Below are positions 1 to 64,000 of a DNA stretch of 64,000 bases, in pieces. The translations under genes and the position numbers were made by a program. Within the stretch, counting starts at the first letter, position 1; each line of letters starts with the position of its first letter. This DNA is from Oceanispirochaeta sp. (lineage in GTDB: Bacteria > Spirochaetota > Spirochaetia > DSM-2461). The stretch spans positions 1,056,001-1,120,000 of the forward strand of contig CAXXXD010000002.1 in assembly GCA_963663385.2 (NCBI GenBank). Direction: 5' to 3'. The notes beneath the pieces are model-generated. The model worked only from the letters and a program-made list of their open reading frames with translations. It ran no database searches and was not told the origin of the DNA.

Positions 1-1064
1 GATTCCTGCAGGCTCTTCTGGGCATTGAAACGCAGCATGTGATCCATCAGGACCAGAGCTGCCATGGATTCCATTACAGGAATAATCCTGGGGCAGATAA
101 TCGGGTCATGCCGGCCTTCGGTTTTTATCTCTGTCTCCTTTCCTTTTAGATCAACCGTATATTGAAGGGCCGATATGGAGGCTGTCGGTTTCACAGCTGC
201 CCGGAATAAAATTTCCTGGCCTGTTGAAATCCCGCCGGTGATGCCTCCGGCATGGTTGCTTACAAAACCGTCGGCGTTCATGGGGTCATTATGTTCAGAT
301 CCCTTCATATCCGCACAGGCGAATCCATCGCCCACTTCAAAACCCTTTACTGCGCCTATGGAGAGGATCCCTTTGCCCAGGTCCGCTTCCAGTTTATCAA
401 AAACAGGCTCTCCCCATCCGGCAGGCACGCCGCTGATACGGCATTCGATTATGCCACCGGCGCTGTCTCCCTGCTCAATCAGTTTTTCGACAACCTTTGT
501 CATGGCTATTGCCGCATCAGGATCGCAGGCACGCATAGGATTGGACTCAATCTGTTCCGGTACATACTTTTTACACCGTATACCCGCCGCTGCCAGTGTA
601 TAGGCCTGTATGGTAATACCCTGTTCCTTCAGAATTTTTTTTGCCAGAGCGCCGGCTGCCACCCGACCTGCCGTTTCCCGGCCGGAGGCTCGTCCGCTCC
701 CGCGCCAGTCCCGTATTCCATACTTCTGCTGATAGGTATAATCCGCGTGTCCGGGACGGTATTTATCATTGACACTGTTATAATCGCTTGAGATGGTATT
801 GGTGTTGTGAAGCATCATCATGATGGGAACCCCTGTGGTTTTCCCTTCAAAAACCCCGCTCATTATGGTAACCCTGTCGCTCTCCTTCCGGGGGGTTGTC
901 ATGTCTGACTGTCCCGGTTTGCGGCGGTCCATTTCCGGCTGAATATCCTCTTCGCTCAGGGGGATCCCCGAGGGGACTCCATCTATGATGACTCCTACTC
1001 CGGGGCCATGGGATTCGCCGAATGTGGTAATTCTGAATGCTGTCCCGAATGTGTTTCCTGCCAT
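1..1064 (-). CDS. aroC: Chorismate synthase (3' end runs off window)
   Basis: Manual translation from ATG 1064: [20 protein letters not shown]..., C-terminal part ...[26 protein letters not shown]; adjacent to shikimate kinase; not in ORF track because it is open at the edge. Confidence 0.95.
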
Positions 1065-1065
1065 A

Positions 1066-1620
1066 TTAATCTCCTGTTTCAACAAAAGTCCGGGTATAGT
1101 TCCGGATCTCCCTGTCCAGTTTGTGGACTGCTTCCTCCAGGGATAATCCCCTGCAGGAAATGATTATATTACAGTACCGCCTGATTGTGGCGCTTCTGAT
1201 CTCATACATTTCATGAAAAGTTTCACGAGGATTATCCGTTTCAAGAAAGGGAGGAAGCCCCTTCCGGAGGATTCTTTCATAAAGAACATCCTCATCGTCC
1301 TCTATCCCGCAGAGGATAACCGAAGCCTTTTCCAGCAAGGATCTTGCTTCCTCATTCTCCAGGGTGGCGCCTCCAAGCGCCAGGCAGCTGAAGATGCTGT
1401 CTTCGCGGGCCAGGTAATCCTGTAAAGCCGAGACTTCCATCTCCCTGAAAGCTTTTTGACCCTTCTCCCTGTACCACTGCCGGACTGTATAACCCCGGGG
1501 GAGTTTTTCTGTAATCAGGTCATCCAGGTCTCTGAAGGAACCCCCACGGGCGTCGCACAGAAGCCTTCCCTTAGTTGTTTTTCCAGTGTGTTTTACACCG
1601 GCCAAAGCGATTCTTTGCAT
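1066..1620 (-). CDS. aroK: Shikimate kinase
   Basis: P-loop GVKHTGKT, DLD motif, GGA motif; directly upstream of aroC. Confidence 0.85.
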   Translation of the reverse strand: MQRIALAGVKHTGKTTKGRLLCDARGGSFRDLDDLITEKLPRGYTVRQWYREKGQKAFREMEVSALQDYLAREDSIFSCLALGGATLENEEARSLLEKASVILCGIEDDEDVLYERILRKGLPPFLETDNPRETFHEMYEIRSATIRRYCNIIISCRGLSLEEAVHKLDREIRNYTRTFVETGD

Positions 1621-1737
1621 AAGAGCATTTTTTCAGACCCGAAGAATTATGGCAAGCCCCTCTAAATGACTTTGGAAAAAAGCCGATATTCTTATTATAC
1701 AGGGCGGATACTATCAGCCCGGATCAAGGAGTTCAAA

Positions 1738-1932
1738 ATGAAAGCATACAAAATCAAGGGTACCAGGGAAAGAACCGAGATTCTTGAAATCCTGCGTGAG
1801 AAACCCGAAGGGTATCAGGTAAAGATTACCAGAGACAGAAGCGGATGGCTGGAAGAAAAAAACGAATTCATGACCCGTGAACTTTTTGAAACATGTCTCC
1901 GAACAAGCTATCTTACAGAAGTTGCCCGCTGA
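1738..1932 (+). CDS. Small hypothetical protein (64 aa)
   Basis: AAGGAG RBS before ATG 1738, followed by a terminator hairpin. Confidence 0.7.
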   Translation: MKAYKIKGTRERTEILEILREKPEGYQVKITRDRSGWLEEKNEFMTRELFETCLRTSYLTEVAR

Positions 1933-1970
1933 TCAGATCATTTTAAAGAAAAGTAAAATTATATAAAGTT

Positions 1971-2000
1971 TAAAAGATCCGCTGCTATGCGGATCTTTTA
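1971..2000. terminator. Intrinsic terminator hairpin, probably bidirectional
   Basis: TAAAAGATCCGC-TGCTAT-GCGGATCTTTTA. Confidence 0.75.
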
Positions 2001-2028
2001 TTTGATAGTTAGATATCCGGCTTCCCGA

Positions 2029-2092
2029 ACCCCACTCAATCTCCCCGAAGTCAATAATGATTCCCCTCCAATTGGAGGGGATAGGTGAGGTC
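2029..2092. repeat. Pyrimidine/purine-rich palindromic repeat, family A (BoxC-like)
   Basis: ACCCCACTCAATCTCCCCGAAG...CCCCTCCAATTGGAGGGGATAGGTGAGGTC; ends at the engB stop codon. Confidence 0.75.
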
Positions 2093-2703
2093 TATTCTTC
2101 AAAGCCCTCGCTGTACCAGAAGGAGAGGTGCTGTTTCAGTTCTTTAATCCCTTCTTTTTTTGTAGAAGACAGGGTCTGTATGCTCCACGGTACCGTCAGT
2201 CCTCTCAGTTTGTTATTCATATCCATCAGGGTCTTCTTTTTAATCCCGGCTTTTACTTTATCCGCTTTGCTCAGGATAAAGTGAATCTCTCTGTCTCCCC
2301 GGACAGCCAGTTCCACCATGGCTCTGTCCAGTTCTGTAAGGGGATGTCTGATATCCATCAGAAGGACAATCCCCTTCAGGCAGCGTCTGTTCAGTATGTA
2401 AAGGGTCATCTCCTGTTCCCAGCGTTTTTTCTCCCGTGGGGGGACTTTGGCATAACCGTAACCGGGCAGGTCGGCAATTCTCAGGCCCGGCTGAACTTCA
2501 AAGAGGTTTATATGCTGTGTTTTTCCCGGTTGTCCGCTGGTTTTGGCCAGACTTTTACGATTGACCAGTGCGTTAAGGGCGCTGGATTTCCCCGCATTGG
2601 AGCGGCCGGCAAAAGCAATTTCCATCCCCTCATCGGGAGGAAGGCTTTTAACGAAGGGGGCGCTTGTTGTAAAACGGGTATTATTAAAACTGATTTCTGC
2701 CAT
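2092..2703 (-). CDS. engB: Ribosome biogenesis GTP-binding protein YihA/YsxC
   Basis: GRSNAGKSS, PGKT, DLPGYG, KADK motifs. Confidence 0.95.
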   Translation of the reverse strand: MAEISFNNTRFTTSAPFVKSLPPDEGMEIAFAGRSNAGKSSALNALVNRKSLAKTSGQPGKTQHINLFEVQPGLRIADLPGYGYAKVPPREKKRWEQEMTLYILNRRCLKGIVLLMDIRHPLTELDRAMVELAVRGDREIHFILSKADKVKAGIKKKTLMDMNNKLRGLTVPWSIQTLSSTKKEGIKELKQHLSFWYSEGFEE

Positions 2704-2851
2704 AGTTTCTGTATGTTATAGATAAATCCTCATCCTTTAAAGCCCCGATCCGCTTCTGGTTGTAAAGAATCAGGCTAATTGTGAAAAAGGGGTAGTGAAA
2801 GAACTGCAAAAGTGTAGGAACTGCTTTCAAATTAGACTATTATAAAACTAT

Positions 2852-3919
2852 ATGAATACAAAGCTGATAACAGTGTTCCTGGGGTTACTTACGCTTATGG
2901 CGATGGGCGCCTGTCTGCATATCCTGCAGCCTCTCTTTCTTCCTCTTGTAATAGCCATCCTGCTCTCTTTTATTCTCTCCCCGCTGGTTAACCGTTTTAA
3001 CAGGAGAATTCCCCGGATACTGGCGGTTATTCTGGTCATTATTATTCTGATTGTCGGTCTTTATGCCATCGGCTGGTTTTTCTATACCAGTATTACCGCC
3101 TTTATTTCTGTTCTCGGTTATTATCAGGACCGTTTCAATATCATAATAAGGGAAATTATTTTCCGATATAATCTCCCGTCGGACCTTATGGAGGTCCTCC
3201 AGATTTCCAACGGCCTCCGTTCGGGAATCCTCAGCGTTTCCATATCTTTTGTCTCCTTTGCGGGGCAGCTCATTATCGTTGTATTTTTCGTGGTATTCAT
3301 GCTGCTGGAGAATCCTCTCTCCGAAAGGAAGATGAGGCTGGCCTTTAAGGGAAGGTCCGAGGACAGGCTGCGAAGGATTATAAAGAAAATCAACAGCCAG
3401 ATAACCCGCTACCTTTCGGTCAAACTGGGAATCAGCCTGGCTACGGGGCTCCTGGTGGGAACAACCCTCTACTTTATCGGACTGGATTTTTATCTGATGT
3501 GGGGCTTTCTGGCCATTCTGTTTAATTTTATACCTAATATCGGGTCAACCTTTATCATGGCCGCAACGATCCTGATGTCCTTTATACAGTTTTATCCGGA
3601 ATGGAATCCCATTCTGGCCACCTGTATTACCATGCCTGTTATCCAGATGGTTCTGGGAAACTTCCTGGATCCGAAACTTCAGGGAAATCAGCTGGATCTC
3701 AGCCCTGTGATTATTCTTGTATCCCTGGTTTTCTGGGGCTGGATATGGGGGATCGCCGGGATGTTTCTGGCCGTGCCTCTTACGGAAACAATCAAAATTA
3801 TCTGCGCCAATGTGGATGTACTCAAGCCTGTCAGCGTATTAATGAGCGCCGGCCGGGCACTGGAACCGGTTGAACCTGAAATACCGGAGAAAGAGAAGGA
3901 TACAGGAATTAATGGATAG
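2852..3919 (+). CDS. AI-2E family transporter
   Basis: Multi-TM protein with FNFIPNIG and FWGWIWGIAGMFLAVP motifs. Confidence 0.9.
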   Translation: MNTKLITVFLGLLTLMAMGACLHILQPLFLPLVIAILLSFILSPLVNRFNRRIPRILAVILVIIILIVGLYAIGWFFYTSITAFISVLGYYQDRFNIIIREIIFRYNLPSDLMEVLQISNGLRSGILSVSISFVSFAGQLIIVVFFVVFMLLENPLSERKMRLAFKGRSEDRLRRIIKKINSQITRYLSVKLGISLATGLLVGTTLYFIGLDFYLMWGFLAILFNFIPNIGSTFIMAATILMSFIQFYPEWNPILATCITMPVIQMVLGNFLDPKLQGNQLDLSPVIILVSLVFWGWIWGIAGMFLAVPLTETIKIICANVDVLKPVSVLMSAGRALEPVEPEIPEKEKDTGING

Positions 3920-3920
3920 A

Positions 3921-4295
3921 ATGAAAGCTGTCATATTTGAACCAATGAGAACATCGAAGAGATAACTGTTCCTGCCGTAAGCCGGAACCTTTTTCAGCAC
4001 AGGGTCTCTTCTGCTGAAGAGGGGAAGAGTAAACCTGCGCCGGATATCTTTCTGGAAACGGCAAAAAGGCTTGCTGTAAGGCCCGAACACTGTCCAGTGG
4101 TGGGTAAGATTACCTTTTGGTGTAGAAGCCGCCATAAGGGCAGGAATGGCCTGTGTGGCGATTCCTCAACCGATGGTGTACGATCCAAAAGGTGATCAGG
4201 CCTCAGCGGATATCTGTTTCCCCGGGGGAATGGCAGAATTCCGCTGTGATAAACTTATAGCAAAGCTTGGTAGAACTGTTCCCCTGCCTGTCTAG
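3921..4295 (+). pseudogene. Degraded HAD-family (beta-phosphoglucomutase-like) phosphatase
   Basis: Fragments in shifting frames: MKAVIF / KPAPDIFLETAKRLAVRPEHC / FGVEAAH / AGMACVAIP; large internal deletion. Confidence 0.8.
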
Positions 4296-4384
4296 CTGAA
4301 CACATTCATACCCCTTATTGGGAAGTAATTTAATTCACATTTCCTTTGCAAAGGTAGTCAAATAGAGACTTTCTCCAGATTATA

Positions 4385-4414
4385 CCCCTCCCTGTGGAGG
4401 GGAAAGGGGAGGTC
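4385..4414. repeat. Family A repeat, right arm only
   Basis: CCCCTCC-CTGT-GGAGGGG-AAAGGGGAGGTC. Confidence 0.7.
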
Positions 4415-4440
4415 TTGAAGGCCGTCAAAAAACCATTTTC

Positions 4441-5076
4441 CTACTTGGCAAATATCCCGGTATTTTCGCTGGGGACCGCCTTTTCTCCGCCTTCATAGCG
4501 TACCAGATCAAAGGGTATCTCAATAATTCCCTCATCGCCGTTTGATGCTTTGGCCGGAAGGATGATGGATGATTCAGGTGATGCTTCATCTGATACGGGG
4601 ATCAGATAAACAATAAGCCCTTTGTAAGGTTTATCAGGGCTGACCGTAAATACAGCAGGCTTCAGGGTTTTATTAATGGTTATTTCCCGGTGGAGCATCT
4701 GGTTATCAGTTTCATGGTAGGGTTCCCAATCTTTTTTCAGTTTAAAGTCATTTGAGGCTCTGTACTGATTTGATCCAATATTAATAGCCATGGTCTTCTG
4801 GGAGAAACTAACTTCCGATTCTTCTGTTTCAATTTCCAGGTCAAAAACAAAAAAGAATCGACGGGGTAGTTTTCCTGGAAAATCTATAAAGGGATTATCC
4901 TCTTTACCATAGCGGTCTATTAAAGTGTTTCTGTCCAGTAGGGTCAGTTTTATGCTGATATCCGACACATGATGCTCTACAACCTGTAGTTCTGATTGAT
5001 AATCTACGGTTTGACAAGCTGTCAGTACAAGAACTGCCAGAGCAAGTAAAAGGGTAGGGTAAGTAAACCTCTGCAT
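4441..5076 (-). CDS. Hypothetical lipoprotein
   Basis: Signal peptide with LTAC lipobox; AGGAG RBS. Confidence 0.8.
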   Translation of the reverse strand: MQRFTYPTLLLALAVLVLTACQTVDYQSELQVVEHHVSDISIKLTLLDRNTLIDRYGKEDNPFIDFPGKLPRRFFFVFDLEIETEESEVSFSQKTMAINIGSNQYRASNDFKLKKDWEPYHETDNQMLHREITINKTLKPAVFTVSPDKPYKGLIVYLIPVSDEASPESSIILPAKASNGDEGIIEIPFDLVRYEGGEKAVPSENTGIFAK

Positions 5077-5114
5077 GGTTTTACTCCTGTAATTTGAATG
5101 TAAGAGGATTATAA

Positions 5115-5147
5115 TAAAAAAACCCGTTCCTGAAAACAGGAACGGGT
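5115..5147 (-). terminator. Intrinsic terminator of the porin-like gene
   Basis: ACCCGTTCCTG-AAAA-CAGGAACGGGT with a U-tract on the minus strand. Confidence 0.85.
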
Positions 5148-5177
5148 ATATATTAAGTCAAGTTAATCTGAAATAGA

Positions 5178-6260
5178 TTAGAAAGAAGCACCAACTTTCA
5201 GGTAAACGTTACCTGATCTGTCAGCTCCGTCCATGTAACCGGCATCTTTTGCTTCGTTGTCAGATCCCAGAGTGTAACCAGCCTGGTAAGTTACATTGTC
5301 TACAACAGCTTTTGCACCAATTTCGTATCCCATGACGTCAGCCAGGTCGTCGTCGCCAGCGTCAGCAGGCATTTTGTAGGCAGCATTTACACTGAACATA
5401 TCGTTTACAGCGTAATCAACAGCAACAGCGATCCAAGTAGTTTCAGCCAGTTCAGCATCTTCGTAAGAAACAGTGTTTGTTCCGAGAGTTGCTGTCAGAG
5501 CGTCCATAACGTATTTTGCAGAAAGTCCGAAAGCAGAAACACTGTCGATGTCAGCATCTGTGCTCCATCCGCCCATTTCGTAACCAGCACCAACTGTCAG
5601 ACCGTCCATAACAGCAACTGCAGTGTTGAAACCGAGGCAGTATGCATCTTCAGCATCAGCGGGAACCATTGCAGAATAATCCCATGCAGAGTATGTGAAG
5701 TCTTTGAAGTAGTATACAGATACGTCAGCCATGTCAGCTACGTTACCGTAAGCATTTACACCAAATTTCTGATCTTCGTACATAGAAGCATCCAGAGTGA
5801 ACATATCGTTGCTCAGGCTAACTTTTGTCATGATGGAACCGGGGTTCAGTTCACCATCCAGATCGAAATCGCCGTAAGCCATATCGTTGTATTCTTTGGG
5901 GTCATGATCTTCAAGGCCGAAAGTTACAGAAACAGATACGGGAGCATCGAGGCCGAGGGCACCAGTGATGTCCTGAGTAATTTCAGCAGAGTTCATGGAA
6001 ACAGCTCTGCTACCAGAACCATCAGAAGTAACACCGTCAACATCTTCATACTCAGCTTCAAATTCAGCAGAAATAGAGGTGTAATCACCTACAGTTCCGC
6101 CAAGATCGATAACCATGTCATTAGTGTCAATAAATTCGTTGTAGTTGTCTGCATCGAATGTCCACTGGTAGTTTACTTCACCAGAAGCTGTCACTTCTGC
6201 AAAAACAGGGGCGGCCAGAATGGCCAGGACGATTGTCAGAATAACAAAGGTCTTTTTCAT
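5178..6260 (-). CDS. Porin-like outer-membrane beta-barrel protein, probably abundant
   Basis: Start MKKTF at 6260 with AGGAG RBS; Sec signal ending VFA; alternating amphipathic strands; C-terminal Phe (YLKVGASF); strongly biased codon usage. Confidence 0.75.
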   Translation of the reverse strand: MKKTFVILTIVLAILAAPVFAEVTASGEVNYQWTFDADNYNEFIDTNDMVIDLGGTVGDYTSISAEFEAEYEDVDGVTSDGSGSRAVSMNSAEITQDITGALGLDAPVSVSVTFGLEDHDPKEYNDMAYGDFDLDGELNPGSIMTKVSLSNDMFTLDASMYEDQKFGVNAYGNVADMADVSVYYFKDFTYSAWDYSAMVPADAEDAYCLGFNTAVAVMDGLTVGAGYEMGGWSTDADIDSVSAFGLSAKYVMDALTATLGTNTVSYEDAELAETTWIAVAVDYAVNDMFSVNAAYKMPADAGDDDLADVMGYEIGAKAVVDNVTYQAGYTLGSDNEAKDAGYMDGADRSGNVYLKVGASF

Positions 6261-6353
6261 ATTACTTTCACTCCTACTTGTTTTCTTACAGAACATATGT
6301 CCTGCGTAATTTATACATTTAACTCGATCTTAGGAGCCGTATTTGTTGATATT

Positions 6354-6381
6354 ATGAAGCAAATGTGAAGAATGCGTGAAG
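6354..6381 (-). promoter_or_regulatory. Putative OmpR/PhoB-family binding site (three direct repeats)
   Basis: Minus strand CTTCAC-GCATT-CTTCAC-ATTTG-CTTCAT, exact 11-nt period, upstream of the porin and next to a two-component pair. Confidence 0.6.
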
Positions 6382-6435
6382 CAATAAAAAAATAACCCAT
6401 TTCTAACAGGTATAAAGCTTGAAACAAAGGAGATT

Positions 6436-7785
6436 TTATGCAGATACGGTTGAGGAGCAGGCCAGAAGGACAATTTCAAAGCAGATCCTGTCGTTTTCAA
6501 GGTTTTCAACATGCATTTCAGCACCAAGAATTGCGGATATTCTGTGGGAAATTGTCAGGCCCAGGCCGGTTCCGCTGCGGTTCCGGCTGGTATCCGTTTT
6601 GTAGAGGGGGTCAAAAACTCTATTGATATGGTTTTCTGCAATATGGCCGCAATTGATAACACGGAATACGCCGATACCCGATTCCAGTTCAAGGGAAATC
6701 TGGATATCCGATTCTTCCGGAGAGTGCTGGATCGCGTTGCGTATTAGATGGTTGAAGGCTGTGGTCAGCAGGGAGAAGTCGCAGTTGAAGGTGAAATTCT
6801 GAAAATCCCAGACAAGGGTGATATCTTTTTCACAGGCTCTGTCCGACAGACTGCCGGCCAGATAATCCATAATGGCTATGCTGGATACGGTTTGTCTGTC
6901 CGGTTTATAGTCGGTAGCTTCTATCTTCGACAGAAATGAAAAATCCTTAACCAGAAGTTCAAGATTGCCCAGCTCTCCCAGTATGGTATCCCACCTGTCC
7001 GGGGTTATGGGCAGTATCCCGTCTCGTACAGCTATAAACTGGGACTTCAGGGCCGTTATAGGTGTTCTCAGATCATGGGCGATATTTTCATACCAGCGGA
7101 TCCGCATGTTTTCCTCGCTGATGAGATGATCCTGAAGAGAGAGGGCAGCGCTGTTAATTGTCGAAATTTCAGTTGTTACAGCCGGTATTACCTGGATATC
7201 ACGGGAGCCTTTGGAGAGATTGATAAGGTTTCTGGCTGTATTCCGCGTTTCCTTGACAAATACGCTGGCTATGCGAAAAGCCAGATAGAGTGAGAGTCCC
7301 ATGGAGAAAAGCATCCCTATAAGCGCTGTATGGATCATACGGGAGACAAAGAGTCTGTTAAAATCAAAATAACGGAAGCTGGTGGCGCGCAGGGTAAAGT
7401 ACCCTTTAATTTCCCCGTTATAAACATAGGCTTCGGCCGAATCAAAATCAGGGTCCTGGGGTTTATAATGATCCAGATTTCTGTTGACCCAGGATATCAG
7501 TAGTTCTCCACCCGGGCTGTAAATTTCTATCTGGGCTACACCTAACAGCCTTTCTCTGGCATCTGCTAAACCTCTGGCACAATTGTATGAACTGAGGTCG
7601 CCGTCCTTATTAATAATATTCAGAAGAAGAGTGTCCACGGTTACCCTGGCTTCCTGACTGATCATTTGGTTCCATCTGGTCCGGGAGCCCTGGTATCCTA
7701 TTAATAGGGAGGCGCAGACAAAAAACAGATTAAAAACAATAATGGATAGAAAAGCCGCCAGCATCCTGGCGCTCATGGATTTCAC
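6436..7785 (-). CDS. Sensor histidine kinase
   Basis: Two TM segments, H-box AHDLRTP, N-box NAIQHS, GTGLGL; GTGA overlap with the regulator stop. Confidence 0.92.
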   Translation of the reverse strand: MKSMSARMLAAFLSIIVFNLFFVCASLLIGYQGSRTRWNQMISQEARVTVDTLLLNIINKDGDLSSYNCARGLADARERLLGVAQIEIYSPGGELLISWVNRNLDHYKPQDPDFDSAEAYVYNGEIKGYFTLRATSFRYFDFNRLFVSRMIHTALIGMLFSMGLSLYLAFRIASVFVKETRNTARNLINLSKGSRDIQVIPAVTTEISTINSAALSLQDHLISEENMRIRWYENIAHDLRTPITALKSQFIAVRDGILPITPDRWDTILGELGNLELLVKDFSFLSKIEATDYKPDRQTVSSIAIMDYLAGSLSDRACEKDITLVWDFQNFTFNCDFSLLTTAFNHLIRNAIQHSPEESDIQISLELESGIGVFRVINCGHIAENHINRVFDPLYKTDTSRNRSGTGLGLTISHRISAILGAEMHVENLENDRICFEIVLLACSSTVSA

Positions 7786-8468
7786 TTGCTGTTTCCTGCA
7801 AAACGGTATCCGTAGCCGCGGACTGTTTCTATCCAGTCCGGATTCTGCAGTTTAGCCCTGAGATTTTTTATATGGGTGTCAACGGTTCTGTCGTATCCTT
7901 CAAAGGAGTACTCAAGACAGCGGTCCAGGATCTGTTCCCTGGATACAACAGCTCCTCCGTTCGATGAAAGATAGAGGAGTATTTTCCACTCGGCTGCAGT
8001 CAGTTTCAGCGGCTGATCGTTCAGGAGGGCTTTGTGAGAGTCTTCATCGGTCGTCAGAATCTGCCCGTTCAGTTCCCATCCTGTCATTTTCTTCTGGGGT
8101 ATGGAAGTGCCGGCTCTTTTCAGAACGGCTCCCACCCGCAGAACCAGTTCCTTCGGGGAAAAGGGTTTGACAATATAGTCGTCGGCCCCCACTTCGAATC
8201 CGGTAATCCGGTCTGATTCGGACTCCCTGGCTGTCATGAATATAATAGGTATGTCCGATTTCTGCCGGATCTCTTTTGCAAAAACAAAGCCGTCCCCATC
8301 GGGCAGCATGGCGTCAAGGATGAGCAGATCCGGATTACGGGTCGTCAGGGCTTCCTTTACACCTCCCAGTGCATCGAACTCATCCACTTCGTAGTCCGAT
8401 AACTTCAGGTATCCCGAAACTGCTTCTCTGATAGAGTCGTTGTCTTCAATTACAAATATTAATGCCAT
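7782..8468 (-). CDS. OmpR-family response regulator
   Basis: Receiver LILDAMLP, GADDYIVKPF; wHTH RTVDTHIKNLRAKL, TVRGYGY. Confidence 0.95.
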   Translation of the reverse strand: MALIFVIEDNDSIREAVSGYLKLSDYEVDEFDALGGVKEALTTRNPDLLILDAMLPDGDGFVFAKEIRQKSDIPIIFMTARESESDRITGFEVGADDYIVKPFSPKELVLRVGAVLKRAGTSIPQKKMTGWELNGQILTTDEDSHKALLNDQPLKLTAAEWKILLYLSSNGGAVVSREQILDRCLEYSFEGYDRTVDTHIKNLRAKLQNPDWIETVRGYGYRFAGNSK

Positions 8469-8631
8469 ATTTACTATTCTGCCGGAGATCGTTTATTTTA
8501 TCCAGTCTTTTTTGCTGATCAGAAAGAAATTTACTCATCCCCGGTATGGCCGTATCAGGACTTCTCTTTCCTTTTATAAGGGTCTGTGGTATTATCCGGA
8601 AAAAATATCACTGAATATGGGAGATTACGGG

Positions 8632-9639
8632 ATGAGCAAACAGGTCGCTCTCACCGGTATCAAGCCTACCGGAATGCCGCATCTGGGGAACTACCTCGGA
8701 GCAATCAAACCCGCCCTGGAACTGGCGGAATCCTACGAAGCCCGTTACTTTATAGCGGACTATCACTCTTTGAATACCATCAAAAATCCGGAAGAACTCC
8801 GGAATTATACATATGAGATCGCAGCCTGCTGGCTGGCCTGCGGTCTGGATCCGGAAAAAGCTTTGATCTATCGGCAGTCTGATGTTCCCGAAACCTTTGA
8901 ACTGACCACCATGATTATGGCTTTTACCTCCAAGGGGCTGATGAACAGAGCCCATGCCTACAAGGCCCAGGTTGATCAGAACAGGGAGAAGGGGAAGCCG
9001 GATGACCACAATATCAATATGGGCCTTTATACGTACCCTGTGCTGATGGCGGCGGATATACTCCTTTTCGATTCAAACTATGTCCCTGTCGGAAAGGATC
9101 AGGTTCAGCATATAGAGATGGCCGTGGATATTGCCCAGGCTGTAAACAGAAACTATAACAAAGAGCTGCTGACCCTGCCCCAGCCCTTTGTTTCCGAAAC
9201 AACCCAGATTGTTACGGGAATGGACGGACGGAAGATGAGCAAGAGCTACGATAATACGATTCCCCTGTTTATTCCCGAGAAAAAGCTGAAAAAGCTCTGT
9301 AATAAAATCGTTACCAATTCACAGACCGTGGAAGAACCTAAGGATCCTGAAAACTGCAATGTTTTTACACTGTACAAACTCTTTGCCACTGAGGAGCAGC
9401 AGGCTGCACTGGCGGCCCGCTACAGAGCCGGCGGCATGGGTTGGGGGGAAGCCAAGGCTGAACTGTTCAAGGTTCTGAATGAGCACATTTCTCCCATGCG
9501 GGAAAAGTACGACGCCTTAATGGCGGATAAATCCATAATTGACAGGATATTAAAGGATGGGTCCGTTAAAGCCCGCGCTCTGGCATCGGCCAAAATCAAG
9601 ATGATGCGGGAAGTTATGGGATTTGACCACTTGGGATAA
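8632..9639 (+). CDS. trpS: Tryptophan--tRNA ligase
   Basis: TGIKPTGMPHLGN (HIGH), VPVGKDQ, KMSKS; start placed at ATG 8632. Confidence 0.97.
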   Translation: MSKQVALTGIKPTGMPHLGNYLGAIKPALELAESYEARYFIADYHSLNTIKNPEELRNYTYEIAACWLACGLDPEKALIYRQSDVPETFELTTMIMAFTSKGLMNRAHAYKAQVDQNREKGKPDDHNINMGLYTYPVLMAADILLFDSNYVPVGKDQVQHIEMAVDIAQAVNRNYNKELLTLPQPFVSETTQIVTGMDGRKMSKSYDNTIPLFIPEKKLKKLCNKIVTNSQTVEEPKDPENCNVFTLYKLFATEEQQAALAARYRAGGMGWGEAKAELFKVLNEHISPMREKYDALMADKSIIDRILKDGSVKARALASAKIKMMREVMGFDHLG

Positions 9640-9679
9640 TTCTTAACAATTTCTTAACATAGAATAAAATCAAAGAGAG

Positions 9680-9705
9680 GGAGGTCGAAGGATCTCCTTT
9701 TTTTA
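9680..9705 (+). terminator. Intrinsic terminator after trpS
   Basis: GGAGGTC-GAAG-GATCTCC followed by a T-run. Confidence 0.65.
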
Positions 9706-9750
9706 TGTCCGGTACAGATTTTGCTTTTCCTTAAGAAAAAGGAGAAGAAC

Positions 9751-10641
9751 ATGTTGGATCAATTAACTCACCTTGTACTGGTTTATCAGTGCAAAGGAAT
9801 TTATAGGGATATCCTGGAGGAAGAGATTAACCTTCATATATATCGTTTCCCCGGAAACGGTTATGAACTGCCCGAAGAGGACTGGGGAGATTTTTTCCTG
9901 TCCATTCAGCAAAGAACGGATGCCCTGATTAATGGTTTTGAGTACCGTGGCTTTTCTTTCTACACCTATCTGAATAAAACCCTTCAATGGCATCTCAAAT
10001 CGTTCCGCTCCGGCTTGAAAAGAAAGCAGTATGACCAGTGGATGCTCGAAAAAGAGTCTATTCTGAACTTTCCGGATATTTTTGAATCCCCTGTTGAACA
10101 AAATTCCCTGAAAGAGCGCATTCTGTATCTGGTTGACACTTTGGGGTTCAGTGAAAAAAGGAGAGCTGTTTTAACTTCCCGTCTTTTTATCCTGATATTA
10201 AAAAATCTCCTGCTGATGAAGGAGTCGGATTACCTGGAATGTGCCCTTGCTCTCGGGTATTCCGTTTCGGATGCCATGGATATACGAATTCTTCTCCTTA
10301 CTTACCTCGAACCGAGGTTAAAAAGACGGGAGCACTTTATAATAAGAAGGAATAAGTACTATCACAAAATTTCCTGTCTGGAAAAACAGCTGAAAGATCA
10401 TATCGATTCAGAGCTGAGGGATAAACTGAGAGAGCGCTGCCTCCAACTGAAAATGAGGAAGGAGAAGGTTAACGAACACATTAGGCGGATTAATGTTCTG
10501 CCTACCAATAGTGAAATAAGCAGGGTTCTCAAAGTTCCCAAGGGATCGGTGGATTCCGGGCTCTATTATCTGCGGGAACATCTTGAGGTTTACGGAAATA
10601 AAGCTTCTTGCCCCATGGGGGGAAATGAATTATTCTGCTGA
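9751..10641 (+). CDS. Hypothetical protein with sigma70 region-2-like N-terminus and region-4-like HTH
   Basis: AGGAG RBS before ATG 9751; C-terminal SEISRVLKVPKGSVDSGLYYLR resembles the ECF sigma region 4 HTH. Confidence 0.55.
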   Translation: MLDQLTHLVLVYQCKGIYRDILEEEINLHIYRFPGNGYELPEEDWGDFFLSIQQRTDALINGFEYRGFSFYTYLNKTLQWHLKSFRSGLKRKQYDQWMLEKESILNFPDIFESPVEQNSLKERILYLVDTLGFSEKRRAVLTSRLFILILKNLLLMKESDYLECALALGYSVSDAMDIRILLLTYLEPRLKRREHFIIRRNKYYHKISCLEKQLKDHIDSELRDKLRERCLQLKMRKEKVNEHIRRINVLPTNSEISRVLKVPKGSVDSGLYYLREHLEVYGNKASCPMGGNELFC

Positions 10642-10643
10642 AT

Positions 10644-11240
10644 ATGGAAATAGTATTGGCAAGCGGTAATCTGCATAAAAAAAAGGAATTGGAAAAGATC
10701 TTTTCCAATCATACATTGTTGCTTCCCGGAGATTTGGGAATAGAATTCGACTGTGACGAAACAGGGAAAAACTTTCTGGAGAACGCACTGCTCAAAGCTG
10801 AGACTCTGTATAGGCTGACCGGAAAACCTGTTCTGGCTGATGATTCGGGACTGTGTGTTGATGCTCTGGACGGCGCTCCGGGAATCTACTCCGCCCGATT
10901 CGGGTCTGAGGAGGGAGAAGCGCCTTTGAGTGACTCCGACAGGAATGCACTCCTTCTGTCCCGTATAGGGGAAGGGAAAGACCGGTCCGCTTTTTTTGTC
11001 TGCTGTATGGCTCTTATGGTGGATCCTCACAGGATCTTTACCGTACAGGAGTCCTTTCCCGGCTCTATAAGCCGGACTCCTTTCGGAGGAGGCGGTTTTG
11101 GTTATGATCCTGTTTTTATCGAACCTGAGTCGGGCAGGACTGTGGCGGAACTGCCGGAGGAGGAGAAGAACAGGATCTCTCACCGGGGCAGAGCCGGCAG
11201 GCGGATGAATGCCATTCTGGAGGATCTGGATGAACAATAA
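10644..11240 (+). CDS. rdgB: Non-canonical purine NTP pyrophosphatase (RdgB/HAM1)
   Basis: ASGNLHK, ADDSGL, PGIYSAR, GFGYDP, SHRG motifs. Confidence 0.96.
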   Translation: MEIVLASGNLHKKKELEKIFSNHTLLLPGDLGIEFDCDETGKNFLENALLKAETLYRLTGKPVLADDSGLCVDALDGAPGIYSARFGSEEGEAPLSDSDRNALLLSRIGEGKDRSAFFVCCMALMVDPHRIFTVQESFPGSISRTPFGGGGFGYDPVFIEPESGRTVAELPEEEKNRISHRGRAGRRMNAILEDLDEQ

Positions 11241-13029
11241 CAACTGTATTCCTCTCCGGGAGGATGTCCCCTCCGGGGATAAGTGGGACCTTTCGTCACT
11301 TTTCGTCAGCGAAGAAGCCTGGGAGGAGGGGCTGGAAACCTTTGAAAAAATGATACCTGAAATTGCCGGGTTCAAGGGTACCCTCGGCGAATCGGCGGAA
11401 CAGCTGAAAGCCTGTCTGGATTTTTTCAATGATCTGGAGATCCTTGAGGAGAGGCTGGGGTACTATGCCATGCTCCGCAAGGAGGAAAATGTCGGGGACA
11501 GCAGCGGTTCCGGCCGGATGGCCCGTTATATGAGCGTGGCAACCAGAAGCAGCGCGGAAGCCGGATTCCTGAAACCGGAGATCCAGAGCTTGAGCGGGGA
11601 ACAGCTGGACCGGTATCTGACGTCTCCTGTTCTTGAGGAATTCCGGATCTCGTTAAAGAAACTGATTCGTTACAAGCCTCATATCCTCTCAGAGAAAGAG
11701 GAGGTTCTTCTGGCGAAACAGTCCGAATTCGCCCAGACGGCCCGGAAGGCCTTTTCCGCTTTAACCAATGCGGATCTGGAATTCGGTTCTCTTCGATCGG
11801 GAGGAGAAGAAAAACCTCTTACCAACTCAACCTTCGGGGTCTTTCTGCTGGATCCGGACAGGGATGTTCGAAAAAAAGCGTTCTCACAGTTCTACAAACA
11901 GTTTGAAGGGCATAAAAACACCCTGGCTGAACTCTACTCCGGCAGTGTTTTAAAGGATATCTTCTCAGCCAGAATCAGAGGATTTGAAACAGCCCGGCAG
12001 TCCAGCCTGTTTCCCGATAATGTTCCCGAATCGGTTTATGATAATCTGGTGGAATCTGTCGGAGATAATCTGGAACCTCTTCACCGCTACTATGAACTGA
12101 GGCGAAAAGTCCTCTCTCTGGATAAGCTTCACCTCTACGATACAAAAGTGTCCCTTATTCCGGATGTTAAAGTTCGCCACAGTTATGATGATGCCGTGGG
12201 TAAAGTACTCGAGTCTCTGGGACCCCTGGGGGAAGAGTATGTATCCACACTGCAAAGCGGTCTGACCGGTGGCTGGGTAGACCGGTATGAGAATAAGGGA
12301 AAACGATCCGGCGCTTTCTCGGCGGGGTCCTACAAGGGCGATCCCTACATCCTGCTGAATTTCAAGGAAGACGATATCCGGGATGTTTTTACCCTTGCCC
12401 ATGAGGGAGGCCACTCCATGCACTCCTGGTACTCGGTGCGCAACAATCCTTTTCAGGACTATAACTACACCATATTTGAGGCGGAAGTGGCTTCTACCTT
12501 TAATGAGCAGCTGCTGGCCAGATACCTGCTGGAACAGACCGGGGACAGGGATATGCGTCTGTATCTGATCGGCAGGCAGGTGGATGACATCCTGGCTACC
12601 ATATACAGGCAGACCATGTTTGCAGAGTACGAACACACATGTCACTCCCTGGTTGAGGGGGGCGAGGCTCTTACCATTGAAGTATTGAGGAAGGAGTACC
12701 GGTCTCTGCTGGAGAAATACTTCGGTCCGGCCGTCGTGCTGGACGAAATGGCAGACCTGGAAGGTTTGAGAATACCCCATTTCTACAGCGCTTTCTATGT
12801 TTACAAATACGCTACGGGTCTTTCTGCCGCTATGGCTCTGTCCGAAATGGTTCTGGAGGGGGGGCAAAAGGAACAGGCTGATTATTTGAACTTTCTGAAG
12901 TCCGGGGGCTCCCGTTTCCCTCTGGACTCACTGAAGCTGGCAGGTGTGGATATGTCTTCTCCCGAACCGGTTAACCGTGCCCTGAAACGGTTTGCTTCCC
13001 TTGTGGAGGAGCTTGAAAGTTCTTTGTAG
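11230..13029 (+). CDS. pepF: Oligoendopeptidase F (M3B)
   Basis: KWDL, KRSGAFS, HEGGHSMH, AEVAST, HFY..FYVYKYA. Confidence 0.95.
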   Translation: MNNNNCIPLREDVPSGDKWDLSSLFVSEEAWEEGLETFEKMIPEIAGFKGTLGESAEQLKACLDFFNDLEILEERLGYYAMLRKEENVGDSSGSGRMARYMSVATRSSAEAGFLKPEIQSLSGEQLDRYLTSPVLEEFRISLKKLIRYKPHILSEKEEVLLAKQSEFAQTARKAFSALTNADLEFGSLRSGGEEKPLTNSTFGVFLLDPDRDVRKKAFSQFYKQFEGHKNTLAELYSGSVLKDIFSARIRGFETARQSSLFPDNVPESVYDNLVESVGDNLEPLHRYYELRRKVLSLDKLHLYDTKVSLIPDVKVRHSYDDAVGKVLESLGPLGEEYVSTLQSGLTGGWVDRYENKGKRSGAFSAGSYKGDPYILLNFKEDDIRDVFTLAHEGGHSMHSWYSVRNNPFQDYNYTIFEAEVASTFNEQLLARYLLEQTGDRDMRLYLIGRQVDDILATIYRQTMFAEYEHTCHSLVEGGEALTIEVLRKEYRSLLEKYFGPAVVLDEMADLEGLRIPHFYSAFYVYKYATGLSAAMALSEMVLEGGQKEQADYLNFLKSGGSRFPLDSLKLAGVDMSSPEPVNRALKRFASLVEELESSL

Positions 13030-13032
13030 GGA

Positions 13033-13089
13033 ACCCTCTCCCCAGTTCCCTCTCCCAGGGGGCGAGGGGAATCAAAGGGGTGAGGGTGA
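13033..13089. repeat. Family A-related (BoxC-like) palindrome
   Basis: CCCTCTCCCCAGTTCCCTCTCCCAGGGGGCGAGGGGAA...GGGGTGAGGGT between convergent genes. Confidence 0.7.
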
Positions 13090-13100
13090 CGGCAGGTGTT

Positions 13101-13769
13101 CTACTCCTGCCGGTACCAGTCCATTTTCTGGCCTATCCTGCCGGCCAGTTCTTCCATATCCTTGTCGGTATGGTACTCCATGCCTGCCCGGCTCATGGAA
13201 ATTCCTCCATCCTGATCCCGCAGCCGTATGGCGCTGTGGTGGGTTGCTTCAAGGGGAATCCTGATTCTTCCCCGGGGATCGCTTATATCAAGGGTGCCGT
13301 TACAGAGACAGAAGTAGGTTGTCCGGTTGTCTTCTTTTTTTATGAAAAAAGACGTTCCTCTTACACCTGCTATTACATTCCCGGATTCTATGTGAAAAAG
13401 ATCGTCTTCCTTTTTCAGGAGGGTTTTTATATTCCTGAGAACAGCCGCCGCAGTTCCTCTCTCTACGTTCACCATAGCTTCCGAGAAGGATATTCTCATA
13501 ATGGTATCATCGAAAATCCTGATGATATTGCTGCCCAGAAATGTAATTTCGCAGTATCCGTTCTCATCCGTCTGGAGAATCGATCCATCAGGCACTTTTG
13601 CCCCGACCAGTACCGGATTTCCATTGATAAGAACACTCCCTTCCAGTCCGATTACAGATCCCTGAACAGAGGAGGACTGGACATTGCCGCTATTTTTTGA
13701 AGGAGAACAGGAAAGTCCAAATATCAGTAAAAAAAACATCAAAAGATAAAAAAAACGCATTTTCTTCAT
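13101..13769 (-). CDS. FecR-domain lipoprotein
   Basis: Lipobox GLSC; AGVRGTSF motif typical of spirochaetal FecR-domain proteins. Confidence 0.75.
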   Translation of the reverse strand: MKKMRFFYLLMFFLLIFGLSCSPSKNSGNVQSSSVQGSVIGLEGSVLINGNPVLVGAKVPDGSILQTDENGYCEITFLGSNIIRIFDDTIMRISFSEAMVNVERGTAAAVLRNIKTLLKKEDDLFHIESGNVIAGVRGTSFFIKKEDNRTTYFCLCNGTLDISDPRGRIRIPLEATHHSAIRLRDQDGGISMSRAGMEYHTDKDMEELAGRIGQKMDWYRQE

Positions 13770-13869
13770 AATTCAGATCTCCCCATACCTCGAATTGTAA
13801 GATAAAAAGCTTTTATATGGAAAGGAAATAAGGGATTTCTTCATTAAAATGGTTTTTGTATAAAATAGT

Positions 13870-13899
13870 TTGACAACATGGAGTCATATTCGTTACCAT
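13870..13899 (+). promoter_or_regulatory. sigma70 promoter of the 13942 gene
   Basis: TTGACA-18 nt-TACCAT; predicted +1 near 13906-13907. Confidence 0.6.
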
Positions 13900-13941
13900 T
13901 TCTACTATTGAAACAAACTTAATAACATTGAGGAGAAATTA

Positions 13942-14919
13942 ATGAAGAAATTATTAGTTCTGCTAATTCTTATTTCTTTCACAGTCGGCGTATTTGCCGA
14001 CGATGCTCTGGTTATGCCCGAGGGTGTAATCCGCGCCTATTTCGTCGGATCATACGGGATGACCGACAGTGCATATGATTCTGACGGAGAAGAACAGGAT
14101 TCTGATACAGGAGAAACCAAATTCTTTAATCAGGGATATGCTGTGGAACTGGGTGTAACCGATTCCATTACAGCAGCCCTGCAGTGGGTTCCCGGGCATA
14201 ACCTCTATTCGGATGTCGAAAATGCTGAAGACGTTGAGCTTTCGGGAGCTTATGATCTGTTTGCGGGTGCCAAAATCCAGATCCTCGGAGATCATGGTTT
14301 TGTAAAGAACGATCAGTTCCGTTTTTCAATGGCTCCCGGTTTCAGAATCCCCCTGGATTCCTATGATGCGGTAGAGGAAGCTGAAAACTATTTGGCTGGA
14401 GATTCCTACAGAGCTTCAGGTGTGTCAAATGAGTCTCTCGGAATCGGTTCAAGGATTTACTTTGACTACATTGTAAATGAAAACTTTTTCCTGAACCTTT
14501 ACAGTGAAATTATCTATAATATTCCCGTTGATAAAACGTCTGCAGATCTTGGAGCTGATGCGATCGGGGCTGCTATGATGGGTACAGATCTTGATGAATT
14601 GGAGTATAAATACGGAACCGATATGGTTTTCGAATTTGAACCCCAGTACAGCTATTCTGTAACAGACAAGAGTTCTCTGAAATTTTACCTGCCCGTTAAC
14701 TATGCCATTACACAGGATGTTGAAGTGGAAGGGGAAAAAGTGGATGATTCCGGCAGCAAATATCTGCAGCTCCGACCCGGACTCGGTTACTTCTGCGGCG
14801 ATTTCAAGGTTCCCTTTGAAGCTTCCGTACAGTACGGTCTTCCCCTTATGGGTGAAAATACAGCAAAGATGCATACCATTGTTTTCAAGCTGAAAGTATA
14901 CGCCAGACTGTGGGAATAG
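13942..14919 (+). CDS. Putative outer-membrane beta-barrel channel
   Basis: Sec signal ending VFA, amphipathic beta strands, aromatic C-terminus, GAGGAG RBS. Confidence 0.7.
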   Translation: MKKLLVLLILISFTVGVFADDALVMPEGVIRAYFVGSYGMTDSAYDSDGEEQDSDTGETKFFNQGYAVELGVTDSITAALQWVPGHNLYSDVENAEDVELSGAYDLFAGAKIQILGDHGFVKNDQFRFSMAPGFRIPLDSYDAVEEAENYLAGDSYRASGVSNESLGIGSRIYFDYIVNENFFLNLYSEIIYNIPVDKTSADLGADAIGAAMMGTDLDELEYKYGTDMVFEFEPQYSYSVTDKSSLKFYLPVNYAITQDVEVEGEKVDDSGSKYLQLRPGLGYFCGDFKVPFEASVQYGLPLMGENTAKMHTIVFKLKVYARLWE

Positions 14920-14944
14920 AAATCTGATTTAATCTTTTGATTGA

Positions 14945-14995
14945 AGCCGTCCTTCCCCTCGACTTTGCTCGGGGATCTTGAGGACGGCTGTTTTA
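14945..14995 (+). terminator. Terminator hairpin with a family B repeat in its loop
   Basis: AGCCGTCCT...AGGACGGCT then GTTTT; loop contains CCTCGACTTTGCTCGG. Confidence 0.6.
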
Positions 14996-15065
14996 TTTAT
15001 AAATTGAATTTGTTTCTGGTTTCTGAACACATCGTGCCGAGCATAGCCGAGGTAAAGTCAGGGGA

Positions 15066-15704
15066 TCAGGCTCTGATGGCGGAAAGCAGAAGCGAGAACA
15101 TGGTTTTAATCAGGTCGTCATCATTGACGTTCATGCTGGCCTTTATCCAGCTCTTGCGGACATATATTTTCTGCATGGTCGCCTGAATCATTGTCAGAAT
15201 TGTAACTGCCATTTCCCGGGGATTACTGATTTTCCGGATGGATCCGTCATCAATTCCCATCTGTATGGTTTTTTCGATATCCATAGTCAGCGCATTCAGA
15301 ATCCCCAGGCATTTCCGGGCATCTTCGCTGGGGCTGTCCATGAAATTGATCTTCTGGTCCAGTAGCAGGGTAAAGACAAACTGATTAAAATGGTCTTTGT
15401 AGTATTCCAGAAAGGTGTTCTGTATCACTTCCAGCTTTTTCAGCCCTGTTGCATGTTTGGAGTCAAAAGACTCTCTGAACATCTCCTTCAGCTTTGCATA
15501 GGATTCCAGCATAATGATATAGGAAATCTCTTCCTTGCTTGTAAAGTAGTGATAGAGGGTTCGTCTGCTCAGTTCCGCCTGTTCCGCTATGTTCAGCATG
15601 GTTGTGTTTTCATACCCCTTGGACATGAACAGTTCCCTGGCTGCGGTCAGTATCTCACGGACCCTCTGGTCTTTTTCTCGTTGTTTGCGTTCTGCTATTC
15701 CCAT
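15066..15704 (-). CDS. TetR/AcrR family regulator
   Basis: N-terminal HTH: AARELFMSKGYENTTMLNIAEQAELSRRTLYHYFTSKEE. Confidence 0.95.
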   Translation of the reverse strand: MGIAERKQREKDQRVREILTAARELFMSKGYENTTMLNIAEQAELSRRTLYHYFTSKEEISYIIMLESYAKLKEMFRESFDSKHATGLKKLEVIQNTFLEYYKDHFNQFVFTLLLDQKINFMDSPSEDARKCLGILNALTMDIEKTIQMGIDDGSIRKISNPREMAVTILTMIQATMQKIYVRKSWIKASMNVNDDDLIKTMFSLLLSAIRA

Positions 15705-15767
15705 TTCCCTAGTTAATTCCGCTTATTGGTATTTGTCAAGGCTGATTACCGATCTGATCAGATGCAG

Positions 15768-15837
15768 AAAAAAAATGGCCGGATATTTCAAATTGAAACA
15801 AACTTAATAACATTAAGGAGAAATATCCAGCCGATAT
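15768..15837 (-). ncRNA. Candidate trans-acting antisense sRNA (~70 nt) against the 13942 mRNA leader
   Basis: 13-bp stem 15777-15789/15820-15832 plus U8 tail; 15792-15824 matches 13907-13939 at 32/33 nt; own promoter immediately upstream. Confidence 0.65.
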
Positions 15838-15843
15838 GCACTT

Positions 15844-15872
15844 ATGATACAGCAACTACACTCAGAGTGCAA
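15844..15872 (-). promoter_or_regulatory. sigma70 promoter with overlapping TetR-type operator
   Basis: Minus strand TTGCAC-17 nt-TATCAT; palindrome TACACT-CAG-AGTGCA at 15857-15871. Confidence 0.65.
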
Positions 15873-15888
15873 TTGCTTTTTTGATAAA

Positions 15889-17337
15889 TTAGAAATTGTA
15901 GGATACAGTGAATTCTACAAAATCATTTTCATCATACTGGCCGAAAAGGGTATCCTCGTCGCCCCCGAAAAAACGGGCTGCCATTCCCAGGGTGAAATCA
16001 TCAACCGGTGAGTATTCGATGGAAGGATAAATCCCATAATCAGAGTCTTCAAAATGATAGAATGTGATCAGTTCCGCTTCCAGTTTTTCGTGAAGGTATT
16101 TATCCGATACGGCGAAGATCAGAAGGTTCTCTGTGTATTCCTTATCTTCATCATACTCAATATCACCCAGCCCAATCTCATTTGAATTCAGAGTGAGGGT
16201 TCCCGCTTCCTGAATATTGATGTTCAGGTTACTTACAGGAATGTCTCTGTCAAATCCTGCCACCCACTTAATACTGTTGTTATGAACATCTGTCTTATTT
16301 CCGTCAAAGTCTTCGGTCAAATTGCAGGCAAATTCACCCTTCAGGTTAAATTCGGCCAATATACAGGCCGCTTCAACGCCGAAGGTCTGCATGGGGTCGT
16401 ATTCAAACCAGTAGTTAATCGTGTCCACACCATCAAAGGCGTAATTGAAACTGGGGAGTTTGTTGTAACCGTAGTAGTAGGTGAATCCGTAGTCCAGACC
16501 GCCGGCGGTTGACGTATAATGCATAGCTCCCTGACCATAATCAAATGTATTGATGTCGGATCCGGCAAGAGCCGTTATGCTGGGTGTTACCACAGCACCG
16601 GTCTGTGCGTAGATGGCGGCTGCCGTCTGGGACGCAATCGCCTGCAGTGTCGCGGGGAGCTCAACTTTGGTATTCAGGGGCTGCCAGATGCCCGCTTCTG
16701 CATAACTGTAGGGAGTCAGTGTGGGAACATAGGCCAGTTCCAGCATACCGGACATCCCCAGGGGAACATTAACCTTGAGCATCAGTTCGGGATCGATCAT
16801 CTCCATATAGTCGGGGATGAGGAATTCGCTCAGATTGACGCTGTTCAGAACATCTACCACATGGAACTCATCAGCTTTTCCCCAGACGACTTTCATATAT
16901 CCCGCTTCGAAGTTCATCTTCTCACCGAAATACTGTCCATAGGCTTCGTTGACAGTCACCACGGAATCCCGTTCGCTTCCAGTCATTTCGGGGGTGATAT
17001 CAACATCGGTAACGACTTTGAAATCACTTCCTTCATAGGTAAAACTGAGATTGGCTGCAATAGAGGTTTCCATCTGATCCAGACCGGCTTCTCTGTCGGC
17101 CATATCATCCCTTGCATCTTCAGAGGCAAAAGCTCTTACAGAAGTGGTTACTCCTCCGTTTACTTCAACGGCGGCAGTGTTCTCATCACCAAAGGCGGAA
17201 TCTCCAAAGGCAGAGTCGCCAAAGCCGAAGTCTTCTGATTCGGAGTCTTCGAACCCCGATGTGAAGAAGGAATCATCGGCCCGGAGACCGGTGCTCAGAA
17301 CCAGTGATGCTGTTAACAGTACCAGTATTTTTTTCAT
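15889..17337 (-). CDS. Outer-membrane beta-barrel partner of the MMPL module (DUF1302-like)
   Basis: Signal peptide, EAY...G...VVWGKAD motif, C-terminal FGQYDENDFVEFTVSYNF; conserved MMPL-LolA-like-barrel gene order. Confidence 0.75.
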   Translation of the reverse strand: MKKILVLLTASLVLSTGLRADDSFFTSGFEDSESEDFGFGDSAFGDSAFGDENTAAVEVNGGVTTSVRAFASEDARDDMADREAGLDQMETSIAANLSFTYEGSDFKVVTDVDITPEMTGSERDSVVTVNEAYGQYFGEKMNFEAGYMKVVWGKADEFHVVDVLNSVNLSEFLIPDYMEMIDPELMLKVNVPLGMSGMLELAYVPTLTPYSYAEAGIWQPLNTKVELPATLQAIASQTAAAIYAQTGAVVTPSITALAGSDINTFDYGQGAMHYTSTAGGLDYGFTYYYGYNKLPSFNYAFDGVDTINYWFEYDPMQTFGVEAACILAEFNLKGEFACNLTEDFDGNKTDVHNNSIKWVAGFDRDIPVSNLNINIQEAGTLTLNSNEIGLGDIEYDEDKEYTENLLIFAVSDKYLHEKLEAELITFYHFEDSDYGIYPSIEYSPVDDFTLGMAARFFGGDEDTLFGQYDENDFVEFTVSYNF

Positions 17338-17339
17338 TC

Positions 17340-18110
17340 CTATCTCCCTGTGTTCAGAAACTGGGTTGTAAACATATTGCTGTTAACAGGTTTATCGAAT
17401 TCTACATTCAGTACTTTCATCTCTGTAGCGTGGCCGTTCTGAACATTATCAATACGGGTCAGGATGGGAGTCCAGTGACCGTCAATGTTTTTAAGCTGTT
17501 TAACCGACATTACCTTGTAGAGATTCTCCTGCTTGTCGTACATCTCGATTTTAACGGGGGTCCAGGTTTCCTTGTCGAACCAGGTCAGACGGTAGGCATA
17601 CTGGGAATCGGCAGGATCCACGGCTTTGCCTTTTACTACGTAACAGTTCCATTCGGAAAATGATTCTTCCCGGATCAGTTCGTGTGTGTCCCGGTCAAGA
17701 TCACGGGTTTCCATATCGTCATAGGAGGCATCAGAACCCATAAAAGACTTGCTGCCGTCAGAAGTAGAGATCCGGCGGACCCTTTTCATGGCAGGCAGGT
17801 AAATCCATTTGTCATCGGCTCTGTCTTCATTCTGTACCTGCAGGAACCGTGTGTTTTTTACACTGGCGGGGCTTCTGAAAACCATTATGCTGCTGGCAAG
17901 GTCGTTCTCTTCCATACCCCACTGTTCGATCATTCTGGAGGAAACATTTCCTCCCTCTTCAATCAGGTCCATCTGCAGGGCCATATGGGTTGTATCAGGT
18001 TTGTCCCTGTTGTCATAGTTCCGGGCTACTTCAAGGCCGGTTATGGCAAATAGGGAAGGTGATACCAGCAGCAGGGCCAGTCCTGTTAAATTACTTATTG
18101 TCCTTTTCAT
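17340..18110 (-). CDS. LolA-like outer-membrane lipoprotein-sorting protein
   Basis: WIYLPAMKRVRRI...SFMGSD.SYDD motif. Confidence 0.88.
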   Translation of the reverse strand: MKRTISNLTGLALLLVSPSLFAITGLEVARNYDNRDKPDTTHMALQMDLIEEGGNVSSRMIEQWGMEENDLASSIMVFRSPASVKNTRFLQVQNEDRADDKWIYLPAMKRVRRISTSDGSKSFMGSDASYDDMETRDLDRDTHELIREESFSEWNCYVVKGKAVDPADSQYAYRLTWFDKETWTPVKIEMYDKQENLYKVMSVKQLKNIDGHWTPILTRIDNVQNGHATEMKVLNVEFDKPVNSNMFTTQFLNTGR

Positions 18111-18135
18111 AATAATCCTCCGGATTTATTTTTTA

Positions 18136-18323
18136 CCCTTTCCCTGCCCTCTCCCGGAAGGAGAGGGTTCAAGAAGAAGTAATATATGCTTTGTTTTTCT
18201 CCCCTCTCCCTCCGGGAGAGGGGCTGGGGGTGAGGGCCTCTGTTCAAGGCCCCTCTCAGTCTCCCCGAAGGGGAGATGCAATCTGTTGTCAGCTCCCCTC
18301 CTACGGAGGGGACGGGGGAGGTC
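18136..18323. repeat. Two tandem family A (BoxC-like) elements inside the MMPL operon
   Basis: CCCTCTCC-CGGAA-GGAGAGGG, CCCCTCTCCC-TCC-GGGAGAGGGG, and 18248-18323, whose first 35 nt are nearly identical to 45337-45371. Confidence 0.85.
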
Positions 18324-18324
18324 C

Positions 18325-21075
18325 TTACGCACTCTTCTTCCGTTTTCCCTCGCTGTCTTTTCCTCCCTTTCCGCTTGTATCCCTGCTGATGAATTTCGGT
18401 TTGAAAATATTCAGCAGGGCAGGCAGTACCGTCAGGGCTGCAATGGAAGATGTTCCCATGATGATTGCCACCAGGGCTCCGATAAAACGGAGTACAACAA
18501 ACTTTGAAAAGATGAGTACCAGAAATCCCAGACCTACAGAAACCGCATTTGTAATGATGGCCTTGCCGGACGACATAACAGTTTCTTTCGTTACTGTATC
18601 CAGGTTATCCGACTTGAGCCGTTCAATTTTATAGCGGCTGAGAAAGTGTATGGTGTAGTCTACGCCGACACCAATGGCAATTGAGGCGATAAGGGCTGTT
18701 ATCATATCCAGATTTATCCCTGTTAATCCCATAATTCCAAAGTTGATCAGGATGGCCAGGAAGAGGGGCACAATCCCGTAAAATCCTGCAAAAGGAGACC
18801 GGTAGGCAATGGATACAATCAGGAATACTGCAACAAGGGCTGTGAGAAGGCTTTTGATCTGGGATCCTGTAATCATATCGGTCAATGCTTTTACCAGTTC
18901 CGCAATTCCCGAGTTTTCAATGGTAATGTTATCGGGGAAATGGGCATCGGCATAACTGTTGATATCTTCCAGAATCTCGGCGCAGACTGCTGTATCGGAT
19001 ACTTTCAGCTGTACGAGCATTCTAACCTGTGTGGGTTCCAGAGAATCATCGGAGAACTTGTCCAGTGAGCCTGAGTAGAGAAGCAGGTACTGGGAGATCA
19101 GGTTTTTCAGTTCCTCATTGGAGGCGGCAGGATACTTGGAAAGATCCGTGGGGATTTCGTAATAGGCTTTTCCTCTGACATTAAAAGCTTTTTCAACTTC
19201 GCTGGTCAGATCCGCAATGGTAAAATTGCCGTCTCCATTTTCATTAACCACCTTTCTGGCCAGGTCGATAAGGGTGGCCCATGTCAGGTCATCTGTCATG
19301 GAAAGGGGCTCGAAGGTCACAGGCGAGGCTTCCGTCAGTTCTTCGCTGTCATCGCCGAAGAAGGAACCTGAGTCAGAATCATCATCACTGAAGAAGGATG
19401 AGTTCCCCTCGCTGTCATCGCTGAAAAAGGACCCTGAATCAGAGTTGTCATCGCCGAAGAAGGAACCGGCTTCTACACTTTCGTAGTCGTCATAGCTTCC
19501 AAAATCCTCAGAACCCTCTTCTACGGGAAAATTCATTACCTGATTCATCCTCTTGATGAAATCGGCATATGTCATGATTTTCCCGATATCTGGATGGGTT
19601 GTCAAAAGATGCTTTTTCAGGTTATCCATCTCATTCAGAACCAGGGGATCAATCACATCACCGGGATTTTCCCCTTTTACAACAATGTTGAATGTGTTGG
19701 TTCCGGCGAAATGATCAGAGATATAGTCGGCATTAACCCGTAGAGAGGAATCCTTGGGAAAGTAGTCGATCAGGGCGCTTTCGATATTCATCTGAGTCAG
19801 CCCGTAAGCGGAGATAAGTACGATAGCTATTGTAATAACTAGAATCCCCGTTCTATGGCTGGATAATCTGTTATAAACCGCTTCCATTCTTTTATGAGAG
19901 TGGTCTTCTCTTTTCTTTATCTTGGCCTCCAGAGCAGATTTATCCTTAAGGACTTCCCTGTCTTTATAGGAGATGATCATCAGAGCCGGAATAAAGGTAA
20001 GAGAAAGAACTAAAGCTATCACCGTACCGATTGTTGAAAAAAGACCGAATGTCTTGAGAGGAACAATGGGGCTGGTTATGATGGAGGAAAAACCGACAAT
20101 CGTCGTAAATCCGGCCAGCAGAACAGGTTCCAGAACCAGATTCACTGAGGAAATTACTATTTCCTTATGCTCCTGAACGGAAACCCTTTTTTTCTGATTG
20201 CGCATGTCCGTGTAGTAATGGGTCATTACATGGATACCGTACGCGCTGCCGATTGCAATAATCAGTACGGGCAGACAGGTTGATACAATACTGAAAGCCA
20301 CATCGAAAAGAGCCATGATTCCTACGGTCCAGATTGTCGTAATCATTACGGTTATCATGGGAAGCAGAGTTCCTCCCAGGCGATGGAAGGCGAAGTAGAG
20401 GCTTAACAGAAGTACAAGCAGTACCAGCGGGATAAGGGCTGTCAGGTCTGCTATCATGAAAATCTCAGCATCGTGGGAGATAACAGGATCTCCGGCAACA
20501 CGGATGTCCAGCCAGTCGTAGTTTACAGAATATTCGACAATCCCGTCATAGATGGCATTTTTTTCCGCATGATTGGCATCCTTGTTTACTACAACCAGAA
20601 TCTGAGTCGATTTAAAGTCTCTGGAATAAAGGCTGTTTTCATACATGTCCGGCCAATCCAGAAGGTTGGTTTTCAGCTGAGCCAGCTCTTCCTCTGTTCC
20701 TGTAAAATCGTCTCTGATAAGGGGTTCGACAATCATACCTTCCGATGAACCATCAGGAAAATCCGTATTCAGTATGGATGTAAGGTCATCAACTACCGGA
20801 TTGGCTTCCAGAATTTCAGAAATTTCCCGTATCGCCTGGATCGTTCTGTTGTTGAGAAAGGTTCCATCCTTTTCGGTGATGCAGATATCAAACATGATCT
20901 GACTTTCATACACATCGTCCAGTGCTTTCATCCTTATATAGGAATCATGGTCTTCGGGGAAAAACGCAAGGACATCATTATCCAATACAACTTCAGGGAT
21001 TTGAATCCCCATAAACACTGTAACAGCCAGTACGATTAAAATTATAATCCATGGCTTTTTTAAAATATTCTTCAC
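18325..21075 (-). CDS. MMPL/RND-superfamily transporter
   Basis: Two TM halves (IAIGSAYGIH; IGVGVDYTIH) with large periplasmic loops; GTG start with AGGAG RBS. Confidence 0.92.
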   Translation of the reverse strand: MKNILKKPWIIILIVLAVTVFMGIQIPEVVLDNDVLAFFPEDHDSYIRMKALDDVYESQIMFDICITEKDGTFLNNRTIQAIREISEILEANPVVDDLTSILNTDFPDGSSEGMIVEPLIRDDFTGTEEELAQLKTNLLDWPDMYENSLYSRDFKSTQILVVVNKDANHAEKNAIYDGIVEYSVNYDWLDIRVAGDPVISHDAEIFMIADLTALIPLVLLVLLLSLYFAFHRLGGTLLPMITVMITTIWTVGIMALFDVAFSIVSTCLPVLIIAIGSAYGIHVMTHYYTDMRNQKKRVSVQEHKEIVISSVNLVLEPVLLAGFTTIVGFSSIITSPIVPLKTFGLFSTIGTVIALVLSLTFIPALMIISYKDREVLKDKSALEAKIKKREDHSHKRMEAVYNRLSSHRTGILVITIAIVLISAYGLTQMNIESALIDYFPKDSSLRVNADYISDHFAGTNTFNIVVKGENPGDVIDPLVLNEMDNLKKHLLTTHPDIGKIMTYADFIKRMNQVMNFPVEEGSEDFGSYDDYESVEAGSFFGDDNSDSGSFFSDDSEGNSSFFSDDDSDSGSFFGDDSEELTEASPVTFEPLSMTDDLTWATLIDLARKVVNENGDGNFTIADLTSEVEKAFNVRGKAYYEIPTDLSKYPAASNEELKNLISQYLLLYSGSLDKFSDDSLEPTQVRMLVQLKVSDTAVCAEILEDINSYADAHFPDNITIENSGIAELVKALTDMITGSQIKSLLTALVAVFLIVSIAYRSPFAGFYGIVPLFLAILINFGIMGLTGINLDMITALIASIAIGVGVDYTIHFLSRYKIERLKSDNLDTVTKETVMSSGKAIITNAVSVGLGFLVLIFSKFVVLRFIGALVAIIMGTSSIAALTVLPALLNIFKPKFISRDTSGKGGKDSEGKRKKSA
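19348..19467 (-). repeat. In-frame 33-nt tandem repeat (4 x [GS]SFF[GS]DD) in MMPL
   Basis: Units at 19348, 19381, 19414, 19447. Confidence 0.85.
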
Positions 21076-21132
21076 AGAAACTCCTATAATTTTTTACTTG
21101 TCCGGCAGAGCGTGCACTCTTGATTAATAAAA

Positions 21133-21179
21133 TGCACACCCTGTGCAATTAATGTATAAAATAAAATCTAAAAGGTCAA
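21133..21179 (-). promoter_or_regulatory. MMPL operon promoter with TetR-type operator
   Basis: Minus strand TTGACC-17 nt-TACATT; palindrome TGCACA-CCC-TGTGCA at 21133-21147 over the predicted +1. Confidence 0.65.
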
Positions 21180-21285
21180 CTTTTTCAGGGACTTTTTATA
21201 ATAAAAAAGAAAGACGGAAGGTTGATGCATAAAATAAAAACACAGCCTTCCCGATATTTCTTCATTCTGATATTATCGAATTACT

Positions 21286-22560
21286 ATGCTGGATTTTAAA
21301 TTTATCAAAGACAACCTGGATGCCGTCCGGGAAAATATCAGAAACCGGAATGTTTCCGCCGATCCCGAAAAGGTTGCGGTACTGTACGATCAGAGGAATG
21401 CGGTTCTTCAGGAAATGGAAGATCTTCGCAGGCGGAGAAATGAAAATGCCGGAAAAATGAAGGGGAAGCTGGATCCCGAAATCCGTCAGGGGCTAATTGA
21501 AGAGGGTAAAGTCCTTAAAGAGAAGATTGCTTCAGTGGAAGAAAAGCTGTCTGTTCTGGAAGAGGATCTGAAACAGGCTGCCATGCTGATACCCAATATG
21601 GCCCATCCAGATGCTCCCATCGGTAAAGAGGACAAGGATAATCTGGAACTGCTCCGAAGTGGAGAAGTCCCCCGGTTTTCTTTTAAACCGAAGGACCATG
21701 TGGAGCTGTCCGAGACCCTGGATCTGGTGGATTTTGAAACAGCCGCACGTGTGTCCGGAGCCAAATTCTACTATCTGAAAAATGAAGCTGTTCTGCTTGA
21801 ACTGGCTTTAACCCGTTATGCACTGGATCTGCTCCGTCAGAAGGGGTTCACACTGACGATAACTCCGGATATTGCCCGTGAAGAGATTGCCGAAGGAATC
21901 GGTTTCAATCCCCGGGGGAGCGAATCTAATATCTATACCCTGGAAGGAACGGGTACCTGTCTGGTGGGAACGGCCGAGATAACCCTGGGAGGTTATCATG
22001 CAGGGCAGATGCTGGATCTCTCAAAGGGGCCTATCCTGATGGCAGGAGTATCCCACTGTTTCAGAAGAGAGGCCGGTGCGGCCGGTCAGTACTCCAAAGG
22101 TTTATACCGGGTGCATCAGTTTACCAAAATCGAGATGTTCGCCTACTGTAAAGAGGAAGAATCTGATGATCTGCTGATGAAACTGAGAAGCATTGAAGAG
22201 GAGATTTTCAGCGGTCTGGATATACCATTCCGTGTGGTCGATACCTGTACCGGAGACCTTGGCGGCCCCGCCTACAGAAAGTTCGACCTGGAAGCCTGGA
22301 TGCCCGGACGGGGAGATGAAGGGGACTGGGGGGAAGTAACCAGTACCTCAAACTGTACGGATTATCAGGCCAGACGCCTTGGTATCCGCTATAAAGGGGA
22401 GGACGGGAAAAACCGTTACGCCCATACCCTGAACGGAACGGCCATTGCCATATCCCGTGCCATCATTGCCATTATTGAGAATTTTCAACAGGAAGACGGA
22501 TCTATCCGTATTCCCGAAAAACTGGTTCCCTATATGGGAATGTCAGAAATCAGACGCTGA
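21286..22560 (+). CDS. serS: Serine--tRNA ligase
   Basis: MLD N-terminus, GTAE, CFRREAG, RVHQF, TLNGT. Confidence 0.97.
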   Translation: MLDFKFIKDNLDAVRENIRNRNVSADPEKVAVLYDQRNAVLQEMEDLRRRRNENAGKMKGKLDPEIRQGLIEEGKVLKEKIASVEEKLSVLEEDLKQAAMLIPNMAHPDAPIGKEDKDNLELLRSGEVPRFSFKPKDHVELSETLDLVDFETAARVSGAKFYYLKNEAVLLELALTRYALDLLRQKGFTLTITPDIAREEIAEGIGFNPRGSESNIYTLEGTGTCLVGTAEITLGGYHAGQMLDLSKGPILMAGVSHCFRREAGAAGQYSKGLYRVHQFTKIEMFAYCKEEESDDLLMKLRSIEEEIFSGLDIPFRVVDTCTGDLGGPAYRKFDLEAWMPGRGDEGDWGEVTSTSNCTDYQARRLGIRYKGEDGKNRYAHTLNGTAIAISRAIIAIIENFQQEDGSIRIPEKLVPYMGMSEIRR

Positions 22561-22615
22561 TTGAAACAGGAATATTCTGCCGGGAAAAGACCGTTCCCGG
22601 CTTGAAGGGAGCAGG

Positions 22616-23677
22616 ATGAAAGTCATTGCAGAAATCGGTACCGCTCATCAGGGAGACCTGATGCAGGCGGAAAAGCTAATACGGGAGGCTGCCCGTTCCG
22701 GCGCCGATTGTGCAAAATTTCAGATTGTTTTCGCCCGGGAGATCCTGCATCCGGAAACGGGTATGGTTGAGCTGCCGGGGGGCTCTACCCCTTTGTATAA
22801 AGTCTTTGAAGATCTGGAGAGGGAAGCCCCGTTCTACAGGGATCTGAAAAACCTGACCGAGTCGGAGGGGCTGGAATTCCTGGCCACTCCCTTCGGTCTG
22901 GAGAGTGCGGCTTTGTTGAAGCAGCTGGATCCGCTCTCTGTCAAAATAGCTTCTCCCGAAGTTAATCACTTTCCCCTGCTGGAAGAACTGGCCAGCTGGA
23001 AAAAGCCGCTTATCCTCTCTTCCGGTGTCAGCCGTATGGGAGACCTGGAAGATGCCCTTGATATAATAGGCCGGGAGAATACGACCCTTCTGCACTGCAT
23101 AACCTTCTACCCCGCTCCCGAAGAGGAGTACAACCTCTCCCTGCTGCCACACCTCTCCTCCCTCCTGGGAGTTGAAACGGGAGTCTCCGATCATTCGATG
23201 GATCCGCTTCTGGTTCCGGGGCTGAGTCTGGTGGAAGGGGGCGTTATGGTGGAGAAGCACTTTACCCTCTCACGGAGAGACAGCGGTCTGGACGATCCCA
23301 TTGCTCTGGAACCGGACGGTTTCAGGCTGATGCGGGACTATCTGGATGAACTGGAAGGGCTGCCAGACCGGGAGTCCCGTCTGGAACGGATGGAGAAAGA
23401 CTTTTCCAGAGATAGAATAAAGGCTGTATTAGGATCCGGGCGAAAGGAACTGGCTCCCAGCGAACAGGCTGGATACGGCAGAACCAACCGGAGCATCCAT
23501 GCCCTGCCGGCCCTGCCGGCGGGGACAATCCTGACTGAGAAGAATATGGCCATACTCCGGACTGAGAAAATCCTGAGACCGGGGATTTCCCCGCGCTATT
23601 ATAGATCGATCCTGGGAAAAAAAGTAAAAAGGGATGTGCCGGCAGGAGAGGGGCTCCTCCTGGAAGATCTGGTGTAA
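22616..23677 (+). CDS. NeuB/SpsE family nonulosonate synthase with SAF domain
   Basis: IAEIGTAHQG, KFQ, KIAS, GVSDH, EKHFTL, C-terminal SAF domain. Confidence 0.85.
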   Translation: MKVIAEIGTAHQGDLMQAEKLIREAARSGADCAKFQIVFAREILHPETGMVELPGGSTPLYKVFEDLEREAPFYRDLKNLTESEGLEFLATPFGLESAALLKQLDPLSVKIASPEVNHFPLLEELASWKKPLILSSGVSRMGDLEDALDIIGRENTTLLHCITFYPAPEEEYNLSLLPHLSSLLGVETGVSDHSMDPLLVPGLSLVEGGVMVEKHFTLSRRDSGLDDPIALEPDGFRLMRDYLDELEGLPDRESRLERMEKDFSRDRIKAVLGSGRKELAPSEQAGYGRTNRSIHALPALPAGTILTEKNMAILRTEKILRPGISPRYYRSILGKKVKRDVPAGEGLLLEDLV

Positions 23678-23716
23678 ATGTTATATCCGGGAAATGGAAC
23701 TGCTTAAGGAGTATAT

Positions 23717-25615
23717 ATGTCATTAATTAAACATGAAAGAACCGGGTTTACCCTCTGTAATCCCGATAAGGGAATATTTGAAAACGGACTGCCGTCACAG
23801 GATGAAATCAAAAATGCTTTGTCTCCCATGATCCTTTCCGCCTCGGGATGGCGGAAGGTATTTGCCTGTGACGGGGATGAAGAGAGCCAGACGGAAAACA
23901 TTGCGTCCGCGGACAGTTATCTGTCCGGAGCTATGGCTCAGGTCTTTATGGATTATATGATAGAAAATACAGGGAACAGCAATCCTGTTATCCTGCTGGG
24001 AATGGATGCCCGGTTTACAGGGCCTGCCATTGCGGATGCCATGCTGCGTGTTCTGCTTGCAAGGGGTGCTCAGGTCCGTTACCTGTTTATTGCAGCTGCT
24101 CCCGAAATTATGGGGTATGCAGGCCAGAGCAAGGGAATCGATGGATTTATCTATATTTCCGCCAGTCATAATCCGATCGGGCATAATGGTGTGAAATTCG
24201 GCTTGAATACGGGAGGCGTCCTGGACGGTTCTCAGGCTGCCGATATGATTGCCCGTTTCAAATCCTTTCTGGATGAGGAGTCGAATATACAGGGACTCAG
24301 CTCTTTAATGGATCAGGCAAATGCGGATGATATCCGGAAGATACTGGGAGAGTCGACGGAGTGGAAGAGAGAAGCGGAGAGGGTCTACGGCGAGTTCACA
24401 GCCCGGGTTATAACGGGACAGGAGGATCCTTCAGCCAGGGAAGCTCTGATTGAACAGTTTAAGAAGGGCATAAGCGATTCGCCTATGGGTGTTGTCTCGG
24501 AATTGAACGGAAGCGCCCGGACCTTATCCATCGACAAGTCCTTCCTGGAGGACCTGGGAGTTCAGGTTACTGTTGTAAATGGAAGGCCCAGAGAGATAAC
24601 CCACAGGATTGTCCCCGAGGGGGAATCCCTGAACCTCTGCCGGGAAATACTGGAAAAAGAAGCCGCTGTCGACAGGGCGTTTCAGTTGGGATATGTTCCG
24701 GATAATGATGGAGACCGGGGTAATCTGGTTTACAGGAACAGTAAGACAGGCAAAGCGGAAATACTGGAAGCTCAGGAGGTTTTCGCCCTTTCCGTTCTTG
24801 CGGAGCTGGCTTTTCTTGAGTGGAGCGGTCATATTACAGATAAAACGGCAGTTGCCGTTAACGGTCCTACATCCATGAGGATTGATGAGATTGCCTCCTG
24901 TTTCGGATGCCGGACGTTCCGGGCTGAAGTAGGAGAAGCCAATGTGGTGAATCTGGCCAGGGAGAAGCGGGCTGAAGGCTGGCAGATCCGGATCCTGGGG
25001 GAAGGTTCCAACGGCGGTAATATCACCTATCCCGCAGCGGTACGGGATCCCCTCAACACACTGGGGGCTCTGCTCAAGCTTCTGACTCTCAGAAGCCGGG
25101 AAGGGAAGGCCGGATTGTTTCAGATCTGGTGTGAAAAAAGCGGGCAGATGGACCTCTACCGGGACGATTTTGACCTGACACATATTCTGGAATCCCTTCC
25201 TTCCTATGTTACCAGCAGCGCCTATGAAAAAAGGGCATTGATGCAGATTCAAACGACCGATCATGCCAGGCTGAAGGCCAATTACGAAAGTATTTTTCTG
25301 AAATCATGGGAATCTCGCCGATCTGAACTGGCTGAGCGTTTCGGGATTGTCTCCTGGGAGGAGTGGAATCAGGAAGGAACGTCCTCTGTTCAGGGAATGG
25401 GAGCTCAATTTCGTTCCGGTGCAGAGAGGGGGGGGCTGACCATACGCTTTCTTGACAGGCAGAAGAAGCCTATCGCCTGTATCTGGATGCGGGGGAGCGG
25501 TACGGAACCGGTCTTCCGGGTTCTGGCAGACTGGAAAGGAAAGGACCCTTCTGCAGAAGAATATCTGCTGGAATGGCATAAAAAAATGATAAAAGAAGCA
25601 GATGGGCAGGATTAA
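23717..25615 (+). CDS. Phosphohexomutase (PGM/PMM family)
   Basis: SASHNP, PDNDGDR, GEGSNGG, RGSGTEP. Confidence 0.9.
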   Translation: MSLIKHERTGFTLCNPDKGIFENGLPSQDEIKNALSPMILSASGWRKVFACDGDEESQTENIASADSYLSGAMAQVFMDYMIENTGNSNPVILLGMDARFTGPAIADAMLRVLLARGAQVRYLFIAAAPEIMGYAGQSKGIDGFIYISASHNPIGHNGVKFGLNTGGVLDGSQAADMIARFKSFLDEESNIQGLSSLMDQANADDIRKILGESTEWKREAERVYGEFTARVITGQEDPSAREALIEQFKKGISDSPMGVVSELNGSARTLSIDKSFLEDLGVQVTVVNGRPREITHRIVPEGESLNLCREILEKEAAVDRAFQLGYVPDNDGDRGNLVYRNSKTGKAEILEAQEVFALSVLAELAFLEWSGHITDKTAVAVNGPTSMRIDEIASCFGCRTFRAEVGEANVVNLAREKRAEGWQIRILGEGSNGGNITYPAAVRDPLNTLGALLKLLTLRSREGKAGLFQIWCEKSGQMDLYRDDFDLTHILESLPSYVTSSAYEKRALMQIQTTDHARLKANYESIFLKSWESRRSELAERFGIVSWEEWNQEGTSSVQGMGAQFRSGAERGGLTIRFLDRQKKPIACIWMRGSGTEPVFRVLADWKGKDPSAEEYLLEWHKKMIKEADGQD

Positions 25616-26258
25616 TTCACCTTTTTCCACCATACTTTTTGATGTAGACAATACATTGTACGATGCTGAGTGCGGTGTGGAAACCGAGATGAGCCGGAGA
25701 ATAGATGAGTTTGTTTCGGATTATCTAGGGGTGACCAAGGATGAATCACGGGCTCTCCGGGCGGAGTATCTGCCTGTATACGGAACTACCCTGAGGTGGC
25801 TCCAGGTCTGTCATAATATGACCGATACCGGCAGGTATATGAATATAGTTCATCCTGTAAACCTGGAAGACTATATTGACAGGAATCACCAATTGCGTGA
25901 AATGCTCCAGTCATTGACACAGAATCTGGTTGTATTTACTAACGGACCCGAGTTTCATGCCAGAAGGGTTTTGAAAACCCTGGGGATTGAAGACCTTTTT
26001 ACCCGTTTCTTTGCATTGGAACATATGGGCTTTCAGGGAAAGCCCTGCGAGTCTGCCTATAAACTGGTTCTGGATAGTCTGAAGATTAAGGCGGAGGAAA
26101 CCCTTTTTCTGGATGATAAGGAAGTCAACCTGGATGCTTTTCACAGGATGGGCGGGTTTGGGCTCCTTGTCGGTCAGGGATCCGCTACCGGCCGGTACCC
26201 GCAGATTCGTACAATTCTGGAATTGAAGGACTATCTTGAACAAGAGGTGTTGGAATGA
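25602..26258 (+). CDS. HAD hydrolase, pyrimidine 5'-nucleotidase-like
   Basis: FDVDNTLY, YGTTL, FTNG, KP, FLDD. Confidence 0.85.
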   Translation: MGRINSPFSTILFDVDNTLYDAECGVETEMSRRIDEFVSDYLGVTKDESRALRAEYLPVYGTTLRWLQVCHNMTDTGRYMNIVHPVNLEDYIDRNHQLREMLQSLTQNLVVFTNGPEFHARRVLKTLGIEDLFTRFFALEHMGFQGKPCESAYKLVLDSLKIKAEETLFLDDKEVNLDAFHRMGGFGLLVGQGSATGRYPQIRTILELKDYLEQEVLE

Positions 26259-27181
26259 TTAAGAAAGAATTCCCCGAGGAAGATAAAAAGACTCGTATGA
26301 AGGCTCATGCCGGTGACAGACGGTACCACTTCTTCCTCTCCGGCGGTGATGTCAGGGGGGTGCTGGTTCACGGAAGCCGGATGATAAGGGAAATGAAACT
26401 GAACCATGACCTTGGTGTGCTGGAAACTATCGTTCTGGGACAGGCTTATCTGGGTACTGTCCTGATGGCGGCGGGTCTTAAGGAAGAGGGGCTTATACAG
26501 CTTAAAGTGGAATGCGGCGGTCCCCTGCAGGGGCTTTCTGTAGAAGGGGATTCTCACGGTACAGTCCGCGGCTATCTGTTTCAGAACCCCATTCCCCTTG
26601 AAAAGGCACCGGACAGCCTTGATACCTCCAATCTGTTCGGTCCCGGATTTCTTTCGGTTACCCGGTATACCGTTGAAAAGGGGAAACCTTTTACGGGAAA
26701 GGTTATGCTGAGATCCGGACGGCTGGGGGAGGATCTGGCGGCCTATTATCAGGAATCCGAACAGATCCCTACCATATTTATCCTCAGTGTCCGATTGAAT
26801 AAGGAGGGAGATGTAAAAGGCGCTGCCGGTCTATTCCTCCAGGCTATGCCCGGCAGCGATGAGAAACTGCTTGAAGTTATTCAGGAAACAGCCGTGGCTC
26901 TACCTTCTTTAGGAGATACCGTTAACGCCGAAACAGATATAGACGCTTTTATAGAGGGCGCTTTCAAACAATTTAATCCGGAAATGCTTGAAAGCAAAAG
27001 GGTCGAGTTTATGTGCAGCTGCAACAGGGACCGCTTTGAGAAATTCCTTTCCAACCTTTCCAGGAATGAAAAAGAGGAGATTCTGGCAAAAGGTCCTTTT
27101 CCCCTTGTAACAACCTGTTTCAACTGCAATACATCCTACGAGTTTGAAAAGGATGTTTTGCTGGAGTTATTTAAGCAGTAA
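26255..27181 (+). CDS. hslO: Hsp33 chaperone
   Basis: YYQESEQIPT, LQAMPG, CSC and CFNC zinc motifs. Confidence 0.92.
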   Translation: MIKKEFPEEDKKTRMKAHAGDRRYHFFLSGGDVRGVLVHGSRMIREMKLNHDLGVLETIVLGQAYLGTVLMAAGLKEEGLIQLKVECGGPLQGLSVEGDSHGTVRGYLFQNPIPLEKAPDSLDTSNLFGPGFLSVTRYTVEKGKPFTGKVMLRSGRLGEDLAAYYQESEQIPTIFILSVRLNKEGDVKGAAGLFLQAMPGSDEKLLEVIQETAVALPSLGDTVNAETDIDAFIEGAFKQFNPEMLESKRVEFMCSCNRDRFEKFLSNLSRNEKEEILAKGPFPLVTTCFNCNTSYEFEKDVLLELFKQ

Positions 27182-27264
27182 TCAGGATTTATTCCCGATT
27201 TTCTTGAGAAGCCCTGCCTGTTCGGATTAGAATTTAAGAAGATGGAAATCTTTGGAGGTATATT

Positions 27265-28467
27265 ATGAAGAGGCAGATTCTTAAAAACTCCAGCTTTCTT
27301 CTCTTGTTTCTGGCAGTGATTCTACTCATATCCTCCTGTATAACCCGTACACCCGTAAGCGATGAAGACTCCGTAATCACCATCTGGTCCGATCCTGATT
27401 TGGGAGACAACTATGAGGAACCTCCTCTCCCTGAGATCCGCAGTGAAGGTCTTACTGCAACTGAAGTGAACAATATGACAATCTACCGGGAGAATATCCG
27501 TTCTATTGTAAATATTACTACGGTCAGTCTATATGGTTCCCGCTTTCTGGGTTCTTATTCTCAGGAGGGGAGCGGATCGGGGGTTATAATATCAGCAGAA
27601 GGGTATATCCTGACAAACAGGCATGTGGTTGACGGGGCGGACTATGTCGTTATTACTCTTTATGATGGAACGAATTATCAGGCCCGTAAAATAGGCAGTG
27701 ATCCGGAAAATGATCTGGCTGTTCTCAAATTCGACCCGGCCGGGAGAGTTCTGCATGTAATAACTCCGGGAACCGCCAGCGACCTGCAGGTGGGGCAGAC
27801 CGTATTAGCCCTGGGAAATCCCTTCGGTCTTGAAGGAACCCTTACAACCGGTATCGTGTCCGGGCTGAACCGTCCCCTTCAGACAGAGGACGGTTTCCTC
27901 CTTAAAAGCATGATCCAGACTGATGCTGCCATAAATCCGGGTAATTCCGGAGGAGCTCTGCTTAATTCCCGTGGAGAACTGATAGGGATCAACACCATGA
28001 TTCTGACTGCCAGCGGCAGCGGCAGTATCGGAATAGGGTTTGCCATCCCTGTGGAAACGGCTCTGCGTATTGCTCCTGAATTGATCAGGGACGGGCATAT
28101 AACAAGGGGGTGGATTGACATTGAAGCCCTTTCCATTACACCGTCTCTGGCATCACAGCTGGGAATCCCCTTTATCGACTATGGGGTGATGATTACCATG
28201 GTTATCAAGGGCGGAAATGCCGAATTGGCCGGTTTGAAGGGCGGTACAGAGAGACGGGGAGTCGGATTGGGTTTAAACAGTGTCTTTATAGGGGGGGACA
28301 TCATAATCAGTATTGATGGATCTCCCATCAAGAATGTACTGGATTATTTCAGTGTTCTGGAAGGTTCCCGGCCGGGGGATATTTATGAGCTTGAGTATAT
28401 TCGGAACGGGGAAACATTCAAAGTGGAAATCAAGCTGTCCGAACGGCCCATGAACTATCGCTATTGA
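27265..28467 (+). CDS. HtrA/DegP-family serine protease with PDZ domain (lipoprotein)
   Basis: TNRHV, DLAV, GNSGG; lipobox ISSC. Confidence 0.93.
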   Translation: MKRQILKNSSFLLLFLAVILLISSCITRTPVSDEDSVITIWSDPDLGDNYEEPPLPEIRSEGLTATEVNNMTIYRENIRSIVNITTVSLYGSRFLGSYSQEGSGSGVIISAEGYILTNRHVVDGADYVVITLYDGTNYQARKIGSDPENDLAVLKFDPAGRVLHVITPGTASDLQVGQTVLALGNPFGLEGTLTTGIVSGLNRPLQTEDGFLLKSMIQTDAAINPGNSGGALLNSRGELIGINTMILTASGSGSIGIGFAIPVETALRIAPELIRDGHITRGWIDIEALSITPSLASQLGIPFIDYGVMITMVIKGGNAELAGLKGGTERRGVGLGLNSVFIGGDIIISIDGSPIKNVLDYFSVLEGSRPGDIYELEYIRNGETFKVEIKLSERPMNYRY

Positions 28468-28476
28468 ATAGAAGGA

Positions 28477-29823
28477 TCAGTAAAAAAGGCTGGTGGAGAG
28501 GAGGAATTCAAAACGGTCGTCTTCCGGGCTGGGGACAAGAAGATCCCAGCCGAATGTTGTTCTTACCTGAATACTGGTCAGTTTGTCAAAGAAAAAGAGG
28601 AAACTGAATCCTGTTGACATCCTGAAATCCTGATCTGCTGAGAAGCTTTCTCTCTCCCGTTTACTTAAACCGAAATCCATAAAAGGTTCCCATTGCAGTT
28701 CAAACAAATTGTCCCAGTCCAGAGTTTTAAGTGCAGCGGCGCTGTTCAGAACAAAACAGGAATTCCCATAGAAGTTTTCATCCGGAACTCCCCGCATATA
28801 AATTCCGAGTCCGGATTTTTCTTCATTATAGCTGGTGGCCAGAACACTTCTGAAATTCACCCCCAGCTGCCTGTGGAGACTATGGTACCAGGCTGTTTCT
28901 ATATAGCTGAATCCTTTCATTTCTTCTTCTCTGAAACTGTAGCGGAACAATACCCCCAGATCACAATTTATGCCTTCCCGGAAATTCCCGTGCCAGTCAT
29001 AGGGGTCGTACACCAGATTCTGTACCAGCCCGAAAGAAAATGGTTCTTCCCGGGGAGGATCGCCATGATCTCCCAGACTGTTTTTGTAGGAGTACCGCAT
29101 ATTGGCTATGGGAGCAATTGTATAGGTAAGGTTCTTGTTAAGGGGAAAATCCGTTCCAAAACTCAGGATGGTTTCGTTATAGCTGTAGTTCTCCACAGTC
29201 TTTTCCGTATTGGTTTTGATCTCCCTGTTATGCTGCTGTATCCACTGAAATCCGTAGGTCCTGTTTCCCAGGTGAATATTTTCCAGGGTCGTATCCACCT
29301 GCCAGAGACCGGTATCCACTCCCTCTATATCCTCTTCCGGAGAAACCTGGATATAACTGTCAATTTCAAATTCCATGAGGGTTCCGAAAAAATTGGAGTA
29401 AAGGATCTTGGATTCCATGGTAAGATCCGTGTTTGTATCGTATTTAGGGTAAACAAGGGGGACAAAGGTCCAGGAATCCTCTAGAAATATGGTAAGACTG
29501 TAGGAGCGGTATGTTTCCGATTCTTCCAGCAAAGCCTTTTCTGTCCGGACAGAAGAGTAGAGCCGCAGGTTGAGCAGATCCTGTTCGATACGGGCTATGG
29601 CATTGTCCATCTCTTCCAGACTGCGGTAAGTCAGAATATCCGGAAGGTTAAGTTCTTTTTCCAGTGCCCATGGACGGCTCATTCCGTTAATACTGTAAAT
29701 CCGCTTCGATATTGAATAACTCTGTTTTCTGCTAATCGTTCCAGAAGATTCTGCAGAAAGGGTGGAGAAAAAAACTGCTACTATCAGGAAACAGAGTATT
29801 TTTTGAATAAATCGTGAAAACAG
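28477..29823 (-). CDS. Omp85/TamA-like outer-membrane protein, probable non-AUG start
   Basis: POTRA-like segment then beta strands, MRGV motif, terminal aromatic; the frame stays open 47 codons upstream of ATG 29682 and encodes a signal peptide. Confidence 0.65.
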   Translation of the reverse strand: MFSRFIQKILCFLIVAVFFSTLSAESSGTISRKQSYSISKRIYSINGMSRPWALEKELNLPDILTYRSLEEMDNAIARIEQDLLNLRLYSSVRTEKALLEESETYRSYSLTIFLEDSWTFVPLVYPKYDTNTDLTMESKILYSNFFGTLMEFEIDSYIQVSPEEDIEGVDTGLWQVDTTLENIHLGNRTYGFQWIQQHNREIKTNTEKTVENYSYNETILSFGTDFPLNKNLTYTIAPIANMRYSYKNSLGDHGDPPREEPFSFGLVQNLVYDPYDWHGNFREGINCDLGVLFRYSFREEEMKGFSYIETAWYHSLHRQLGVNFRSVLATSYNEEKSGLGIYMRGVPDENFYGNSCFVLNSAAALKTLDWDNLFELQWEPFMDFGLSKRERESFSADQDFRMSTGFSFLFFFDKLTSIQVRTTFGWDLLVPSPEDDRFEFLLSTSLFY

Positions 29824-29901
29824 AGAGGAACCGCCTGTATTTTATTATTCCTTTATTGTATCTCCAAAACGGGAAAAATCAACATGGGTTCTGTCATTAT
29901 T

Positions 29902-30663
29902 TTATGAAAACTGCTTATTATCACCGGATGAGCGGATAATTCTGTCCCAGTCATAGAGCGGGACAAATTCTTCTCCCGGTTTGAGTACCTGAAAATCCTC
30001 TTCCGGCCAGTTTCCGAAAAGCAGATTTTCTATCAGGCGGATACTGCCTTTCTGTTCCGTATAGGTATAGCCCTCCGTTTCGGACTCTTCCCGGCACTTT
30101 TTCCTGAAGACCGGGAGATCGGTTTCAGGGACATTAATAAAATAAAGCTCTTTACAGCTGCTCTGTTCAGTTTCTTTAATGGTTTCCATTATATAACGGG
30201 CATTCTCTTCTCCGTACAGCTCTACATAGTCCTGATATGTCCTGTTCAGTCCCATAGCCGCACCTACAGTTGATTCATGGAGGTAGGATTCGCCCCTCTC
30301 CATATAGCCGGCAGAAGAAAAAGGCCGGCTCGGGTTATCACTGAAAAGTTCCCTGAACCGCTCCTTTGAGCCCAGAAAAAGGGTACAGCAATCGTGGGCC
30401 CTGGGAAGGACCAGAGGGTAGCGGGAAGAACTCAGACCGGCCGTTCCATTGCCGCATAACCCGTATCCCAGAAGAATAGCATCGTATTCCGTATAGGATT
30501 CTTCTGCTTTTCGAATCTCTTCGGTAATGGTTTTTCTCAGAAGGTCTCCCGATTCATGAGCTCCCTTCGGGGTAAATACCATATCAATGGTGTGGGGAGA
30601 CCGCGCCACGCACCAGCTAATTTCACGGATCAGGACTTCGCAGGCAATCAGTTTCAGTTTCAT
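29902..30663 (-). CDS. DUF1638-family protein
   Basis: LIACEV, GYGLCGNG, HDCCTLFLGS motifs. Confidence 0.8.
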   Translation of the reverse strand: MKLKLIACEVLIREISWCVARSPHTIDMVFTPKGAHESGDLLRKTITEEIRKAEESYTEYDAILLGYGLCGNGTAGLSSSRYPLVLPRAHDCCTLFLGSKERFRELFSDNPSRPFSSAGYMERGESYLHESTVGAAMGLNRTYQDYVELYGEENARYIMETIKETEQSSCKELYFINVPETDLPVFRKKCREESETEGYTYTEQKGSIRLIENLLFGNWPEEDFQVLKPGEEFVPLYDWDRIIRSSGDNKQFS

Positions 30664-30760
30664 AGGACAAGTATAATTCGAATCAGTTCTTCGGCATTGT
30701 GATTTTTTTCTGTTTTTATAAAGAAGTGTAATAATTCAGCTGTTATCACTACTTTATCCA

Positions 30761-30856
30761 GACCCACTCCTTCTCCCCCAAGAGGAGAAACGACCGGAGA
30801 GTTATACCCTTCCCCGGATACAAGCGGAGTCGAGGGTGGAGGGGGCGGGGGAGGTC
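30761..30856. repeat. Family A element with nested family B unit
   Basis: GACCCACTCCTTCTCCCC...GGAGGGGGCGGGGGAGGTC; internal AAGCGGAGTCGAGG. Confidence 0.7.
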
Positions 30857-30883
30857 TTCCCCCTTACAGCCTGATGCGGTACT

Positions 30884-31552
30884 ATGAAACCCATGAAACT
30901 TACAGTGATCCATGCGGGGACCGTCCCCTACGAAGAAGCTTTTAAATGGCAGTACGAACTGGTTGAAAAAAGGCGGAACGGGCAGATTAACGATACCCTT
31001 ATTCTCCTTGAGCATCCTCCCGTTCTGACTACAGGGCGGCGGGATCAGGCCCATAATATTCTGATTGACGCTGAAAAAAGCGGGATTCCCGTAATTAAAA
31101 CCAACCGGGGCGGGGAAGTTACCTATCACGGACCGGGGCAGATGGTCGGTTATATGATTGTCGATCTTTCCCAGTTCTCCCGCAGGGTAAAGCAGTTTGT
31201 ACATAACCTGGAAGAGGTTTTTGTCGAAGTTCTGGAGACGCACTATGGAATACGGGCTGACCGGCACGACAAACACAGGGGCGTCTGGGTGGGAGATAAC
31301 AAGATTACCGCCATAGGGCTTGCCATTGAGAGAGAAATTACCATGCATGGCTTTGCCTTCAATATCAATACGGATCTGAGTCATTTCAACTGGATTGTCC
31401 CCTGCGGGATAACTGAGGAGGGCAAAGGTGTAATTTCTCTGGAAAAAATCACCGGAAAAACCTGGCCCATGGAAGACCTGAACCGTCAGGTGGCGGAAGC
31501 CTATGCCCGGGTTTACAACTATGATGAAGTGGAGATTCAATATGGCCGATAG
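30884..31552 (+). CDS. lipB: Octanoyltransferase
   Basis: [31 protein letters not shown]. Confidence 0.96.
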
Positions 31553-32414
31553 TACATACCTCAGAAAGCCGGAGTGGCTGAAAATCCCCGTCCGGAAGGG
31601 TGATAAAATGCATTTTGTGGAGGACCTTTTAAAACAGACGTCCCTGCATACGGTTTGTCAGGAGGCAAACTGTCCCAACAGGATGGAGTGTTTCAGTAAA
31701 AAAACTGCAACTTTTATGATTCTGGGCAGAATCTGTTCCAGGGGCTGCCGTTTCTGCAATGTGACAGGCGGGAAGCCGACACCTGTGGATCAGGAAGAGC
31801 CTAAGAAAGTAGCCGAAGCCATCAAGGCATTGGGCCTGAAGTTTGCGGTAATCACGTCTGTGACACGGGATGATCTGGAAGACGGCGGTTCCGCCATATT
31901 TGCCGAACTGATCCGGGAAGTGCACAGGCTGGACCCCCCTGTAGGGGTAGAGGTCCTGATACCCGACTTTCAGGGTCGCCGGGAAGATCTTCAGAGAGTG
32001 GTGGAAGCGAAGCCCGAGATTATCAATCACAATGTGGAAACCGTTCCGGCCCTCTATTCCGAAGTCCGTCCGGAAGCAGAGTACAACCGCTCCCTGGAGC
32101 TCCTTTCCCGGGTGAAGGTAATGGACCCCTCCATCAGAACCAAATCGGGTATGATGCTTGGTCTTGGGGAAACAAAAGAACAGGTTCTGGGCGTCCTGAG
32201 GGATCTGAGAGCCATGGACTGCGACTTTCTGACCATAGGGCAGTATCTGCAGCCTTCCCGGGAGCACCTGCCGGTTAAAGAGTATATTCACCCCGATGAG
32301 TTTGCCTTCTATGAGAAAGAAGCTTTGAAGATGGGATTCAAGGCTGCCGCCTGTGCTCCCTTTGTCAGGAGTTCCTATAATGCGGCGGAGATGCTGGCGT
32401 CTCTGAAGGATTAA
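31542..32414 (+). CDS. lipA: Lipoyl synthase
   Basis: [25 protein letters not shown]; start at ATG 31542. Confidence 0.97.
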
Positions 32415-32493
32415 ACCAGCTTCAAAAAGAACCCGCGGTATAGATTAAAACACAGTTTTTGACATTCTGCGGGTTTTATATCTTTTCATTATA

Positions 32494-32872
32494 TCAGTTA
32501 TTAAGTCCTACAATCTTATAACTTTTCTCAACCAGTTTTTTGGCTTTGTTCAGATCCCGCGCATTGGGATTGGGGCTAGTCATGGGCCAGCCGCCGGCTC
32601 TGCACTCTTTATCGCTGTAAAGGATACTCCACTGGCTGAAGTAGGCGCCGGAATGATTGGGCGCATCGTCAGAAAGCAGGAAGTGACCAAAATAGCTGAT
32701 GCCACTGGTCAGTTCCAGGCCGTCTCTGGTCCGCTTGATCTTACCATACCCTCATTGCAGTCCAGGCCGTCAAGGCGATCGTATTTTTTAAGGTAGGATT
32801 CTGCAAAATCACGGACAGACTGCAGGTCTGCCAGGTCCAGTCTGATAATATCGTAGCTGCCCTTTGTTCTGC
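32494..32872 (-). pseudogene. Short-chain dehydrogenase (retinol-DH-like) remnant
   Basis: LDLADLQSVRDFAESYLKKYDRLDGL.CN.GM, frameshift, RTRDGLELT...YFGHFLL fused directly to SDDAPNHSGAYF; N-terminus and catalytic middle missing. Confidence 0.8.
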
Positions 32873-32874
32873 AG

Positions 32875-33258
32875 AATGAAGCGGCCCGGGATTATTTTGA
32901 ACCGGAAATGCGTAAACGTCTGAATGAACTGGAAAGGGATGCCACCTTTGCCGCCCTGTTCCGCGCGGCTCTTATGGAACTGCTGCCTTTGGGGAAAACG
33001 GGCATTGGTGATACAGCAGAAAAACTCTGTGTCAGCACCCGGCCCCTGCAGCGCCGACTTAAATCGGAAAATACCAGTTATCAGCAGCAGCTGAATCACA
33101 GCCGGGAGCTTCTGGGACGACACTTTCTCAGGACTTCAGACATGAGTATTTCCGAAATAGCCTTTCTGTTGGGATTTGAGGAGCACAGCTCTTTCAGCCG
33201 CGCTTTTCATAACTGGACCGGGGTCTCTCCGGATGCTTTTCGGGCACAGGCCGGGTGA
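32875..33258 (+). pseudogene. Truncated AraC regulator (HTH domain only)
   Basis: ISEIAFLLGFEEHSSFSRAFHNWTGVSP; N-terminal ligand domain absent, abuts the SDR remnant. Confidence 0.75.
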
Positions 33259-33290
33259 AGTTCTGCACTTCTTTAGAAAAGAGTATACTG

Positions 33291-33387
33291 TTTAAGATAT
33301 AACTTGAAAAATAACTGATTCTGAATTTATTTCAGATATAACTGAAATTCTTTTCGATTTATCATCCTTTTTCAGATGTAAGTGTGT
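33291..33387. promoter_or_regulatory. Three related 18-bp palindromic boxes upstream of the ATPase
   Basis: TTTAAG-ATATAA-CTTGAA (33291), TTTCAG-ATATAA-CTGAAA (33330), TTTCAG-ATGTAA-GTGTGT (33370). Confidence 0.55.
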
Positions 33388-33413
33388 TATAATGAAATTG
33401 AAAAGAGGAAAGA

Positions 33414-34625
33414 ATGAAGAATATTATAAGCAGGGATTTATATATTGAAAAAATTGTGCCCTTTTTGGATAAGGATATTATCAAGGTTCTGATTGGAGTT
33501 CGAAGATCCGGAAAATCCGTCCTTCTGGAACTGATAAAGAAGCATCTGATCCAAAATGGTATAGATGAAAAGCAGTTCCTTTCCTATAACTTTGAATCCT
33601 ATCAGACCATAAATTATAGATCCGATTCTGATTTGTATCATGAAATTCAAAAACGCATTGGTGATAGCAGGCCGCGGCATTACCTTTTTCTGGATGAGAT
33701 TCAGGAAGTAACCCGCTGGGAGCGTGTTGTCAATTCATTACGAGTGGATTTTGATGTTGATATTTATCTTACCGGGTCCAATGCTCATTTGTTATCGGGA
33801 GAGTTGGCAACCTATCTTGCCGGTCGATATGTGGAGATTCCTGTTTATCCATTTTCATATAAAGAATTTACAGTACTGGCAGAAAACCTGAAGCTTTCAT
33901 GGAATAAAGAAGAACTGTTTCAGAAATATGTTGTGCTTGGAGGAATGCCTTTTTCCGGGAATCTGGAACTGGAAGAAGGGCCGACTATCCAGTATATGGA
34001 GGATGTTTACAGATCTGTGTTGCTAAAGGATGTTATCGAACGAAATAAAATCAGGGATGTTGATCTGCTTGAGAGAATACTTGTTTACATTATTTCAAAT
34101 ATCGGCAGGACTTTTTCTGCAAAGAGTATTTCTGATTATATCAAAAGTGAGAATCGAAAAGTTGCTTCGGAAACAATCTACAACTATTTAAAAGCTTGTG
34201 AGAATGCCTGTCTACTCTATAAAGTTTCGCGCCAGGATCTGGTTGGAAAAAAGATTCTGAAAGTGCAGGAAAAGATTTTCATAGTTGATCATGGACTCAG
34301 ACAGGCTGTGTATGGAAAGAATCCGCAAAATATCGATCAGGTTCTTGAGAACATTATTTTTATGGAACTCTTACGGAGGGGCTATAGGGTAACGATTGGC
34401 AAGTATAAAGATAATGAGATTGATTTTGTTGCAGAAAAAGGGGACATGAGACAGTATTATCAGGTATGTTATATGCTGGCCTCAGAAAGTGTTATAGAGA
34501 GAGAATTTTCTGTTCTGGAAAATATAAAAGATAATTTCCCTAAATATGTTCTTAGTCTTGATACATTCAATTTCAGCAGGCAGGGGATCGAGCATATTAA
34601 CATAAAGGATTTCTTACTGGGTTAA
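33414..34625 (+). CDS. AAA+ ATPase with DUF4143 C-terminal domain
   Basis: GVRRSGKS, LFLDEIQ, LTGSNA, GGMP, EIDFVAE...QVC; visibly AT-richer than its neighbours. Confidence 0.9.
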   Translation: MKNIISRDLYIEKIVPFLDKDIIKVLIGVRRSGKSVLLELIKKHLIQNGIDEKQFLSYNFESYQTINYRSDSDLYHEIQKRIGDSRPRHYLFLDEIQEVTRWERVVNSLRVDFDVDIYLTGSNAHLLSGELATYLAGRYVEIPVYPFSYKEFTVLAENLKLSWNKEELFQKYVVLGGMPFSGNLELEEGPTIQYMEDVYRSVLLKDVIERNKIRDVDLLERILVYIISNIGRTFSAKSISDYIKSENRKVASETIYNYLKACENACLLYKVSRQDLVGKKILKVQEKIFIVDHGLRQAVYGKNPQNIDQVLENIIFMELLRRGYRVTIGKYKDNEIDFVAEKGDMRQYYQVCYMLASESVIEREFSVLENIKDNFPKYVLSLDTFNFSRQGIEHINIKDFLLG

Positions 34626-35635
34626 TCTTCCTCCTTCAGATACTCCTGATACTTCTTATACAGTCCGCGGAACTGGTCGTAGGTCAGACCAAGGCCTTCA
34701 GCGGCTTTTTTCTGGCTGAACCGGGACTCCTCCAGAGCCCTTTTAATAAAGGTGAGTTCCGTCTTCATCATATACTCTCTGTACTGGTCCAGTGAAACAT
34801 AGTCCAGGGGATCATCGGCCGTTTTCTCCGGCGCTCTTCCGTTGTCTTCCTTCAGATAGGGATTGGTAAAGGGGTTCAGATCAATGGTCTCAATAATTCC
34901 GTTCTCCGAACGGTAAACGGCCCGTTCCACCACATTCTTCAGTTCCCGCACATTCCCGGGCCAGCGATACTCCTCCAGCTGACTTATAACTTTTTCCGTA
35001 AAAACAGGCAGATCCGGCTGACCGGTTTCCCGGCTCATACGCATGGCAAAATGATTGGCCAGCACCATAATATCAGAGCTTCTGAACCGGAGGGGAGGAA
35101 GGTAGAGCACTTCAAAGGAGAGCCGGTCCAGCAGGTCTTCCTTGAATTTCCCCTGACGGCAGAGTTCCGGCAGGTCCGCGTTTGTGGCGCCGATAATCCG
35201 GACATCAACTTCCTGTTCCTGAGAACTGCCAACCCGTGTAAACCGGCCGTATTCCACGGTCCGTAGGATTTTCTCCTGGACCTCCATGGGGACCAGGCCT
35301 ATTTCATCCAGAAACAGGGTGCCTCCGTGAGCTTCTTCAAAGCGGCCTTTCCGCATTTTGGAGGCACCTGTAAAAGAACCGGATTCATGTCCGAAAAGTT
35401 CCGACTCCAGAAGCGACGGGGGAAGGGCGGCACAGTTCACAGGGATATAGGGCTCCTTCCAGCGGGAGGACAGATAGTGAAGCCTGGCGGCGGCCAGTTC
35501 CTTACCGGTTCCCCGTTCTCCGATCAGGAGTACGGAACGGTCCACCCGGGCAGCGTGGCTGAGTTTCTGCTGGAAGTCCAGAAAGACTTCTGATTCTCCC
35601 AGAGCTTCTCCGGGTAGTTTACGGTTTTCAGTCAT
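34622..35635 (-). CDS. pspF: Phage shock sigma54 activator
   Basis: GERGTGKE, GSFTGA, FLDE, WPGNVREL, LTYDQFRGL HTH; no N-terminal regulatory domain; divergent from pspA. Confidence 0.92.
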   Translation of the reverse strand: MTENRKLPGEALGESEVFLDFQQKLSHAARVDRSVLLIGERGTGKELAAARLHYLSSRWKEPYIPVNCAALPPSLLESELFGHESGSFTGASKMRKGRFEEAHGGTLFLDEIGLVPMEVQEKILRTVEYGRFTRVGSSQEQEVDVRIIGATNADLPELCRQGKFKEDLLDRLSFEVLYLPPLRFRSSDIMVLANHFAMRMSRETGQPDLPVFTEKVISQLEEYRWPGNVRELKNVVERAVYRSENGIIETIDLNPFTNPYLKEDNGRAPEKTADDPLDYVSLDQYREYMMKTELTFIKRALEESRFSQKKAAEGLGLTYDQFRGLYKKYQEYLKEED

Positions 35636-35654
35636 AGGCTTATTATACTGAAGA

Positions 35655-35671
35655 ATGGTGAAGTTTGCCAA
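35655..35671. promoter_or_regulatory. Putative PspF upstream activating sequence
   Basis: ATGGTGAAGTTTGCCAA, an imperfect palindrome resembling the enterobacterial PspF UAS as recalled. Confidence 0.55.
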
Positions 35672-35743
35672 ATTATTTTTTTATCTGATGAATCGTCCTG
35701 TTGTAAACCCTGTATAGGCAGATTTTCGGGATGTAACACAATT

Positions 35744-35759
35744 TGGCATGCTCTTTGTT
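35744..35759 (+). promoter_or_regulatory. sigma54 -24/-12 promoter of pspABC
   Basis: TGGCATGCTCTTTGTT with correct GG to G[C/T] spacing. Confidence 0.75.
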
Positions 35760-35804
35760 ATATATGTTAGCAGATCAAAATGAATGAAAAGCTAGGAGGC
35801 TTGT

Positions 35805-36479
35805 ATGAGTATATTTTCGAGATTCAGGGATATTGTGAATTCCAATATAAACGATCTGCTGGATAAGGTGGAAGAACCGGAAAAAATGATCCGTTTAATG
35901 ATACAGGAGATGGAAGATACCCTGGTGGAACTGAAATCATCCTGTGCCGGGAAGATGGCTTCACGTGCGGAAGTTTCCCGTGAGAAGGAATTCAACGAGA
36001 AGAAACTGGAACGATGGGAAGGAAGAGCCCGTCTGGCCCTTGAAAAAAACAGAGAAGATCTGGCCCGGGAAGCTCTGCTGGAAAAGAAGAGCTGTCTGAA
36101 TCAGATTGATCTTCTGGACAAGGATCTGGTGCACTTTGAAAAGCTCATTGACGAGTGCAAATCCAATATTCTACAATTGGAACAGAAGCTGGAAGAAGTT
36201 CGGCAGAAGCATAAACTCCTGATACAGAGGAGCCGCCATGCGGCCGAGACCAAACAGGCCCGCAGTGTCATCCGGGAAGCATCCGGGACAGACGCTTTTA
36301 TGCGTTTTAACGAACTGGAAAAGAAGGTGGAACGGATGGAAGCTGAAGCGGACCTGTCCAATATCGGCATGAGCAGCAATGCAGGTATTGAACATGAGTT
36401 TGATAAGCTGGAATCCGAATCCGAGATTGATGACGAACTGGAAGCTTTAAAGAAATCCATGAAGAAGGGTAAAGAATAG
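35805..36479 (+). CDS. pspA: Phage shock protein A
   Basis: MSIFSRFRDIVNSNINDLLDKVEEPEKMIRLMIQEMEDTLVE; coiled coil. Confidence 0.95.
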   Translation: MSIFSRFRDIVNSNINDLLDKVEEPEKMIRLMIQEMEDTLVELKSSCAGKMASRAEVSREKEFNEKKLERWEGRARLALEKNREDLAREALLEKKSCLNQIDLLDKDLVHFEKLIDECKSNILQLEQKLEEVRQKHKLLIQRSRHAAETKQARSVIREASGTDAFMRFNELEKKVERMEAEADLSNIGMSSNAGIEHEFDKLESESEIDDELEALKKSMKKGKE

Positions 36480-36482
36480 AAG

Positions 36483-36725
36483 ATGAATCCGATGATGACG
36501 CCTGTCTATATTGTAGCAATTGTAGTTGGAATCCCTGTGATCAGCGGCACTATAACCAAGATTATGAAAATTCACTATGCAAACCGCGATAGGGAGAGGG
36601 AATCCAGCCGGGATAAAGAAGTTGAAGCCCTAAGAGAGATTCAGGCCGGTCTGAAGGATCTGAGAGGGAGAGTGGAAAACCTGGAAACCATTCTCCTTGA
36701 CCTTGATAACAGGAGAGAGAGATGA
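36483..36725 (+). CDS. pspB: PspB-like membrane protein
   Basis: One TM plus RVENLETIL; position between pspA and pspC. Confidence 0.7.
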   Translation: MNPMMTPVYIVAIVVGIPVISGTITKIMKIHYANRDRERESSRDKEVEALREIQAGLKDLRGRVENLETILLDLDNRRER

Positions 36726-37090
36726 TGGCATATGCAAGAAAAAGATTGTATCGATCGCGGAATGGAAAAATTTTCGGGGTCTGCCAGGGGATTGCCGACT
36801 GGCGGGACCTCCGGGTTGAATATATACGGATAATTCTTATTATGGCTTTTATCTTTACCGGTTTTTTTCCGGTGGGGGTACTGTATTTTCTGGCTGCCCT
36901 GATTATACCCATGGAGCCTGAAGGGTATCATACCCGTAGTGACCGCTCAGAATGGATGGGCGAGAAAAGCCGTATGTATGACAATGTCCGGGAGGATTTC
37001 AGGGACCTGAAAGACCGGATCAGGAATATGGAAGAACGGGTTTTCGACAAAGAGAAAGACTGGGAGGATCGTTTCAAACGCGGCCGGTAG
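36722..37090 (+). CDS. pspC: PspC domain protein
   Basis: LYRSRNGKIFGVCQGIADW. Confidence 0.9.
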   Translation: MMAYARKRLYRSRNGKIFGVCQGIADWRDLRVEYIRIILIMAFIFTGFFPVGVLYFLAALIIPMEPEGYHTRSDRSEWMGEKSRMYDNVREDFRDLKDRIRNMEERVFDKEKDWEDRFKRGR

Positions 37091-37100
37091 TCTCAAACCA

Positions 37101-37181
37101 ACCCACACCCCTCATACCCCTCTCCTCCGGATGCATAGGCGAGTAGGAAGCTTGTTTCCGACCAGCCCGAAAGGAGAGGGG
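37101..37181. repeat. Family A palindrome with nested family C unit
   Basis: CCCCTCTCCT...AGGAGAGGGG enclosing CCGGATGCATAGGCGAGTAGGAAGCTTGTTTCCGACCAGCCCG. Confidence 0.7.
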
Positions 37182-37222
37182 AAGATCTTTTCCTTAAATA
37201 AAAAATCTTTTATTCTTAACTT

Positions 37223-37639
37223 ATGAATCGCGAAGATCTTATAAAGGAAATTGAAGAGAAAGGCTGTTTCTCCTTTGCCCGCTCAGGCGGACCGGGCGGG
37301 CAGAATGTGAACAAGGTTAATACAAAAGTACTTTTAACCCTGTCTCCTGAACAACTCAGTCTGAATGAAAATCAGATCGAGCTGGTCAGGCAGAAGCTGA
37401 AGGGACGGGTAAACTGCAGGGGGGAGCTGTTTATTCAAATGCAGCAGGAACGCTCCCAGCTGATGAATCGCCAACTGGCTGCCGAAATGCTGGCCGATCT
37501 GATAATCAGAAGCCTTCATAAGCCCCGGGCCAGAAAGAAAACCAAACCGTCCAGAGCCTCTGTTCAGCGTCGTCTTGATACCAAGAAAAGACACTCGGAC
37601 AAAAAAAAATCCCGCAGCTCCTTCTCCGGGATGGAGTAG
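37223..37639 (+). CDS. arfB: Alternative ribosome rescue peptidyl-tRNA hydrolase
   Basis: RSGGPGGQNVNKV, RSQLMNR, basic C-terminal tail. Confidence 0.92.
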   Translation: MNREDLIKEIEEKGCFSFARSGGPGGQNVNKVNTKVLLTLSPEQLSLNENQIELVRQKLKGRVNCRGELFIQMQQERSQLMNRQLAAEMLADLIIRSLHKPRARKKTKPSRASVQRRLDTKKRHSDKKKSRSSFSGME

Positions 37640-37675
37640 GCTGCGGGATCCCTCCTGTTATTAAATAAAGAAGAA

Positions 37676-38155
37676 CTATTCCATTCCCTCGAATACATTG
37701 TCGAGGTGGCTGAAATCCTTACCGTTTGCTTCCAGTGATACCAGGTTTTCACCGGAAGATTCGATTTTTAGGGTCTTGATATTTCCACCTTTGAGATTAA
37801 CATCTAAAAGCAGGTCTCCTGCTTCGTTGACATCAATATCACCGCTTATCATTTCAAATGAAAAAACAGGTTTTTCTCCTTCAGGCATCTGACTCATCAT
37901 ATCAGCCATGGACAGAACAAAAGGCTCCACTTCAAAACTGTCAAAGACGACTGCCGACTTTCCTGTCTCCATATCCATATTGACTTCGGCTCCCTCGGGA
38001 GTTGTGCCGAACATGGACGACATGAAGACCATACCGAACAGGGATAGAACCGCTATTGTCGTTTCTGTGACTTCCGCATCGGTAGGCCCTTTGGCAAACA
38101 GGGAAGCCGGGATCAGAAGTGACAGGATCACTGCGATCAGTAAAAATTTCCTCAT
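37676..38155 (-). CDS. Hypothetical exported protein
   Basis: Signal peptide, AAGGAG RBS. Confidence 0.7.
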   Translation of the reverse strand: MRKFLLIAVILSLLIPASLFAKGPTDAEVTETTIAVLSLFGMVFMSSMFGTTPEGAEVNMDMETGKSAVVFDSFEVEPFVLSMADMMSQMPEGEKPVFSFEMISGDIDVNEAGDLLLDVNLKGGNIKTLKIESSGENLVSLEANGKDFSHLDNVFEGME

Positions 38156-38270
38156 ATTTTTTCTCCTTAATCTAGTGTAATAGGCAAATATTCTCCTGGT
38201 TTGCTAAAAAAGAGAGATCCTGCCACTACTTTAATCATATGAGAAAAGCAGCGGACATTCGAATCCTTTT

Positions 38271-39020
38271 TCAATTATTGCCCAGGTAGTGGCACTTGGT
38301 TTCCATAATAGTCTGTTTTTCTATTTTTATTTCGCGCCAGGCTGTACGGCTGTCTGCAATCGTAAAGTCATCCGCATCCGGATCGAGACACCCCATAGTG
38401 GGAGGGGTAATGTAGACTTTCATATTGGCGTTATCCAGGGATATCATTTTTTCAACATGATAGTGTCCGCAGAAAACGGTCAGATTTTTGCCGGATTTGC
38501 GTATAGTCTCCTGAAACAGGTCCGGTGTTTTATAAGGGTAGTTTTTATCCATGAAAGGAACATCGCACAGACAGGGGGGGTGGTGCATAAACAGGATATT
38601 GTTTTCCGGCTGGGTACAGAGTTCCCGGGTTACCCAATTCTGCTGCTGCAGAGGCATCCTTTCCGAGGAGGAATCGAGGAACAGGAGTGATTCTCCCCTC
38701 ATGGCCACAGCTCCTGTCAGAATTACATGGGGAGCCTGGTCCTTCAGGTTGAAAATCTCCTGCATAAGCGAAGGTTTATCATGATTGCCGGGGGTGATTA
38801 TATAGGGGAGTTCCATGTCATCCAGCTGTTCTTTTATCCAGCTGTAAACTGCCGCTGATTCATCGGGATATGACAGGTCTCCGGTCAGTATAATCCCGTG
38901 CAGGTCCCTATTCTTCAGGGCATTCAGGGTATCAAGGAATTTCTGACGGGTATCCATATCCTTTGCAAAAACCCCTTCCTCTCCAATATGCGTATCTGTT
39001 ATATGAGCGATGTGCAGCAT
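38271..39020 (-). CDS. Metallophosphoesterase, CpdA-like
   Basis: DTH, TGDL, GNHD, HHPP, GHYH. Confidence 0.9.
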   Translation of the reverse strand: MLHIAHITDTHIGEEGVFAKDMDTRQKFLDTLNALKNRDLHGIILTGDLSYPDESAAVYSWIKEQLDDMELPYIITPGNHDKPSLMQEIFNLKDQAPHVILTGAVAMRGESLLFLDSSSERMPLQQQNWVTRELCTQPENNILFMHHPPCLCDVPFMDKNYPYKTPDLFQETIRKSGKNLTVFCGHYHVEKMISLDNANMKVYITPPTMGCLDPDADDFTIADSRTAWREIKIEKQTIMETKCHYLGNN

Positions 39021-39055
39021 GGTGTAATTCTCCCTCTGATTTATAATTTATTTAT

Positions 39056-39739
39056 TCAATCGTCGTCTTCGTCATCCCATTTAACAGGAGGCCGTTTTAT
39101 TCCAAGTCTGCGGAGGCGGCGTTTTTCTTCTTCCTGGCGTTCCATCTCCTCTTTTTTCAGACGTTCCACACGGCGCATCTCTTCCTGCTCCTTGGCCATA
39201 AGCCAGGGAGGGGCGGCTTCCTGATTGGTCTGGGATTTTACCTTGATCTTTCCCGGAAGTTTTGTTTTATTGAGGACAGTTCTGCTGATGGTTTCGGGTT
39301 TGACCCTGGCACCGGTCAGGGACACTTCCGTCATATCGGCCCCTTCCATATCGGCGTTTTCAAGGTTGCACCTTCCCATACGTGCTCTGGTGAAATTGGT
39401 CTTCTTAAGTATGGAATTCTGAAGATCCGCCCCGTTCAGGTTGGCGTTCCGCATATCCGCATGGCTCAGGTTCGCCCCGGTAAGGATGGTGTTTTCCATT
39501 TTGGCAAAACGGAAGTCTGTACCGCTCAGATCGGCATTTGCCAGATTGGCGCCGTTAAGATTAATTTCCTTCAGGTTTTGATCCGAGAGGTTGATCCCTT
39601 TCAGATTGGCACGAAAACGGGGACCGTTCTGGGTATTAAACTTATTCCAAATAAGGATATTATCCTCTTCCAGTGCACGTATCAGTATTTTTAACTGACG
39701 TTCGTTGCCGGTAAAACCGGATTGATCTCCAAGGGTCAT
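39056..39739 (-). CDS. Pentapeptide repeat protein with charged C-terminal tail
   Basis: A(N/D)Lxx repeats; start placed at ATG 39739 with upstream AAGGA. Confidence 0.85.
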   Translation of the reverse strand: MTLGDQSGFTGNERQLKILIRALEEDNILIWNKFNTQNGPRFRANLKGINLSDQNLKEINLNGANLANADLSGTDFRFAKMENTILTGANLSHADMRNANLNGADLQNSILKKTNFTRARMGRCNLENADMEGADMTEVSLTGARVKPETISRTVLNKTKLPGKIKVKSQTNQEAAPPWLMAKEQEEMRRVERLKKEEMERQEEEKRRLRRLGIKRPPVKWDDEDDD

Positions 39740-39913
39740 GAAATTCCTTCTCTCGTTTAAATATATTTGCATCAGATAATAGAGAATTTCCGGCTTAGTT
39801 TCAATCAATACTGCCCCGACAAAGAAATATTTCAGGAATTTGTGGCTTCAGGGCTGGAAAAGTTATTATTTTTTGATGAAAATAATCGTAAATTACTAGG
39901 AAATGAGGTTTAA

Positions 39914-40501
39914 ATGGCAAATATTGGAAACAGCATTACAGCAGAATTTGTTCTGAAACGTCCGGACGGTTCTCTGGTGGACAGTTCCAAACACAGCGGA
40001 AATATTAATTATATCGAAGGCCTGGGTATGGTGGTTCCGGGAATTGAAAAAGCTTTGAAGGACAGAGGCGAAGGAGAGGAGTTTGATCTGACCCTGGATC
40101 CTGCTGATATGTATGGCTCAATAGATGAGTCCAATACCATGGAAGTATCTGCTGCCGATTTTCATGGTAAGGCCGATGAGCTGGAAGCTGGAATGATTAT
40201 TGAAGCTGAAACGGAAAAGGGGCTGCAGATTATGACTGTAAAGTCTATTGACGGGGATAAAGTCATACTGGATGCCAATCATCCCCTGGCAGGTATGGCC
40301 CTTCAGTTTTCCGGTAAGGTTCTGAACTGCCGCCCTGCTACTCAGGAAGAAGTTGACCGTTTAACAAAAAGCAGCTGTGGTTGCGGCTGCGGTGGTCATG
40401 ATCACGATGATGACCATGAGTGCTGCGGTGGTGAAGGGGGCGATGACTGCTGCGGCAGCGGTTCAGACAATAGTGAAGGCTGCGGCTGCGGCGGTCACTA
40501 G
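39914..40501 (+). CDS. slyD: FKBP-type PPIase with Cys/His-rich tail
   Basis: DANHPLAG, RPATQEE, CGCGCGGHDHDDDHECC tail. Confidence 0.92.
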   Translation: MANIGNSITAEFVLKRPDGSLVDSSKHSGNINYIEGLGMVVPGIEKALKDRGEGEEFDLTLDPADMYGSIDESNTMEVSAADFHGKADELEAGMIIEAETEKGLQIMTVKSIDGDKVILDANHPLAGMALQFSGKVLNCRPATQEEVDRLTKSSCGCGCGGHDHDDDHECCGGEGGDDCCGSGSDNSEGCGCGGH

Positions 40502-40630
40502 ACCCCTCTCAATCTCCCCACAGGGGAGAAGCAGTATAGTTTCTTATCTTAAAACTTTAGTCTAACTCTTCGCAGGTGAGAAGCAAGACGATTTTTCCCC
40601 CCTCCTCGAGGAGGGGGCCAGGTGGAGGTC
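40501..40630. repeat. Family A element overlapping stop codons at both ends
   Basis: TAG/GACCCCTCTCAATCTCCCCACAGGGGAGA...CCCCCTCCTCGAGGAGGGGGCCAGGTGGAGGTC/A. Confidence 0.8.
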
Positions 40631-40892
40631 AGGGAGCGCTTTTCCGCTTTGTCAAACCTGACTTTACCGATACCCCCGGGATTTTGCCCAGTTTTCCCGT
40701 CAGTCCTCCCAGTTCATCCGTTCCGGACTGAACAATAAGGGTGATAACGGATATCTGATCGTCCTCCAGATGAGGGAGTCCCATCCGGCCCAGGATTATA
40801 TCACTGTATTCGGATAGGACTTTCTGAACTTCAAGAGCGTAATCCTTTTTTTTCTCAAGGGTTATGCCGACAAATCCATAGCGCTTTTCCAT
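40629..40892 (-). CDS. TM1266-family ACT-like protein
   Basis: VQKVLSEY..IILGRMGLP...LTGKLGKIPGVSVK. Confidence 0.8.
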   Translation of the reverse strand: MEKRYGFVGITLEKKKDYALEVQKVLSEYSDIILGRMGLPHLEDDQISVITLIVQSGTDELGGLTGKLGKIPGVSVKSGLTKRKSAP

Positions 40893-40895
40893 TTC

Positions 40896-42743
40896 TCAGA
40901 TCTCCTCGGGAAGAACTCTCATGGCTCCCTCATCCGCGGATGAAGCAAGCAGCGCATAGGCTTTCAGAGCCTGGGAGACGACCCGGCCCCTACCAACCGG
41001 TTTATAGGCGTCCCGGCCCTTTGCTTCCTCTTCTTTTCGCCGTTCCGCCATCTCTTCATCACTGATCATTACATTGATAGAGCGCTCGGGGATGTTGATA
41101 TCGATGGTATCTCCGTCACGGATCAGAGCAATTTCGCCTTTTGAAGCCGCCTCGGGAGAGACATGACCGATAGACAGTCCTGAGGTTCCCCCGGAAAAAC
41201 GGCCGTCTGTGATCAGGGCGCACTCTTTTCCAAGGTGCATGGATTTAATATAGGAGGTAGGGTAGAGCATCTCCTGCATCCCCGGTCCCCCCTTGGGTCC
41301 CTCGTAGCGGATGATTACCACATCCCCCGACTTGATATCTCCGCCCAGAATCGCATCGCAGGCGGCATCCTGTGAGTAGTAGACCCTGGCCGGGCCGGTG
41401 AAGTGGAAGATTGACTCATCCACACCGGCGGTTTTTACGATGCAGCCCTTCCGGGCGATATTGCCGAACAGTACGGCCAGGCCGCCGTCGACGGTGTAGC
41501 AGGAGGCTTTATCCCGGATACAGCCGTCTTTCCGGTCTGTATCCAGCTCTTTGAAGTAATTCTCCTGTCCCCCCATAACAAGGCACTTTTTACCGCCGGG
41601 AGCCGCGCTGAAGAATTTTTTCACGTCCTCCGAAACAGAGGGGGTGGTAATATCATACTGGGCCAGAGCTGTTTTCAGGTCCGAAGCATCCACCCGTTTG
41701 GCATCGCTGCATAGCAGACCGGCCTTGTTCAGTTCGTTCAGGATCCCCAGGATTCCTCCCGCCCGGTGTACATCTTCAATATGGTACTTCTGGGAGTTGG
41801 GGGAGACTTTACAGAGACAGGGCACGTTGCGGGAGAGTTCGTTGATATGGTTCATGGTGAACTCAACCCCTGCCGCCCGGGCTATAGCCAGGATATGGAG
41901 GACCGTATTGGTGGAGCCTCCCATGGCGATATCCAGGGTCATGGCGTTTCTGAAGGCATCCATGGTAGCGATGGAACGGGGCAGTACACTCTCATCCCCA
42001 TTTTCGTAGAATTTATAGGTATTCTCCACAATGATTTTTGCAGCTTTCTTAAAGAGCTCGGGGCGCATCTTATGGGTGGAGAGGAGAGTTCCGTTACCGG
42101 GAAGGCCGAGACCCAGGGCTTCCACCAGACAGTTCATCGAGTTGGCTGTGAACATGCCGGAACAGGACCCGCAGGTGGGACAGGCCACCATCTCCACTTC
42201 GGCGATCTTTTCATCCGGTACACTTTTGTCGGCACTCATAACCATGGCGTCCACCAGGTCGTAACTTCTCTCACCGGCGCTGACCCGTCCGGCTTCCATG
42301 GGGCCGCCGGAAACGAAGATGGCCGGAATGTTCATCCGCATGGCGGCGATCAGCATACCCGGCGTGATTTTATCGCAGTTGCTGATACATATCATGGCGT
42401 CCGCCTTGTGGGCGTTGCACATATACTCAACACTGTCGGCGATAACTTCACGGGAGGGGAGGGAATAGAGCATGCCGTCATGGCCCATGGCGATTCCATC
42501 GTCTATGGCTATAGTGTTGAATTCGGCGGCGAAACAGCCCATCTCTTCGATATAGGATTTAACCTGTTGTCCGATGGAGTGAAGGTGTACATGACCCGGT
42601 ACAAACTGGGTAAAGGAGTTCACGATGGCGATAACCGGTTTATCCATCTGTTCTTCCGTCATGCCGTTGGCCCGCCAGAGGCTTCTGGCCCCTGCCATGC
42701 GCCTGCCGTCTTTTGTAACTGAACTTCTCCATTTTCCTGCCAT
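40896..42743 (-). CDS. ilvD: Dihydroxy-acid dehydratase
   Basis: [42 protein letters not shown]. Confidence 0.97.
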
Positions 42744-42885
42744 TATTATTATCCTCCGGTATATCTTGTTTATCTATTAATCTTTCTAAGATGAGTTTCC
42801 AGTATAATCTCTTCACCCGAGATTGCAATATATTGTCTTGTGAAATAAAGAGAATATCCCATTGCATTCTGTGCAATGAAGATTC

Positions 42886-43731
42886 CTATATTTTCCCTTT
42901 GGTCAGCAGGTTATCCAGGGCCGAATGACTCCTTTCCAGTCCTTCTGTTACGGATTCGCTCTCTTTAACCCGCTCTGTAACATCTACCAGAGACTTCATT
43001 CCAAAATTCAGAGCTGTACTCTGTTCCTGAATGGATCTGAGTATTTCCGTTACAATTTCCACAGACTGTTCCGCTGCTACAGAATTATCTTTGAATGTCT
43101 CCTGAACCTGTTTCAAGTCCTTGACAAAACCGTTCATGTTTTCCATAAAGCCGCTCATCTGGTCGGTCACACCTGTCAGTATCCTGAAAAAAACATCAAT
43201 ACTGTCTGTAATCTGATCGGCAAACTCATGGGTCTGGGAGGCCAGATTCCTGACTTCTCCTGCAATAATCCGAAATCCTCTGCCTGCCTCACCCGCTCTC
43301 GCCGCTTCAATGGAAGCGTTTATGGCAAGGATATTTGTGGTATCCGCCACATTCTGAATTTCATGGGACATATCCTGTATGTGGGAGGAGCGCTGGTTCA
43401 GTTCTGTAAACCGTTTCTGGATATCTTTTCCTTTTTCGGCTGTTTCATCCAGGCGGGCAAAACTGGTATCCACTTTACTGCTTATCTGTGTATTCCGTTC
43501 CAGCAGCTGGTCCATGGCTCTGTCAATATTCCGTGAGTGGGAGGCCGAACTGGCCGATGAGGAACGTATTTCCTCAAAGGCCGTAAGAACATCTTCAAGG
43601 GACGCTGAAATATCATGCATATTTTCATGGATGATATGCATGGCCTTTCCAGATATAGTATTGAGAACCTGCCCTTTATTATACCCTATAACAAAGCGGT
43701 CCAGCAGGTTTTTCATTTCTTTCTGATCCAT
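42886..43731 (-). CDS. Soluble methyl-accepting chemotaxis protein
   Basis: [20 protein letters not shown]; no TM segment. Confidence 0.88.
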
Positions 43732-43734
43732 TCC

Positions 43735-44508
43735 CTACACCTCACCATAGAGGGTATCCAGAAGATCAATGCCGCAGTCAAGGTTGGCAATCCAGTCCAG
43801 AAAACGGTTCATCTCCTTATCCTTGAATATTTTCCCATGCTGGGGGGCAATCATACCGGGGTTTTGCCGCCTGACCATAGCCGCCCAGCGGGCTGTGACC
43901 TTTTTTGAGGTCATATAACGCGTATGGAAGCCAACCAGGTCGGGCAGATGTCTGTCAAAGTCCTCTACCATAAGGGTGTCAGCGTTATACTGGATATCGG
44001 CTGCCCCGATATCTCCGGAAAAGAGGATCCCCGAAACAGGGTCCATAAGGCAGTAACTTCCCACAGAATGAAGGAAATGGGAGGGGAGGGGCTTCAGGTT
44101 CATTCCTCCCAGAGGGATTACTGCCTGTCTACTCGACAGGGGAATGATTCTGTTACTATCAATCAGCCCGAAGTGCGGCATAAAACGGACCCAGAGTTCT
44201 GAAATATAAATCTTCGCGCTGGTAATACCAAGCCACAGGGCTATGCCGGATGAAACATCAGGATCCTGGTGGGAAAAGAAAATGGCATCAATATGATCAA
44301 GGTTGATAAAACGGCTGGCAACCGAAACAACCCGTGAAAAAAGGTGAAGCCCGCCGGGATCGAGAAGAATTCCCCTGCCCTTATGGATAATAAGGTACTG
44401 GTTGGTCATAATGACTCCCGAATCTTCCTTTTCATCTGCACCCAGCCAGATAAATTTATGATCCTGGTCTTCGTATAGAATCTTTCCGTAAGTACTATTA
44501 CTGCTCAT
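43735..44508 (-). CDS. ODP-type metallo-beta-lactamase-fold di-iron protein
   Basis: SHQDPD, HFLHS, FSGDIG, FHTRYM, APQHG; directly upstream of the soluble MCP. Confidence 0.85.
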   Translation of the reverse strand: MSSNSTYGKILYEDQDHKFIWLGADEKEDSGVIMTNQYLIIHKGRGILLDPGGLHLFSRVVSVASRFINLDHIDAIFFSHQDPDVSSGIALWLGITSAKIYISELWVRFMPHFGLIDSNRIIPLSSRQAVIPLGGMNLKPLPSHFLHSVGSYCLMDPVSGILFSGDIGAADIQYNADTLMVEDFDRHLPDLVGFHTRYMTSKKVTARWAAMVRRQNPGMIAPQHGKIFKDKEMNRFLDWIANLDCGIDLLDTLYGEV

Positions 44509-44638
44509 TCCATTTTTTCCTTATATTCATTCTTTTATTTAATCATTTAATTATTTTAGTCCAAAGAAGCTTTAAGGCAAAGAATAAATGTTAGAATAAT
44601 GCCTATATATGCCGCGGGAGTGAAAAAAAGTTAATCCT

Positions 44639-45322
44639 ATGAAAAAGAATGATTTAATTGCCCTTTCCGAGGTCTCTTTGTTTAATGGCCTTGATATCCT
44701 GGCTCTGGAGCGTTTTTTCCGGAACCGGGAGGAGTATCGGATCAGGCAGTTCCGAAAAGGAGAGTTTCCCGGTTTCCAGGGGGACAGCTATGACAGCCTG
44801 CTCTTTTTATTAAGAGGCAGCGCTGCCGCTTCCATGGCGGCTCCCAACGGGAAAGTTGTCCGTCTGGAAACCCTGCAGGCTCCCTGTGCTGTGGCTACGG
44901 CGATACTGTTCTCCAGTCAGCAGTCCCTTCCGGTTACCCTGGAAGCCCTGGAACCCCTGGATTGCCTCTTTATAAGCAAGGCGACTGTTCTGGAACTGAT
45001 GCATGAATTCCCGGCTCTTCTGGAAGCTTATCTCAAAGATAACGGGGATCGTCTGCTTCTTCTGGCTGAAAAGATACGTCTGTTTCAATTCAAATCCCTG
45101 CGGCAGAAAATAATCAGCCATTTTCTGGTTCAGGCCGACCGGCAGAAGAGCCTTGAAATCAGGCTTGTTTACTCCCGTGAGGATATGGCTCAGCTGATGG
45201 GAGTGGCCCGTCCCTCTCTGTCCCGTGAAATTTCCGCTCTGGTTAAAGAGGGATTGATTACCGTTAAGGGGCGGCAGGTCGTTATTGCCGATAAACAGCT
45301 GCTGATGCAGGCCCTGCGATGA
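44639..45322 (+). CDS. Crp/Fnr-family regulator (HcpR-like)
   Basis: cNMP-binding-like domain, HTH SREDMAQLMGVARPSLSRE; hcp nearby. Confidence 0.85.
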   Translation: MKKNDLIALSEVSLFNGLDILALERFFRNREEYRIRQFRKGEFPGFQGDSYDSLLFLLRGSAAASMAAPNGKVVRLETLQAPCAVATAILFSSQQSLPVTLEALEPLDCLFISKATVLELMHEFPALLEAYLKDNGDRLLLLAEKIRLFQFKSLRQKIISHFLVQADRQKSLEIRLVYSREDMAQLMGVARPSLSREISALVKEGLITVKGRQVVIADKQLLMQALR

Positions 45323-45336
45323 CCGCGTACCTCCTC

Positions 45337-45414
45337 GACCCCTCTCACTCTCCCCGAAGGGGAGATGCAATTGGAAGGTCGCACCCCTCCCTCCGGAGGG
45401 GGCTGGGGGAGGTC
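45337..45414. repeat. Family A element
   Basis: GACCCCTCTCACTCTCCCCGAAGGGGAGA...CCCCTCCCTCCGGAGGGGGCTGGGGGAGGTC; ends at a TAG stop. Confidence 0.85.
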
Positions 45415-46391
45415 TACAGCTGAATTCTCAGGTTGGTTGTCATACCCAGGGTCTGGTTGGTAATACCGTAGTTCAGACCGAAGTCAATTTTAAACAGGGG
45501 CAGGTTCAGTCCGGCTCCGCCGAAGAGACGAAGGGCTCCGCCGTTGACATCGGATGAGATAATGACACCTTCATCATCAATTTCAATTCCGGTAGCCGCT
45601 TCAAGCGCCGCGATATCCGTTGCGCTTATTTCGTTGCCGTCCAGAGAGACTGTTCCGTTTGTAATACCGCCGCCGGCTGTTGATACACCGTAGGAGTAAC
45701 CCATTCCGGCGGAAAGGTTGAGTAACAGGAGTTTCTTGCTGACCTGAGCCTTGAAATCAAAAATATTGACACCCCAGTCGAAGATCATATCCGTATCTTC
45801 AATGGCCAGTTCATTCCCGATCACTCCGTTGCTGACATCGGAGATATCCACTTCCTGATCCCCAACGGGAACAACCACTTCGCCCTTCAGGTAGGTATAA
45901 CCCACACCGACCGACAGTTCGGGCAGAACAGGATTTCCCTTCAGTACAGCGTATCGGACATCTCCGCCCAGCATAAGATAGTTCAGGGAGTAGTCTATAT
46001 CCATCAGATCCCTGGTATCCAGAACCCCGATTTTAAAACCCGCATCCATGGGAAGGATGGGGATTCCAACACGGGCATCCAGACTGTACATGGGAAGGGG
46101 AACGCCCAGACTGGAAAGGTCCGTCAGTGTGTCATCTCCGATCAGATCGGAAATATCTTCAAAAGCTGTGGAAGGTATAAATACGGCACCCATGGTAAGG
46201 CCTACTCCGAATCGGGGGAAAATCCCCGTATAGGCATCATTCCAGTTCAGTCCCATTCCGGCCATCAGGGGCAGTGTGCCTGCCACTTCATCGGCGAAAG
46301 ATTCAAATCCGTCCTCCACACCTTCCAGATCATACGCCGTTACGGAAAAAGACATTATTAATAGCAGAAATAGTATTGCTGTTTTCTTCAT
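45414..46391 (-). CDS. Putative outer-membrane beta-barrel protein
   Basis: Signal peptide, Gly/aromatic alternating strands; its RBS is the IS insertion site. Confidence 0.7.
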   Translation of the reverse strand: MKKTAILFLLLIMSFSVTAYDLEGVEDGFESFADEVAGTLPLMAGMGLNWNDAYTGIFPRFGVGLTMGAVFIPSTAFEDISDLIGDDTLTDLSSLGVPLPMYSLDARVGIPILPMDAGFKIGVLDTRDLMDIDYSLNYLMLGGDVRYAVLKGNPVLPELSVGVGYTYLKGEVVVPVGDQEVDISDVSNGVIGNELAIEDTDMIFDWGVNIFDFKAQVSKKLLLLNLSAGMGYSYGVSTAGGGITNGTVSLDGNEISATDIAALEAATGIEIDDEGVIISSDVNGGALRLFGGAGLNLPLFKIDFGLNYGITNQTLGMTTNLRIQL

Positions 46392-46450
46392 TTTTCACTC
46401 CTATAAAAAGTCAATCATAAGCCTATTAACAAGCTTACAATTGAACCGGA

Positions 46451-47563
46451 TTACCCAGTTTTTACGGCATTGAATGCAGCCGCCTGCATCTTCAAGTACT
46501 TATCATCCGGAACCATCTTCAACGGATCAAAGGGTTCACGGGTTTTCAATATGGAGTACACTACCGTACTCATCTTTCTTGCAGAGGCGATAATACTCGT
46601 GCCGCTGCCCTTGTTCTTCTTCATCGCTCTGTACTTCGTCATGATACGGTAATTGCCAGTCGTTTTCCGAGTTCTAACCATTCCCATAACACACTGAACA
46701 AATGCCGTTCTCAGTTCTACAGCCCCTCTCTTTGTTATATGCCCATGATGAATCGTCTCATTGGAGTTCTGCACCCATGGTACAAGACCGGCATAAGCCG
46801 AATACTTCTTGGCACTGGCGTACCGCTTGATATCATCCGTATAGGCCCTAATAGTCGATGCCGTTATCAATCCGACTCCCGGGATCGTCTGCAATAACTG
46901 TACATCCTCATCTTCCTTTACAAGTTCCAGCAGGACTTTCTCTAACTGCTTGACCTGGTTCGAAACCTGATCTATCGTAGAAAGCAGCGGTTCTATCGCT
47001 TTGGCAGCGCTTCCGAAACTCCTATGGTCCACGAGACCGATGAGGATGCGCTGCCTTTCTTTTTTACTCTGCAGCGCAGCTCTTTTTGTTTCAATTCCAT
47101 ACCCTAGAAGCAGTCCGTGAACCTGATTCTTCAAAGATACGACTGATTTAACAAGGATAGTTCTGGATTTAAGAACTCTACGGATATCCTCACTCTCCTG
47201 AGAACAAAGCTGTGATTCGGGAAGCATATCTTTTTCCAAGAACTCTGCTAGAGTTCTGGCATCATGCTTATCCGTCTTTTTCACTGATTCATTTACAACT
47301 TTGAATTTCAGTGTATTCACAACCACCACCTCAATCCCTGCTAGCAATAGCTTGTTACGGAAGAACCGGGCATTTCCTGTTGATTCCACTGCAGCCCTAA
47401 CATCAAGGCCCTCTTCTGTATAGGACACTGCTTTCTCAAGAAATGCTCTGTAACCGTCCTCAGAGGTCGGATACATTCCTGATTCACAAATGCTTCTATC
47501 ATCACTCAGGAAACAGACTGTTAACTGGGATTTGTGCAGATCCACTCCGATACTCATCTTCAT
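46451..47563 (-). CDS. IS110-family DEDD recombinase/transposase
   Basis: GVDLHK, AVESTG, KTDKHDA, TIPGVG, AGLVPWVQNS; start MKMSIG at 47563 (or 47557). Confidence 0.93.
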   Translation of the reverse strand: MKMSIGVDLHKSQLTVCFLSDDRSICESGMYPTSEDGYRAFLEKAVSYTEEGLDVRAAVESTGNARFFRNKLLLAGIEVVVVNTLKFKVVNESVKKTDKHDARTLAEFLEKDMLPESQLCSQESEDIRRVLKSRTILVKSVVSLKNQVHGLLLGYGIETKRAALQSKKERQRILIGLVDHRSFGSAAKAIEPLLSTIDQVSNQVKQLEKVLLELVKEDEDVQLLQTIPGVGLITASTIRAYTDDIKRYASAKKYSAYAGLVPWVQNSNETIHHGHITKRGAVELRTAFVQCVMGMVRTRKTTGNYRIMTKYRAMKKNKGSGTSIIASARKMSTVVYSILKTREPFDPLKMVPDDKYLKMQAAAFNAVKTG

Positions 47564-47574
47564 ACCTTCGCTCC

Positions 47575-47755
47575 TATTGCCTAAAACAGCGCCTGTACGG
47601 TGAATTGATTCCATTCTCCTATCCGGTCTCGAAGACCATTGAATGTTTCGGTCACGGCTCTTCATTCTCCTGTACGGTCTCGGAGACCAGTAAAAATGGC
47701 GAACAGTAACCTGGCTGTTCTAAACGATGTTTAGAACATTGTATCAATCCACAAG
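47575..47755 (-). ncRNA. Candidate bridge RNA (boundaries approximate)
   Basis: 5' hairpin 47716-47738, then two 51-nt-period units with a GGTCT-NNN-AGACC hairpin flanked by segments matching target and element end. Confidence 0.7.
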
Positions 47756-48033
47756 CCTATGAAGACTTTTTATCATTCCTCCTGTAAGCATAAAATTTAT
47801 GCTACTACAAAATTCTACTGTTTTTTTCGGGAAAATTCACGTTTTTTATTCGGAATGAGGGTAAATCCCCTCAATAGGAATTATGCTGCAGAAAGCGGCG
47901 GCTGTGCCGAACAAAAGTCCTGGACCAATTGGTCCGGGATTCTTACTGGTTTGCTTCAAAAAAACGGCTGTTATTCCCAATCATTCCGCAGGATTATAGA
48001 TAATGATAGAAAAAATGCAAAGATGCCGGTGTT

Positions 48034-48062
48034 AAAAAAAAACGGCCCCGCAGGGCCGTTTT
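48034..48062 (-). terminator. Intrinsic terminator of hcp
   Basis: AAAACGGCCC-CGCA-GGGCCGTTTT with a long U-tract on the minus strand. Confidence 0.8.
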
Positions 48063-48091
48063 CCTTAAAAAGACTATTTTCACATAGGGAA

Positions 48092-49732
48092 TCAGGCACC
48101 CATAAAAAGTTTTATATCATCTTCGACTGTACCGATCCCGGCAATGCCGAAGTTTTCAACCAGTACGTTTGCTACATTGGGTGAAAGGAAGGCGGGAAGG
48201 GTCGGGCCCAGGTGGATGTCCTTGACACCCAGGTAGAGCAGGGCCAGCAGTACGATAACCGCTTTCTGTTCATACCAGGCAATATTGTAGCTGATGGGCA
48301 GATCGTTAATGTCGTTCAGTTCAAATACTTCTTTCAGTTTAAGGGCGATAACAGCCAGGGAGTAGGAGTCATTACACTGGCCCGCATCCAGAACCCGGGG
48401 AATTCCGCCGATGTCACCCAGGGGCAGCTTGTTGTAGCGGTATTTGGCACAACCGGCCGTCAGGATAACTGTGTCTTCGGGAATCTGTCTGGCAAAGTCT
48501 GTGTAGTAGTCTCTCCCCTTCATTCTTCCGTCACAACCGGCCATTACAAAGAAACGTTTGATGGCACCGGTTTTAACGGCATCCACCACTTTGTCAGCCA
48601 GGGCGATTACCTGGTTGCGGGCAAATCCTCCGATGATTGTTCCCGTTTCAATTTCGGTGGGAGCTGAGCAGGTCTTTGCCTGAGCGATAATTTCAGAAAA
48701 ATCTTTTACTCCTCCTTCGGCAGGATCGGCGATATGTTTTACGCCGGGGTATCCGGAAGCTCCGGTGGTATAGATCCGGTCTTTATAGCTGTCTTTAACG
48801 GGGGTAATGCAGTTGGTCGTCATCAGGATGGGTCCGTTGAAGGAGGCAAACTCCTTGTCCTGTTTCCACCAGGCGTTTCCATAGTTCCCTACAAAGTGGT
48901 CATATTTTTTGAATGAGGGGTAGTAGTTGGCGGGGAGCATCTCGCTGTGAGTATACACATCCACACCGGTTCCTTCGGTCTGTTTCAGCAGCTCTTCCAT
49001 ATCTTTCAGATCATGTCCGGAAATCAGGATCCCGGGGTTAGTTTTTACTCCGATATTCACTTCCGTGATTTCGGGATTGCCGTAGGATTCGGTATTGGCC
49101 TTATCCAGTGCCGCCATTACGGAAACACCCTTCTCACCTGTTTCCATAGTGAGGGCCACAAGTTCATCCGCACTCAATGAATTGTCCAGTGTAGCCGCCA
49201 GTCCCCTGTACATAAACTTCAGAACCTCTTCGTCCTGTACTTTCAGGTGGTCCGCATGGCAGGCATAGGCCGCCATCCCTTTTAGCCCGTAGATGATCAG
49301 TTCCCGCAGGGAGCGGATATCCTCATTTTCTGTTGAAAGAACTCCCACAGTTCCGGCCTTTTCTTCCATGGCTGCGCCTGTAAGGGTAACGAAGGTAGCG
49401 GCGTCATGGAGTTCTGCCGGAACCAGGTCTCCCAGTTCTTTTTTCAGGCTGTCTCTGAGAGCGATATACTCGATGATGGTTTTTTCAAATACCGCACTGT
49501 CGAAGTTGGCATTGGTAATAGTCATAAAAAGACCGCGCATAATGGCCTGGTCTGCTTCGGGGAGGGCCTTGCCCTGAGCTCTGGCGGGGCCGGCTACCTG
49601 GGCAATCCCTTTCAGGGTATAGATCAGAAGATCCTGGAGGACCGCGGTTTCCGGAGTCTTTCCGCAGACTCCCCTGATTTCACAGCCGGTTCCTTTGGCG
49701 GCTTCCTGACACTGGTAACAGAACATATTCAT
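48092..49732 (-). CDS. hcp: Hybrid cluster protein
   Basis: [10 protein letters not shown]...GVCGK, SGHD, HSEM, AGCD, GQCND, WYEQKA; start at 49732 after AAGGAG. Confidence 0.97.
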
Positions 49733-49825
49733 TGATTGACTCCTTAACGGCCTCAAGCGACCGTAATTCAAACTGATTTCGTTTAGGTTCTGAGAACATT
49801 CTACCCGGCTTCTCCGGAAGCTTCC

Positions 49826-49839
49826 GTAACTTATGTTAC
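49826..49839. promoter_or_regulatory. HcpR-type operator upstream of hcp
   Basis: Palindrome GTAAC-TTAT-GTTAC. Confidence 0.65.
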
Positions 49840-49926
49840 ATAAATAGGTATTTGTTTACCAAAATGCGTAAAATAAGTTGGTTTCATTCTATGGTTTCTT
49901 TTCTGTAAAGTATCTAGAATGGACCT

Positions 49927-50763
49927 ATGAAAACGAATTACCACACACATTGTTCCCACTGCGATGGTACGGGGAATCCCGAATCGATCGTACTGGCTGC
50001 CATTGAGAAGAACTTTGATATACTGGGATTCTCCTCCCATTCGCCTCTTCCGGGGGCTGACTGGACCCTCACATTTGACGGGGTGGAGGAATATATTGCA
50101 GAAATCCGGGAGCTGAAAGAGAAATACCGGGATAAAATCAACATTCTGGTAGGGATGGAGAGAGACTTCCTCCCTTCAGAAGACAGATGGACTTTCAGAA
50201 AATGGCAGAACCTGGATCTGGATTATGTCATCGGATCGGTTCATATCATCGAAAGGGAAGGGATGCCTCAGCTGTATTCGGTCGACGGTTCTGTTTCCGA
50301 GTTGAAAACCCTGATAGATGTATATTTTAAAGGGGATGCCCGGAAATTGGTGGAAGCCTACTATGATGCGGTAGCCCTTATGGCCGACCGGGAGACTATG
50401 GATTTTATCGGGCATTTTGATCTGGTAAAAAAACATAACAAAGCCCTGGGTTTTCTGGATGAAAACACCACCTGGTATAAGGATAAAGTAAACAGCGTAC
50501 TGGATATTATTGCAGAAAAGGGGCAGCGGATCGAGATTAATACGGGAGGAATCTCCCGGGGGGCAACCGATACGGTTTATCCCTCCCGGCCCATCCTGGA
50601 AGAATGCTGCAGACGGGGAATCCCCATAGTCATCAACAGCGACTCCCATCACCCCGATCATCTGGATTTCTACTTTCCCGAAGCCAAAGAAGCCGCCCGG
50701 AAAGCCGGATACAGGGAACACTGGATCCTGACCGAAAAGGGCTGGGAGCCTATAGCTTTATAG
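49927..50763 (+). CDS. Histidinol-phosphatase, PHP/HisJ family
   Basis: NYHTH, SSHSP, IGSVH, GHFD, EINT, SDSH. Confidence 0.85.
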   Translation: MKTNYHTHCSHCDGTGNPESIVLAAIEKNFDILGFSSHSPLPGADWTLTFDGVEEYIAEIRELKEKYRDKINILVGMERDFLPSEDRWTFRKWQNLDLDYVIGSVHIIEREGMPQLYSVDGSVSELKTLIDVYFKGDARKLVEAYYDAVALMADRETMDFIGHFDLVKKHNKALGFLDENTTWYKDKVNSVLDIIAEKGQRIEINTGGISRGATDTVYPSRPILEECCRRGIPIVINSDSHHPDHLDFYFPEAKEAARKAGYREHWILTEKGWEPIAL

Positions 50764-50781
50764 GAACAGGTTACAATCAGT

Positions 50782-50819
50782 TCTCCCCTCTTCTGAGGAG
50801 AGGGGTCGGGGGAGAGGTC
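50782..50819. repeat. Family A repeat, right arm
   Basis: CCCCTCTTCTGAGGAGAGGGGTCGGGGGAGAGGTC; ends at the purU stop. Confidence 0.75.
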
Positions 50820-51676
50820 TAAAAAACTATAGTCTTGTTACCAAACACGAGGATCTTATGCTGCAGGTGCAGCTGTACGCCCTTGGAAAGGACCATTTTT
50901 TCCAGATTTCGGCCCTTTTCCACCAGATCGGTCACATTATCCCTGTGATTGACCCGGGTAACATCCTGGGCGATAATCGGTCCCTGATCAAGGTCTTCGG
51001 TTACATAGTGGCTGGTGGCTCCTATGATTTTAACACCTCTGGAAAAGGCCTGATGATAGGGCTTGGCTCCGACAAAGGCCGGCAGGAAGGAGTGGTGGAT
51101 ATTGATAATCTTCCGGGGGAAGGCTTTGACAAAATCCCCCGAGAGGATCTGCATGTAACGGGCCAGTACCACCAGGTCGATTTTCTCCTTTTTCATAAGG
51201 GCGATCTGCTCTTTTTCCACCGCCTTTTTTGTTTCCTTTGTTACGGGAGTATGATGGAAGGGGATGCCGAAATAGTCTGCAATGGGTTTTGCATCGGGGT
51301 GGTTGCTTATAATCATTTTTATATTGGCTTTCAGTTCCCCCGCTCTGTTGCGGAGGAGCAGTTCATACAGGCAGTGGTCGTATTTGGATACCAGGATGGC
51401 CAGGTTCATAACGTCGTTGGAGAACTCCAGTTTCCACTGCATGGCAAATTTGATGGCAATAGGTTCAAATGCGGAGGCTATTTTCTCCGAAGGGAGGGCA
51501 AAATCTGTCAGGTCCCACTCTACGCGCATAAAAAACATCCCCGACTCATCATAATGCTGATCACAGTTCAGTATGTTTCCTTCATACATGGTGATAAAGT
51601 GTGTTATTTCGGCAACGATTCCCTTTTTATCTTCACAGGACAGGAAAAGTATGGCTGATTCAGGTTTTACGCTCAT
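50819..51676 (-). CDS. purU: Formyltetrahydrofolate deformylase
   Basis: ACT domain, LARYMQIL, INIHHSFLP, GATSHYVT.DLDQGPII. Confidence 0.96.
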   Translation of the reverse strand: MSVKPESAILFLSCEDKKGIVAEITHFITMYEGNILNCDQHYDESGMFFMRVEWDLTDFALPSEKIASAFEPIAIKFAMQWKLEFSNDVMNLAILVSKYDHCLYELLLRNRAGELKANIKMIISNHPDAKPIADYFGIPFHHTPVTKETKKAVEKEQIALMKKEKIDLVVLARYMQILSGDFVKAFPRKIINIHHSFLPAFVGAKPYHQAFSRGVKIIGATSHYVTEDLDQGPIIAQDVTRVNHRDNVTDLVEKGRNLEKMVLSKGVQLHLQHKILVFGNKTIVF

Positions 51677-51759
51677 TCTGGCACTCCCGGATTATTTAAA
51701 AATTGCTGGTTTGACATTATATCGGGAAACATATTCTGTGCAAAGGGCACTTCCTTCGC

Positions 51760-53121
51760 CTACTCCAATTCCCTGGCCAGTTTCCGAAACTGATCTCCCC
51801 TGTCAAATTCATTAATAAACATACCGAAGGATGTCGCCCCCGGGGATAGAATAACCGCTTCTCCCCTGCAGGCTTCTTCTGCCGCTGTATTGAATGCGTC
51901 TTGCAGAGAGGAGAAGGGGCCTTTATAGGATATTCTGTTTTTCTTTAGAAGTGTTATCATCTTATTTGTGGCTGTACCCTCCAGAAGGTATATCCCGGCT
52001 GCTTTGGCAAAGGCCTCAACTGTACAGGCATATTCCAGTTCCTTGTCATTTCCCCCGGCTATAAGCCGTACCGGGCAGTCGAAGCTTTCCACTCCTGCTG
52101 CCAGGGCTTCGGGGATGGTGGCAGTCGTATCGTTATAGTAATCCACTCCTTTGAAGCTGCGCACCCGTTCCATCCTGTGGGGCACTCCCGCGAATCCTTT
52201 GAGGGCTCTGCGAATTACAGGCGGTTCGATACCGAAAAGCCTGGCTGCTGCAGCGGCAATCAGGCAGTTCTGACGGAAGTAGCGGCCGGGTATCTGCAGA
52301 ATCTCGGGAAGGAGTTCTTCTTTTTCCCCGTTATATTCCATTATTCCCCTGTTCTCCTCCTGCCAGATCTCAATTCCCTCGCTTTTGCTGAAACCATAGA
52401 AGTGGGATATCCCCGGGAATTCCAGGGCGAATTCTTCCCCATAGCTGTCCTTGAGAAAAATGGCATGGTCAGAGGAGCTCTGTCCTTTATAGATCTGCTT
52501 TTTGTCATCCACATAATCAGAAAATAATTTATACATATTCTGGTGATCATTCATAATGTTGGTAATGACACTGACTTTCGGGTGTAAAAGGTTCCTGCCC
52601 CTTAAATCGCCCAGCTGCCAGGAGGACAGCTCCAGAATAACCGGATCATCCGGCCCCATCTTATCAATAAAGCTGAGGGGGGACACAGTTATGTTCCCTC
52701 CCAGCCAGACCTGACCGCAGGCTTCTTTCATAATGGCGTTGAGGGCTGATACAACGGTGGACTTCCCTTTGCTGCCTGTAACGGCAATCAGGGGATTATC
52801 GCAGGCCTTGAGAAAAACGGAAAGATCCGTCTCAACCTGAGCAGCCGCTTTAAGGTAGGGGGAATCGGCGGGAACAGCCGGATTTTTAATAACAATATCC
52901 GCTTCTGTAAAATCCTCCATCCTGTGTTCACCCAGAACATAACGTACTTCCAGATCCTTCAGGCGATCCAGTGAGGGTTTAAGAACCTCTTCCGAACGGA
53001 GATCCGTTGCCGTTACCAGAGCTCCGCGGGAGGCGAAGTAACGGACGCAGGCCAGGCCTCCTCCGTTTAATCCCAGTCCCATCACGGTTATTTTCTTGTC
53101 TGTATAGTCCTGTCCGTCCAT
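51760..53121 (-). CDS. murD: UDP-MurNAc-L-Ala:D-Glu ligase
   Basis: GLGLNG, TGSKGKST, ELSSWQL, PHRME, LSPGATSF. Confidence 0.93.
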   Translation of the reverse strand: MDGQDYTDKKITVMGLGLNGGGLACVRYFASRGALVTATDLRSEEVLKPSLDRLKDLEVRYVLGEHRMEDFTEADIVIKNPAVPADSPYLKAAAQVETDLSVFLKACDNPLIAVTGSKGKSTVVSALNAIMKEACGQVWLGGNITVSPLSFIDKMGPDDPVILELSSWQLGDLRGRNLLHPKVSVITNIMNDHQNMYKLFSDYVDDKKQIYKGQSSSDHAIFLKDSYGEEFALEFPGISHFYGFSKSEGIEIWQEENRGIMEYNGEKEELLPEILQIPGRYFRQNCLIAAAAARLFGIEPPVIRRALKGFAGVPHRMERVRSFKGVDYYNDTTATIPEALAAGVESFDCPVRLIAGGNDKELEYACTVEAFAKAAGIYLLEGTATNKMITLLKKNRISYKGPFSSLQDAFNTAAEEACRGEAVILSPGATSFGMFINEFDRGDQFRKLARELE

Positions 53122-53202
53122 TGCCGCCTCTCTTGTCTGATTGTCTGTTATGACCGATAATATCAGATATGCCCTGCTATGCCAAAGGAGAGGGAGCAGA
53201 AA

Positions 53203-54174
53203 ATGATCCGGAAAACAATCGGGCTTATCCTATTGAGCCTGTCTCTTTTTACAACAGTCCTGTCCGCTCAGGAAACAGCGGAGATTGTCTATGCCGAAGG
53301 AGAGGGGTTTACCCTTGTACGACAGGGGGAGACAGAATTCCATGATCTCTATGTCCAACCTGCTGAGGGAATGGTCCTTCAAACGGGAGATGTGATCCTC
53401 ACGGAACAGAATACCTGGATGGAAATAGAGATAAATCATACAGGTTCTCTTATTAAAATTGCGGAGAATACAACTTTTTCCATTAACTCCCTCGAAAACA
53501 GAGGCGGCGTGTTCGGAGTCAGCTACGGCCGTGTGAGGGCCAGGGTTGAAAAACTGACGGAAGACAGTCCTTTCTGGATACAGGGCAATGATACGGTAGC
53601 CGGAGTCCGGGGAACCGACTTCGGATATGATCTGTTTTATGAGAGGGAGTCTCCCGAAAAGACAAAAACCGATGTGTACTGTTTTAAAGGGAAGGTGGAA
53701 GTCGTTAAACTCCCCGGACCTGTAACCCCTGAAGGCGATGAGGGAACCGGGGGCAGACAGAACGCTTCCTCTGTCATGCTTGGTAAAAATGAGATGGTTT
53801 CAGTTGATTCTGATTCGGATAAGGAGCTGGAGAAAGAGAAAATAAGCAGAGAGCTGAGACAATTCTGGGAAGAGAATGATTTTGAATTTCAACCGGTTAT
53901 TCAGAAAGATCCCCCTGTTCTTCAGGGATTCCATAATGATCCGCGGCAGCTGAAACAGGCCGCCCTTTATACGGGGGTTACGGGAACCCTGATCGGCGGT
54001 ATAGGGATTATTTCCCATGTAACCGGGAGCAGCACCGGGGGAACCTCTATCGGTCTGGGCAGTGTGGGCGGTCTGCTGATCGGCAGCGCCGGGTATTTTT
54101 TTATCAGAGCTCTGATTCTGGATCGTGCCCCGTCTTCGCCCGGTAATCCTGAAAACACGGCTTCACCGGAATAA
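53203..54174 (+). CDS. FecR-domain exported/membrane protein
   Basis: Signal peptide, AGVRGTDF, C-terminal TM hairpin; start at ATG 53203. Confidence 0.75.
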   Translation: MIRKTIGLILLSLSLFTTVLSAQETAEIVYAEGEGFTLVRQGETEFHDLYVQPAEGMVLQTGDVILTEQNTWMEIEINHTGSLIKIAENTTFSINSLENRGGVFGVSYGRVRARVEKLTEDSPFWIQGNDTVAGVRGTDFGYDLFYERESPEKTKTDVYCFKGKVEVVKLPGPVTPEGDEGTGGRQNASSVMLGKNEMVSVDSDSDKELEKEKISRELRQFWEENDFEFQPVIQKDPPVLQGFHNDPRQLKQAALYTGVTGTLIGGIGIISHVTGSSTGGTSIGLGSVGGLLIGSAGYFFIRALILDRAPSSPGNPENTASPE

Positions 54175-54180
54175 ATAGTC

Positions 54181-54248
54181 CCTCGTCTACGCTCGGGATA
54201 CCTTTATATCCGACTGGGTTCGGAGCGTATAGGAAAGCGGAGCCGAGA
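54181..54248. repeat. Inverted pair of family B units
   Basis: CCTCGTCTACGCTCGG ... AAGCGGAGCCGAG between convergent genes. Confidence 0.6.
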
Positions 54249-54255
54249 TGGGGCT

Positions 54256-55665
54256 TTAGGGTCGGCGGGGGATATCTTCAGAAAACCGGTCGATTCGGGT
54301 AATCAGCCAGTTTCCCTTTTTCTGCTGTTCCAGTGTGACATTATCCCTGATTCTGAATCCCCGGGGGTAGTAGGCTTTTATTTCTCCGAAATCTTCTTCC
54401 TCTTCATCCGGGGTTCCGGGGTACCACTTTTCATAGGTCACCAGAAACTGATCATCCAGTACAGGATTGATAATCAGACCGGTCAGACCGAAAACGGTAA
54501 TACCCGGTTCGGGCATGGGGCGTCCTTCGGCTGTCCACTCTTCGGCGGAAAGGAGTCCGTCGTTCCCTTCGTATCCCTGGCGGACACGACTGGTTACGAA
54601 AAAATTCATAACTTCCTTAATATCGTTTTTTCCGGCATCCTTATGGATACAGTCAGTCATCATCTCCTGATCCATTGTCTGAATGCTTCCATAATAGGCA
54701 TCAACAACTTCCATCGGGGTCATTCCCATTGTCAGGGGCGGTTCAAAGGCTTTCTTTACCGGTGTATAGACTGCCGCTACAAGACACACCGCAGCTGCAA
54801 CAGCGGCTATAACGATGGTCCGCTTTTTTCTCCAGAAGATTCTCAGGCTCATTCTGCTTTCCCGGCGGGCCGTCATCTCTTCCAGTTTCTTCTGCTGCGC
54901 TTCTTTCTGCTCCGTATTGAGAGGTTCGCAGGGACTTTCCTTCTCCCAGAAGTCCAGAACCCTGTCCCACTCATTCATCCCGGGTAGGTCCTGCTTCGAG
55001 TCGAGTGAACGGTTTATTATATCGGCCAGAGGTTCTTTCAGTCCGGGAATTCTTATTTCGGAGGGGATAACAGGCTGTGTCCGGATCTCTTCAAAAATTT
55101 CGACTTCATTTATCTGATCAAAGGGCAGTACTCCGCTAAGATTCCGGTAGACCAGTACGGCCAGAGTAAAGGCCAGCCCTTTATTTCCGTGTTTGTCCGG
55201 ATGGTTGTAGGGGAGGTAGCACTTCAGCTTTGTTTCTTCATTTGCTCCTTTCCGGATAAAATCCATCAGGGCCGCGGGAAATACCAGTATCCGGGTGTCG
55301 TCGGTCAGAAACCAGGCCCTGCTGAAAAATCCCTGAATCGGGATATTTTTTTCCTGTACAAGATGAAACACTTTTCCGATTAATATCAGCTCTTCCTCCC
55401 GGAGATCTTCAGGATTGAGGATCTTTCCGGAGAGCTCGGGGCCGTAGAATACCATCTGATTATCTTTTTCTGTTACACCGGATATTTTCCAGCTTTCCAT
55501 CCGGCCTTCCCTGTCGATAATCCAGCCGCTTTCACTCTGAAGGGCACCCAGATCAACAGACCGGAATATCTTTGACGGGAGACCGCTGGCAATCCCTGTA
55601 TAGACTCCTTTTTCATCAGACAGTTTAACCAGTCCGTCTCCTATATATTGCGTTGTTAAAGCCAT
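54256..55665 (-). CDS. Hypothetical membrane protein with degenerate kinase-like C-lobe
   Basis: FTLAVLVYRNLSGVLPF segment, one TM, extracytoplasmic domain; no catalytic kinase motifs seen. Confidence 0.6.
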   Translation of the reverse strand: MALTTQYIGDGLVKLSDEKGVYTGIASGLPSKIFRSVDLGALQSESGWIIDREGRMESWKISGVTEKDNQMVFYGPELSGKILNPEDLREEELILIGKVFHLVQEKNIPIQGFFSRAWFLTDDTRILVFPAALMDFIRKGANEETKLKCYLPYNHPDKHGNKGLAFTLAVLVYRNLSGVLPFDQINEVEIFEEIRTQPVIPSEIRIPGLKEPLADIINRSLDSKQDLPGMNEWDRVLDFWEKESPCEPLNTEQKEAQQKKLEEMTARRESRMSLRIFWRKKRTIVIAAVAAAVCLVAAVYTPVKKAFEPPLTMGMTPMEVVDAYYGSIQTMDQEMMTDCIHKDAGKNDIKEVMNFFVTSRVRQGYEGNDGLLSAEEWTAEGRPMPEPGITVFGLTGLIINPVLDDQFLVTYEKWYPGTPDEEEEDFGEIKAYYPRGFRIRDNVTLEQQKKGNWLITRIDRFSEDIPRRP

Positions 55666-55718
55666 AGCTGAATCTCCTTACCATGAGAATATACTAAAAA
55701 ATGTTTCCCGGGGCAGTT

Positions 55719-56264
55719 TTATAAATTATCTTTTTCAGACAGTATAACAGCTGTAAATCGGTACAGCTCATACTTATCTGTCTTCCAGTAAGTGGGCGGG
55801 AGGCCTGCCTTCCTGCACAGATGATCCATAAACTCCTGAGTCCCCCAGCCCTGTTCCGTAGCGACCTGAGGCAGGAACAGACCCGAGTTATACCCGCTTC
55901 TGATTATTCCTCCATGGGTTCCCATTTCCAGATCCTCGGGAGATCCTACTGGTTCGGGCGGTGTCAGAAGGGATATTTCAAGATCAATTGCTTCCAGTTC
56001 GTCCTGTTTCAGCGGAGGAAACCGGGGATCCTGAAAAGCGGCCGCCAGAGCCGCCTCTTTGAGTGTTTCATCCAGTGGGTCTGATGAAACCGTATAGCCG
56101 ATACACCCCCGGAGCTGTCCGTTCTTGTGAAGCGTAACAAACGCCCCGCAGGAGGGGTAGGCGGAAAAATCAGGTCTATGGGGTTTCCTGCCTGTCAGAT
56201 GCTCTTCAATACACTGCCTGGCCCATACCAGCATGGATTTTCTGTCTTCGTCTGTAATAGTCAT
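55719..56264 (-). CDS. amrA: AmmeMemoRadiSam protein A (AMMECR1 domain)
   Basis: GAFVTL, LRGCIG, DPRF, FLPQVA, LCRKAG. Confidence 0.93.
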   Translation of the reverse strand: MTITDEDRKSMLVWARQCIEEHLTGRKPHRPDFSAYPSCGAFVTLHKNGQLRGCIGYTVSSDPLDETLKEAALAAAFQDPRFPPLKQDELEAIDLEISLLTPPEPVGSPEDLEMGTHGGIIRSGYNSGLFLPQVATEQGWGTQEFMDHLCRKAGLPPTYWKTDKYELYRFTAVILSEKDNL

Positions 56265-57097
56265 CAGTTTGACTCCTCCCAGGAAAAACCGCCGTAGTAG
56301 ACTCCCTTCTCCAGGCCATGATCCTGCACTTTCGTATGCTGCAAATGAAGAAGCTGTGCTTTGCCGGCCCGGGGAAAGAGTTCTGATGCCAGGGACAGTA
56401 CCCTGGTTCCGCAGGAGCTGACTGTTCCGTTCTTCTCTTCTTCAATCAGGGAATTCCGGAGCGGGAACTCCAGCATATCGATCAGATTGTCTGCCATGCG
56501 TCTGCTCTCTTCCAGAGCCTGGAAGTCGCTCAGATTAACGGATAGCACGGTTAATGTGCTGTCCCATTTATCCTTCATGATCTTTTTTATATGTTCAGCG
56601 GCCCCGGATATCTGTTTTTTGTTCAGATTTCCCATAAGGAGAGGGATAATTTGCGCATCCGGGAAAAGATAATGGACAAAGGGGAGCTGAACCTCCAGGC
56701 AGTGCTCTTCCATATGGGGCATATCGTTTTCCTGAAACAGGGACGATTCTTTCAGCAGTTTCTTTTTTACATCACAATCTACAGGAACAGGGCCAAAGGG
56801 GGTGGAAAAGTAATTCCTGCCGGGCAGGTAGAGCGCGGGATTCTTCTTCTCCCTGTGTACCGGTCCCATAAGAAGAACCGTTTCTACCGCTCTCTCCCGG
56901 CATGCGGCATAGGAGGCTGCCAGGCATTGACCGGCCGTGCTGAAGGAACCGTGAGGCGTCAGAATCAGGGAAGAGCGGCCGGGAGTAAACGGTTCCATTT
57001 CCTTCTCTATTAGCTTCTGAAGTTCTTCTTTGTTATCGGGATAGAAAAGACCGCTGACCAGGCAGGGTCTGATTTCCTTTTTGTCAGGTTCTTTCAT
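56264..57097 (-). CDS. amrB: AmmeMemoRadiSam protein B (Memo-like)
   Basis: GLFYP, PHG, GPVH, TPFG, EHCLEVQLPF. Confidence 0.88.
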   Translation of the reverse strand: MKEPDKKEIRPCLVSGLFYPDNKEELQKLIEKEMEPFTPGRSSLILTPHGSFSTAGQCLAASYAACRERAVETVLLMGPVHREKKNPALYLPGRNYFSTPFGPVPVDCDVKKKLLKESSLFQENDMPHMEEHCLEVQLPFVHYLFPDAQIIPLLMGNLNKKQISGAAEHIKKIMKDKWDSTLTVLSVNLSDFQALEESRRMADNLIDMLEFPLRNSLIEEEKNGTVSSCGTRVLSLASELFPRAGKAQLLHLQHTKVQDHGLEKGVYYGGFSWEESN

Positions 57098-58581
57098 AAT
57101 AGAGCTCCTTCGTCTCTTAAACGGCTTATTCTTTTTTTGTCCAGTTTAATAAAGAGGTTCTTCTCTTTGGTGGGCAGTACCAGCCCTTTTTTTCCTTCTT
57201 TGGGGCGTCTGAGGAATTTTACCTGGGTGTAATAGACATCCCCCTGTCCTGACTTTTTGGCTTTGCTGTAAAATACCGCCAGATTCCCTGCGTCCAGCAG
57301 GACTTCAAGGGGAATGGACTTTCCCCTGGGGGTTCTGATAAAGATGTATCCCCCGGCAAAATCCCTTGTATGAAGCCAGTAGTCATTTCCTCTGACATGA
57401 CGGCGTAGAAGTTCATCGTTTTCTCTGGCATTCCGGCCGGTTAGAAGGGTAAAACCTCCGGAATAAAAGGTTAGTCCAGGAGTTTTTTTCCCCTCAGAAC
57501 GGGAATTCCGTATCTCTTCCTGCGGGACAAGATCCTTCAATACGGCAGGATCATCCGTTTCCTCCAGAATGAGGCGTTTCTTTTCAATCGCCAGGAGTTT
57601 TTTTTCCAGCAGGGCTGCTTCATCTTCTGTCATGGATCGGCCTCTGGCAGCTTTCCCGGCTTTTTTATAGTACTCCCGGGCATTTTCCACAGGGCTTTTC
57701 CGCGGATCCAGAGGGATGGGGGTATAGCTGTCCTCCGGCAGGAATTCCCTGTCTCCCTTTTTGATTATATGAAGGGCTGCCATCAGTGAATCGCCCATCC
57801 GGCGCTGCTCCTCTTCTTTTTCATACTCCCTCAGGCGCAGCCGGAGGCCTGATAAACCGGATTGGTACTGGTTTTCAAGGCTGTCCAGGGCTCTTTCAGC
57901 CCGTGTCCTGAGTTGAGTTATATCCGAATCCGATTCTCTGGACTGATAATACCGGTCCAGGCAGCTGTTGTAGCTGATATTGTCTTCAAGGATGTCCTCC
58001 TTGAGGGTAAATGTTTTTCCCGGAGACCCGGCTTCCATCTCTTCGGGGTTATAGTACTCCCCAGGGATCTCCTTTCGGGTCGGACGCCTGGAAAAGGCAT
58101 CCAGGATTTTACCGTCCGGTTCACAGAGAAAGAGGTTTGAGGCCCCTCCCCACAGTCTGATATAGAGACGAAAATTCTCATCTCCTTTCTTCAGATCCAG
58201 TCGGACAATCCTCTCCTGACCCAGCTGAACAGCCGTTACTATGCGGCTGCCTTTGATCCGCGACCGCAGGAGGGAGGTAAAACGGGGCGGTTTCGACAGG
58301 GACGCTCTTTTTATTTCTGTTTCATGAATCCTGAGATTCTGTCTGTCCAGGCAGATCAGGAGCTGAATCGTCCGCCCCGGGCTGGTCGCGCGCTTTGCTT
58401 GCTGCTCTGGTCGTAAACTTCGTTTACTGCTCGAGTATGCTGCCGACTCGCCCATGCTGCCGGGGCTATATAATTCAAAAATGAGATGGTGGAAACTGGT
58501 CTGGCGAATATTCTGAAGGAAACACCCCTCCAGAGGAAGCTCTTCCAGTACTTTATCGATTTCGACCCAGTTCAGGGACAT
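57094..58581 (-). CDS. rqcH: NFACT/FbpA family ribosome quality control protein
   Basis: LGQERIV, ENAREYYKK, GRNAREND, DYWLH, YTQVKFL. Confidence 0.85.
   Translation of the reverse strand: MSLNWVEIDKVLEELPLEGCFLQNIRQTSFHHLIFELYSPGSMGESAAYSSSKRSLRPEQQAKRATSPGRTIQLLICLDRQNLRIHETEIKRASLSKPPRFTSLLRSRIKGSRIVTAVQLGQERIVRLDLKKGDENFRLYIRLWGGASNLFLCEPDGKILDAFSRRPTRKEIPGEYYNPEEMEAGSPGKTFTLKEDILEDNISYNSCLDRYYQSRESDSDITQLRTRAERALDSLENQYQSGLSGLRLRLREYEKEEEQRRMGDSLMAALHIIKKGDREFLPEDSYTPIPLDPRKSPVENAREYYKKAGKAARGRSMTEDEAALLEKKLLAIEKKRLILEETDDPAVLKDLVPQEEIRNSRSEGKKTPGLTFYSGGFTLLTGRNARENDELLRRHVRGNDYWLHTRDFAGGYIFIRTPRGKSIPLEVLLDAGNLAVFYSKAKKSGQGDVYYTQVKFLRRPKEGKKGLVLPTKEKNLFIKLDKKRISRLRDEGALL
58375..58467 (-). 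repeat. In-frame 84-bp family C repeat insertion in rqcH
   Basis: Bounded by duplicated SPG codons; two 25-nt tandem hairpin units; homologous to 37127-37169. Confidence 0.75.
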
Positions 58582-58584
58582 GTG

Positions 58585-59133
58585 TCACTGTTCCTCCTGC
58601 GCGGGGATATTGTCCAGAAAAGCATCTCTTCCCTTAACAGAGAAGAATATCAGGATTATTTCGGCCGGGCTTGTATAGTCTTTAGTGAATCTTTCCAGAA
58701 CCCCGTACACTAAAGGAGCTGCTTTTTCGGGAGGGTAGCCGTATACACCTGTGGATATGGCGGGGAAGGCAATGGATTCAATTCCCTTTTCCCTGGCCAG
58801 TTCCAGAGAATTCCTGTAGGCGTTTGTCAGAAGCTGTTCTTCTCCGTTGCTGCCGTTCTGCCATATGGGGCCTACGGTGTGAATCACGTATCGGCAGGGC
58901 AGGTTCCCAGCTCCGCTTATTACAGCATTTCCGGGGGGCATCCCGTTCGGCCACTGCCGGGTTCGTATTATTTTACACTCTTTCAGGAGTTCCGGTCCTG
59001 CTGCCCTGTGAATAGCGCCGTCAACTCCTCCACCTCCCATAAGAGAGCCGTTCGCAGCGTTTACAATGGCATCGCACTTTAAATCGGTAATGTCTCCGGT
59101 CTGTATAATTACCCTGCCTTTAAATAGTGTCAT
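58585..59133 (-). CDS. Macrodomain O-acetyl-ADP-ribose deacetylase (YmdB-like)
   Basis: GDIT, IVNAAN, GGGGVDGAIH, HTVGP, ISTGVYG. Confidence 0.93.
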   Translation of the reverse strand: MTLFKGRVIIQTGDITDLKCDAIVNAANGSLMGGGGVDGAIHRAAGPELLKECKIIRTRQWPNGMPPGNAVISGAGNLPCRYVIHTVGPIWQNGSNGEEQLLTNAYRNSLELAREKGIESIAFPAISTGVYGYPPEKAAPLVYGVLERFTKDYTSPAEIILIFFSVKGRDAFLDNIPAQEEQ

Positions 59134-59147
59134 ATCCTCTTTGCTCC

Positions 59148-59507
59148 TTAGTATAAGAATAATCCGCTGAGCAGGGCGGCCGCCAGTAAAAGTCCGCTTA
59201 AAAGAGGGAGAATAAAAGGGTGCTTTTTTCTGAAACTCCTTTTACGGAAAAGGAACATCAGCAGCAGAGGGGACAGACCTGCCGCCATATGAAAAAAGGA
59301 AACAGTTCCGCTTTTAAGGGATACAGCTGCGCCTGTCAGAATCACCAGAGGCAGTAGCAGCTGGGAAAGGTTCAGCACAAGCCTGTCAAAGGGTTTCGGG
59401 CCCCTTTTCTTTTTTACCAGCCAGGCTGATCGCGCCAGAAAAAGGGTGTGACTGATAACCAGTATAAAGGCGGAAACCGTATGGAGGATCAGAATCATAG
59501 AAGACAA
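59148..59507 (-). CDS. Small membrane protein
   Basis: Four hydrophobic segments; start TTG 59507 or ATG 59498. Confidence 0.65.
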   Translation of the reverse strand: MSSMILILHTVSAFILVISHTLFLARSAWLVKKKRGPKPFDRLVLNLSQLLLPLVILTGAAVSLKSGTVSFFHMAAGLSPLLLMFLFRKRSFRKKHPFILPLLSGLLLAAALLSGLFLY

Positions 59508-59607
59508 TATTATTAGGAATGGGATAAATAATCCATATTACAGGGTTTTTTTTCATTCCTGTAAATCTCCGATTTACAAAACAACAGGTATCTGCTTATG
59601 ATTAATC

Positions 59608-62520
59608 ATGGCCAGAAAATATATTATCTCAGTTTTTGTTCTGATATTAATTTCCTCTTTTATTTATGCTCAGGAAGATTACCGTTCCAGGATTGCTATT
59701 GTTCCCATGGAAAACGGAACCGGAATGGATCAGTATAATCCCCTCTGCAACACTATTACTGAAACAGTCTCCCTGGTACTGGAATTCCTGAAAGATTACC
59801 GGGTTCTGGATGATCAGGATGCCAATCTCGGGCTTCTGGGAAACACGAACAGTCTGGTGGAGATGAGAGAGGCTGCGGTCAGTGAGAAAATAGATGAAGT
59901 TATTTACGGTCGTGCTGTTGTAACGGACGGGGTCTTTGAATTTACCCTGTCCCTTTATAATGTAAACGAAGGCAAGGTCACAAATCAGCAATCCGTTGAA
60001 GCCTATTCGGTTCTTGAGGTTTTTGATGCGGCGGATGAATTGACTGAGGGATTGATTGGGCAGCTGAGTGATATCCATATCGCCTTTGGATCTGTCAAGC
60101 TTGTTCAAAAAGGCGGTAAGGGAAATTACACGGTCAACCTTGACGGTTTCCCCTTGAGGAATCCTGATAAAACCTTTCGGAAGGTACTGAACGGCACCTA
60201 TGAAATTTCTATTACCCAGGAAAGGCTTACCGGACCGGCTGTTATTTTTAAAGAGAATATTCAGGTTGCAGAAGACGAAGAGACCCTTGTGGAATTCAGC
60301 ATCCCCCCGGGACTCCCCGGGGAATTCACTCTGCTGGATAAAAAAGGGGAAGCCCTTCTTGCACTGGGAGACAGCGAAGATACTTTTGATGAATTTCTGG
60401 AGGGGATAACAGCTTTTCAGAATCAGACCCTTGCGTTGGAGTATGATCCTGAACTTGAAGGGCTGCGGGATAACTACCTGGCTCAGGCCGGCGGAATTGC
60501 ATCGACAGTTCTTCAGGCCAGAATGGAAGCGGCGGATGATTCCTTTTATAGGAAAAGGCCCCGATTTTCCGAAACCCTTGGCTCATATGAAGATATTTCC
60601 GAGCTTGTAAAGACTCAGTTTGAAGTAAAAAAGCTTGTTTCCAGTAAAGAGCTTATTATCTCGGAACCCCAGAAAGTACAGATCGGAGAGGACGGGAATG
60701 TATACTTTAACTGTTTTGATATCGGTAAAGAGAATACTCTGGTTGCATGGAATCCGGAAAGAAATGCTGTCGCCGTCAGGATTCTAGACGGGAAAACAGA
60801 ATCCTATACCGGTGATTTTATCACGAACCGCCGCCGGGTTTATCTGTGGGAACCCGGGACAGCTAAAGTGGAGATCCTGGACGGTAATCTTAATACACTT
60901 GAAACCATTTCCGTACCCGATCTGCCCACGGGACCGGAAAATCTGAAGCTGGCTGTTTCCGCCAAGGGGCTGTTGTATATGGCATCGGGCAGTCTTGTCC
61001 GGGTCATTGATACAACCCGCCAATACGATGATGACGGCAACCTTCTCCCTCCCGACCGGTACCGTGCCATAGAGGAAAAACTGCTGGAACAGATAAAAAC
61101 TACCAGGCAGCCTCCCATGGATATCTTTTTTGATAAAGCCAGGCATTTGAACCTCTTTTTTCCCGGCGCTTCCCGGATTCTGGTTCTGGATGAGAACGGG
61201 ATTCTCCTGAAGGATCTGGCTCTGGAAATGTGCCACCCCCTGTCCCGGATAGCCGTGGATCGTCTGGGGTTCTACTATGTGACCCTGAACGAAGAGAATA
61301 CGATTGCCAAATACACACCGAAGGGAGAGTTTATAACCCTGTATGGAGAGTATGGTACAGAGGACGGTCAGTTTTCCATACCTACAGGGATCGCCGTTTC
61401 TGAAGAGGGGCTCCTTTATATCGCGGACTCGTACAACGCACGGATGCAGAGTCTGAATCCCCTGACACCTCCCGTGCTTTATCCTGAAATCGCCCAATAC
61501 GGAGAAGACCTGGACCGGCGAATCGAACGGACCGAAATGGCTGTTAAAAAAGAAAGGACCGCCCGTCAGGAAATCACCCTGGGTAAACATGCCCTGAACT
61601 TCCTTGGATCGGGATTGCTTCTGGCTAGTACGGGAGCCCTTGCTTTTACGGCCGATACCGCGGGAGCCAATGCCGCCTATGCCTACTATACTTATGAGAA
61701 CAGTACGGACGCAGATGAAATCAGTGACGCCAGGGGGACCGTAGAAGGGGAACAGCTTTTTCATCAGATTGCAGAGATCGGTTCCATGACGACTCTGGGA
61801 TTCAGCGCGGGAATCCTGACCACAACCCTTCTTGATATCGGCCTGGATTCCACCGTAACCCGGTATAATCGGAAACAGGCCCAGACAATGGATATGAATG
61901 TCCTGTATGAATCGGACCCTGATAAGTACCGGAGTATCCGGACCTCTTCCCGGATAGGGGTCTGGACCGGTATTATGCCGCCGGTTCTCGGTTTATGTAC
62001 AACCATCGGGTTCTGGAGCAATAATAATTTCGAGAAGGATATTTTAATGGGATTAACCGCGGCCGGGATAGGAATTCCCCCTCTGTTTTCCCATTTGCAC
62101 GGAGGACGATTCAGTATAGGCCTTTTTACAGCGGGACTGGCTGCCGATGCCCTGGCATTCCTCGCTATGGCAGGATTTGATGATGCTGTCGATTTTGATT
62201 CATGGGATTATGATAAATATGCCGGTTACGATTCCGATCCGCAGCCTGATGCTTCAGGGGGAGCGGAATTTGAAATGGACCGTATGATAGACCGTGTTTC
62301 GGATCTGTCATCCTTCTATCTGCTGGCCGCCGCCTACGGTATCCGCCTGTCTGCGGGTATCTTCGATGCCCGGTACGGCTGGACTTACACCAATAACTAT
62401 AACCGCTATAAGGCAGTTAAACAGGTTGAGGATGAGAGGTTGTCAAAGGTAGACTGGACTGTCAATCCTTTCCTGAATCAGGAAGGGGCATTGGGTATGG
62501 CTCTGAGCCTGAACTTCTAG
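59608..62520 (+). CDS. Large exported protein with NHL beta-propeller repeats
   Basis: Signal peptide, GQFSIPTGIAV..LYIADSYNARMQ NHL repeat, hydrophobic C-terminal region ending LSLNF. Confidence 0.8.
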   Translation: MARKYIISVFVLILISSFIYAQEDYRSRIAIVPMENGTGMDQYNPLCNTITETVSLVLEFLKDYRVLDDQDANLGLLGNTNSLVEMREAAVSEKIDEVIYGRAVVTDGVFEFTLSLYNVNEGKVTNQQSVEAYSVLEVFDAADELTEGLIGQLSDIHIAFGSVKLVQKGGKGNYTVNLDGFPLRNPDKTFRKVLNGTYEISITQERLTGPAVIFKENIQVAEDEETLVEFSIPPGLPGEFTLLDKKGEALLALGDSEDTFDEFLEGITAFQNQTLALEYDPELEGLRDNYLAQAGGIASTVLQARMEAADDSFYRKRPRFSETLGSYEDISELVKTQFEVKKLVSSKELIISEPQKVQIGEDGNVYFNCFDIGKENTLVAWNPERNAVAVRILDGKTESYTGDFITNRRRVYLWEPGTAKVEILDGNLNTLETISVPDLPTGPENLKLAVSAKGLLYMASGSLVRVIDTTRQYDDDGNLLPPDRYRAIEEKLLEQIKTTRQPPMDIFFDKARHLNLFFPGASRILVLDENGILLKDLALEMCHPLSRIAVDRLGFYYVTLNEENTIAKYTPKGEFITLYGEYGTEDGQFSIPTGIAVSEEGLLYIADSYNARMQSLNPLTPPVLYPEIAQYGEDLDRRIERTEMAVKKERTARQEITLGKHALNFLGSGLLLASTGALAFTADTAGANAAYAYYTYENSTDADEISDARGTVEGEQLFHQIAEIGSMTTLGFSAGILTTTLLDIGLDSTVTRYNRKQAQTMDMNVLYESDPDKYRSIRTSSRIGVWTGIMPPVLGLCTTIGFWSNNNFEKDILMGLTAAGIGIPPLFSHLHGGRFSIGLFTAGLAADALAFLAMAGFDDAVDFDSWDYDKYAGYDSDPQPDASGGAEFEMDRMIDRVSDLSSFYLLAAAYGIRLSAGIFDARYGWTYTNNYNRYKAVKQVEDERLSKVDWTVNPFLNQEGALGMALSLNF

Positions 62521-62535
62521 TGCGTTTATCGTATT

Positions 62536-63114
62536 CTAAAGGGTATCCTCTTCGGGAGATTCCCAGCCTATGACAGGGTAGAGATCCCAGGCTTTATAAC
62601 GCCGTTCCTTCATCATCTCTTTCATGGCCCTGTCTTTAATTTTATCCGAATCCTTATGATAACCGAACCCGAAACGGTAATAGGCGCCCTCTCCGATATT
62701 CCTTTTTTCCAGTGTTAAAACGGCATTGCTTACATAAACCACATTTTCTTCGATCAGGTATGTGGCGGAATTTACGGTATTTTCATCTTCCCATTCCCCT
62801 CCGCCGGAATGCTTGAAACCTATTTTCATGCGATAGTGCATATTGTAGCGTCCCGGTTCCAGCGGGATAGCTATAAAATCGTTTCCGGGGTAGTAGAGGA
62901 ATTCCTTCTCAAAGCCGGTTTCCCTGTTTACCAGAGTCATCTGAATCTGACTGACCTGGTAGGGTTCGCTTTGCCTGTTGATCAGGTTTCTGTCCACATC
63001 TCCAGTCAGAATAAAAAGGCTTTCCGTAGGGCTGCCGGGCAGGGGGACGGAGGAACAGGATGCTGATAGAAGGAATAAAGCCGTAGCCAGGATGACCGTT
63101 CGTATAATTCTCAT
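62536..63114 (-). CDS. Hypothetical lipoprotein
   Basis: Lipobox LSASC. Confidence 0.75.
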   Translation of the reverse strand: MRIIRTVILATALFLLSASCSSVPLPGSPTESLFILTGDVDRNLINRQSEPYQVSQIQMTLVNRETGFEKEFLYYPGNDFIAIPLEPGRYNMHYRMKIGFKHSGGGEWEDENTVNSATYLIEENVVYVSNAVLTLEKRNIGEGAYYRFGFGYHKDSDKIKDRAMKEMMKERRYKAWDLYPVIGWESPEEDTL

Positions 63115-63223
63115 TTAGTTTTCCCCGGAAGAAAGAATATATACAATTGTCTTTGACAGAGTTGAAATTGTCAATCGGGATATGTACGGTCTGTGTAAAT
63201 ATTATTTGTCCCCGGTATTTGCC

Positions 63224-64000
63224 TCAAGCGCTCAGCTTTTCTGCCTTCAGGGTAAGTTCTTTCTGTTTTGCCGGAACAATCTGACTGATAATGACACCTG
63301 TCAGAATAATGGAGGATGCCAGTAACTGGGCTGCTCCGATCTCTTCCTTCAGTATCAGGATACTCAGGAGAAGGGATATAACCGGTATCAGATTTATAAA
63401 GGCGGAGGATTTGCTGGCGGGAATGCGGCTGGTTCCGAAATTGTAGAGTCCGTAGCCTCCCAGGGTAACAATAATACCAAGGTACAGAACAGCCAGATTT
63501 CCTCTCATAGTCCAGGCAACGGAGAACCCCGGTTCCGGGAACAGGCAGAGAGGAAGAAAAAACAGGCTGCCTGTAAGTGTCTGTATCCCTGTAAGAAAGA
63601 AGGGAGAGTACCGGGCTGTCAGTTTTTTCAGAGAGAGGGTATAACCGGTTGCGCAGACCATGGCGATAATTTCCATTATATTTCCCAGTACGGGATTGGG
63701 AGCTTCCTCTGCTCCGCTGCCGCTCAGGGTCAGCCATATAACTCCGCCCATGGCCAGAAAAAAACCGGCAAGCATATAGGCGTTAAGTTTTTCTCCCAGA
63801 AAGAAGAAAGCGGCTATCCCTACCATTAAAGGCAGAGTCGATGTAATCATACCTGCCTGACTGGCAGTGGTCAGGGTCAGAGCCTTTGCTTCAAACACAA
63901 AGTAGAGGCAGGGTTCGAATAAAGCCATAACAATTATTAAAAGAACGTCTTCTTTTCGAATCCCTGTCATCCCCTTGATGAGGACGGGTATAAAGAAGAT
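63224..64000 (-). CDS. DMT/EamA family transporter (5' end outside window)
   Basis: FEPCLYF, ASQAGMI, FLGE, AFINLIPV; frame open to the window edge. Confidence 0.9.
   Translation of the reverse strand: MFFIPVLIKGMTGIRKEDVLLIIVMALFEPCLYFVFEAKALTLTTASQAGMITSTLPLMVGIAAFFFLGEKLNAYMLAGFFLAMGGVIWLTLSGSGAEEAPNPVLGNIMEIIAMVCATGYTLSLKKLTARYSPFFLTGIQTLTGSLFFLPLCLFPEPGFSVAWTMRGNLAVLYLGIIVTLGGYGLYNFGTSRIPASKSSAFINLIPVISLLLSILILKEEIGAAQLLASSIILTGVIISQIVPAKQKELTLKAEKLSA

What the first reader, a model, noticed from the sequence alone, without database searches (positions are those of the whole stretch)
13870..21179. Candidate TetR-controlled antisense sRNA that switches off one OM channel when the MMPL export module is induced
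Seen: 15792-15824 (ATTGAAACAAACTTAATAACATTAAGGAGAAAT) repeats 13907-13939 at 32/33 nt, which is the leader of the 13942 OM protein gene from the predicted +1 through its RBS. On the minus strand the copy is antisense, and the one mismatch becomes a G-U pair. It sits in a 13-bp stem (15777-15789/15820-15832) followed by U8, and is preceded by TTGCAC-17-TATCAT (15872-15844). This predicts a ~70-nt RNA: AUAUCGGCUGGAUAUUUCUCCUUAAUGUUAUUAAGUUUGUUUCAAUUUGAAAUAUCCGGCCAUUUUUUUU. The -35 overlaps TACACT-N3-AGTGCA, similar to TGCACA-N3-TGTGCA at the MMPL promoter (21133-21147). sRNA and mRNA can each form a 6-bp hairpin with complementary loops (GUU/AAC). Established: MicF-type sRNAs silence porins when efflux is induced in enterobacteria. 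Inference: the adjacent TetR represses both the operon and the sRNA, so ligand would switch on MMPL/LolA-like/barrel and silence the 13942 channel. I know of no such circuit described for spirochaetes or MMPL modules.
Basis: partly seen in the sequence, partly recalled or inferred. Interest (0 to 1): 0.9.

Follow-up and report, generated by a model that had tools for sequence, protein, structure and literature searches.

The report
Small RNA silencing neighbouring membrane channel
A free-living spirochaete appears to encode a tiny RNA that pairs with the start of a neighbouring outer-membrane channel's message and shares a repressor binding site with an adjacent export pump, so the channel would be shut when the pump is turned on.

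Summary
There is no transcript evidence.

**The repeat.** 15792-15824 repeats the 5'UTR of the 13942 gene at 32/33 nt, with 0 expected by chance.

**The hairpin.** It lies in the loop of a 13-bp hairpin followed by U8 on the minus strand.

**Conservation.** The ~70-nt element occurs in 5 Spirochaetaceae genomes (3 lineages), always beside the OM-channel, TetR and MMPL genes, although gene order differs.
- The stem covaries, and all its wobbles are G·U on the minus strand only.
- In each genome the loop matches that genome's own leader, from just after the -10 hexamer through the Shine-Dalgarno.
- Own duplexes are -43 to -47 kcal/mol.

**Shared operator.** ATTGCAC-N5-GYGYA lies over the -35 of all 5 sRNA promoters and at all 4 MMPL promoters seen. 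In this genome it occurs only at those two places.

**The proteins.** The target is a COG4313-type channel for hydrophobic molecules. The operon resembles the AmeABCD HAE3 exporter.

**Caveats.** TetR binding is inferred, and there are only three lineages. Leader-loop co-variation is confined to the 5' third. The consensus scan did not call the promoter or the terminator.

**Verdict.** A new variant of the MicF-type logic, Hfq-less and TetR-linked.

The parts
15768..15837 (-). Predicted ~70-nt sRNA: 5-nt 5' tail, 13-bp stem, 30-nt loop with an inner 6-bp hairpin, U8 tail
   Evidence: MFE -20.2 kcal/mol, z -5.35; the complement strand gives only -16.6. Conserved in 5 genomes plus one paralogue. 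Structure counts.
15792..15824 (-). Anti-leader segment of the sRNA, complementary to 13907-13939 (32 Watson-Crick pairs plus 1 G·U); includes the anti-Shine-Dalgarno CUCCUU
   Evidence: RNAduplex -46.4 kcal/mol against a shuffle mean of -14.8. It is the only long antisense match in the genome.
15777..15832 (-). Long stem (arms 15777-15789 and 15820-15832) closing the loop and abutting the U-tract at 15768-15775: the terminator hairpin
   Evidence: 13 pairs, of which 3 change on both sides and 4 on one side; every wobble is G·U on this strand.
15803..15817 (-). Inner hairpin CUUAAU-GUU-AUUAAG
   Evidence: 6 pairs. Pair 27-33 is A-U in 3 sequences and U-A in 3, which is compensatory.
15844..15872 (-). 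Putative sRNA promoter: -35 TTGCAC (15872-15867), 17 nt, -10 TATCAT (15849-15844)
   Evidence: Read. TTGCAC is invariant in 5 of 5 genomes, and a TAnnAT hexamer sits exactly 17 nt downstream in 4 of 5. Not called by the consensus scan.
15857..15873 (-). Putative TetR operator ATTGCAC-N5-GTGTA overlapping the -35
   Evidence: One of only 2 matches to ATTGCAC-N5-GYGYA in the 5.3-Mb genome. The same motif is present at all 5 sRNA promoters.
15837..15842 (-). Third half-site AGTGCA between the -10 and the stem, at the predicted +1
   Evidence: A [A/G]TG[C/T]A pentamer lies 15-17 nt after the operator in 5 of 5 sRNA promoters and in 3 of 4 MMPL promoters (4 nt after it in G007); read. Its function is unknown.
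13907..13939 (+). Target: 5'UTR of the OM-channel mRNA, from the predicted +1 through the Shine-Dalgarno (GGAG at 13931-13934)
   Evidence: In all 5 genomes the similarity to the element starts 1-7 nt after the -10 hexamer and ends 2-7 nt before the ATG.
13870..13899 (+). Promoter of the OM-channel gene: TTGACA-18-TACCAT
   Evidence: Called by the scan, 10 of 12 positions. TTGAC[A/C] and TA[A/C][C/T]AT are kept in the 5 orthologous loci.
13942..14919 (+). Target gene: 325-aa outer-membrane beta-barrel channel of the COG4313 / Phenol_MetA_deg type, with a signal peptide
   Evidence: Pfam PF13557 at 29.3 bits against a cut-off of 22. AF2 model pLDDT 84.7. Best PDB match 4RL8, the COG4313 channel, E 1e-12, TM 0.67/0.79.
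15066..15704 (-). TetR-family regulator (212 aa), the inferred repressor of both promoters
   Evidence: PF00440 E 1.3e-17. The HTH recognition region is invariant in the 5 orthologues.
15711..15739 (-). Putative own promoter of tetR: TTGACA-17-TTAACT, ending 6 nt before the ATG (leaderless-type)
   Evidence: Read. The same layout appears in the other four genomes. Inference only.
15889..21075 (-). Export operon: MMPL/HAE3 RND pump (18325-21075), LolA-like periplasmic protein (17340-18110), 482-aa DUF1302-like protein (15889-17337)
   Evidence: Pfam MMPL 8.2e-37 and LolA_like 1.5e-64. TIGR00921 HAE3 at 263.5 bits, below its 351.9 cut-off. Atlas neighbours of the 482-aa protein are DUF1302-type, score 0.98. 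Its AF2 model is unusable at pLDDT 38.7.
21133..21179 (-). MMPL promoter TTGACC (21179-21174), 17 nt, TACATT (21156-21151), followed by the operator ATTGCAC-N5-GTGCA (21149-21133)
   Evidence: The perfect TGCAC-N5-GTGCA occurs only twice in the genome.

Best explanation
The minus strand of 15837-15768 encodes a ~70-nt regulatory RNA with a single dedicated target.

**Transcription (inferred).** It would start at a promoter (TTGCAC-17-TATCAT) whose -35 lies inside a 17-bp palindrome-like operator. It would end at a 13-bp hairpin followed by U8.

**Pairing (shown as sequence and energetics; effect inferred).** The 30-nt loop and the last 5 nt of the 5' stem arm are complementary to the whole 5'UTR of the neighbouring COG4313-type outer-membrane channel gene (13942), from the mRNA's first nucleotides through the Shine-Dalgarno.
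- Pairing probably begins between the unstructured 3' half of the loop and the free 5' end of the mRNA.
- It then spreads over the Shine-Dalgarno, blocking ribosome binding.
- The resulting ~33-bp duplex is a likely RNase III substrate.
- No Hfq gene was found.

**Regulation (inferred).** The same operator sits on the -10/+1 of the MMPL/HAE3-LolA-like-DUF1302-like export operon. The adjacent TetR protein is therefore inferred to repress both promoters. With its unknown ligand, probably hydrophobic, the exporter goes on and the hydrophobic-uptake channel goes off. The sRNA thus inverts the sign of TetR control.

**Shown here:** the sequence features, their conservation, the stem covariation, the strand asymmetry, the leader-loop matching per genome, the shared motif, and the co-occurrence with the target gene.

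**Inferred:** transcription, TetR binding, and the direction and size of the effect.
For: 1. **Repeat beyond chance and unique.** 32/33, with 0 in 100 shuffles. Only 2 copies in 5.31 Mb. The leader is the only long antisense match of the RNA in the genome; the next best is 18 nt with 1 mismatch at E 0.9.

2. **Conservation as a footprint.** A blastn of 15700-15900 against 41 genomes matched in 5, and the matches cover only the element (query 69-174 at most), not its flanks. The covariance model found strong hits (E 1e-17 to 1e-19) in the same 5 of 38 family genomes, plus one paralogue at 1e-14.

3. **Structure.** 98.2% of 114 cells pair, against 33-52% when the partners are slid. Four pairs change on both sides. 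The seven one-sided changes are all G·U on this strand. This strand folds 3.6-7.2 kcal/mol better than its complement in 5 of 5 elements tested.

4. **Own transcription signals in three gene orders.** In G000, G010 and G007 the element lies upstream of tetR, downstream of the export operon's last gene in G000 (in G010 the contig ends inside the neighbouring ORF) and of a FecR-like gene in G007. In G001 and G002 it lies downstream of tetR. TTGCAC is invariant, and a TAnnAT hexamer sits at 17 nt in 4 of 5.

5. **Matching to each genome's own leader.**
- Local alignment scores are 53-63 for own-lineage pairs and 28-46 for foreign pairs.
- Duplexes are -43.4 to -47.3 kcal/mol for own pairs and mostly -23 to -37 for foreign pairs. 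Shuffled sRNAs average -14 to -18.
- At the 17 columns where leaders differ, own-genome agreement is 57/85 and cross-lineage agreement is 110/272. The true pairing is the best of 6 lineage permutations.
- The similarity is bounded by the predicted +1 and the Shine-Dalgarno in all 5 genomes.

6. **Shared operator.** ATTGCAC-N5-GYGYA has 11 distinct sites in the five genomes (~23 Mb). Five are at sRNA promoters and four at MMPL promoters. The reversed control gives 0. In G000 there are only these 2 sites. The TetR recognition region is invariant.

7. **Co-occurrence.** The channel gene is in 5 of 5 genomes with the element and in 0 of 6 other genus members with this query. Among 19 other usable loci with channel homologues across the class, none has a second copy of its leader (scores 18-26 against 53-63).

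8. **Functional coherence.** The target's best structural match is 4RL8, a COG4313 channel. That family is implicated in uptake of hydrophobic molecules (abstract of PMC4493636, seen in the search listing). The operon resembles the AmeABCD HAE3 exporter of monoterpenes (passages of PMC6394551). RNase III is present and Hfq was not found.
Against: - **No transcript evidence.** All the runs that were laid are kept as contigs. The one metatranscriptome covers only 14490-14852 inside the channel gene.
- **Consensus scan negative.** It called neither the sRNA promoter (-35 matches 3 of 6) nor the terminator (30-nt loop).
- **Few lineages.** There are only five genomes in three lineages, and kin are not independent. 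The permutation test cannot do better than 1 in 6.
- **Co-variation is local.** It is concentrated in about 7 columns of the leader's 5' third. In the middle, leaders and elements differ by substitutions and 1-2 indels.
- **Modest contrast on a strict measure.** On a joint alignment, own identity is 29-35 of 38-39 and cross-lineage identity is 25-32 of 39.
- **One strong foreign duplex.** The G007 sRNA with the G010 leader gives -42.2 kcal/mol, as good as own pairs.
- **Weak U-tracts in some.** It is UUU in G002. A ~90%-identical relative (run X8) lacks 4 of the 8 A's at 15773.
- **Uncertain 5' end.** G010 has a stronger upstream promoter (TTGACT-17-TACTAT) abutting the operator, so the 5' end and length may differ there.
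- **Motif circularity.** The operator motif was derived from the very sites it is counted at. Only the scarcity of other sites is informative. TetR binding was not tested.
- **The paralogue.** It has no operator and no called promoter.
Confidence: 0.65

Rival explanations
1. The antisense function is the same, but the RNA has no promoter of its own. It is the 3' end of the upstream transcript (the MMPL operon in G000), released by processing or acting as a 3'UTR. The hairpin is first of all that operon's terminator.
For: In G000 the element begins 16 nt after the stop of the last operon gene, on the same strand. G010 shows a minus-strand ORF cut by the contig end there. The consensus scan does not call a promoter there. 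This reading would still couple the RNA to MMPL expression.
Against: In G001 and G002 the upstream gene is tetR, and in G007 it is a FecR-like gene. Even so, TTGCAC-17-TAnnAT and the operator are kept between that gene and the hairpin in all five genomes. A plain 3'UTR would not need a conserved operator-bearing -35 and -10.
Confidence: 0.12
2. The sRNA is real and represses the channel gene, but its promoter and the MMPL promoter are controlled by a factor other than the adjacent TetR, or the shared motif is promoter architecture rather than an operator.
For: TetR binding was not tested. TTGCAC doubles as the -35 hexamer. The motif was defined from the same sites.
Against: The motif is a 15-17-bp inverted repeat, typical of TetR operators (established knowledge, recalled). 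It sits at the -35 in one promoter and at the -10/+1 in the other, so it is not one fixed promoter element. tetR is linked to both in 5 of 5 genomes. Its recognition region is invariant. In G001 and G002 a further TGCAC-N5-GTGTA lies in the divergent tetR-MMPL region.
Confidence: 0.1
3. The hairpin is only an intrinsic terminator, and the leader-like loop is a passive relic of a small duplication with no regulatory role.
For: A GC-rich 13-bp stem followed by a U-run is what a terminator looks like. There is no expression evidence.
Against: A relic would not track lineage-specific changes of the leader. It would not keep its borders at the mRNA's +1 and Shine-Dalgarno in 5 genomes whose channel proteins are only 43-48% identical between lineages. 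It would not stay ~80% conserved while the flanks are unalignable. It would not occur only where the target gene occurs.
Confidence: 0.06
4. Both copies are binding sites on DNA, or on plus-strand RNA, for one protein. An example would be a dimeric regulator recognising the palindrome CTTAAT-N3-ATTAAG. Their similarity would then be kept by that protein rather than by RNA-RNA pairing.
For: The inner hairpin is also a DNA palindrome. Its compensatory change (A-U to U-A) would suit a symmetric DNA site equally well.
Against: The palindrome is poorly kept in the leaders of G010, G002, G001 and G007. The co-varying columns lie outside it, in the leader's 5' third. This reading explains neither the flanking stem with its minus-strand-only wobbles, nor the U-tract, nor the promoter.
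Confidence: 0.04

Closest known systems
MicF sRNA and ompF of enterobacteria (recalled knowledge; no call)
   Same: A short RNA encoded apart from its target pairs with the 5'UTR, including the Shine-Dalgarno, of an outer-membrane channel mRNA. It is switched on together with an RND efflux system, so influx falls as efflux rises. MicF too has been proposed to derive from its target's 5' region.
   Different: There is no sequence or structure homology: Rfam found nothing at this element; the only two matches at E up to 1 lie elsewhere in 13000-22000 and are below their cut-offs. Control here is by a putative TetR repressor through a shared operator, not by AraC-type activators. Pairing is near-perfect over 33 nt from the very 5' end of the mRNA. 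No Hfq gene was found. The target lies 1.9 kb away in the same cassette. The host is a free-living spirochaete.
Plasmid-type antisense RNAs that start pairing by loop-loop contacts, such as CopA/CopT and RNAI/RNAII (recalled knowledge; no call)
   Same: Long, nearly perfect complementarity, a stem-loop that presents the pairing sequence, independence from Hfq, and probable RNase III cleavage of the duplex.
   Different: Those RNAs are transcribed from the strand opposite their target (cis). Here the antisense sequence is a displaced copy, so the RNA acts in trans and the two copies have to co-evolve.
VrrA and ompA of Vibrio cholerae (PMC2628432; only the start of the abstract was seen, in the listing)
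   Same: [quoted passage not shown]
   Different: VrrA is 140 nt and sigma-E dependent. It is not linked to a TetR or an exporter cassette.
AmeABCD HAE3-type RND exporter of Castellaniella defragrans (PMC6394551; abstract and passages of section 11 read)
   Same: An HAE3/MMPL-type pump is encoded together with a LolA-superfamily (DUF1329) periplasmic protein and a DUF1302 outer-membrane protein. That system exports hydrophobic monoterpenes.
   Different: Here there are three genes rather than four; an AmeC-like gene was not looked for. The OM component has no Pfam DUF1302 hit, only atlas neighbours. No sRNA or TetR link appeared in the passages read (TetR occurs once in the text; that passage was not read).
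COG4313 channel Pput2725 of Pseudomonas putida F1, PDB 4RL8 (PMC4493636; only the start of the abstract was seen, in the listing)
   Same: It is the best structural match of the target protein (E 1e-12, TM 0.67/0.79). The family is implicated in uptake of hydrophobic molecules.
   Different: Only 14% sequence identity, and the substrate here is unknown.

Membership tests
Base-pairing sRNA that represses translation initiation | Complementarity to the target's ribosome-binding region well above chance | tested here: met
   33 nt (32 Watson-Crick pairs plus 1 G·U) covering the Shine-Dalgarno. Duplex -46.4 kcal/mol against a shuffle mean of -14.8 and a shuffle minimum of -33.7. Unique in the genome.
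Base-pairing sRNA that represses translation initiation | Own transcription unit: promoter and intrinsic terminator signals | tested here: inconclusive
   The -35 TTGCAC is kept in 5 of 5, a -10 at 17 nt in 4 of 5, and the stem plus U-run is present. The consensus scan called neither, and the U-run is weak in G002.
Base-pairing sRNA that represses translation initiation | The RNA is detectably transcribed, with defined ends | not testable with these tools
   Public runs are kept as contigs. The only RNA run covers 14490-14852 alone.
Base-pairing sRNA that represses translation initiation | Conserved secondary structure with covariation | tested here: met
   98.2% of cells paired against 33-52% when slid; 4 pairs with changes on both sides; 0 of 500 shuffles reach the covariation score. 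Only 6 sequences.
MicF family (Rfam) | Match to the family's covariance model | tested here: not met
   A scan of 13000-22000 against Rfam at E up to 1 gave only two unrelated sub-threshold hits elsewhere. It works like MicF but is not a member.
Hfq-dependent sRNA | An Hfq gene in the genome | tested here: not met
   PF17209 gave 0 matches in G000 (98% complete). The same search found it in 5 of 14 control genomes.
TetR-family repressor regulon | Regulator with a TetR_N helix-turn-helix | tested here: met
   PF00440 E 1.3e-17. Orthologues are present in all 5 loci.
TetR-family repressor regulon | Inverted-repeat operator overlapping the promoters of the controlled genes | tested here: met
   ATTGCAC-N5-GYGYA is at 5 of 5 sRNA promoters and 4 of 4 MMPL promoters. 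Only 2 other sites occur in ~23 Mb, and the control gives 0. The motif was derived from these same sites.
TetR-family repressor regulon | The protein binds the operator and is released by a ligand | not testable with these tools
   No protein-DNA tool is available. This is inferred from linkage and from the invariant recognition region.
COG4313 / Phenol_MetA_deg outer-membrane channel (the target) | Family profile match and beta-barrel fold | tested here: met
   PF13557 at 29.3 bits against a cut-off of 22. Model pLDDT 84.7. 4RL8 at E 1e-12.
AmeABCD-type HAE3 exporter | HAE3/MMPL RND pump | tested here: inconclusive
   Pfam MMPL 8.2e-37, over its cut-off. TIGR00921 HAE3 is the best NCBIfam hit, but at 263.5 bits it is below the 351.9 cut-off.
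AmeABCD-type HAE3 exporter | LolA-superfamily (DUF1329) periplasmic partner | tested here: met
   LolA_like 1.5e-64 and DUF1329 6.4e-17.
AmeABCD-type HAE3 exporter | DUF1302 outer-membrane partner | tested here: inconclusive
   No Pfam or NCBIfam hit. Atlas neighbours score 0.98, in clusters where 10-29% of members carry DUF1302. The model is unusable at pLDDT 38.7.
AmeABCD-type HAE3 exporter | A fourth, AmeC-like periplasmic component | not tested
   The operon here has three genes. No search for an AmeC homologue was made.

The most novel reading that the evidence does not exclude
The RNA is a built-in sign inverter of a TetR/HAE3-exporter cassette. It arose when the target's 5'UTR was copied into the loop of a terminator hairpin on the opposite transcription strand. 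Since then it has co-evolved with that 5'UTR across a genus. It works without Hfq by pairing from the very first nucleotides of the mRNA. It turns a plain repressor into a regulator that raises an exporter and lowers a hydrophobic-uptake channel with one ligand. A second, operator-less paralogue elsewhere in this genome would feed another signal into the same target.
Probability: 0.45. Interest if true: 0.75.

Novelty: new variant of a known kind. Interest (0 to 1): 0.62.

Why it matters
- **Regulatory RNA in a little-studied group.** It would be a clear case of sRNA regulation in free-living Spirochaetaceae. In the searches made here, the spirochaete sRNA work that turned up concerned Borrelia and Leptospira (listing only).
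- **The efflux-up, influx-down logic is older and wider than thought.** It would show that this logic, known from enterobacterial MicF, has been reinvented with different parts: a TetR repressor, an HAE3/MMPL exporter, a COG4313 hydrophobic channel and no Hfq.
- **A traceable origin.** The RNA is visibly a displaced copy of its target's leader, and the two copies change together. That gives a natural experiment on how an sRNA and its target co-evolve.
- **Practical use.** It points to a compact, ligand-switchable repressor-plus-inverter module. It also gives a functional hint for two poorly understood protein families, by linking a COG4313 channel to an AmeABCD-like exporter.

Tried and rejected
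- **Rfam.** Nothing at the element. Two sub-threshold hits lie elsewhere.
- **Public sequencing runs.** Twelve runs were listed and 4 laid (X9, X6, X8, X7), all kept as contigs.
  - The metatranscriptome X9 covers only 14490-14852 of the channel gene, so it says nothing on the sRNA.
  - X8 is a ~90% relative with the whole locus, but the list of differences was cut off (129 rows not shown). Its leader and loop could not be compared.
- **Pattern scans for the RNA core.** The genome collection gave 4 loci and the metagenome collection 2.
  - Two genome loci are the already known relatives.
  - The two Bacteroidota loci are coding-sequence chance matches.
  - The two metagenome loci lack the hairpin.
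  - No new lineage was gained.
- **Weak covariance-model hits.** Those in three genomes of a neighbouring genus and at a second place in G002 (E 0.002-0.01) are ordinary short terminators.
- **Search for an analogous second leader copy at more distant channel loci.**
  - None was found in 19 usable loci.
  - Those loci carry only about 1.5 kb of flank, so a more distant copy would be missed.
  - L047 (N's) and L058 (too little upstream sequence) were unusable.
  - L062, L064, L065 and L066 (partial matches), and the matches returned without loci, were left out before the count.
- **Structure of the 482-aa protein.** pLDDT 38.7 from a 4-sequence alignment, so it was not searched against the PDB.
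- **A small ORF in the plus-strand copy.** SD-13 nt-ATG CAC TTA TGA is not conserved; G010 has no ATG there.
- **A 26-codon ORF in the RNA.** It starts at the loop AUG, lacks a Shine-Dalgarno, and is absent where the loop reads UUAUUG.
- **Earlier notes of this scan.** Nothing to show.
- **Literature searches.** Terms are as listed in those calls. No paper in the listings describes a TetR-repressed sRNA that silences an OM channel beside an MMPL/HAE3 module. Only listings were read, and subscription journals are not covered.

Full report
**1. The observation**

The 33 nt at 15792-15824 repeat 13907-13939 with one difference. One search found no match in 100 shuffles. The whole 5.31-Mb genome holds only these two copies at up to 3 mismatches.

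The first copy runs from 7 nt after the -10 hexamer of a good promoter (TTGACA-18-TACCAT at 13870-13899, called) to 2 nt before the ATG of the 13942 gene. It is therefore that gene's whole 5'UTR, including the Shine-Dalgarno.

The second copy lies between two minus-strand genes. These are the last gene of the MMPL operon (stop at 15889) and tetR (start at 15704).

- It forms the loop, and 5 nt of one arm, of a 13-bp hairpin (15777-15789 and 15820-15832).
- On the minus strand the hairpin has one U·G wobble and is followed by U8.
- The minus strand folds at -20.2 kcal/mol (z -5.35). The plus strand folds at -16.6, with a mismatch in the stem.
- TTGCAC-17-TATCAT lies 5' of it on the minus strand. 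The consensus scan did not call it, because TTGCAC matches TTGACA at only 3 of 6 positions.

**2. The genes around it**

| Coordinates | Strand | Product | Evidence |
|---|---|---|---|
| 13942-14919 | + | 325-aa protein with a signal peptide; COG4313-type OM channel | PF13557 (Phenol_MetA_deg) over its cut-off; model pLDDT 84.7, nearly all beta-strand; best PDB match 4RL8, E 1e-12 |
| 15066-15704 | - | TetR regulator | |
| 18325-21075 | - | MMPL pump | Pfam MMPL; best NCBIfam hit HAE3, below its cut-off |
| 17340-18110 | - | LolA-like/DUF1329 protein | |
| 15889-17337 | - | 482-aa protein with no family hit | Atlas neighbours DUF1302-type; model too poor to use |

COG4313 channels are implicated in uptake of hydrophobic molecules (start of the abstract of PMC4493636, seen in the listing). 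The trio of operon genes matches the AmeABCD monoterpene exporter of Castellaniella (passages of PMC6394551).

**3. Relatives**

A blastn of 15700-15900 against 41 genomes matched in 5 including this one, all in the same genus. The matches were confined to the element itself.

A covariance model built from the six sequences found strong hits in the same five of 38 family genomes, plus a paralogue in this genome. The weak hits are ordinary terminators.

Scans of the genome and metagenome collections for the RNA core added no lineage. They did name two relatives as Spirochaetaceae MAGs.

All five genomes have the channel gene next to the element, but the gene order differs:

| Genomes | Gene order |
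|---|---|
| G000 and G010 (in G010 the contig ends inside the first ORF after the element) | channel(+), tetR(-), element(-), then the export operon(-) |
| G001 and G002 | channel(+), element(-), tetR(-), divergent from the export operon(+) |
| G007 | export operon(+), channel(+), tetR(-), element(-), FecR-like gene(-) |

The element is therefore not simply the 3' end of the MMPL operon.

**4. It is an RNA of the minus strand**

On the alignment of six sequences, 98.2% of 114 cells pair, against 33-52% when the partners are slid by 1-3 columns. Four pairs change on both sides. No shuffle of 500 reaches the covariation score.

All seven one-sided changes are G·U or U·G on the minus-strand RNA. 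On the other strand they would be A·C mismatches. In line with this, the proposed RNA strand folds 3.6-7.2 kcal/mol better than its complement in all five elements tested.

The inner 6-bp hairpin keeps one pair through an A-U to U-A swap.

**5. It tracks its own target**

In each genome the loop resembles that genome's own leader.

- Local alignment scores are 53-63 within a lineage and 28-46 between lineages.
- Duplex energies are -43.4 to -47.3 kcal/mol for own pairs and mostly -23 to -37 for foreign ones. One foreign pair reaches -42.2. Shuffled sRNAs average -14 to -18.
- After paying for unfolding, the net gain is -18 to -23 kcal/mol.

A stricter joint alignment shows a smaller contrast: own pairs 29-35 of 38-39 and cross-lineage pairs 25-32 of 39.

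At the 17 columns where leaders differ, own-genome agreement is 57/85 and cross-lineage agreement is 110/272. The true pairing is the best of the six lineage permutations.

The mirrored changes sit in about seven columns of the leader's 5' third. That third pairs with the unstructured 3' half of the loop. The Shine-Dalgarno block is invariant. The middle carries mismatches and 1-2 indels.

In all five genomes the similarity starts 1-7 nt after the -10 hexamer and stops 2-7 nt before the ATG. It is thus bounded by RNA landmarks.

The channel proteins are only 43-48% identical between lineages. Independent drift of two neutral copies would have erased the match.

**6. The shared operator**

All five sRNA promoters carry ATTGCAC-N5-G[T/C]G[C/T]A with TTGCAC as the -35. 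A TAnnAT hexamer lies exactly 17 nt downstream in four of them. G010 has TATAGA at 16 nt, and also a stronger upstream TTGACT-17-TACTAT that abuts the operator.

All four MMPL promoters that could be seen have TTGAC[C/G/T]-17-TA[A/C]ATT followed at once by the same motif, so there it covers the -10/+1.

Across the five genomes (~23 Mb) the motif has 11 distinct sites. Nine are these promoters, two are elsewhere in G002, and the reversed control gives 0. In this genome the only two sites are 15857-15873 and 21133-21149. The motif was read off these sites, so only the scarcity of other sites is independent information.

The TetR orthologues are 46-61% identical overall, but their recognition region is invariant. 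tetR itself seems to have a separate promoter that ends 6 nt before its ATG in all five genomes (inference).

**7. Distribution**

The channel gene was found in 5 of 5 genomes with the element. It was found in 0 of 6 other members of the genus with this query. One of those six, G008, keeps a homologue of the 482-aa protein.

Channel homologues occur in 41 of 401 genomes sampled from the class. In 19 usable loci outside the five genomes, the leader has no second copy within the ~1.5-kb flanks: scores are 18-26 against 53-63.

**8. Mechanism proposed**

TetR represses both promoters. Its ligand frees both, so the exporter is made and so is the RNA.

- The RNA pairs first with the free 5' end of the channel mRNA through its open loop segment, then across the Shine-Dalgarno.
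- Translation stops, and the 33-bp duplex is probably cut by RNase III, which the genome encodes.
- Hfq was not found. That fits the long complementarity.

*Shown:* the sequence, structure and comparative facts above.

*Inferred:* transcription, TetR binding, and the direction of the effect.

No expression evidence could be obtained.

**9. Comparison and novelty**

The logic is that of MicF and ompF (recalled). There is no homology to MicF, no Hfq, a TetR-type control, a different channel family and a different pump family.

The pairing style resembles plasmid antisense RNAs, but it acts in trans from a displaced copy of the target's leader.

Searches of the paper library (listings only) showed no description of such a circuit.

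I rate it a new variant of a known kind. Confidence is about 0.65 for the full circuit, and higher for 'a real conserved RNA aimed at this leader'.

Noticed in passing
G000:C2:884429-884495 (outside the window; locus L020 9430-9496, + strand): A diverged paralogue of the sRNA. It has a 15-bp stem with its own compensatory changes and G·U wobbles, and a U5 tail. The loop matches the anti-leader of the main copy at 28 of 30 positions and the leader itself at 27 of 30. Its duplex with the 13942 leader is -38.2 kcal/mol. It lies between thiamine-pathway and pabB-like genes. It has no TetR operator and no called promoter. It was found only in this genome.
   Followed up: partly
15705-15739 (-), and the equivalent places in L016, L017, L018, L019: tetR appears to be leaderless. 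A TTGACA-17/18-T[T/A]A.. hexamer ends 6 nt before the ATG in all five genomes, and no Shine-Dalgarno is present in G010.
   Followed up: partly
13034-13070 and 18139-18236: GC-rich inverted repeats of the type CCCTCTCCC...GGGAGAGGG lie in two intergenic spots: after the M3 peptidase gene, and between the LolA-like and MMPL genes. They give weak sub-threshold Rfam hits (Antizyme_FSE E 0.09; whalefall-1 E 0.036). They may be REP-like elements or terminators.
   Followed up: no
19343-19464 (inside the MMPL gene, minus strand): Two copies of a 56-nt direct repeat, 84% alike and 66 nt apart, inside the pump's coding sequence. This suggests a duplicated acidic, serine-rich insert in a periplasmic loop.
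   Followed up: no
G000:C2:1045577 (about 10 kb before the window): The only other perfect TGCAC-N5-GTGCA in the genome. It lacks the flanking AT of the operator motif, and its context was only glanced at.
   Followed up: no
G002:C1:287910 and G002:C1:2381583: Two further operator-motif sites with identical sequence lie elsewhere in G002. They may be extra TetR targets or a repeated element.
   Followed up: no
L016 11088-11102 and L017 10932-10946 (tetR-MMPL divergent region of G002 and G001): A second palindrome, TGCAC-N5-GTGTA, lies between the divergent tetR and MMPL promoters. It suggests two operators there.
   Followed up: partly
15773 in run X8: A ~90%-identical relative carries the whole locus but has 4 fewer A's in the A8 run, so the U-tract of its RNA would be shorter.
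   Followed up: no
21253-21275 (+): A 23-nt stretch just upstream of serS is 78% complementary to 15805-15827, so it resembles the sRNA itself (pair I5). It is probably chance.
   Followed up: no

Follow-up and report, generated by a model that had tools for sequence, protein, structure and literature searches.

What directs an insertion sequence into the Shine-Dalgarno (SD) sequence of a gene that nevertheless stays intact? We addressed this question at one locus in a 64,000-nt window (the whole stretch of DNA analyzed, from Oceanispirochaeta sp.), and the answer that we consider very probable is an element with a DEDD/serine recombinase and an upstream bridge (seek) RNA set to the host SD. 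The locus comprises the following parts:

46398 to 47783, minus strand: whole insertion sequence, IS110 family, 1.39 kb, a span that counts one extra CTCCT; ends identical in 10 copies and a unitig.
46451 to 47563, minus strand: recombinase gene, 370 aa, MKMSIGVD..., with a DEDD RuvC-like domain and a Tnp domain with a conserved serine.
45414 to 46391, minus strand: host gene whose ribosome-binding site (RBS) is hit, 325 aa, DUF6588, signal-peptide-like N-terminus, intact.
46390 to 46397, unstranded: gene-side host half-site, made up of the downstream gene's spacer and start codon; in gene sense TGAAAAAT of TGAAAA-ATG.
47784 to 47789, unstranded: host half-site on the promoter side, GTAAGC, the remainder of the original gcttACAGGAG.

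At the left junction tttttcaCTCCT meets ATAAAAAG, and at the right junction TCATTCCTCCT meets GTaagc. The pentamer CTCCT occurs at both (46398-46402 and 47779-47783), so the ends can be defined only to within 5 nt. Taking out one copy of the element gives catttttcaCTCCTGTAAGC, restoring the RBS exactly as the sequence-only reading had claimed, and every string and coordinate in that reading proved correct when re-checked against the sequence. The empty site also exists in nature, as the orthologue of the DUF6588 gene in a congener (G010) carries an uninterrupted ...gcttCAGGAGTAAAAAATG.

Ten copies of the element were identified in the 5.3-Mb spirochaete genome, and all of them lie inside the SD motif AGGAG, 6-8 nt ahead of an ATG and parallel to an intact host ORF. 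Insertion was site- and orientation-specific, with one orientation at NNAGGAG in 10/10 copies and no target duplication beyond the short core, as is typical of the IS110 family. AGGAG was rebuilt at the right end of every copy, with its spacing preserved. Collecting all copies and aligning their flanks, the check proposed earlier, thus returned AGGAG-N6-8-ATG in 10/10 cases and bore out the SD region as the target; that RBSs serve as a low-damage target, as also suggested, is plausible. Relatives in several phyla share the same ends and mostly the RBS position: among the 54 relatives' loci with both the right-end (RE) terminus and a flank, 45 had an ATG 3-12 nt downstream and an ORF of at least 60 codons. 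One relative, with 75% identity, is found in Thiospirochaeta perfilievii both on the chromosome and on plasmid pSpe.

The recombinase, queried from 47560, one codon past the CDS start at 47563, matched PF01548 (8.6e-21) and PF02371 (4.6e-19), scored 228 bits against NF033542, "IS110 family RNA-guided transposase" (cut-off 140), and matched IS621 chain 8wt6_A at 9.3e-16 over its C-terminal half. The E (VES), D..D (KTDKHDA), and S (QNSNE) align with their IS621 counterparts, and the first catalytic D was read from GVD in the sequence. These domains and predicted catalytic residues place it in the IS110 family sensu ISfinder. The family trait of a long noncoding end with a structured RNA, whose segments are complementary to both target strands and to the element ends, was likewise found; the left noncoding end (LE) spans ~215 nt and the RE ~48 nt. 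The main structural features are:

47564 to 47778, minus strand: LE, ~215 nt, encoding the putative bridge RNA, from fold and covariation.
47743 to 47752, minus strand: 5' arm of the closing stem, GUGGAUUGAU, long-range, pairing with 47600-47609.
47600 to 47609, minus strand: 3' arm of the closing stem, AUCAAUUCAC, from the MFE fold and the relatives' alignment.
47717 to 47737, minus strand: 5' stem-loop, GUUCUAAAC-AUC-GUUUAGAAC, from the MFE fold, with a hairpin in the same place in the relatives' alignment.
47650 to 47711, minus strand: target-binding loop unit with basal stem, internal loop, and cap hairpin.
47611 to 47649, minus strand: donor-binding unit, in the multiloop closed by the long-range stem.
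46411 to 46444, minus strand: RE hairpin followed by CUUUUUAU (terminator-like), with a hairpin of different stem sequences in the same place in relatives.

Folding of the LE RNA gave -67.6 kcal/mol (z = -3.19), a stability matched by 0/200 shuffles. Covariance folding of the homologous noncoding ends, which had been proposed as a check, gave a consensus structure in 26 relatives with 95.9% of cells paired versus 21-41% for slid controls and with compensatory change at 14 pairs. In the closing helix (33-41/198-204), both sides had changed in 4 of 7 pairs, whereas the target unit holds a basal stem of 12 pairs (3 compensatory) and a cap hairpin of 5 pairs (2 compensatory). The earlier claim that the upstream noncoding RNA carries a target and a donor loop is backed by this structure and by the guide covariation described below. 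The two cap hairpins, GGTCTCCGAGACC at 47688-47676 and GGTCTTCGAGACC at 47637-47625 on the minus strand, lie 51 nt apart, and their likeness had been read as the duplication of one unit; it reflects instead the general two-loop architecture, kept in 26/26 relatives, and not a recent duplication. Taking the RNA from the plus strand of the window was rejected, as the loop sides, read by eye, could not then overlap on the core in either DNA orientation. A search of 46000-48200 against Rfam release 15 with E up to 10 returned 11 weak matches, all far below the gathering score and none in the LE, and those at 48031-48123 correspond to a terminator hairpin.

Two segments of the target unit are the candidate guides:

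47689 to 47696, minus strand: 5'-side target guide UUUUUACU, pairing with gene-sense AG-TGAAAA just 3' of the element.
47667 to 47674, minus strand: 3'-side target guide (U)ACAGGAG, UACAGGAG, identical to the 5' flank.

The 3'-side guide has an effective length of 7 nt, and the 5' flank reads ACAGGAG in 8/10 copies. Across 23 related element families, this guide matched the 5' flank in 22/23 at position -6 (47672; shuffle mean 15.2) and 18/23 at -7 (47673; shuffle mean 9.2), whereas -8 gave no covariation signal; pooled over -7 and -6, there were 40/46 matches versus 24.3 expected, and 0 of 100000 shuffles reached 40. For the 5'-side guide, the match of 7/8 with a G-U reported earlier holds as 7/8 Watson-Crick pairs plus one G-U. 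The 3' flanks of the 10 copies fit TAAAAA with a mean of 3.8/6 versus 2.07 in 1034 RBS-like AGGAG sites, a fit reached in 0/100000 resamplings under strict pairing and 8/100000 with wobble, and a full wobble-allowed 6/6 fit occurred at 4 occupied sites versus 0/102 unoccupied RBS-like ACAGGAG sites. Between families, the 5'-side guide showed no covariation with the 3' flank (16 families; 40.07 observed, 39.79 shuffled), a test of low power because most guides are U-rich and most families single-locus. The 5'-side target guide is therefore supported as a pairing partner within the present genome, not by between-family covariation. Its last U may instead be a partner in the cap helix (the U-G pair 113/128). 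Pairing of the conserved CAU before the 5' guide with the start codon was considered and rejected, since the implied spacer is 5 nt versus a real 6-8 nt and since CA pairs with UG in the basal stem.

Both target pairings would meet on AG/CT within AGGAG, which agrees with the earlier claim that the guides overlap on a CT core; the crossover itself cannot be placed at CT specifically, because CTCCT is common to donor and target. A guide register on the second CT of CTCCT was discarded, as the 5'-side guide would miss the core there; this CT could still be the exchange site.

Reconstructed pre-insertion sites differed from the guide-defined 14-mer by 0, 0, 1, 2, 3, 4, 4, 4, 4, and 5 mismatches. 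The two perfect 14-mer targets in the 5.3 Mb are both occupied (2 of the 10 reconstructed sites), with 0 unoccupied perfect targets and, after removal of three right-junction artefacts from the 16 and 107 sites listed, 14 unoccupied near-matches with 1 mismatch and 106 with 2; each of 20 shuffled 14-mers had 0-1 perfect matches in the genome. Only 161 of 1462 genomic ACAGGAG sites are RBS-like. Half of the occupied sites (5/10) carry 4-5 mismatches and are still RBSs, so guide pairing alone does not account for the exclusivity for RBSs.

These divergent sites, all of them RBSs, are what might be expected if the recombinase or the subterminal repeats recognized AGGAG-like DNA by protein contact, purifying selection removed intragenic insertions, and the AGGAGs in the loops were end copies or structural motifs in place of guides. 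Such an account also draws on AGGAG being invariant, and hence free of covariation, in both loops and both ends, on the missing cross-family signal of the 5'-side guide, and on several 5' flanks whose likeness to the RE subterminal repeat (TTTTTAC/TTTTTAT) extends past the guide. However, among independent insertions in different hosts, the two variable guide bases beside AGGAG change with the host flank, which counts against protein recognition because host DNA cannot inherit such bases from the element. The occupation of both perfect 14-mers speaks in the same direction, as does the requirement of RNA for recombination in tested relatives described by Durrant 2024 (PMC11208160) and Siddiquee 2024 (PMC11187229). 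We regard protein recognition as very improbable. The candidate donor guides and the element's own ends comprise the following features:

47641 to 47645, minus strand: donor guide on the 5' side, CAUUC, the complement of GAATG at the LE terminus (47774-47778).
47616 to 47622, minus strand: donor guide on the 3' side, AUAGGAG, the same sequence as the RE terminus (46398-46404, other strand).
47764 to 47773, unstranded: LE copy of the subterminal inverted repeat, ATAAAAAGTC (RNA sense), including a -10-like TGaTAAAAA.
46403 to 46412, unstranded: RE copy of the subterminal inverted repeat, GACTTTTTAT (RNA sense), overlapping a -35-like TTGACT (46409-46414).

The CAUUC side had been described as only a partial match. 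It instead behaves as a real 5-nt guide that changes together with the element terminus in relatives: helix 2-6/158-162 (GAATG/CAUUC) was 97.7% paired in 26 relatives, with the variants GCACG/CGUGC, GCATG/CAUGC, and GTATG/CAUAC. Two of the four guide segments are shown to covary with DNA, and the covarying LE terminus could also pair inside a read-through transcript instead of as DNA. AUAGGAG is consistent with a donor guide and is without covariation, being invariant in the 26 aligned relatives. In a relative with 79% identity, 9/15 of the 5' flanks fit this donor guide better than the target guide UUUAGGAG. The CT adjoining CATTC has no pairing partner in CAUUC-AAU, and among analogues of handshake guides, the AAUG 3' of AGGAG fits the donor only with a bulge. 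The LE and RE repeats form a perfect 10-bp inverted repeat, separated by exactly 10 bp in the computed circle junction, which holds TTGACT-17 nt-TAAAAA preceded by TGa, a sigma-70-like arrangement.

Covariation with host flanks and with the element terminus is not predicted by a translational role, and this makes us give little credence to the structured upstream region being a 5'-UTR regulator of recombinase translation, with its SD-like AGGAGs sequestering ribosomes or the real SD and the flank likeness a by-product of insertion at SDs. Both loops do hold AGGAGAAUG, which resembles an SD plus start codon, and a 404-aa ORF starting from an in-frame ATG at 47665 runs across the region; this ATG is not conserved, with AUUG or ACUG in relatives, and the AGGAG-to-AUG spacing is 1 nt.

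Under the bridge RNA mechanism that we favor, the RNA would be made and bound by the recombinase, the 3' side of the target loop, (U)ACAGGAG, would pair with the antisense strand of the host SD region, and the U-rich 5' side would pair with the sense strand of the downstream purine-rich spacer. In the donor unit, AUAGGAG and CAUUC would read the abutting ends in the predicted excised circle, GACTTTTTAT-AGGAG-GAATG-ATAAAAAGTC, and the sigma-70-like promoter TTGACT-17-TGaTAAAAA would be re-formed only there. Since CTCCT is common to donor and target, AGGAG is left at both junctions and the host gene keeps an SD at native spacing, from which it would presumably still be expressed. After insertion, the element would sit co-oriented and directly upstream of the host gene. 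The 14 public runs listed for the locus include no RNA run that contains it.

We compared this layout with the known systems. The two-loop logic and the circle promoter are known from the bridge RNA of IS621 and the IS110 group (Durrant et al. 2024, PMC11208160; Hiraizumi et al. 2024, PMC11208158). As in IS621, a DEDD plus serine recombinase is accompanied by an upstream noncoding RNA, here a predicted one, that folds into a 5' hairpin and separate loops for target and donor; the two sides of each loop match opposite DNA strands and converge on a core that includes CT, and a promoter, here a candidate in the computed junction, is split between RE (-35) and LE (-10). The long noncoding region upstream of the recombinase gene is likewise a trait of the IS621-like group. 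IS621 had been cited as an example in the sequence-only reading, but the layout departs from it in the order of strand matches, which is reversed relative to transcription of the element: the loop 3' side equals the LE-side (5') flank, and the loop 5' side is the complement of the RE-side flank. It departs also in the perfect 10-bp subterminal inverted repeats, which are absent or 2-3 bp in the IS621-like group. Further differences are the donor unit placed in a multiloop, a stretch common to donor and target of 5 nt versus 2 in IS621, an SD target versus a REP sequence, and a recombinase only distantly related to that of IS621 (E 9e-16).

IS1111-type seekRNAs (Siddiquee et al. 2024, PMC11187229) are the known precedent for the sTIR rule and for strand matches in reversed order. 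Like IS1111-family elements (ISEc11, ISPa11, ISKpn4), the present element has UUUUUACU (top-strand complement) 5' of ACAGGAG (equal to the top strand), subterminal inverted repeats whose 10-bp separation in the circle fits terminal extensions of 7 + 3 bp, and a putative promoter that would form at the circle junction. Its repeats of 10 bp are one short of the usual 11-13 bp, and its long noncoding region lies upstream of the recombinase gene, whereas that of IS1111 lies downstream of the transposase gene, ISMtsp17 being one of the rare exceptions (Siddiquee et al. 2024, PMC11187229). A layout mixing IS110-type and IS1111-type features is relevant to covariance models and to orthologue mining for genome engineering. 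IS1111-type elements are common on enterobacterial plasmids. Such plasmids were absent from the ten commonest host genera of the tblastn matches, the single E. coli record among 60 spread-sampled tblastn rows was a partial match (E 7e-6), and the best plasmid matches to the recombinase outside the clade had only ~30% identity.

A wider reading, which we put forward tentatively and would sooner bet against than for, is that the element represents a deep cross-phylum bridge RNA clade, with recombinases down to ~32% identity, a hybrid architecture, AGGAG-wired loops, and extra-cistron insertions. Its members would jointly come from Spirochaetota, Desulfobacterota, Lentisphaeria/Victivallales, Patescibacteria, Chloroflexota, Bacteroidota, and Clostridia, and would combine the upstream RNA of IS110 with the subterminal repeats and guide order of IS1111. 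Both loops would be hard-wired to AGGAG, making the landing pad the most conserved short motif of bacterial genes, and the tuned part would be only the 2-3 bases beside AGGAG and perhaps a wobble-tolerant U-rich spacer guide. With CTCCT shared and the element parallel to the gene, an insertion would act as an extra cistron, in which transcription of the bridge RNA and recombinase would start from host promoters and the element end would hand the gene a fresh SD. The terminator-like RE hairpin argues against simple read-through into the host gene. If true, this reading would explain the intact central-metabolism genes directly downstream and the easy spread across phyla without reprogramming.

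RBS targeting by an IS110-family element (IS900) and bridge or seek RNAs have both already been published, and the present element leaves the known mechanism unchanged. IS900 of Mycobacterium avium subsp. paratuberculosis was reportedly found by Doran and colleagues in 1997 to insert at translation initiation signals in a fixed orientation. The present IS110-family element likewise occupies the RBS and start-codon region in a fixed orientation (10/10). According to PMC8141618, the host signals lie antiparallel to the IS900 transposase and serve hed, an ORF of the complementary strand; in the present element, recombinase and host gene run in the same direction in 10/10 copies and the element end supplies a new AGGAG. 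Literature searches linking bridge RNAs or IS110 to SD sequences, RBSs, or target sites turned up no paper on the topic, a search on IS900 and RBS found only one irrelevant paper, and term searches of the supplements of Durrant 2024 and Siddiquee 2024, apart from one PDF each, gave no mention of RBS targets or spirochaete elements. The element offers an RNA-based explanation for the long-known landing of some IS110-family elements on translation start signals, with all four guide segments readable from one genome and checkable against ten sites and many relatives. An AGGAG guide with a tolerant second half would amount to natural "half-match" targeting, a case relevant to off-target rules for bridge recombinases.

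Judged from copy number and identity, 46398-47783 appears to be an active, multicopy insertion sequence of the IS110 family sensu ISfinder. That the copies are fixed relics, left from an old burst of a now immobile element, is hard to credit, even though neither circle junctions, which excision would be expected to form, nor empty-site joints occurred in the public contigs of four runs, because the 10 copies are 99.93-100% identical over 1386-1388 nt with intact ORFs, a relative is present in only 1/10 other congeners (a single copy, 75% identity), and a run from another strain contains the element unitig at ~13x depth together with flanks absent from the present locus. The public-run unitig covers exactly 46398-47783, at a depth of 411 versus 27-31 in the flanks (~13x).

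Ten copies of the IS110-family element, 99.93-100% identical over 1386-1388 nt, were identified in the whole genome (5.3 Mb, 4 contigs), and with their flanks aligned all ten read, in the recombinase sense, ...NNAGGAG/GAATGATAAAAAG ... GACTTTTTATAGGAG/N6-8 ATG, slashes marking the junctions. The sequence-only reading, every string and coordinate of which proved correct when the sequence was re-read, had proposed a bridge RNA programmed against Shine-Dalgarno (SD) sequences; this is supported, with corrections, and we consider it very probable that the element is bridge-RNA-guided and aimed at SD sequences. Because CTCCT is common to both junctions, the element ends are fixed only to within 5 nt. 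In 10/10 copies the downstream ATG opens an ORF that runs without interruption over the length of the locus examined.

Host genes behind the ten copies
DUF6588 protein (window copy)
alpha/beta hydrolase
GFO/IDH/MocA oxidoreductase
URO-D-like protein
zinc alcohol dehydrogenase
methyl-accepting chemotaxis protein
H+-pyrophosphatase
malonate decarboxylase ACP
GNAT acetyltransferase
glycerophosphodiester phosphodiesterase

The orthologue of the DUF6588 gene in a congener (G010) has an unbroken ...gcttCAGGAGTAAAAAATG, which is what the pre-insertion reconstruction predicts for an empty site. In public-run contigs of another strain, a single unitig corresponds exactly to 46398-47783, at depth 411 versus 27-31 in the flanks; in run X2 the unitig depth suggests about 13 element copies. 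Set against window 45900-48300, runs X2, X6, and X9 show loose ends at 46382-46390 and 47783-47788, where, in other strains or samples, the element ends are the same but the flanks attached to them differ, part of these being flanks of other copies in this genome and part not. Rfam gave weak matches at 48031-48123 (RNAI, Bp1_162, and TarB), each far below threshold and all due to the same G+C-rich hairpin with a U-run after it (...AACGGCCCUGCGGGGCCGUUUUUUUUU). This hairpin is just downstream of a hybrid-cluster-protein gene (PF03063 5.6e-178; 48092-49771, minus strand) and is most simply read as the intrinsic terminator of that gene.

Features of the element
46451-47563, minus strand: recombinase ORF, 370 aa (MKMSIGVD...), inside the element at 46398-47783
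upstream of the gene, ~215 nt: non-coding end LE
downstream of the gene, ~48 nt: non-coding end RE
47696-47689: target loop, 5' side, UUUUUACU
47674-47667: target loop, 3' side, (U)ACAGGAG
47645-47641: donor unit, 5' side, CAUUC
46411-46444, minus strand: terminator-like hairpin and CUUUUUAU in RE, directly before the regenerated AGGAG

Both IS110-family domains were identified in the recombinase (PF01548, 8.6e-21; PF02371, 4.6e-19), which in addition scores 228 bits (cut-off 140) against NCBIfam NF033542, "IS110 family RNA-guided transposase." The closest solved structures are IS621 (E 9e-16) and the ISCro4 transposase (E 1e-15), chiefly over the C-terminal half, and the E of VES, both D of KTDKHDA, and the S of QNSNE align to their IS621 counterparts. 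A protein of Thiospirochaeta perfilievii (74.8%) is its sole close relative with a name among the matches, the following plasmid matches being ~30% identical. An in-frame ATG at 47665 (minus strand, inside the target loop) would lengthen the ORF to 404 aa; it is not kept in relatives, which have AUUG or ACUG there, and is therefore probably unused as a start.

The 3' side of the target loop equals the 5' flank over ACAGGAG in 8 of the 10 copies, the two remaining flanks being AAAGGAG and GCAGGAG. The 5' side would pair with gene-sense AG-TAAAAA, and the mean match of the ten 3' flanks to TAAAAA is 3.8/6 versus 2.07 in 1034 RBS-like AGGAG sites of this genome, a fit attained in 0 of 100000 resamples (8 of 100000 with G-U allowed). 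Four occupied sites are fully wobble-complementary to the 5'-side guide versus 0 of 102 unoccupied RBS-like ACAGGAG sites. From the complete 14-mer that the guides define, the ten sites differ by 0, 0, 1, 2, 3, 4, 4, 4, 4, and 5 mismatches; no unoccupied perfect 14-mer site was found in the genome. Genuine unoccupied sites number 14 with one mismatch (16 listed, of which two are element right junctions) and 106 with two (107 listed, one being the right junction of the window copy), and 1088 3-mismatch sites are listed.

Across 23 element families from relatives (L046, with SD TGGAG, left out; L040 and L042, which the regular expression missed or mis-hit, read by eye), target-guide bases track the host flank: guide and flank bases are the same at -6 in 22 families and at -7 in 18, with shuffle means of 15.2 and 9.2, and 0 of 100000 shuffles attained the observed joint value. 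Position -8 gave no guide-flank signal in these families (7/23 versus 5.8). Since these flanks belong to the hosts and the insertions are independent, the match does not come from shared element descent. No covariation between the 5'-side guide and the 3' flank was found across 16 families (40.07 versus 39.79). We regard this half of the target guide as real but tolerant, since it fits the 3' flanks within the genome yet does not covary across families; the last U of UUUUUACU may be part of the cap helix. CAUUC, described earlier as matching the element end only partly, is a real donor guide: it is complementary to the LE terminus GAATG, and the two change jointly in relatives (GCACG/CGUGC, GCATG/CAUGC, GTATG/CAUAC), with 97.7% of this "helix" paired and both sides changing at two of the five pairs, in 8 and 3 sequences. 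The 3' side of the donor unit, AUAGGAG, equals the RE terminus and is invariant across relatives, and is therefore consistent but uninformative.

Guide pairing is not the whole explanation of the sites. RBS-like positions account for only 161 of the 1462 genomic ACAGGAG sites and only 98 of the 1088 3-mismatch sites (about a tenth), yet the poorly matched insertions are likewise all at RBSs. Selection against intragenic insertions is one possible reason, and easier melting of AT-rich initiation regions is another; "half-match" recombination, in which matching half of the RNA would suffice, is also possible and is reported for IS621 in the examined part of a 2026 preprint. A 79% relative with 15 copies in one MAG points the same way, with the 5' flank ..TTATAGGAG in 9 of 15, which fits the donor guide better than its own target guide UUUAGGAG. 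In the same MAG (OY776510.1), 5 of 15 sites (L015, L016, L021, L022, L029) have a common repeat ~30-90 nt upstream of LE: a hairpin of type cctgcatccatgcagg, next a T-run, and last the SD. This repeat may be a leader or terminator element that recurs, or what is left of older element copies; at L015, L016, and L022, the regular expression also matched an LE-start-like motif further upstream. The element's right junction is itself a 1-2-mismatch target (three such junctions among the listed sites). In a Spirochaeta sp. MAG (L039:2595-2700), the RE terminus is tandemly duplicated, ..GACTTTTTATAGGAG then TTGAGCTCACGGTTGACTTTTTATAGGAG, before the host ATG, which may be a trace of an element targeting its own right junction.

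No Rfam 15 family matches LE, which folds at -67.6 kcal/mol (z = -3.19), better than its own shuffles. Aligned with 25 LEs of relatives (recombinases 51-79% identical), the window LE gave a consensus with a long-range closing stem, a 5' hairpin, a stem with internal loop and cap hairpin, and a second cap hairpin within the multiloop. In this structure, 95.9% of cells are paired versus 21-41% with partners slid 1-3 columns, and 14 of 33 pairs have both-side changes.

IS900, also of the IS110 family, reportedly targets translation initiation signals, as Doran et al. described in 1997. It lies antiparallel to host signals, whereas the present element is parallel and restores the SD; the IS900 hed ORF is described in the examined part of PMC8141618. 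Bridge and seek RNAs were described in 2024 (PMC11208160; PMC11187229, both in part), and a 2026 preprint survey of variant bridge RNAs gives 32,190 predicted RNAs and 86 models, its examined part making no mention of RBS targets; our literature search found no paper linking bridge RNAs to SD or RBS targets. The mechanism is not new; what is new here is a well-documented element of a known kind, with a mixed layout.

By its sequence, that layout is mixed IS110-type and IS1111-type. The earlier comparison with IS621 holds for a two-loop RNA upstream of the gene; the strand-match order and the repeats are IS1111-type. With the top strand in RNA sense, the strand-match order of the loop sides is the reverse of that in IS621 for target and donor alike (Durrant 2024, PMC11208160; Hiraizumi 2024, PMC11208158, examined in part), and the same reversal separates IS1111-type from IS110-type seekRNAs in the examined part of Siddiquee et al. 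(PMC11187229), so that the order is common to IS1111-type elements and ours. The definition of IS1111-type elements given there rests on subterminal inverted repeats (as a rule 11-13 bp long) extended by 7 + 3 bp, and on a non-coding region that follows the gene; upstream placement is a rare exception, ISMtsp17 being one example. In our element the subterminal repeats are perfect and 10 bp long (GACTTTTTAT/ATAAAAAGTC), and the computed circle junction separates them by exactly 10 bp, but its RNA is upstream of the gene. Its donor unit lies in the multiloop, as in many IS1111 orthologues (PMC11208160, in part). The same computed junction also contains TTGACT-17 nt-TAAAAA with TGa in front, paralleling the split promoter of IS621 and ISEc11.

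The clade scan, with one genome per species, returned 76 loci, 61 with the RE terminus by regular expression, 54 of these with flanking DNA. An ATG 3-12 nt past the terminal AGGAG opens at least 60 codons in 45 of the 54; L028, L034, L072, and L073 have such an ATG and then a short ORF, L060 has one yet falls outside the 45, L040 has an ATG further out, past a repeated GGAGG, and no credible start was found at L061, L066, and L078. Hosts, by MAG labels as deposited, span Spirochaetia, Desulfobacterales, Gracilibacteria, WWE3, Dehalococcoidales, Dysgonamonadaceae, Leptospira, Lentisphaeria/Victivallales, and Clostridia. A 32-37% group with other repeats has the same pattern, ...AAGGAG/ATGGTATGATAAATAG ... 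TTTATCATAGGAG/N5-10 ATG, with loop segments GAAAGGAG and UAUAGGAG.

Directly downstream ORFs in relatives are intact as far as the loci extend, and 21 of 28 submitted (of 42 such ORFs) had a Pfam family at E up to 1e-10; they include phosphoglucose isomerase, isopropylmalate-synthase-like protein, transaldolase, KDPG aldolase, dihydrolipoamide-dehydrogenase-like protein, transketolase-family protein, AhpC, and Clp ATPase. These intact ORFs suggest that host-gene expression survives insertion, with caution because of the terminator-like hairpin in RE. A hairpin is also present at this position in relatives, though with differing stem sequences, and in Marispirochaeta its 3' arm and the repeat are complementary to LE over ~19 nt.

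Of 40 genomes related to that of the window, 3 gave a match to the element family at E up to 1e-40: a congener with a single copy (1 of 10 congeners), G013 with six copies, and G027, which belongs to a different family in the same class, with a fragment. This patchy distribution and the ten near-identical copies here indicate recent activity and patchy spread. The fragment (G027:C15:18481-18840) spans 120 residues, is 63% identical to the central part of the recombinase, and contains one in-frame TGA; it probably represents a decayed copy.
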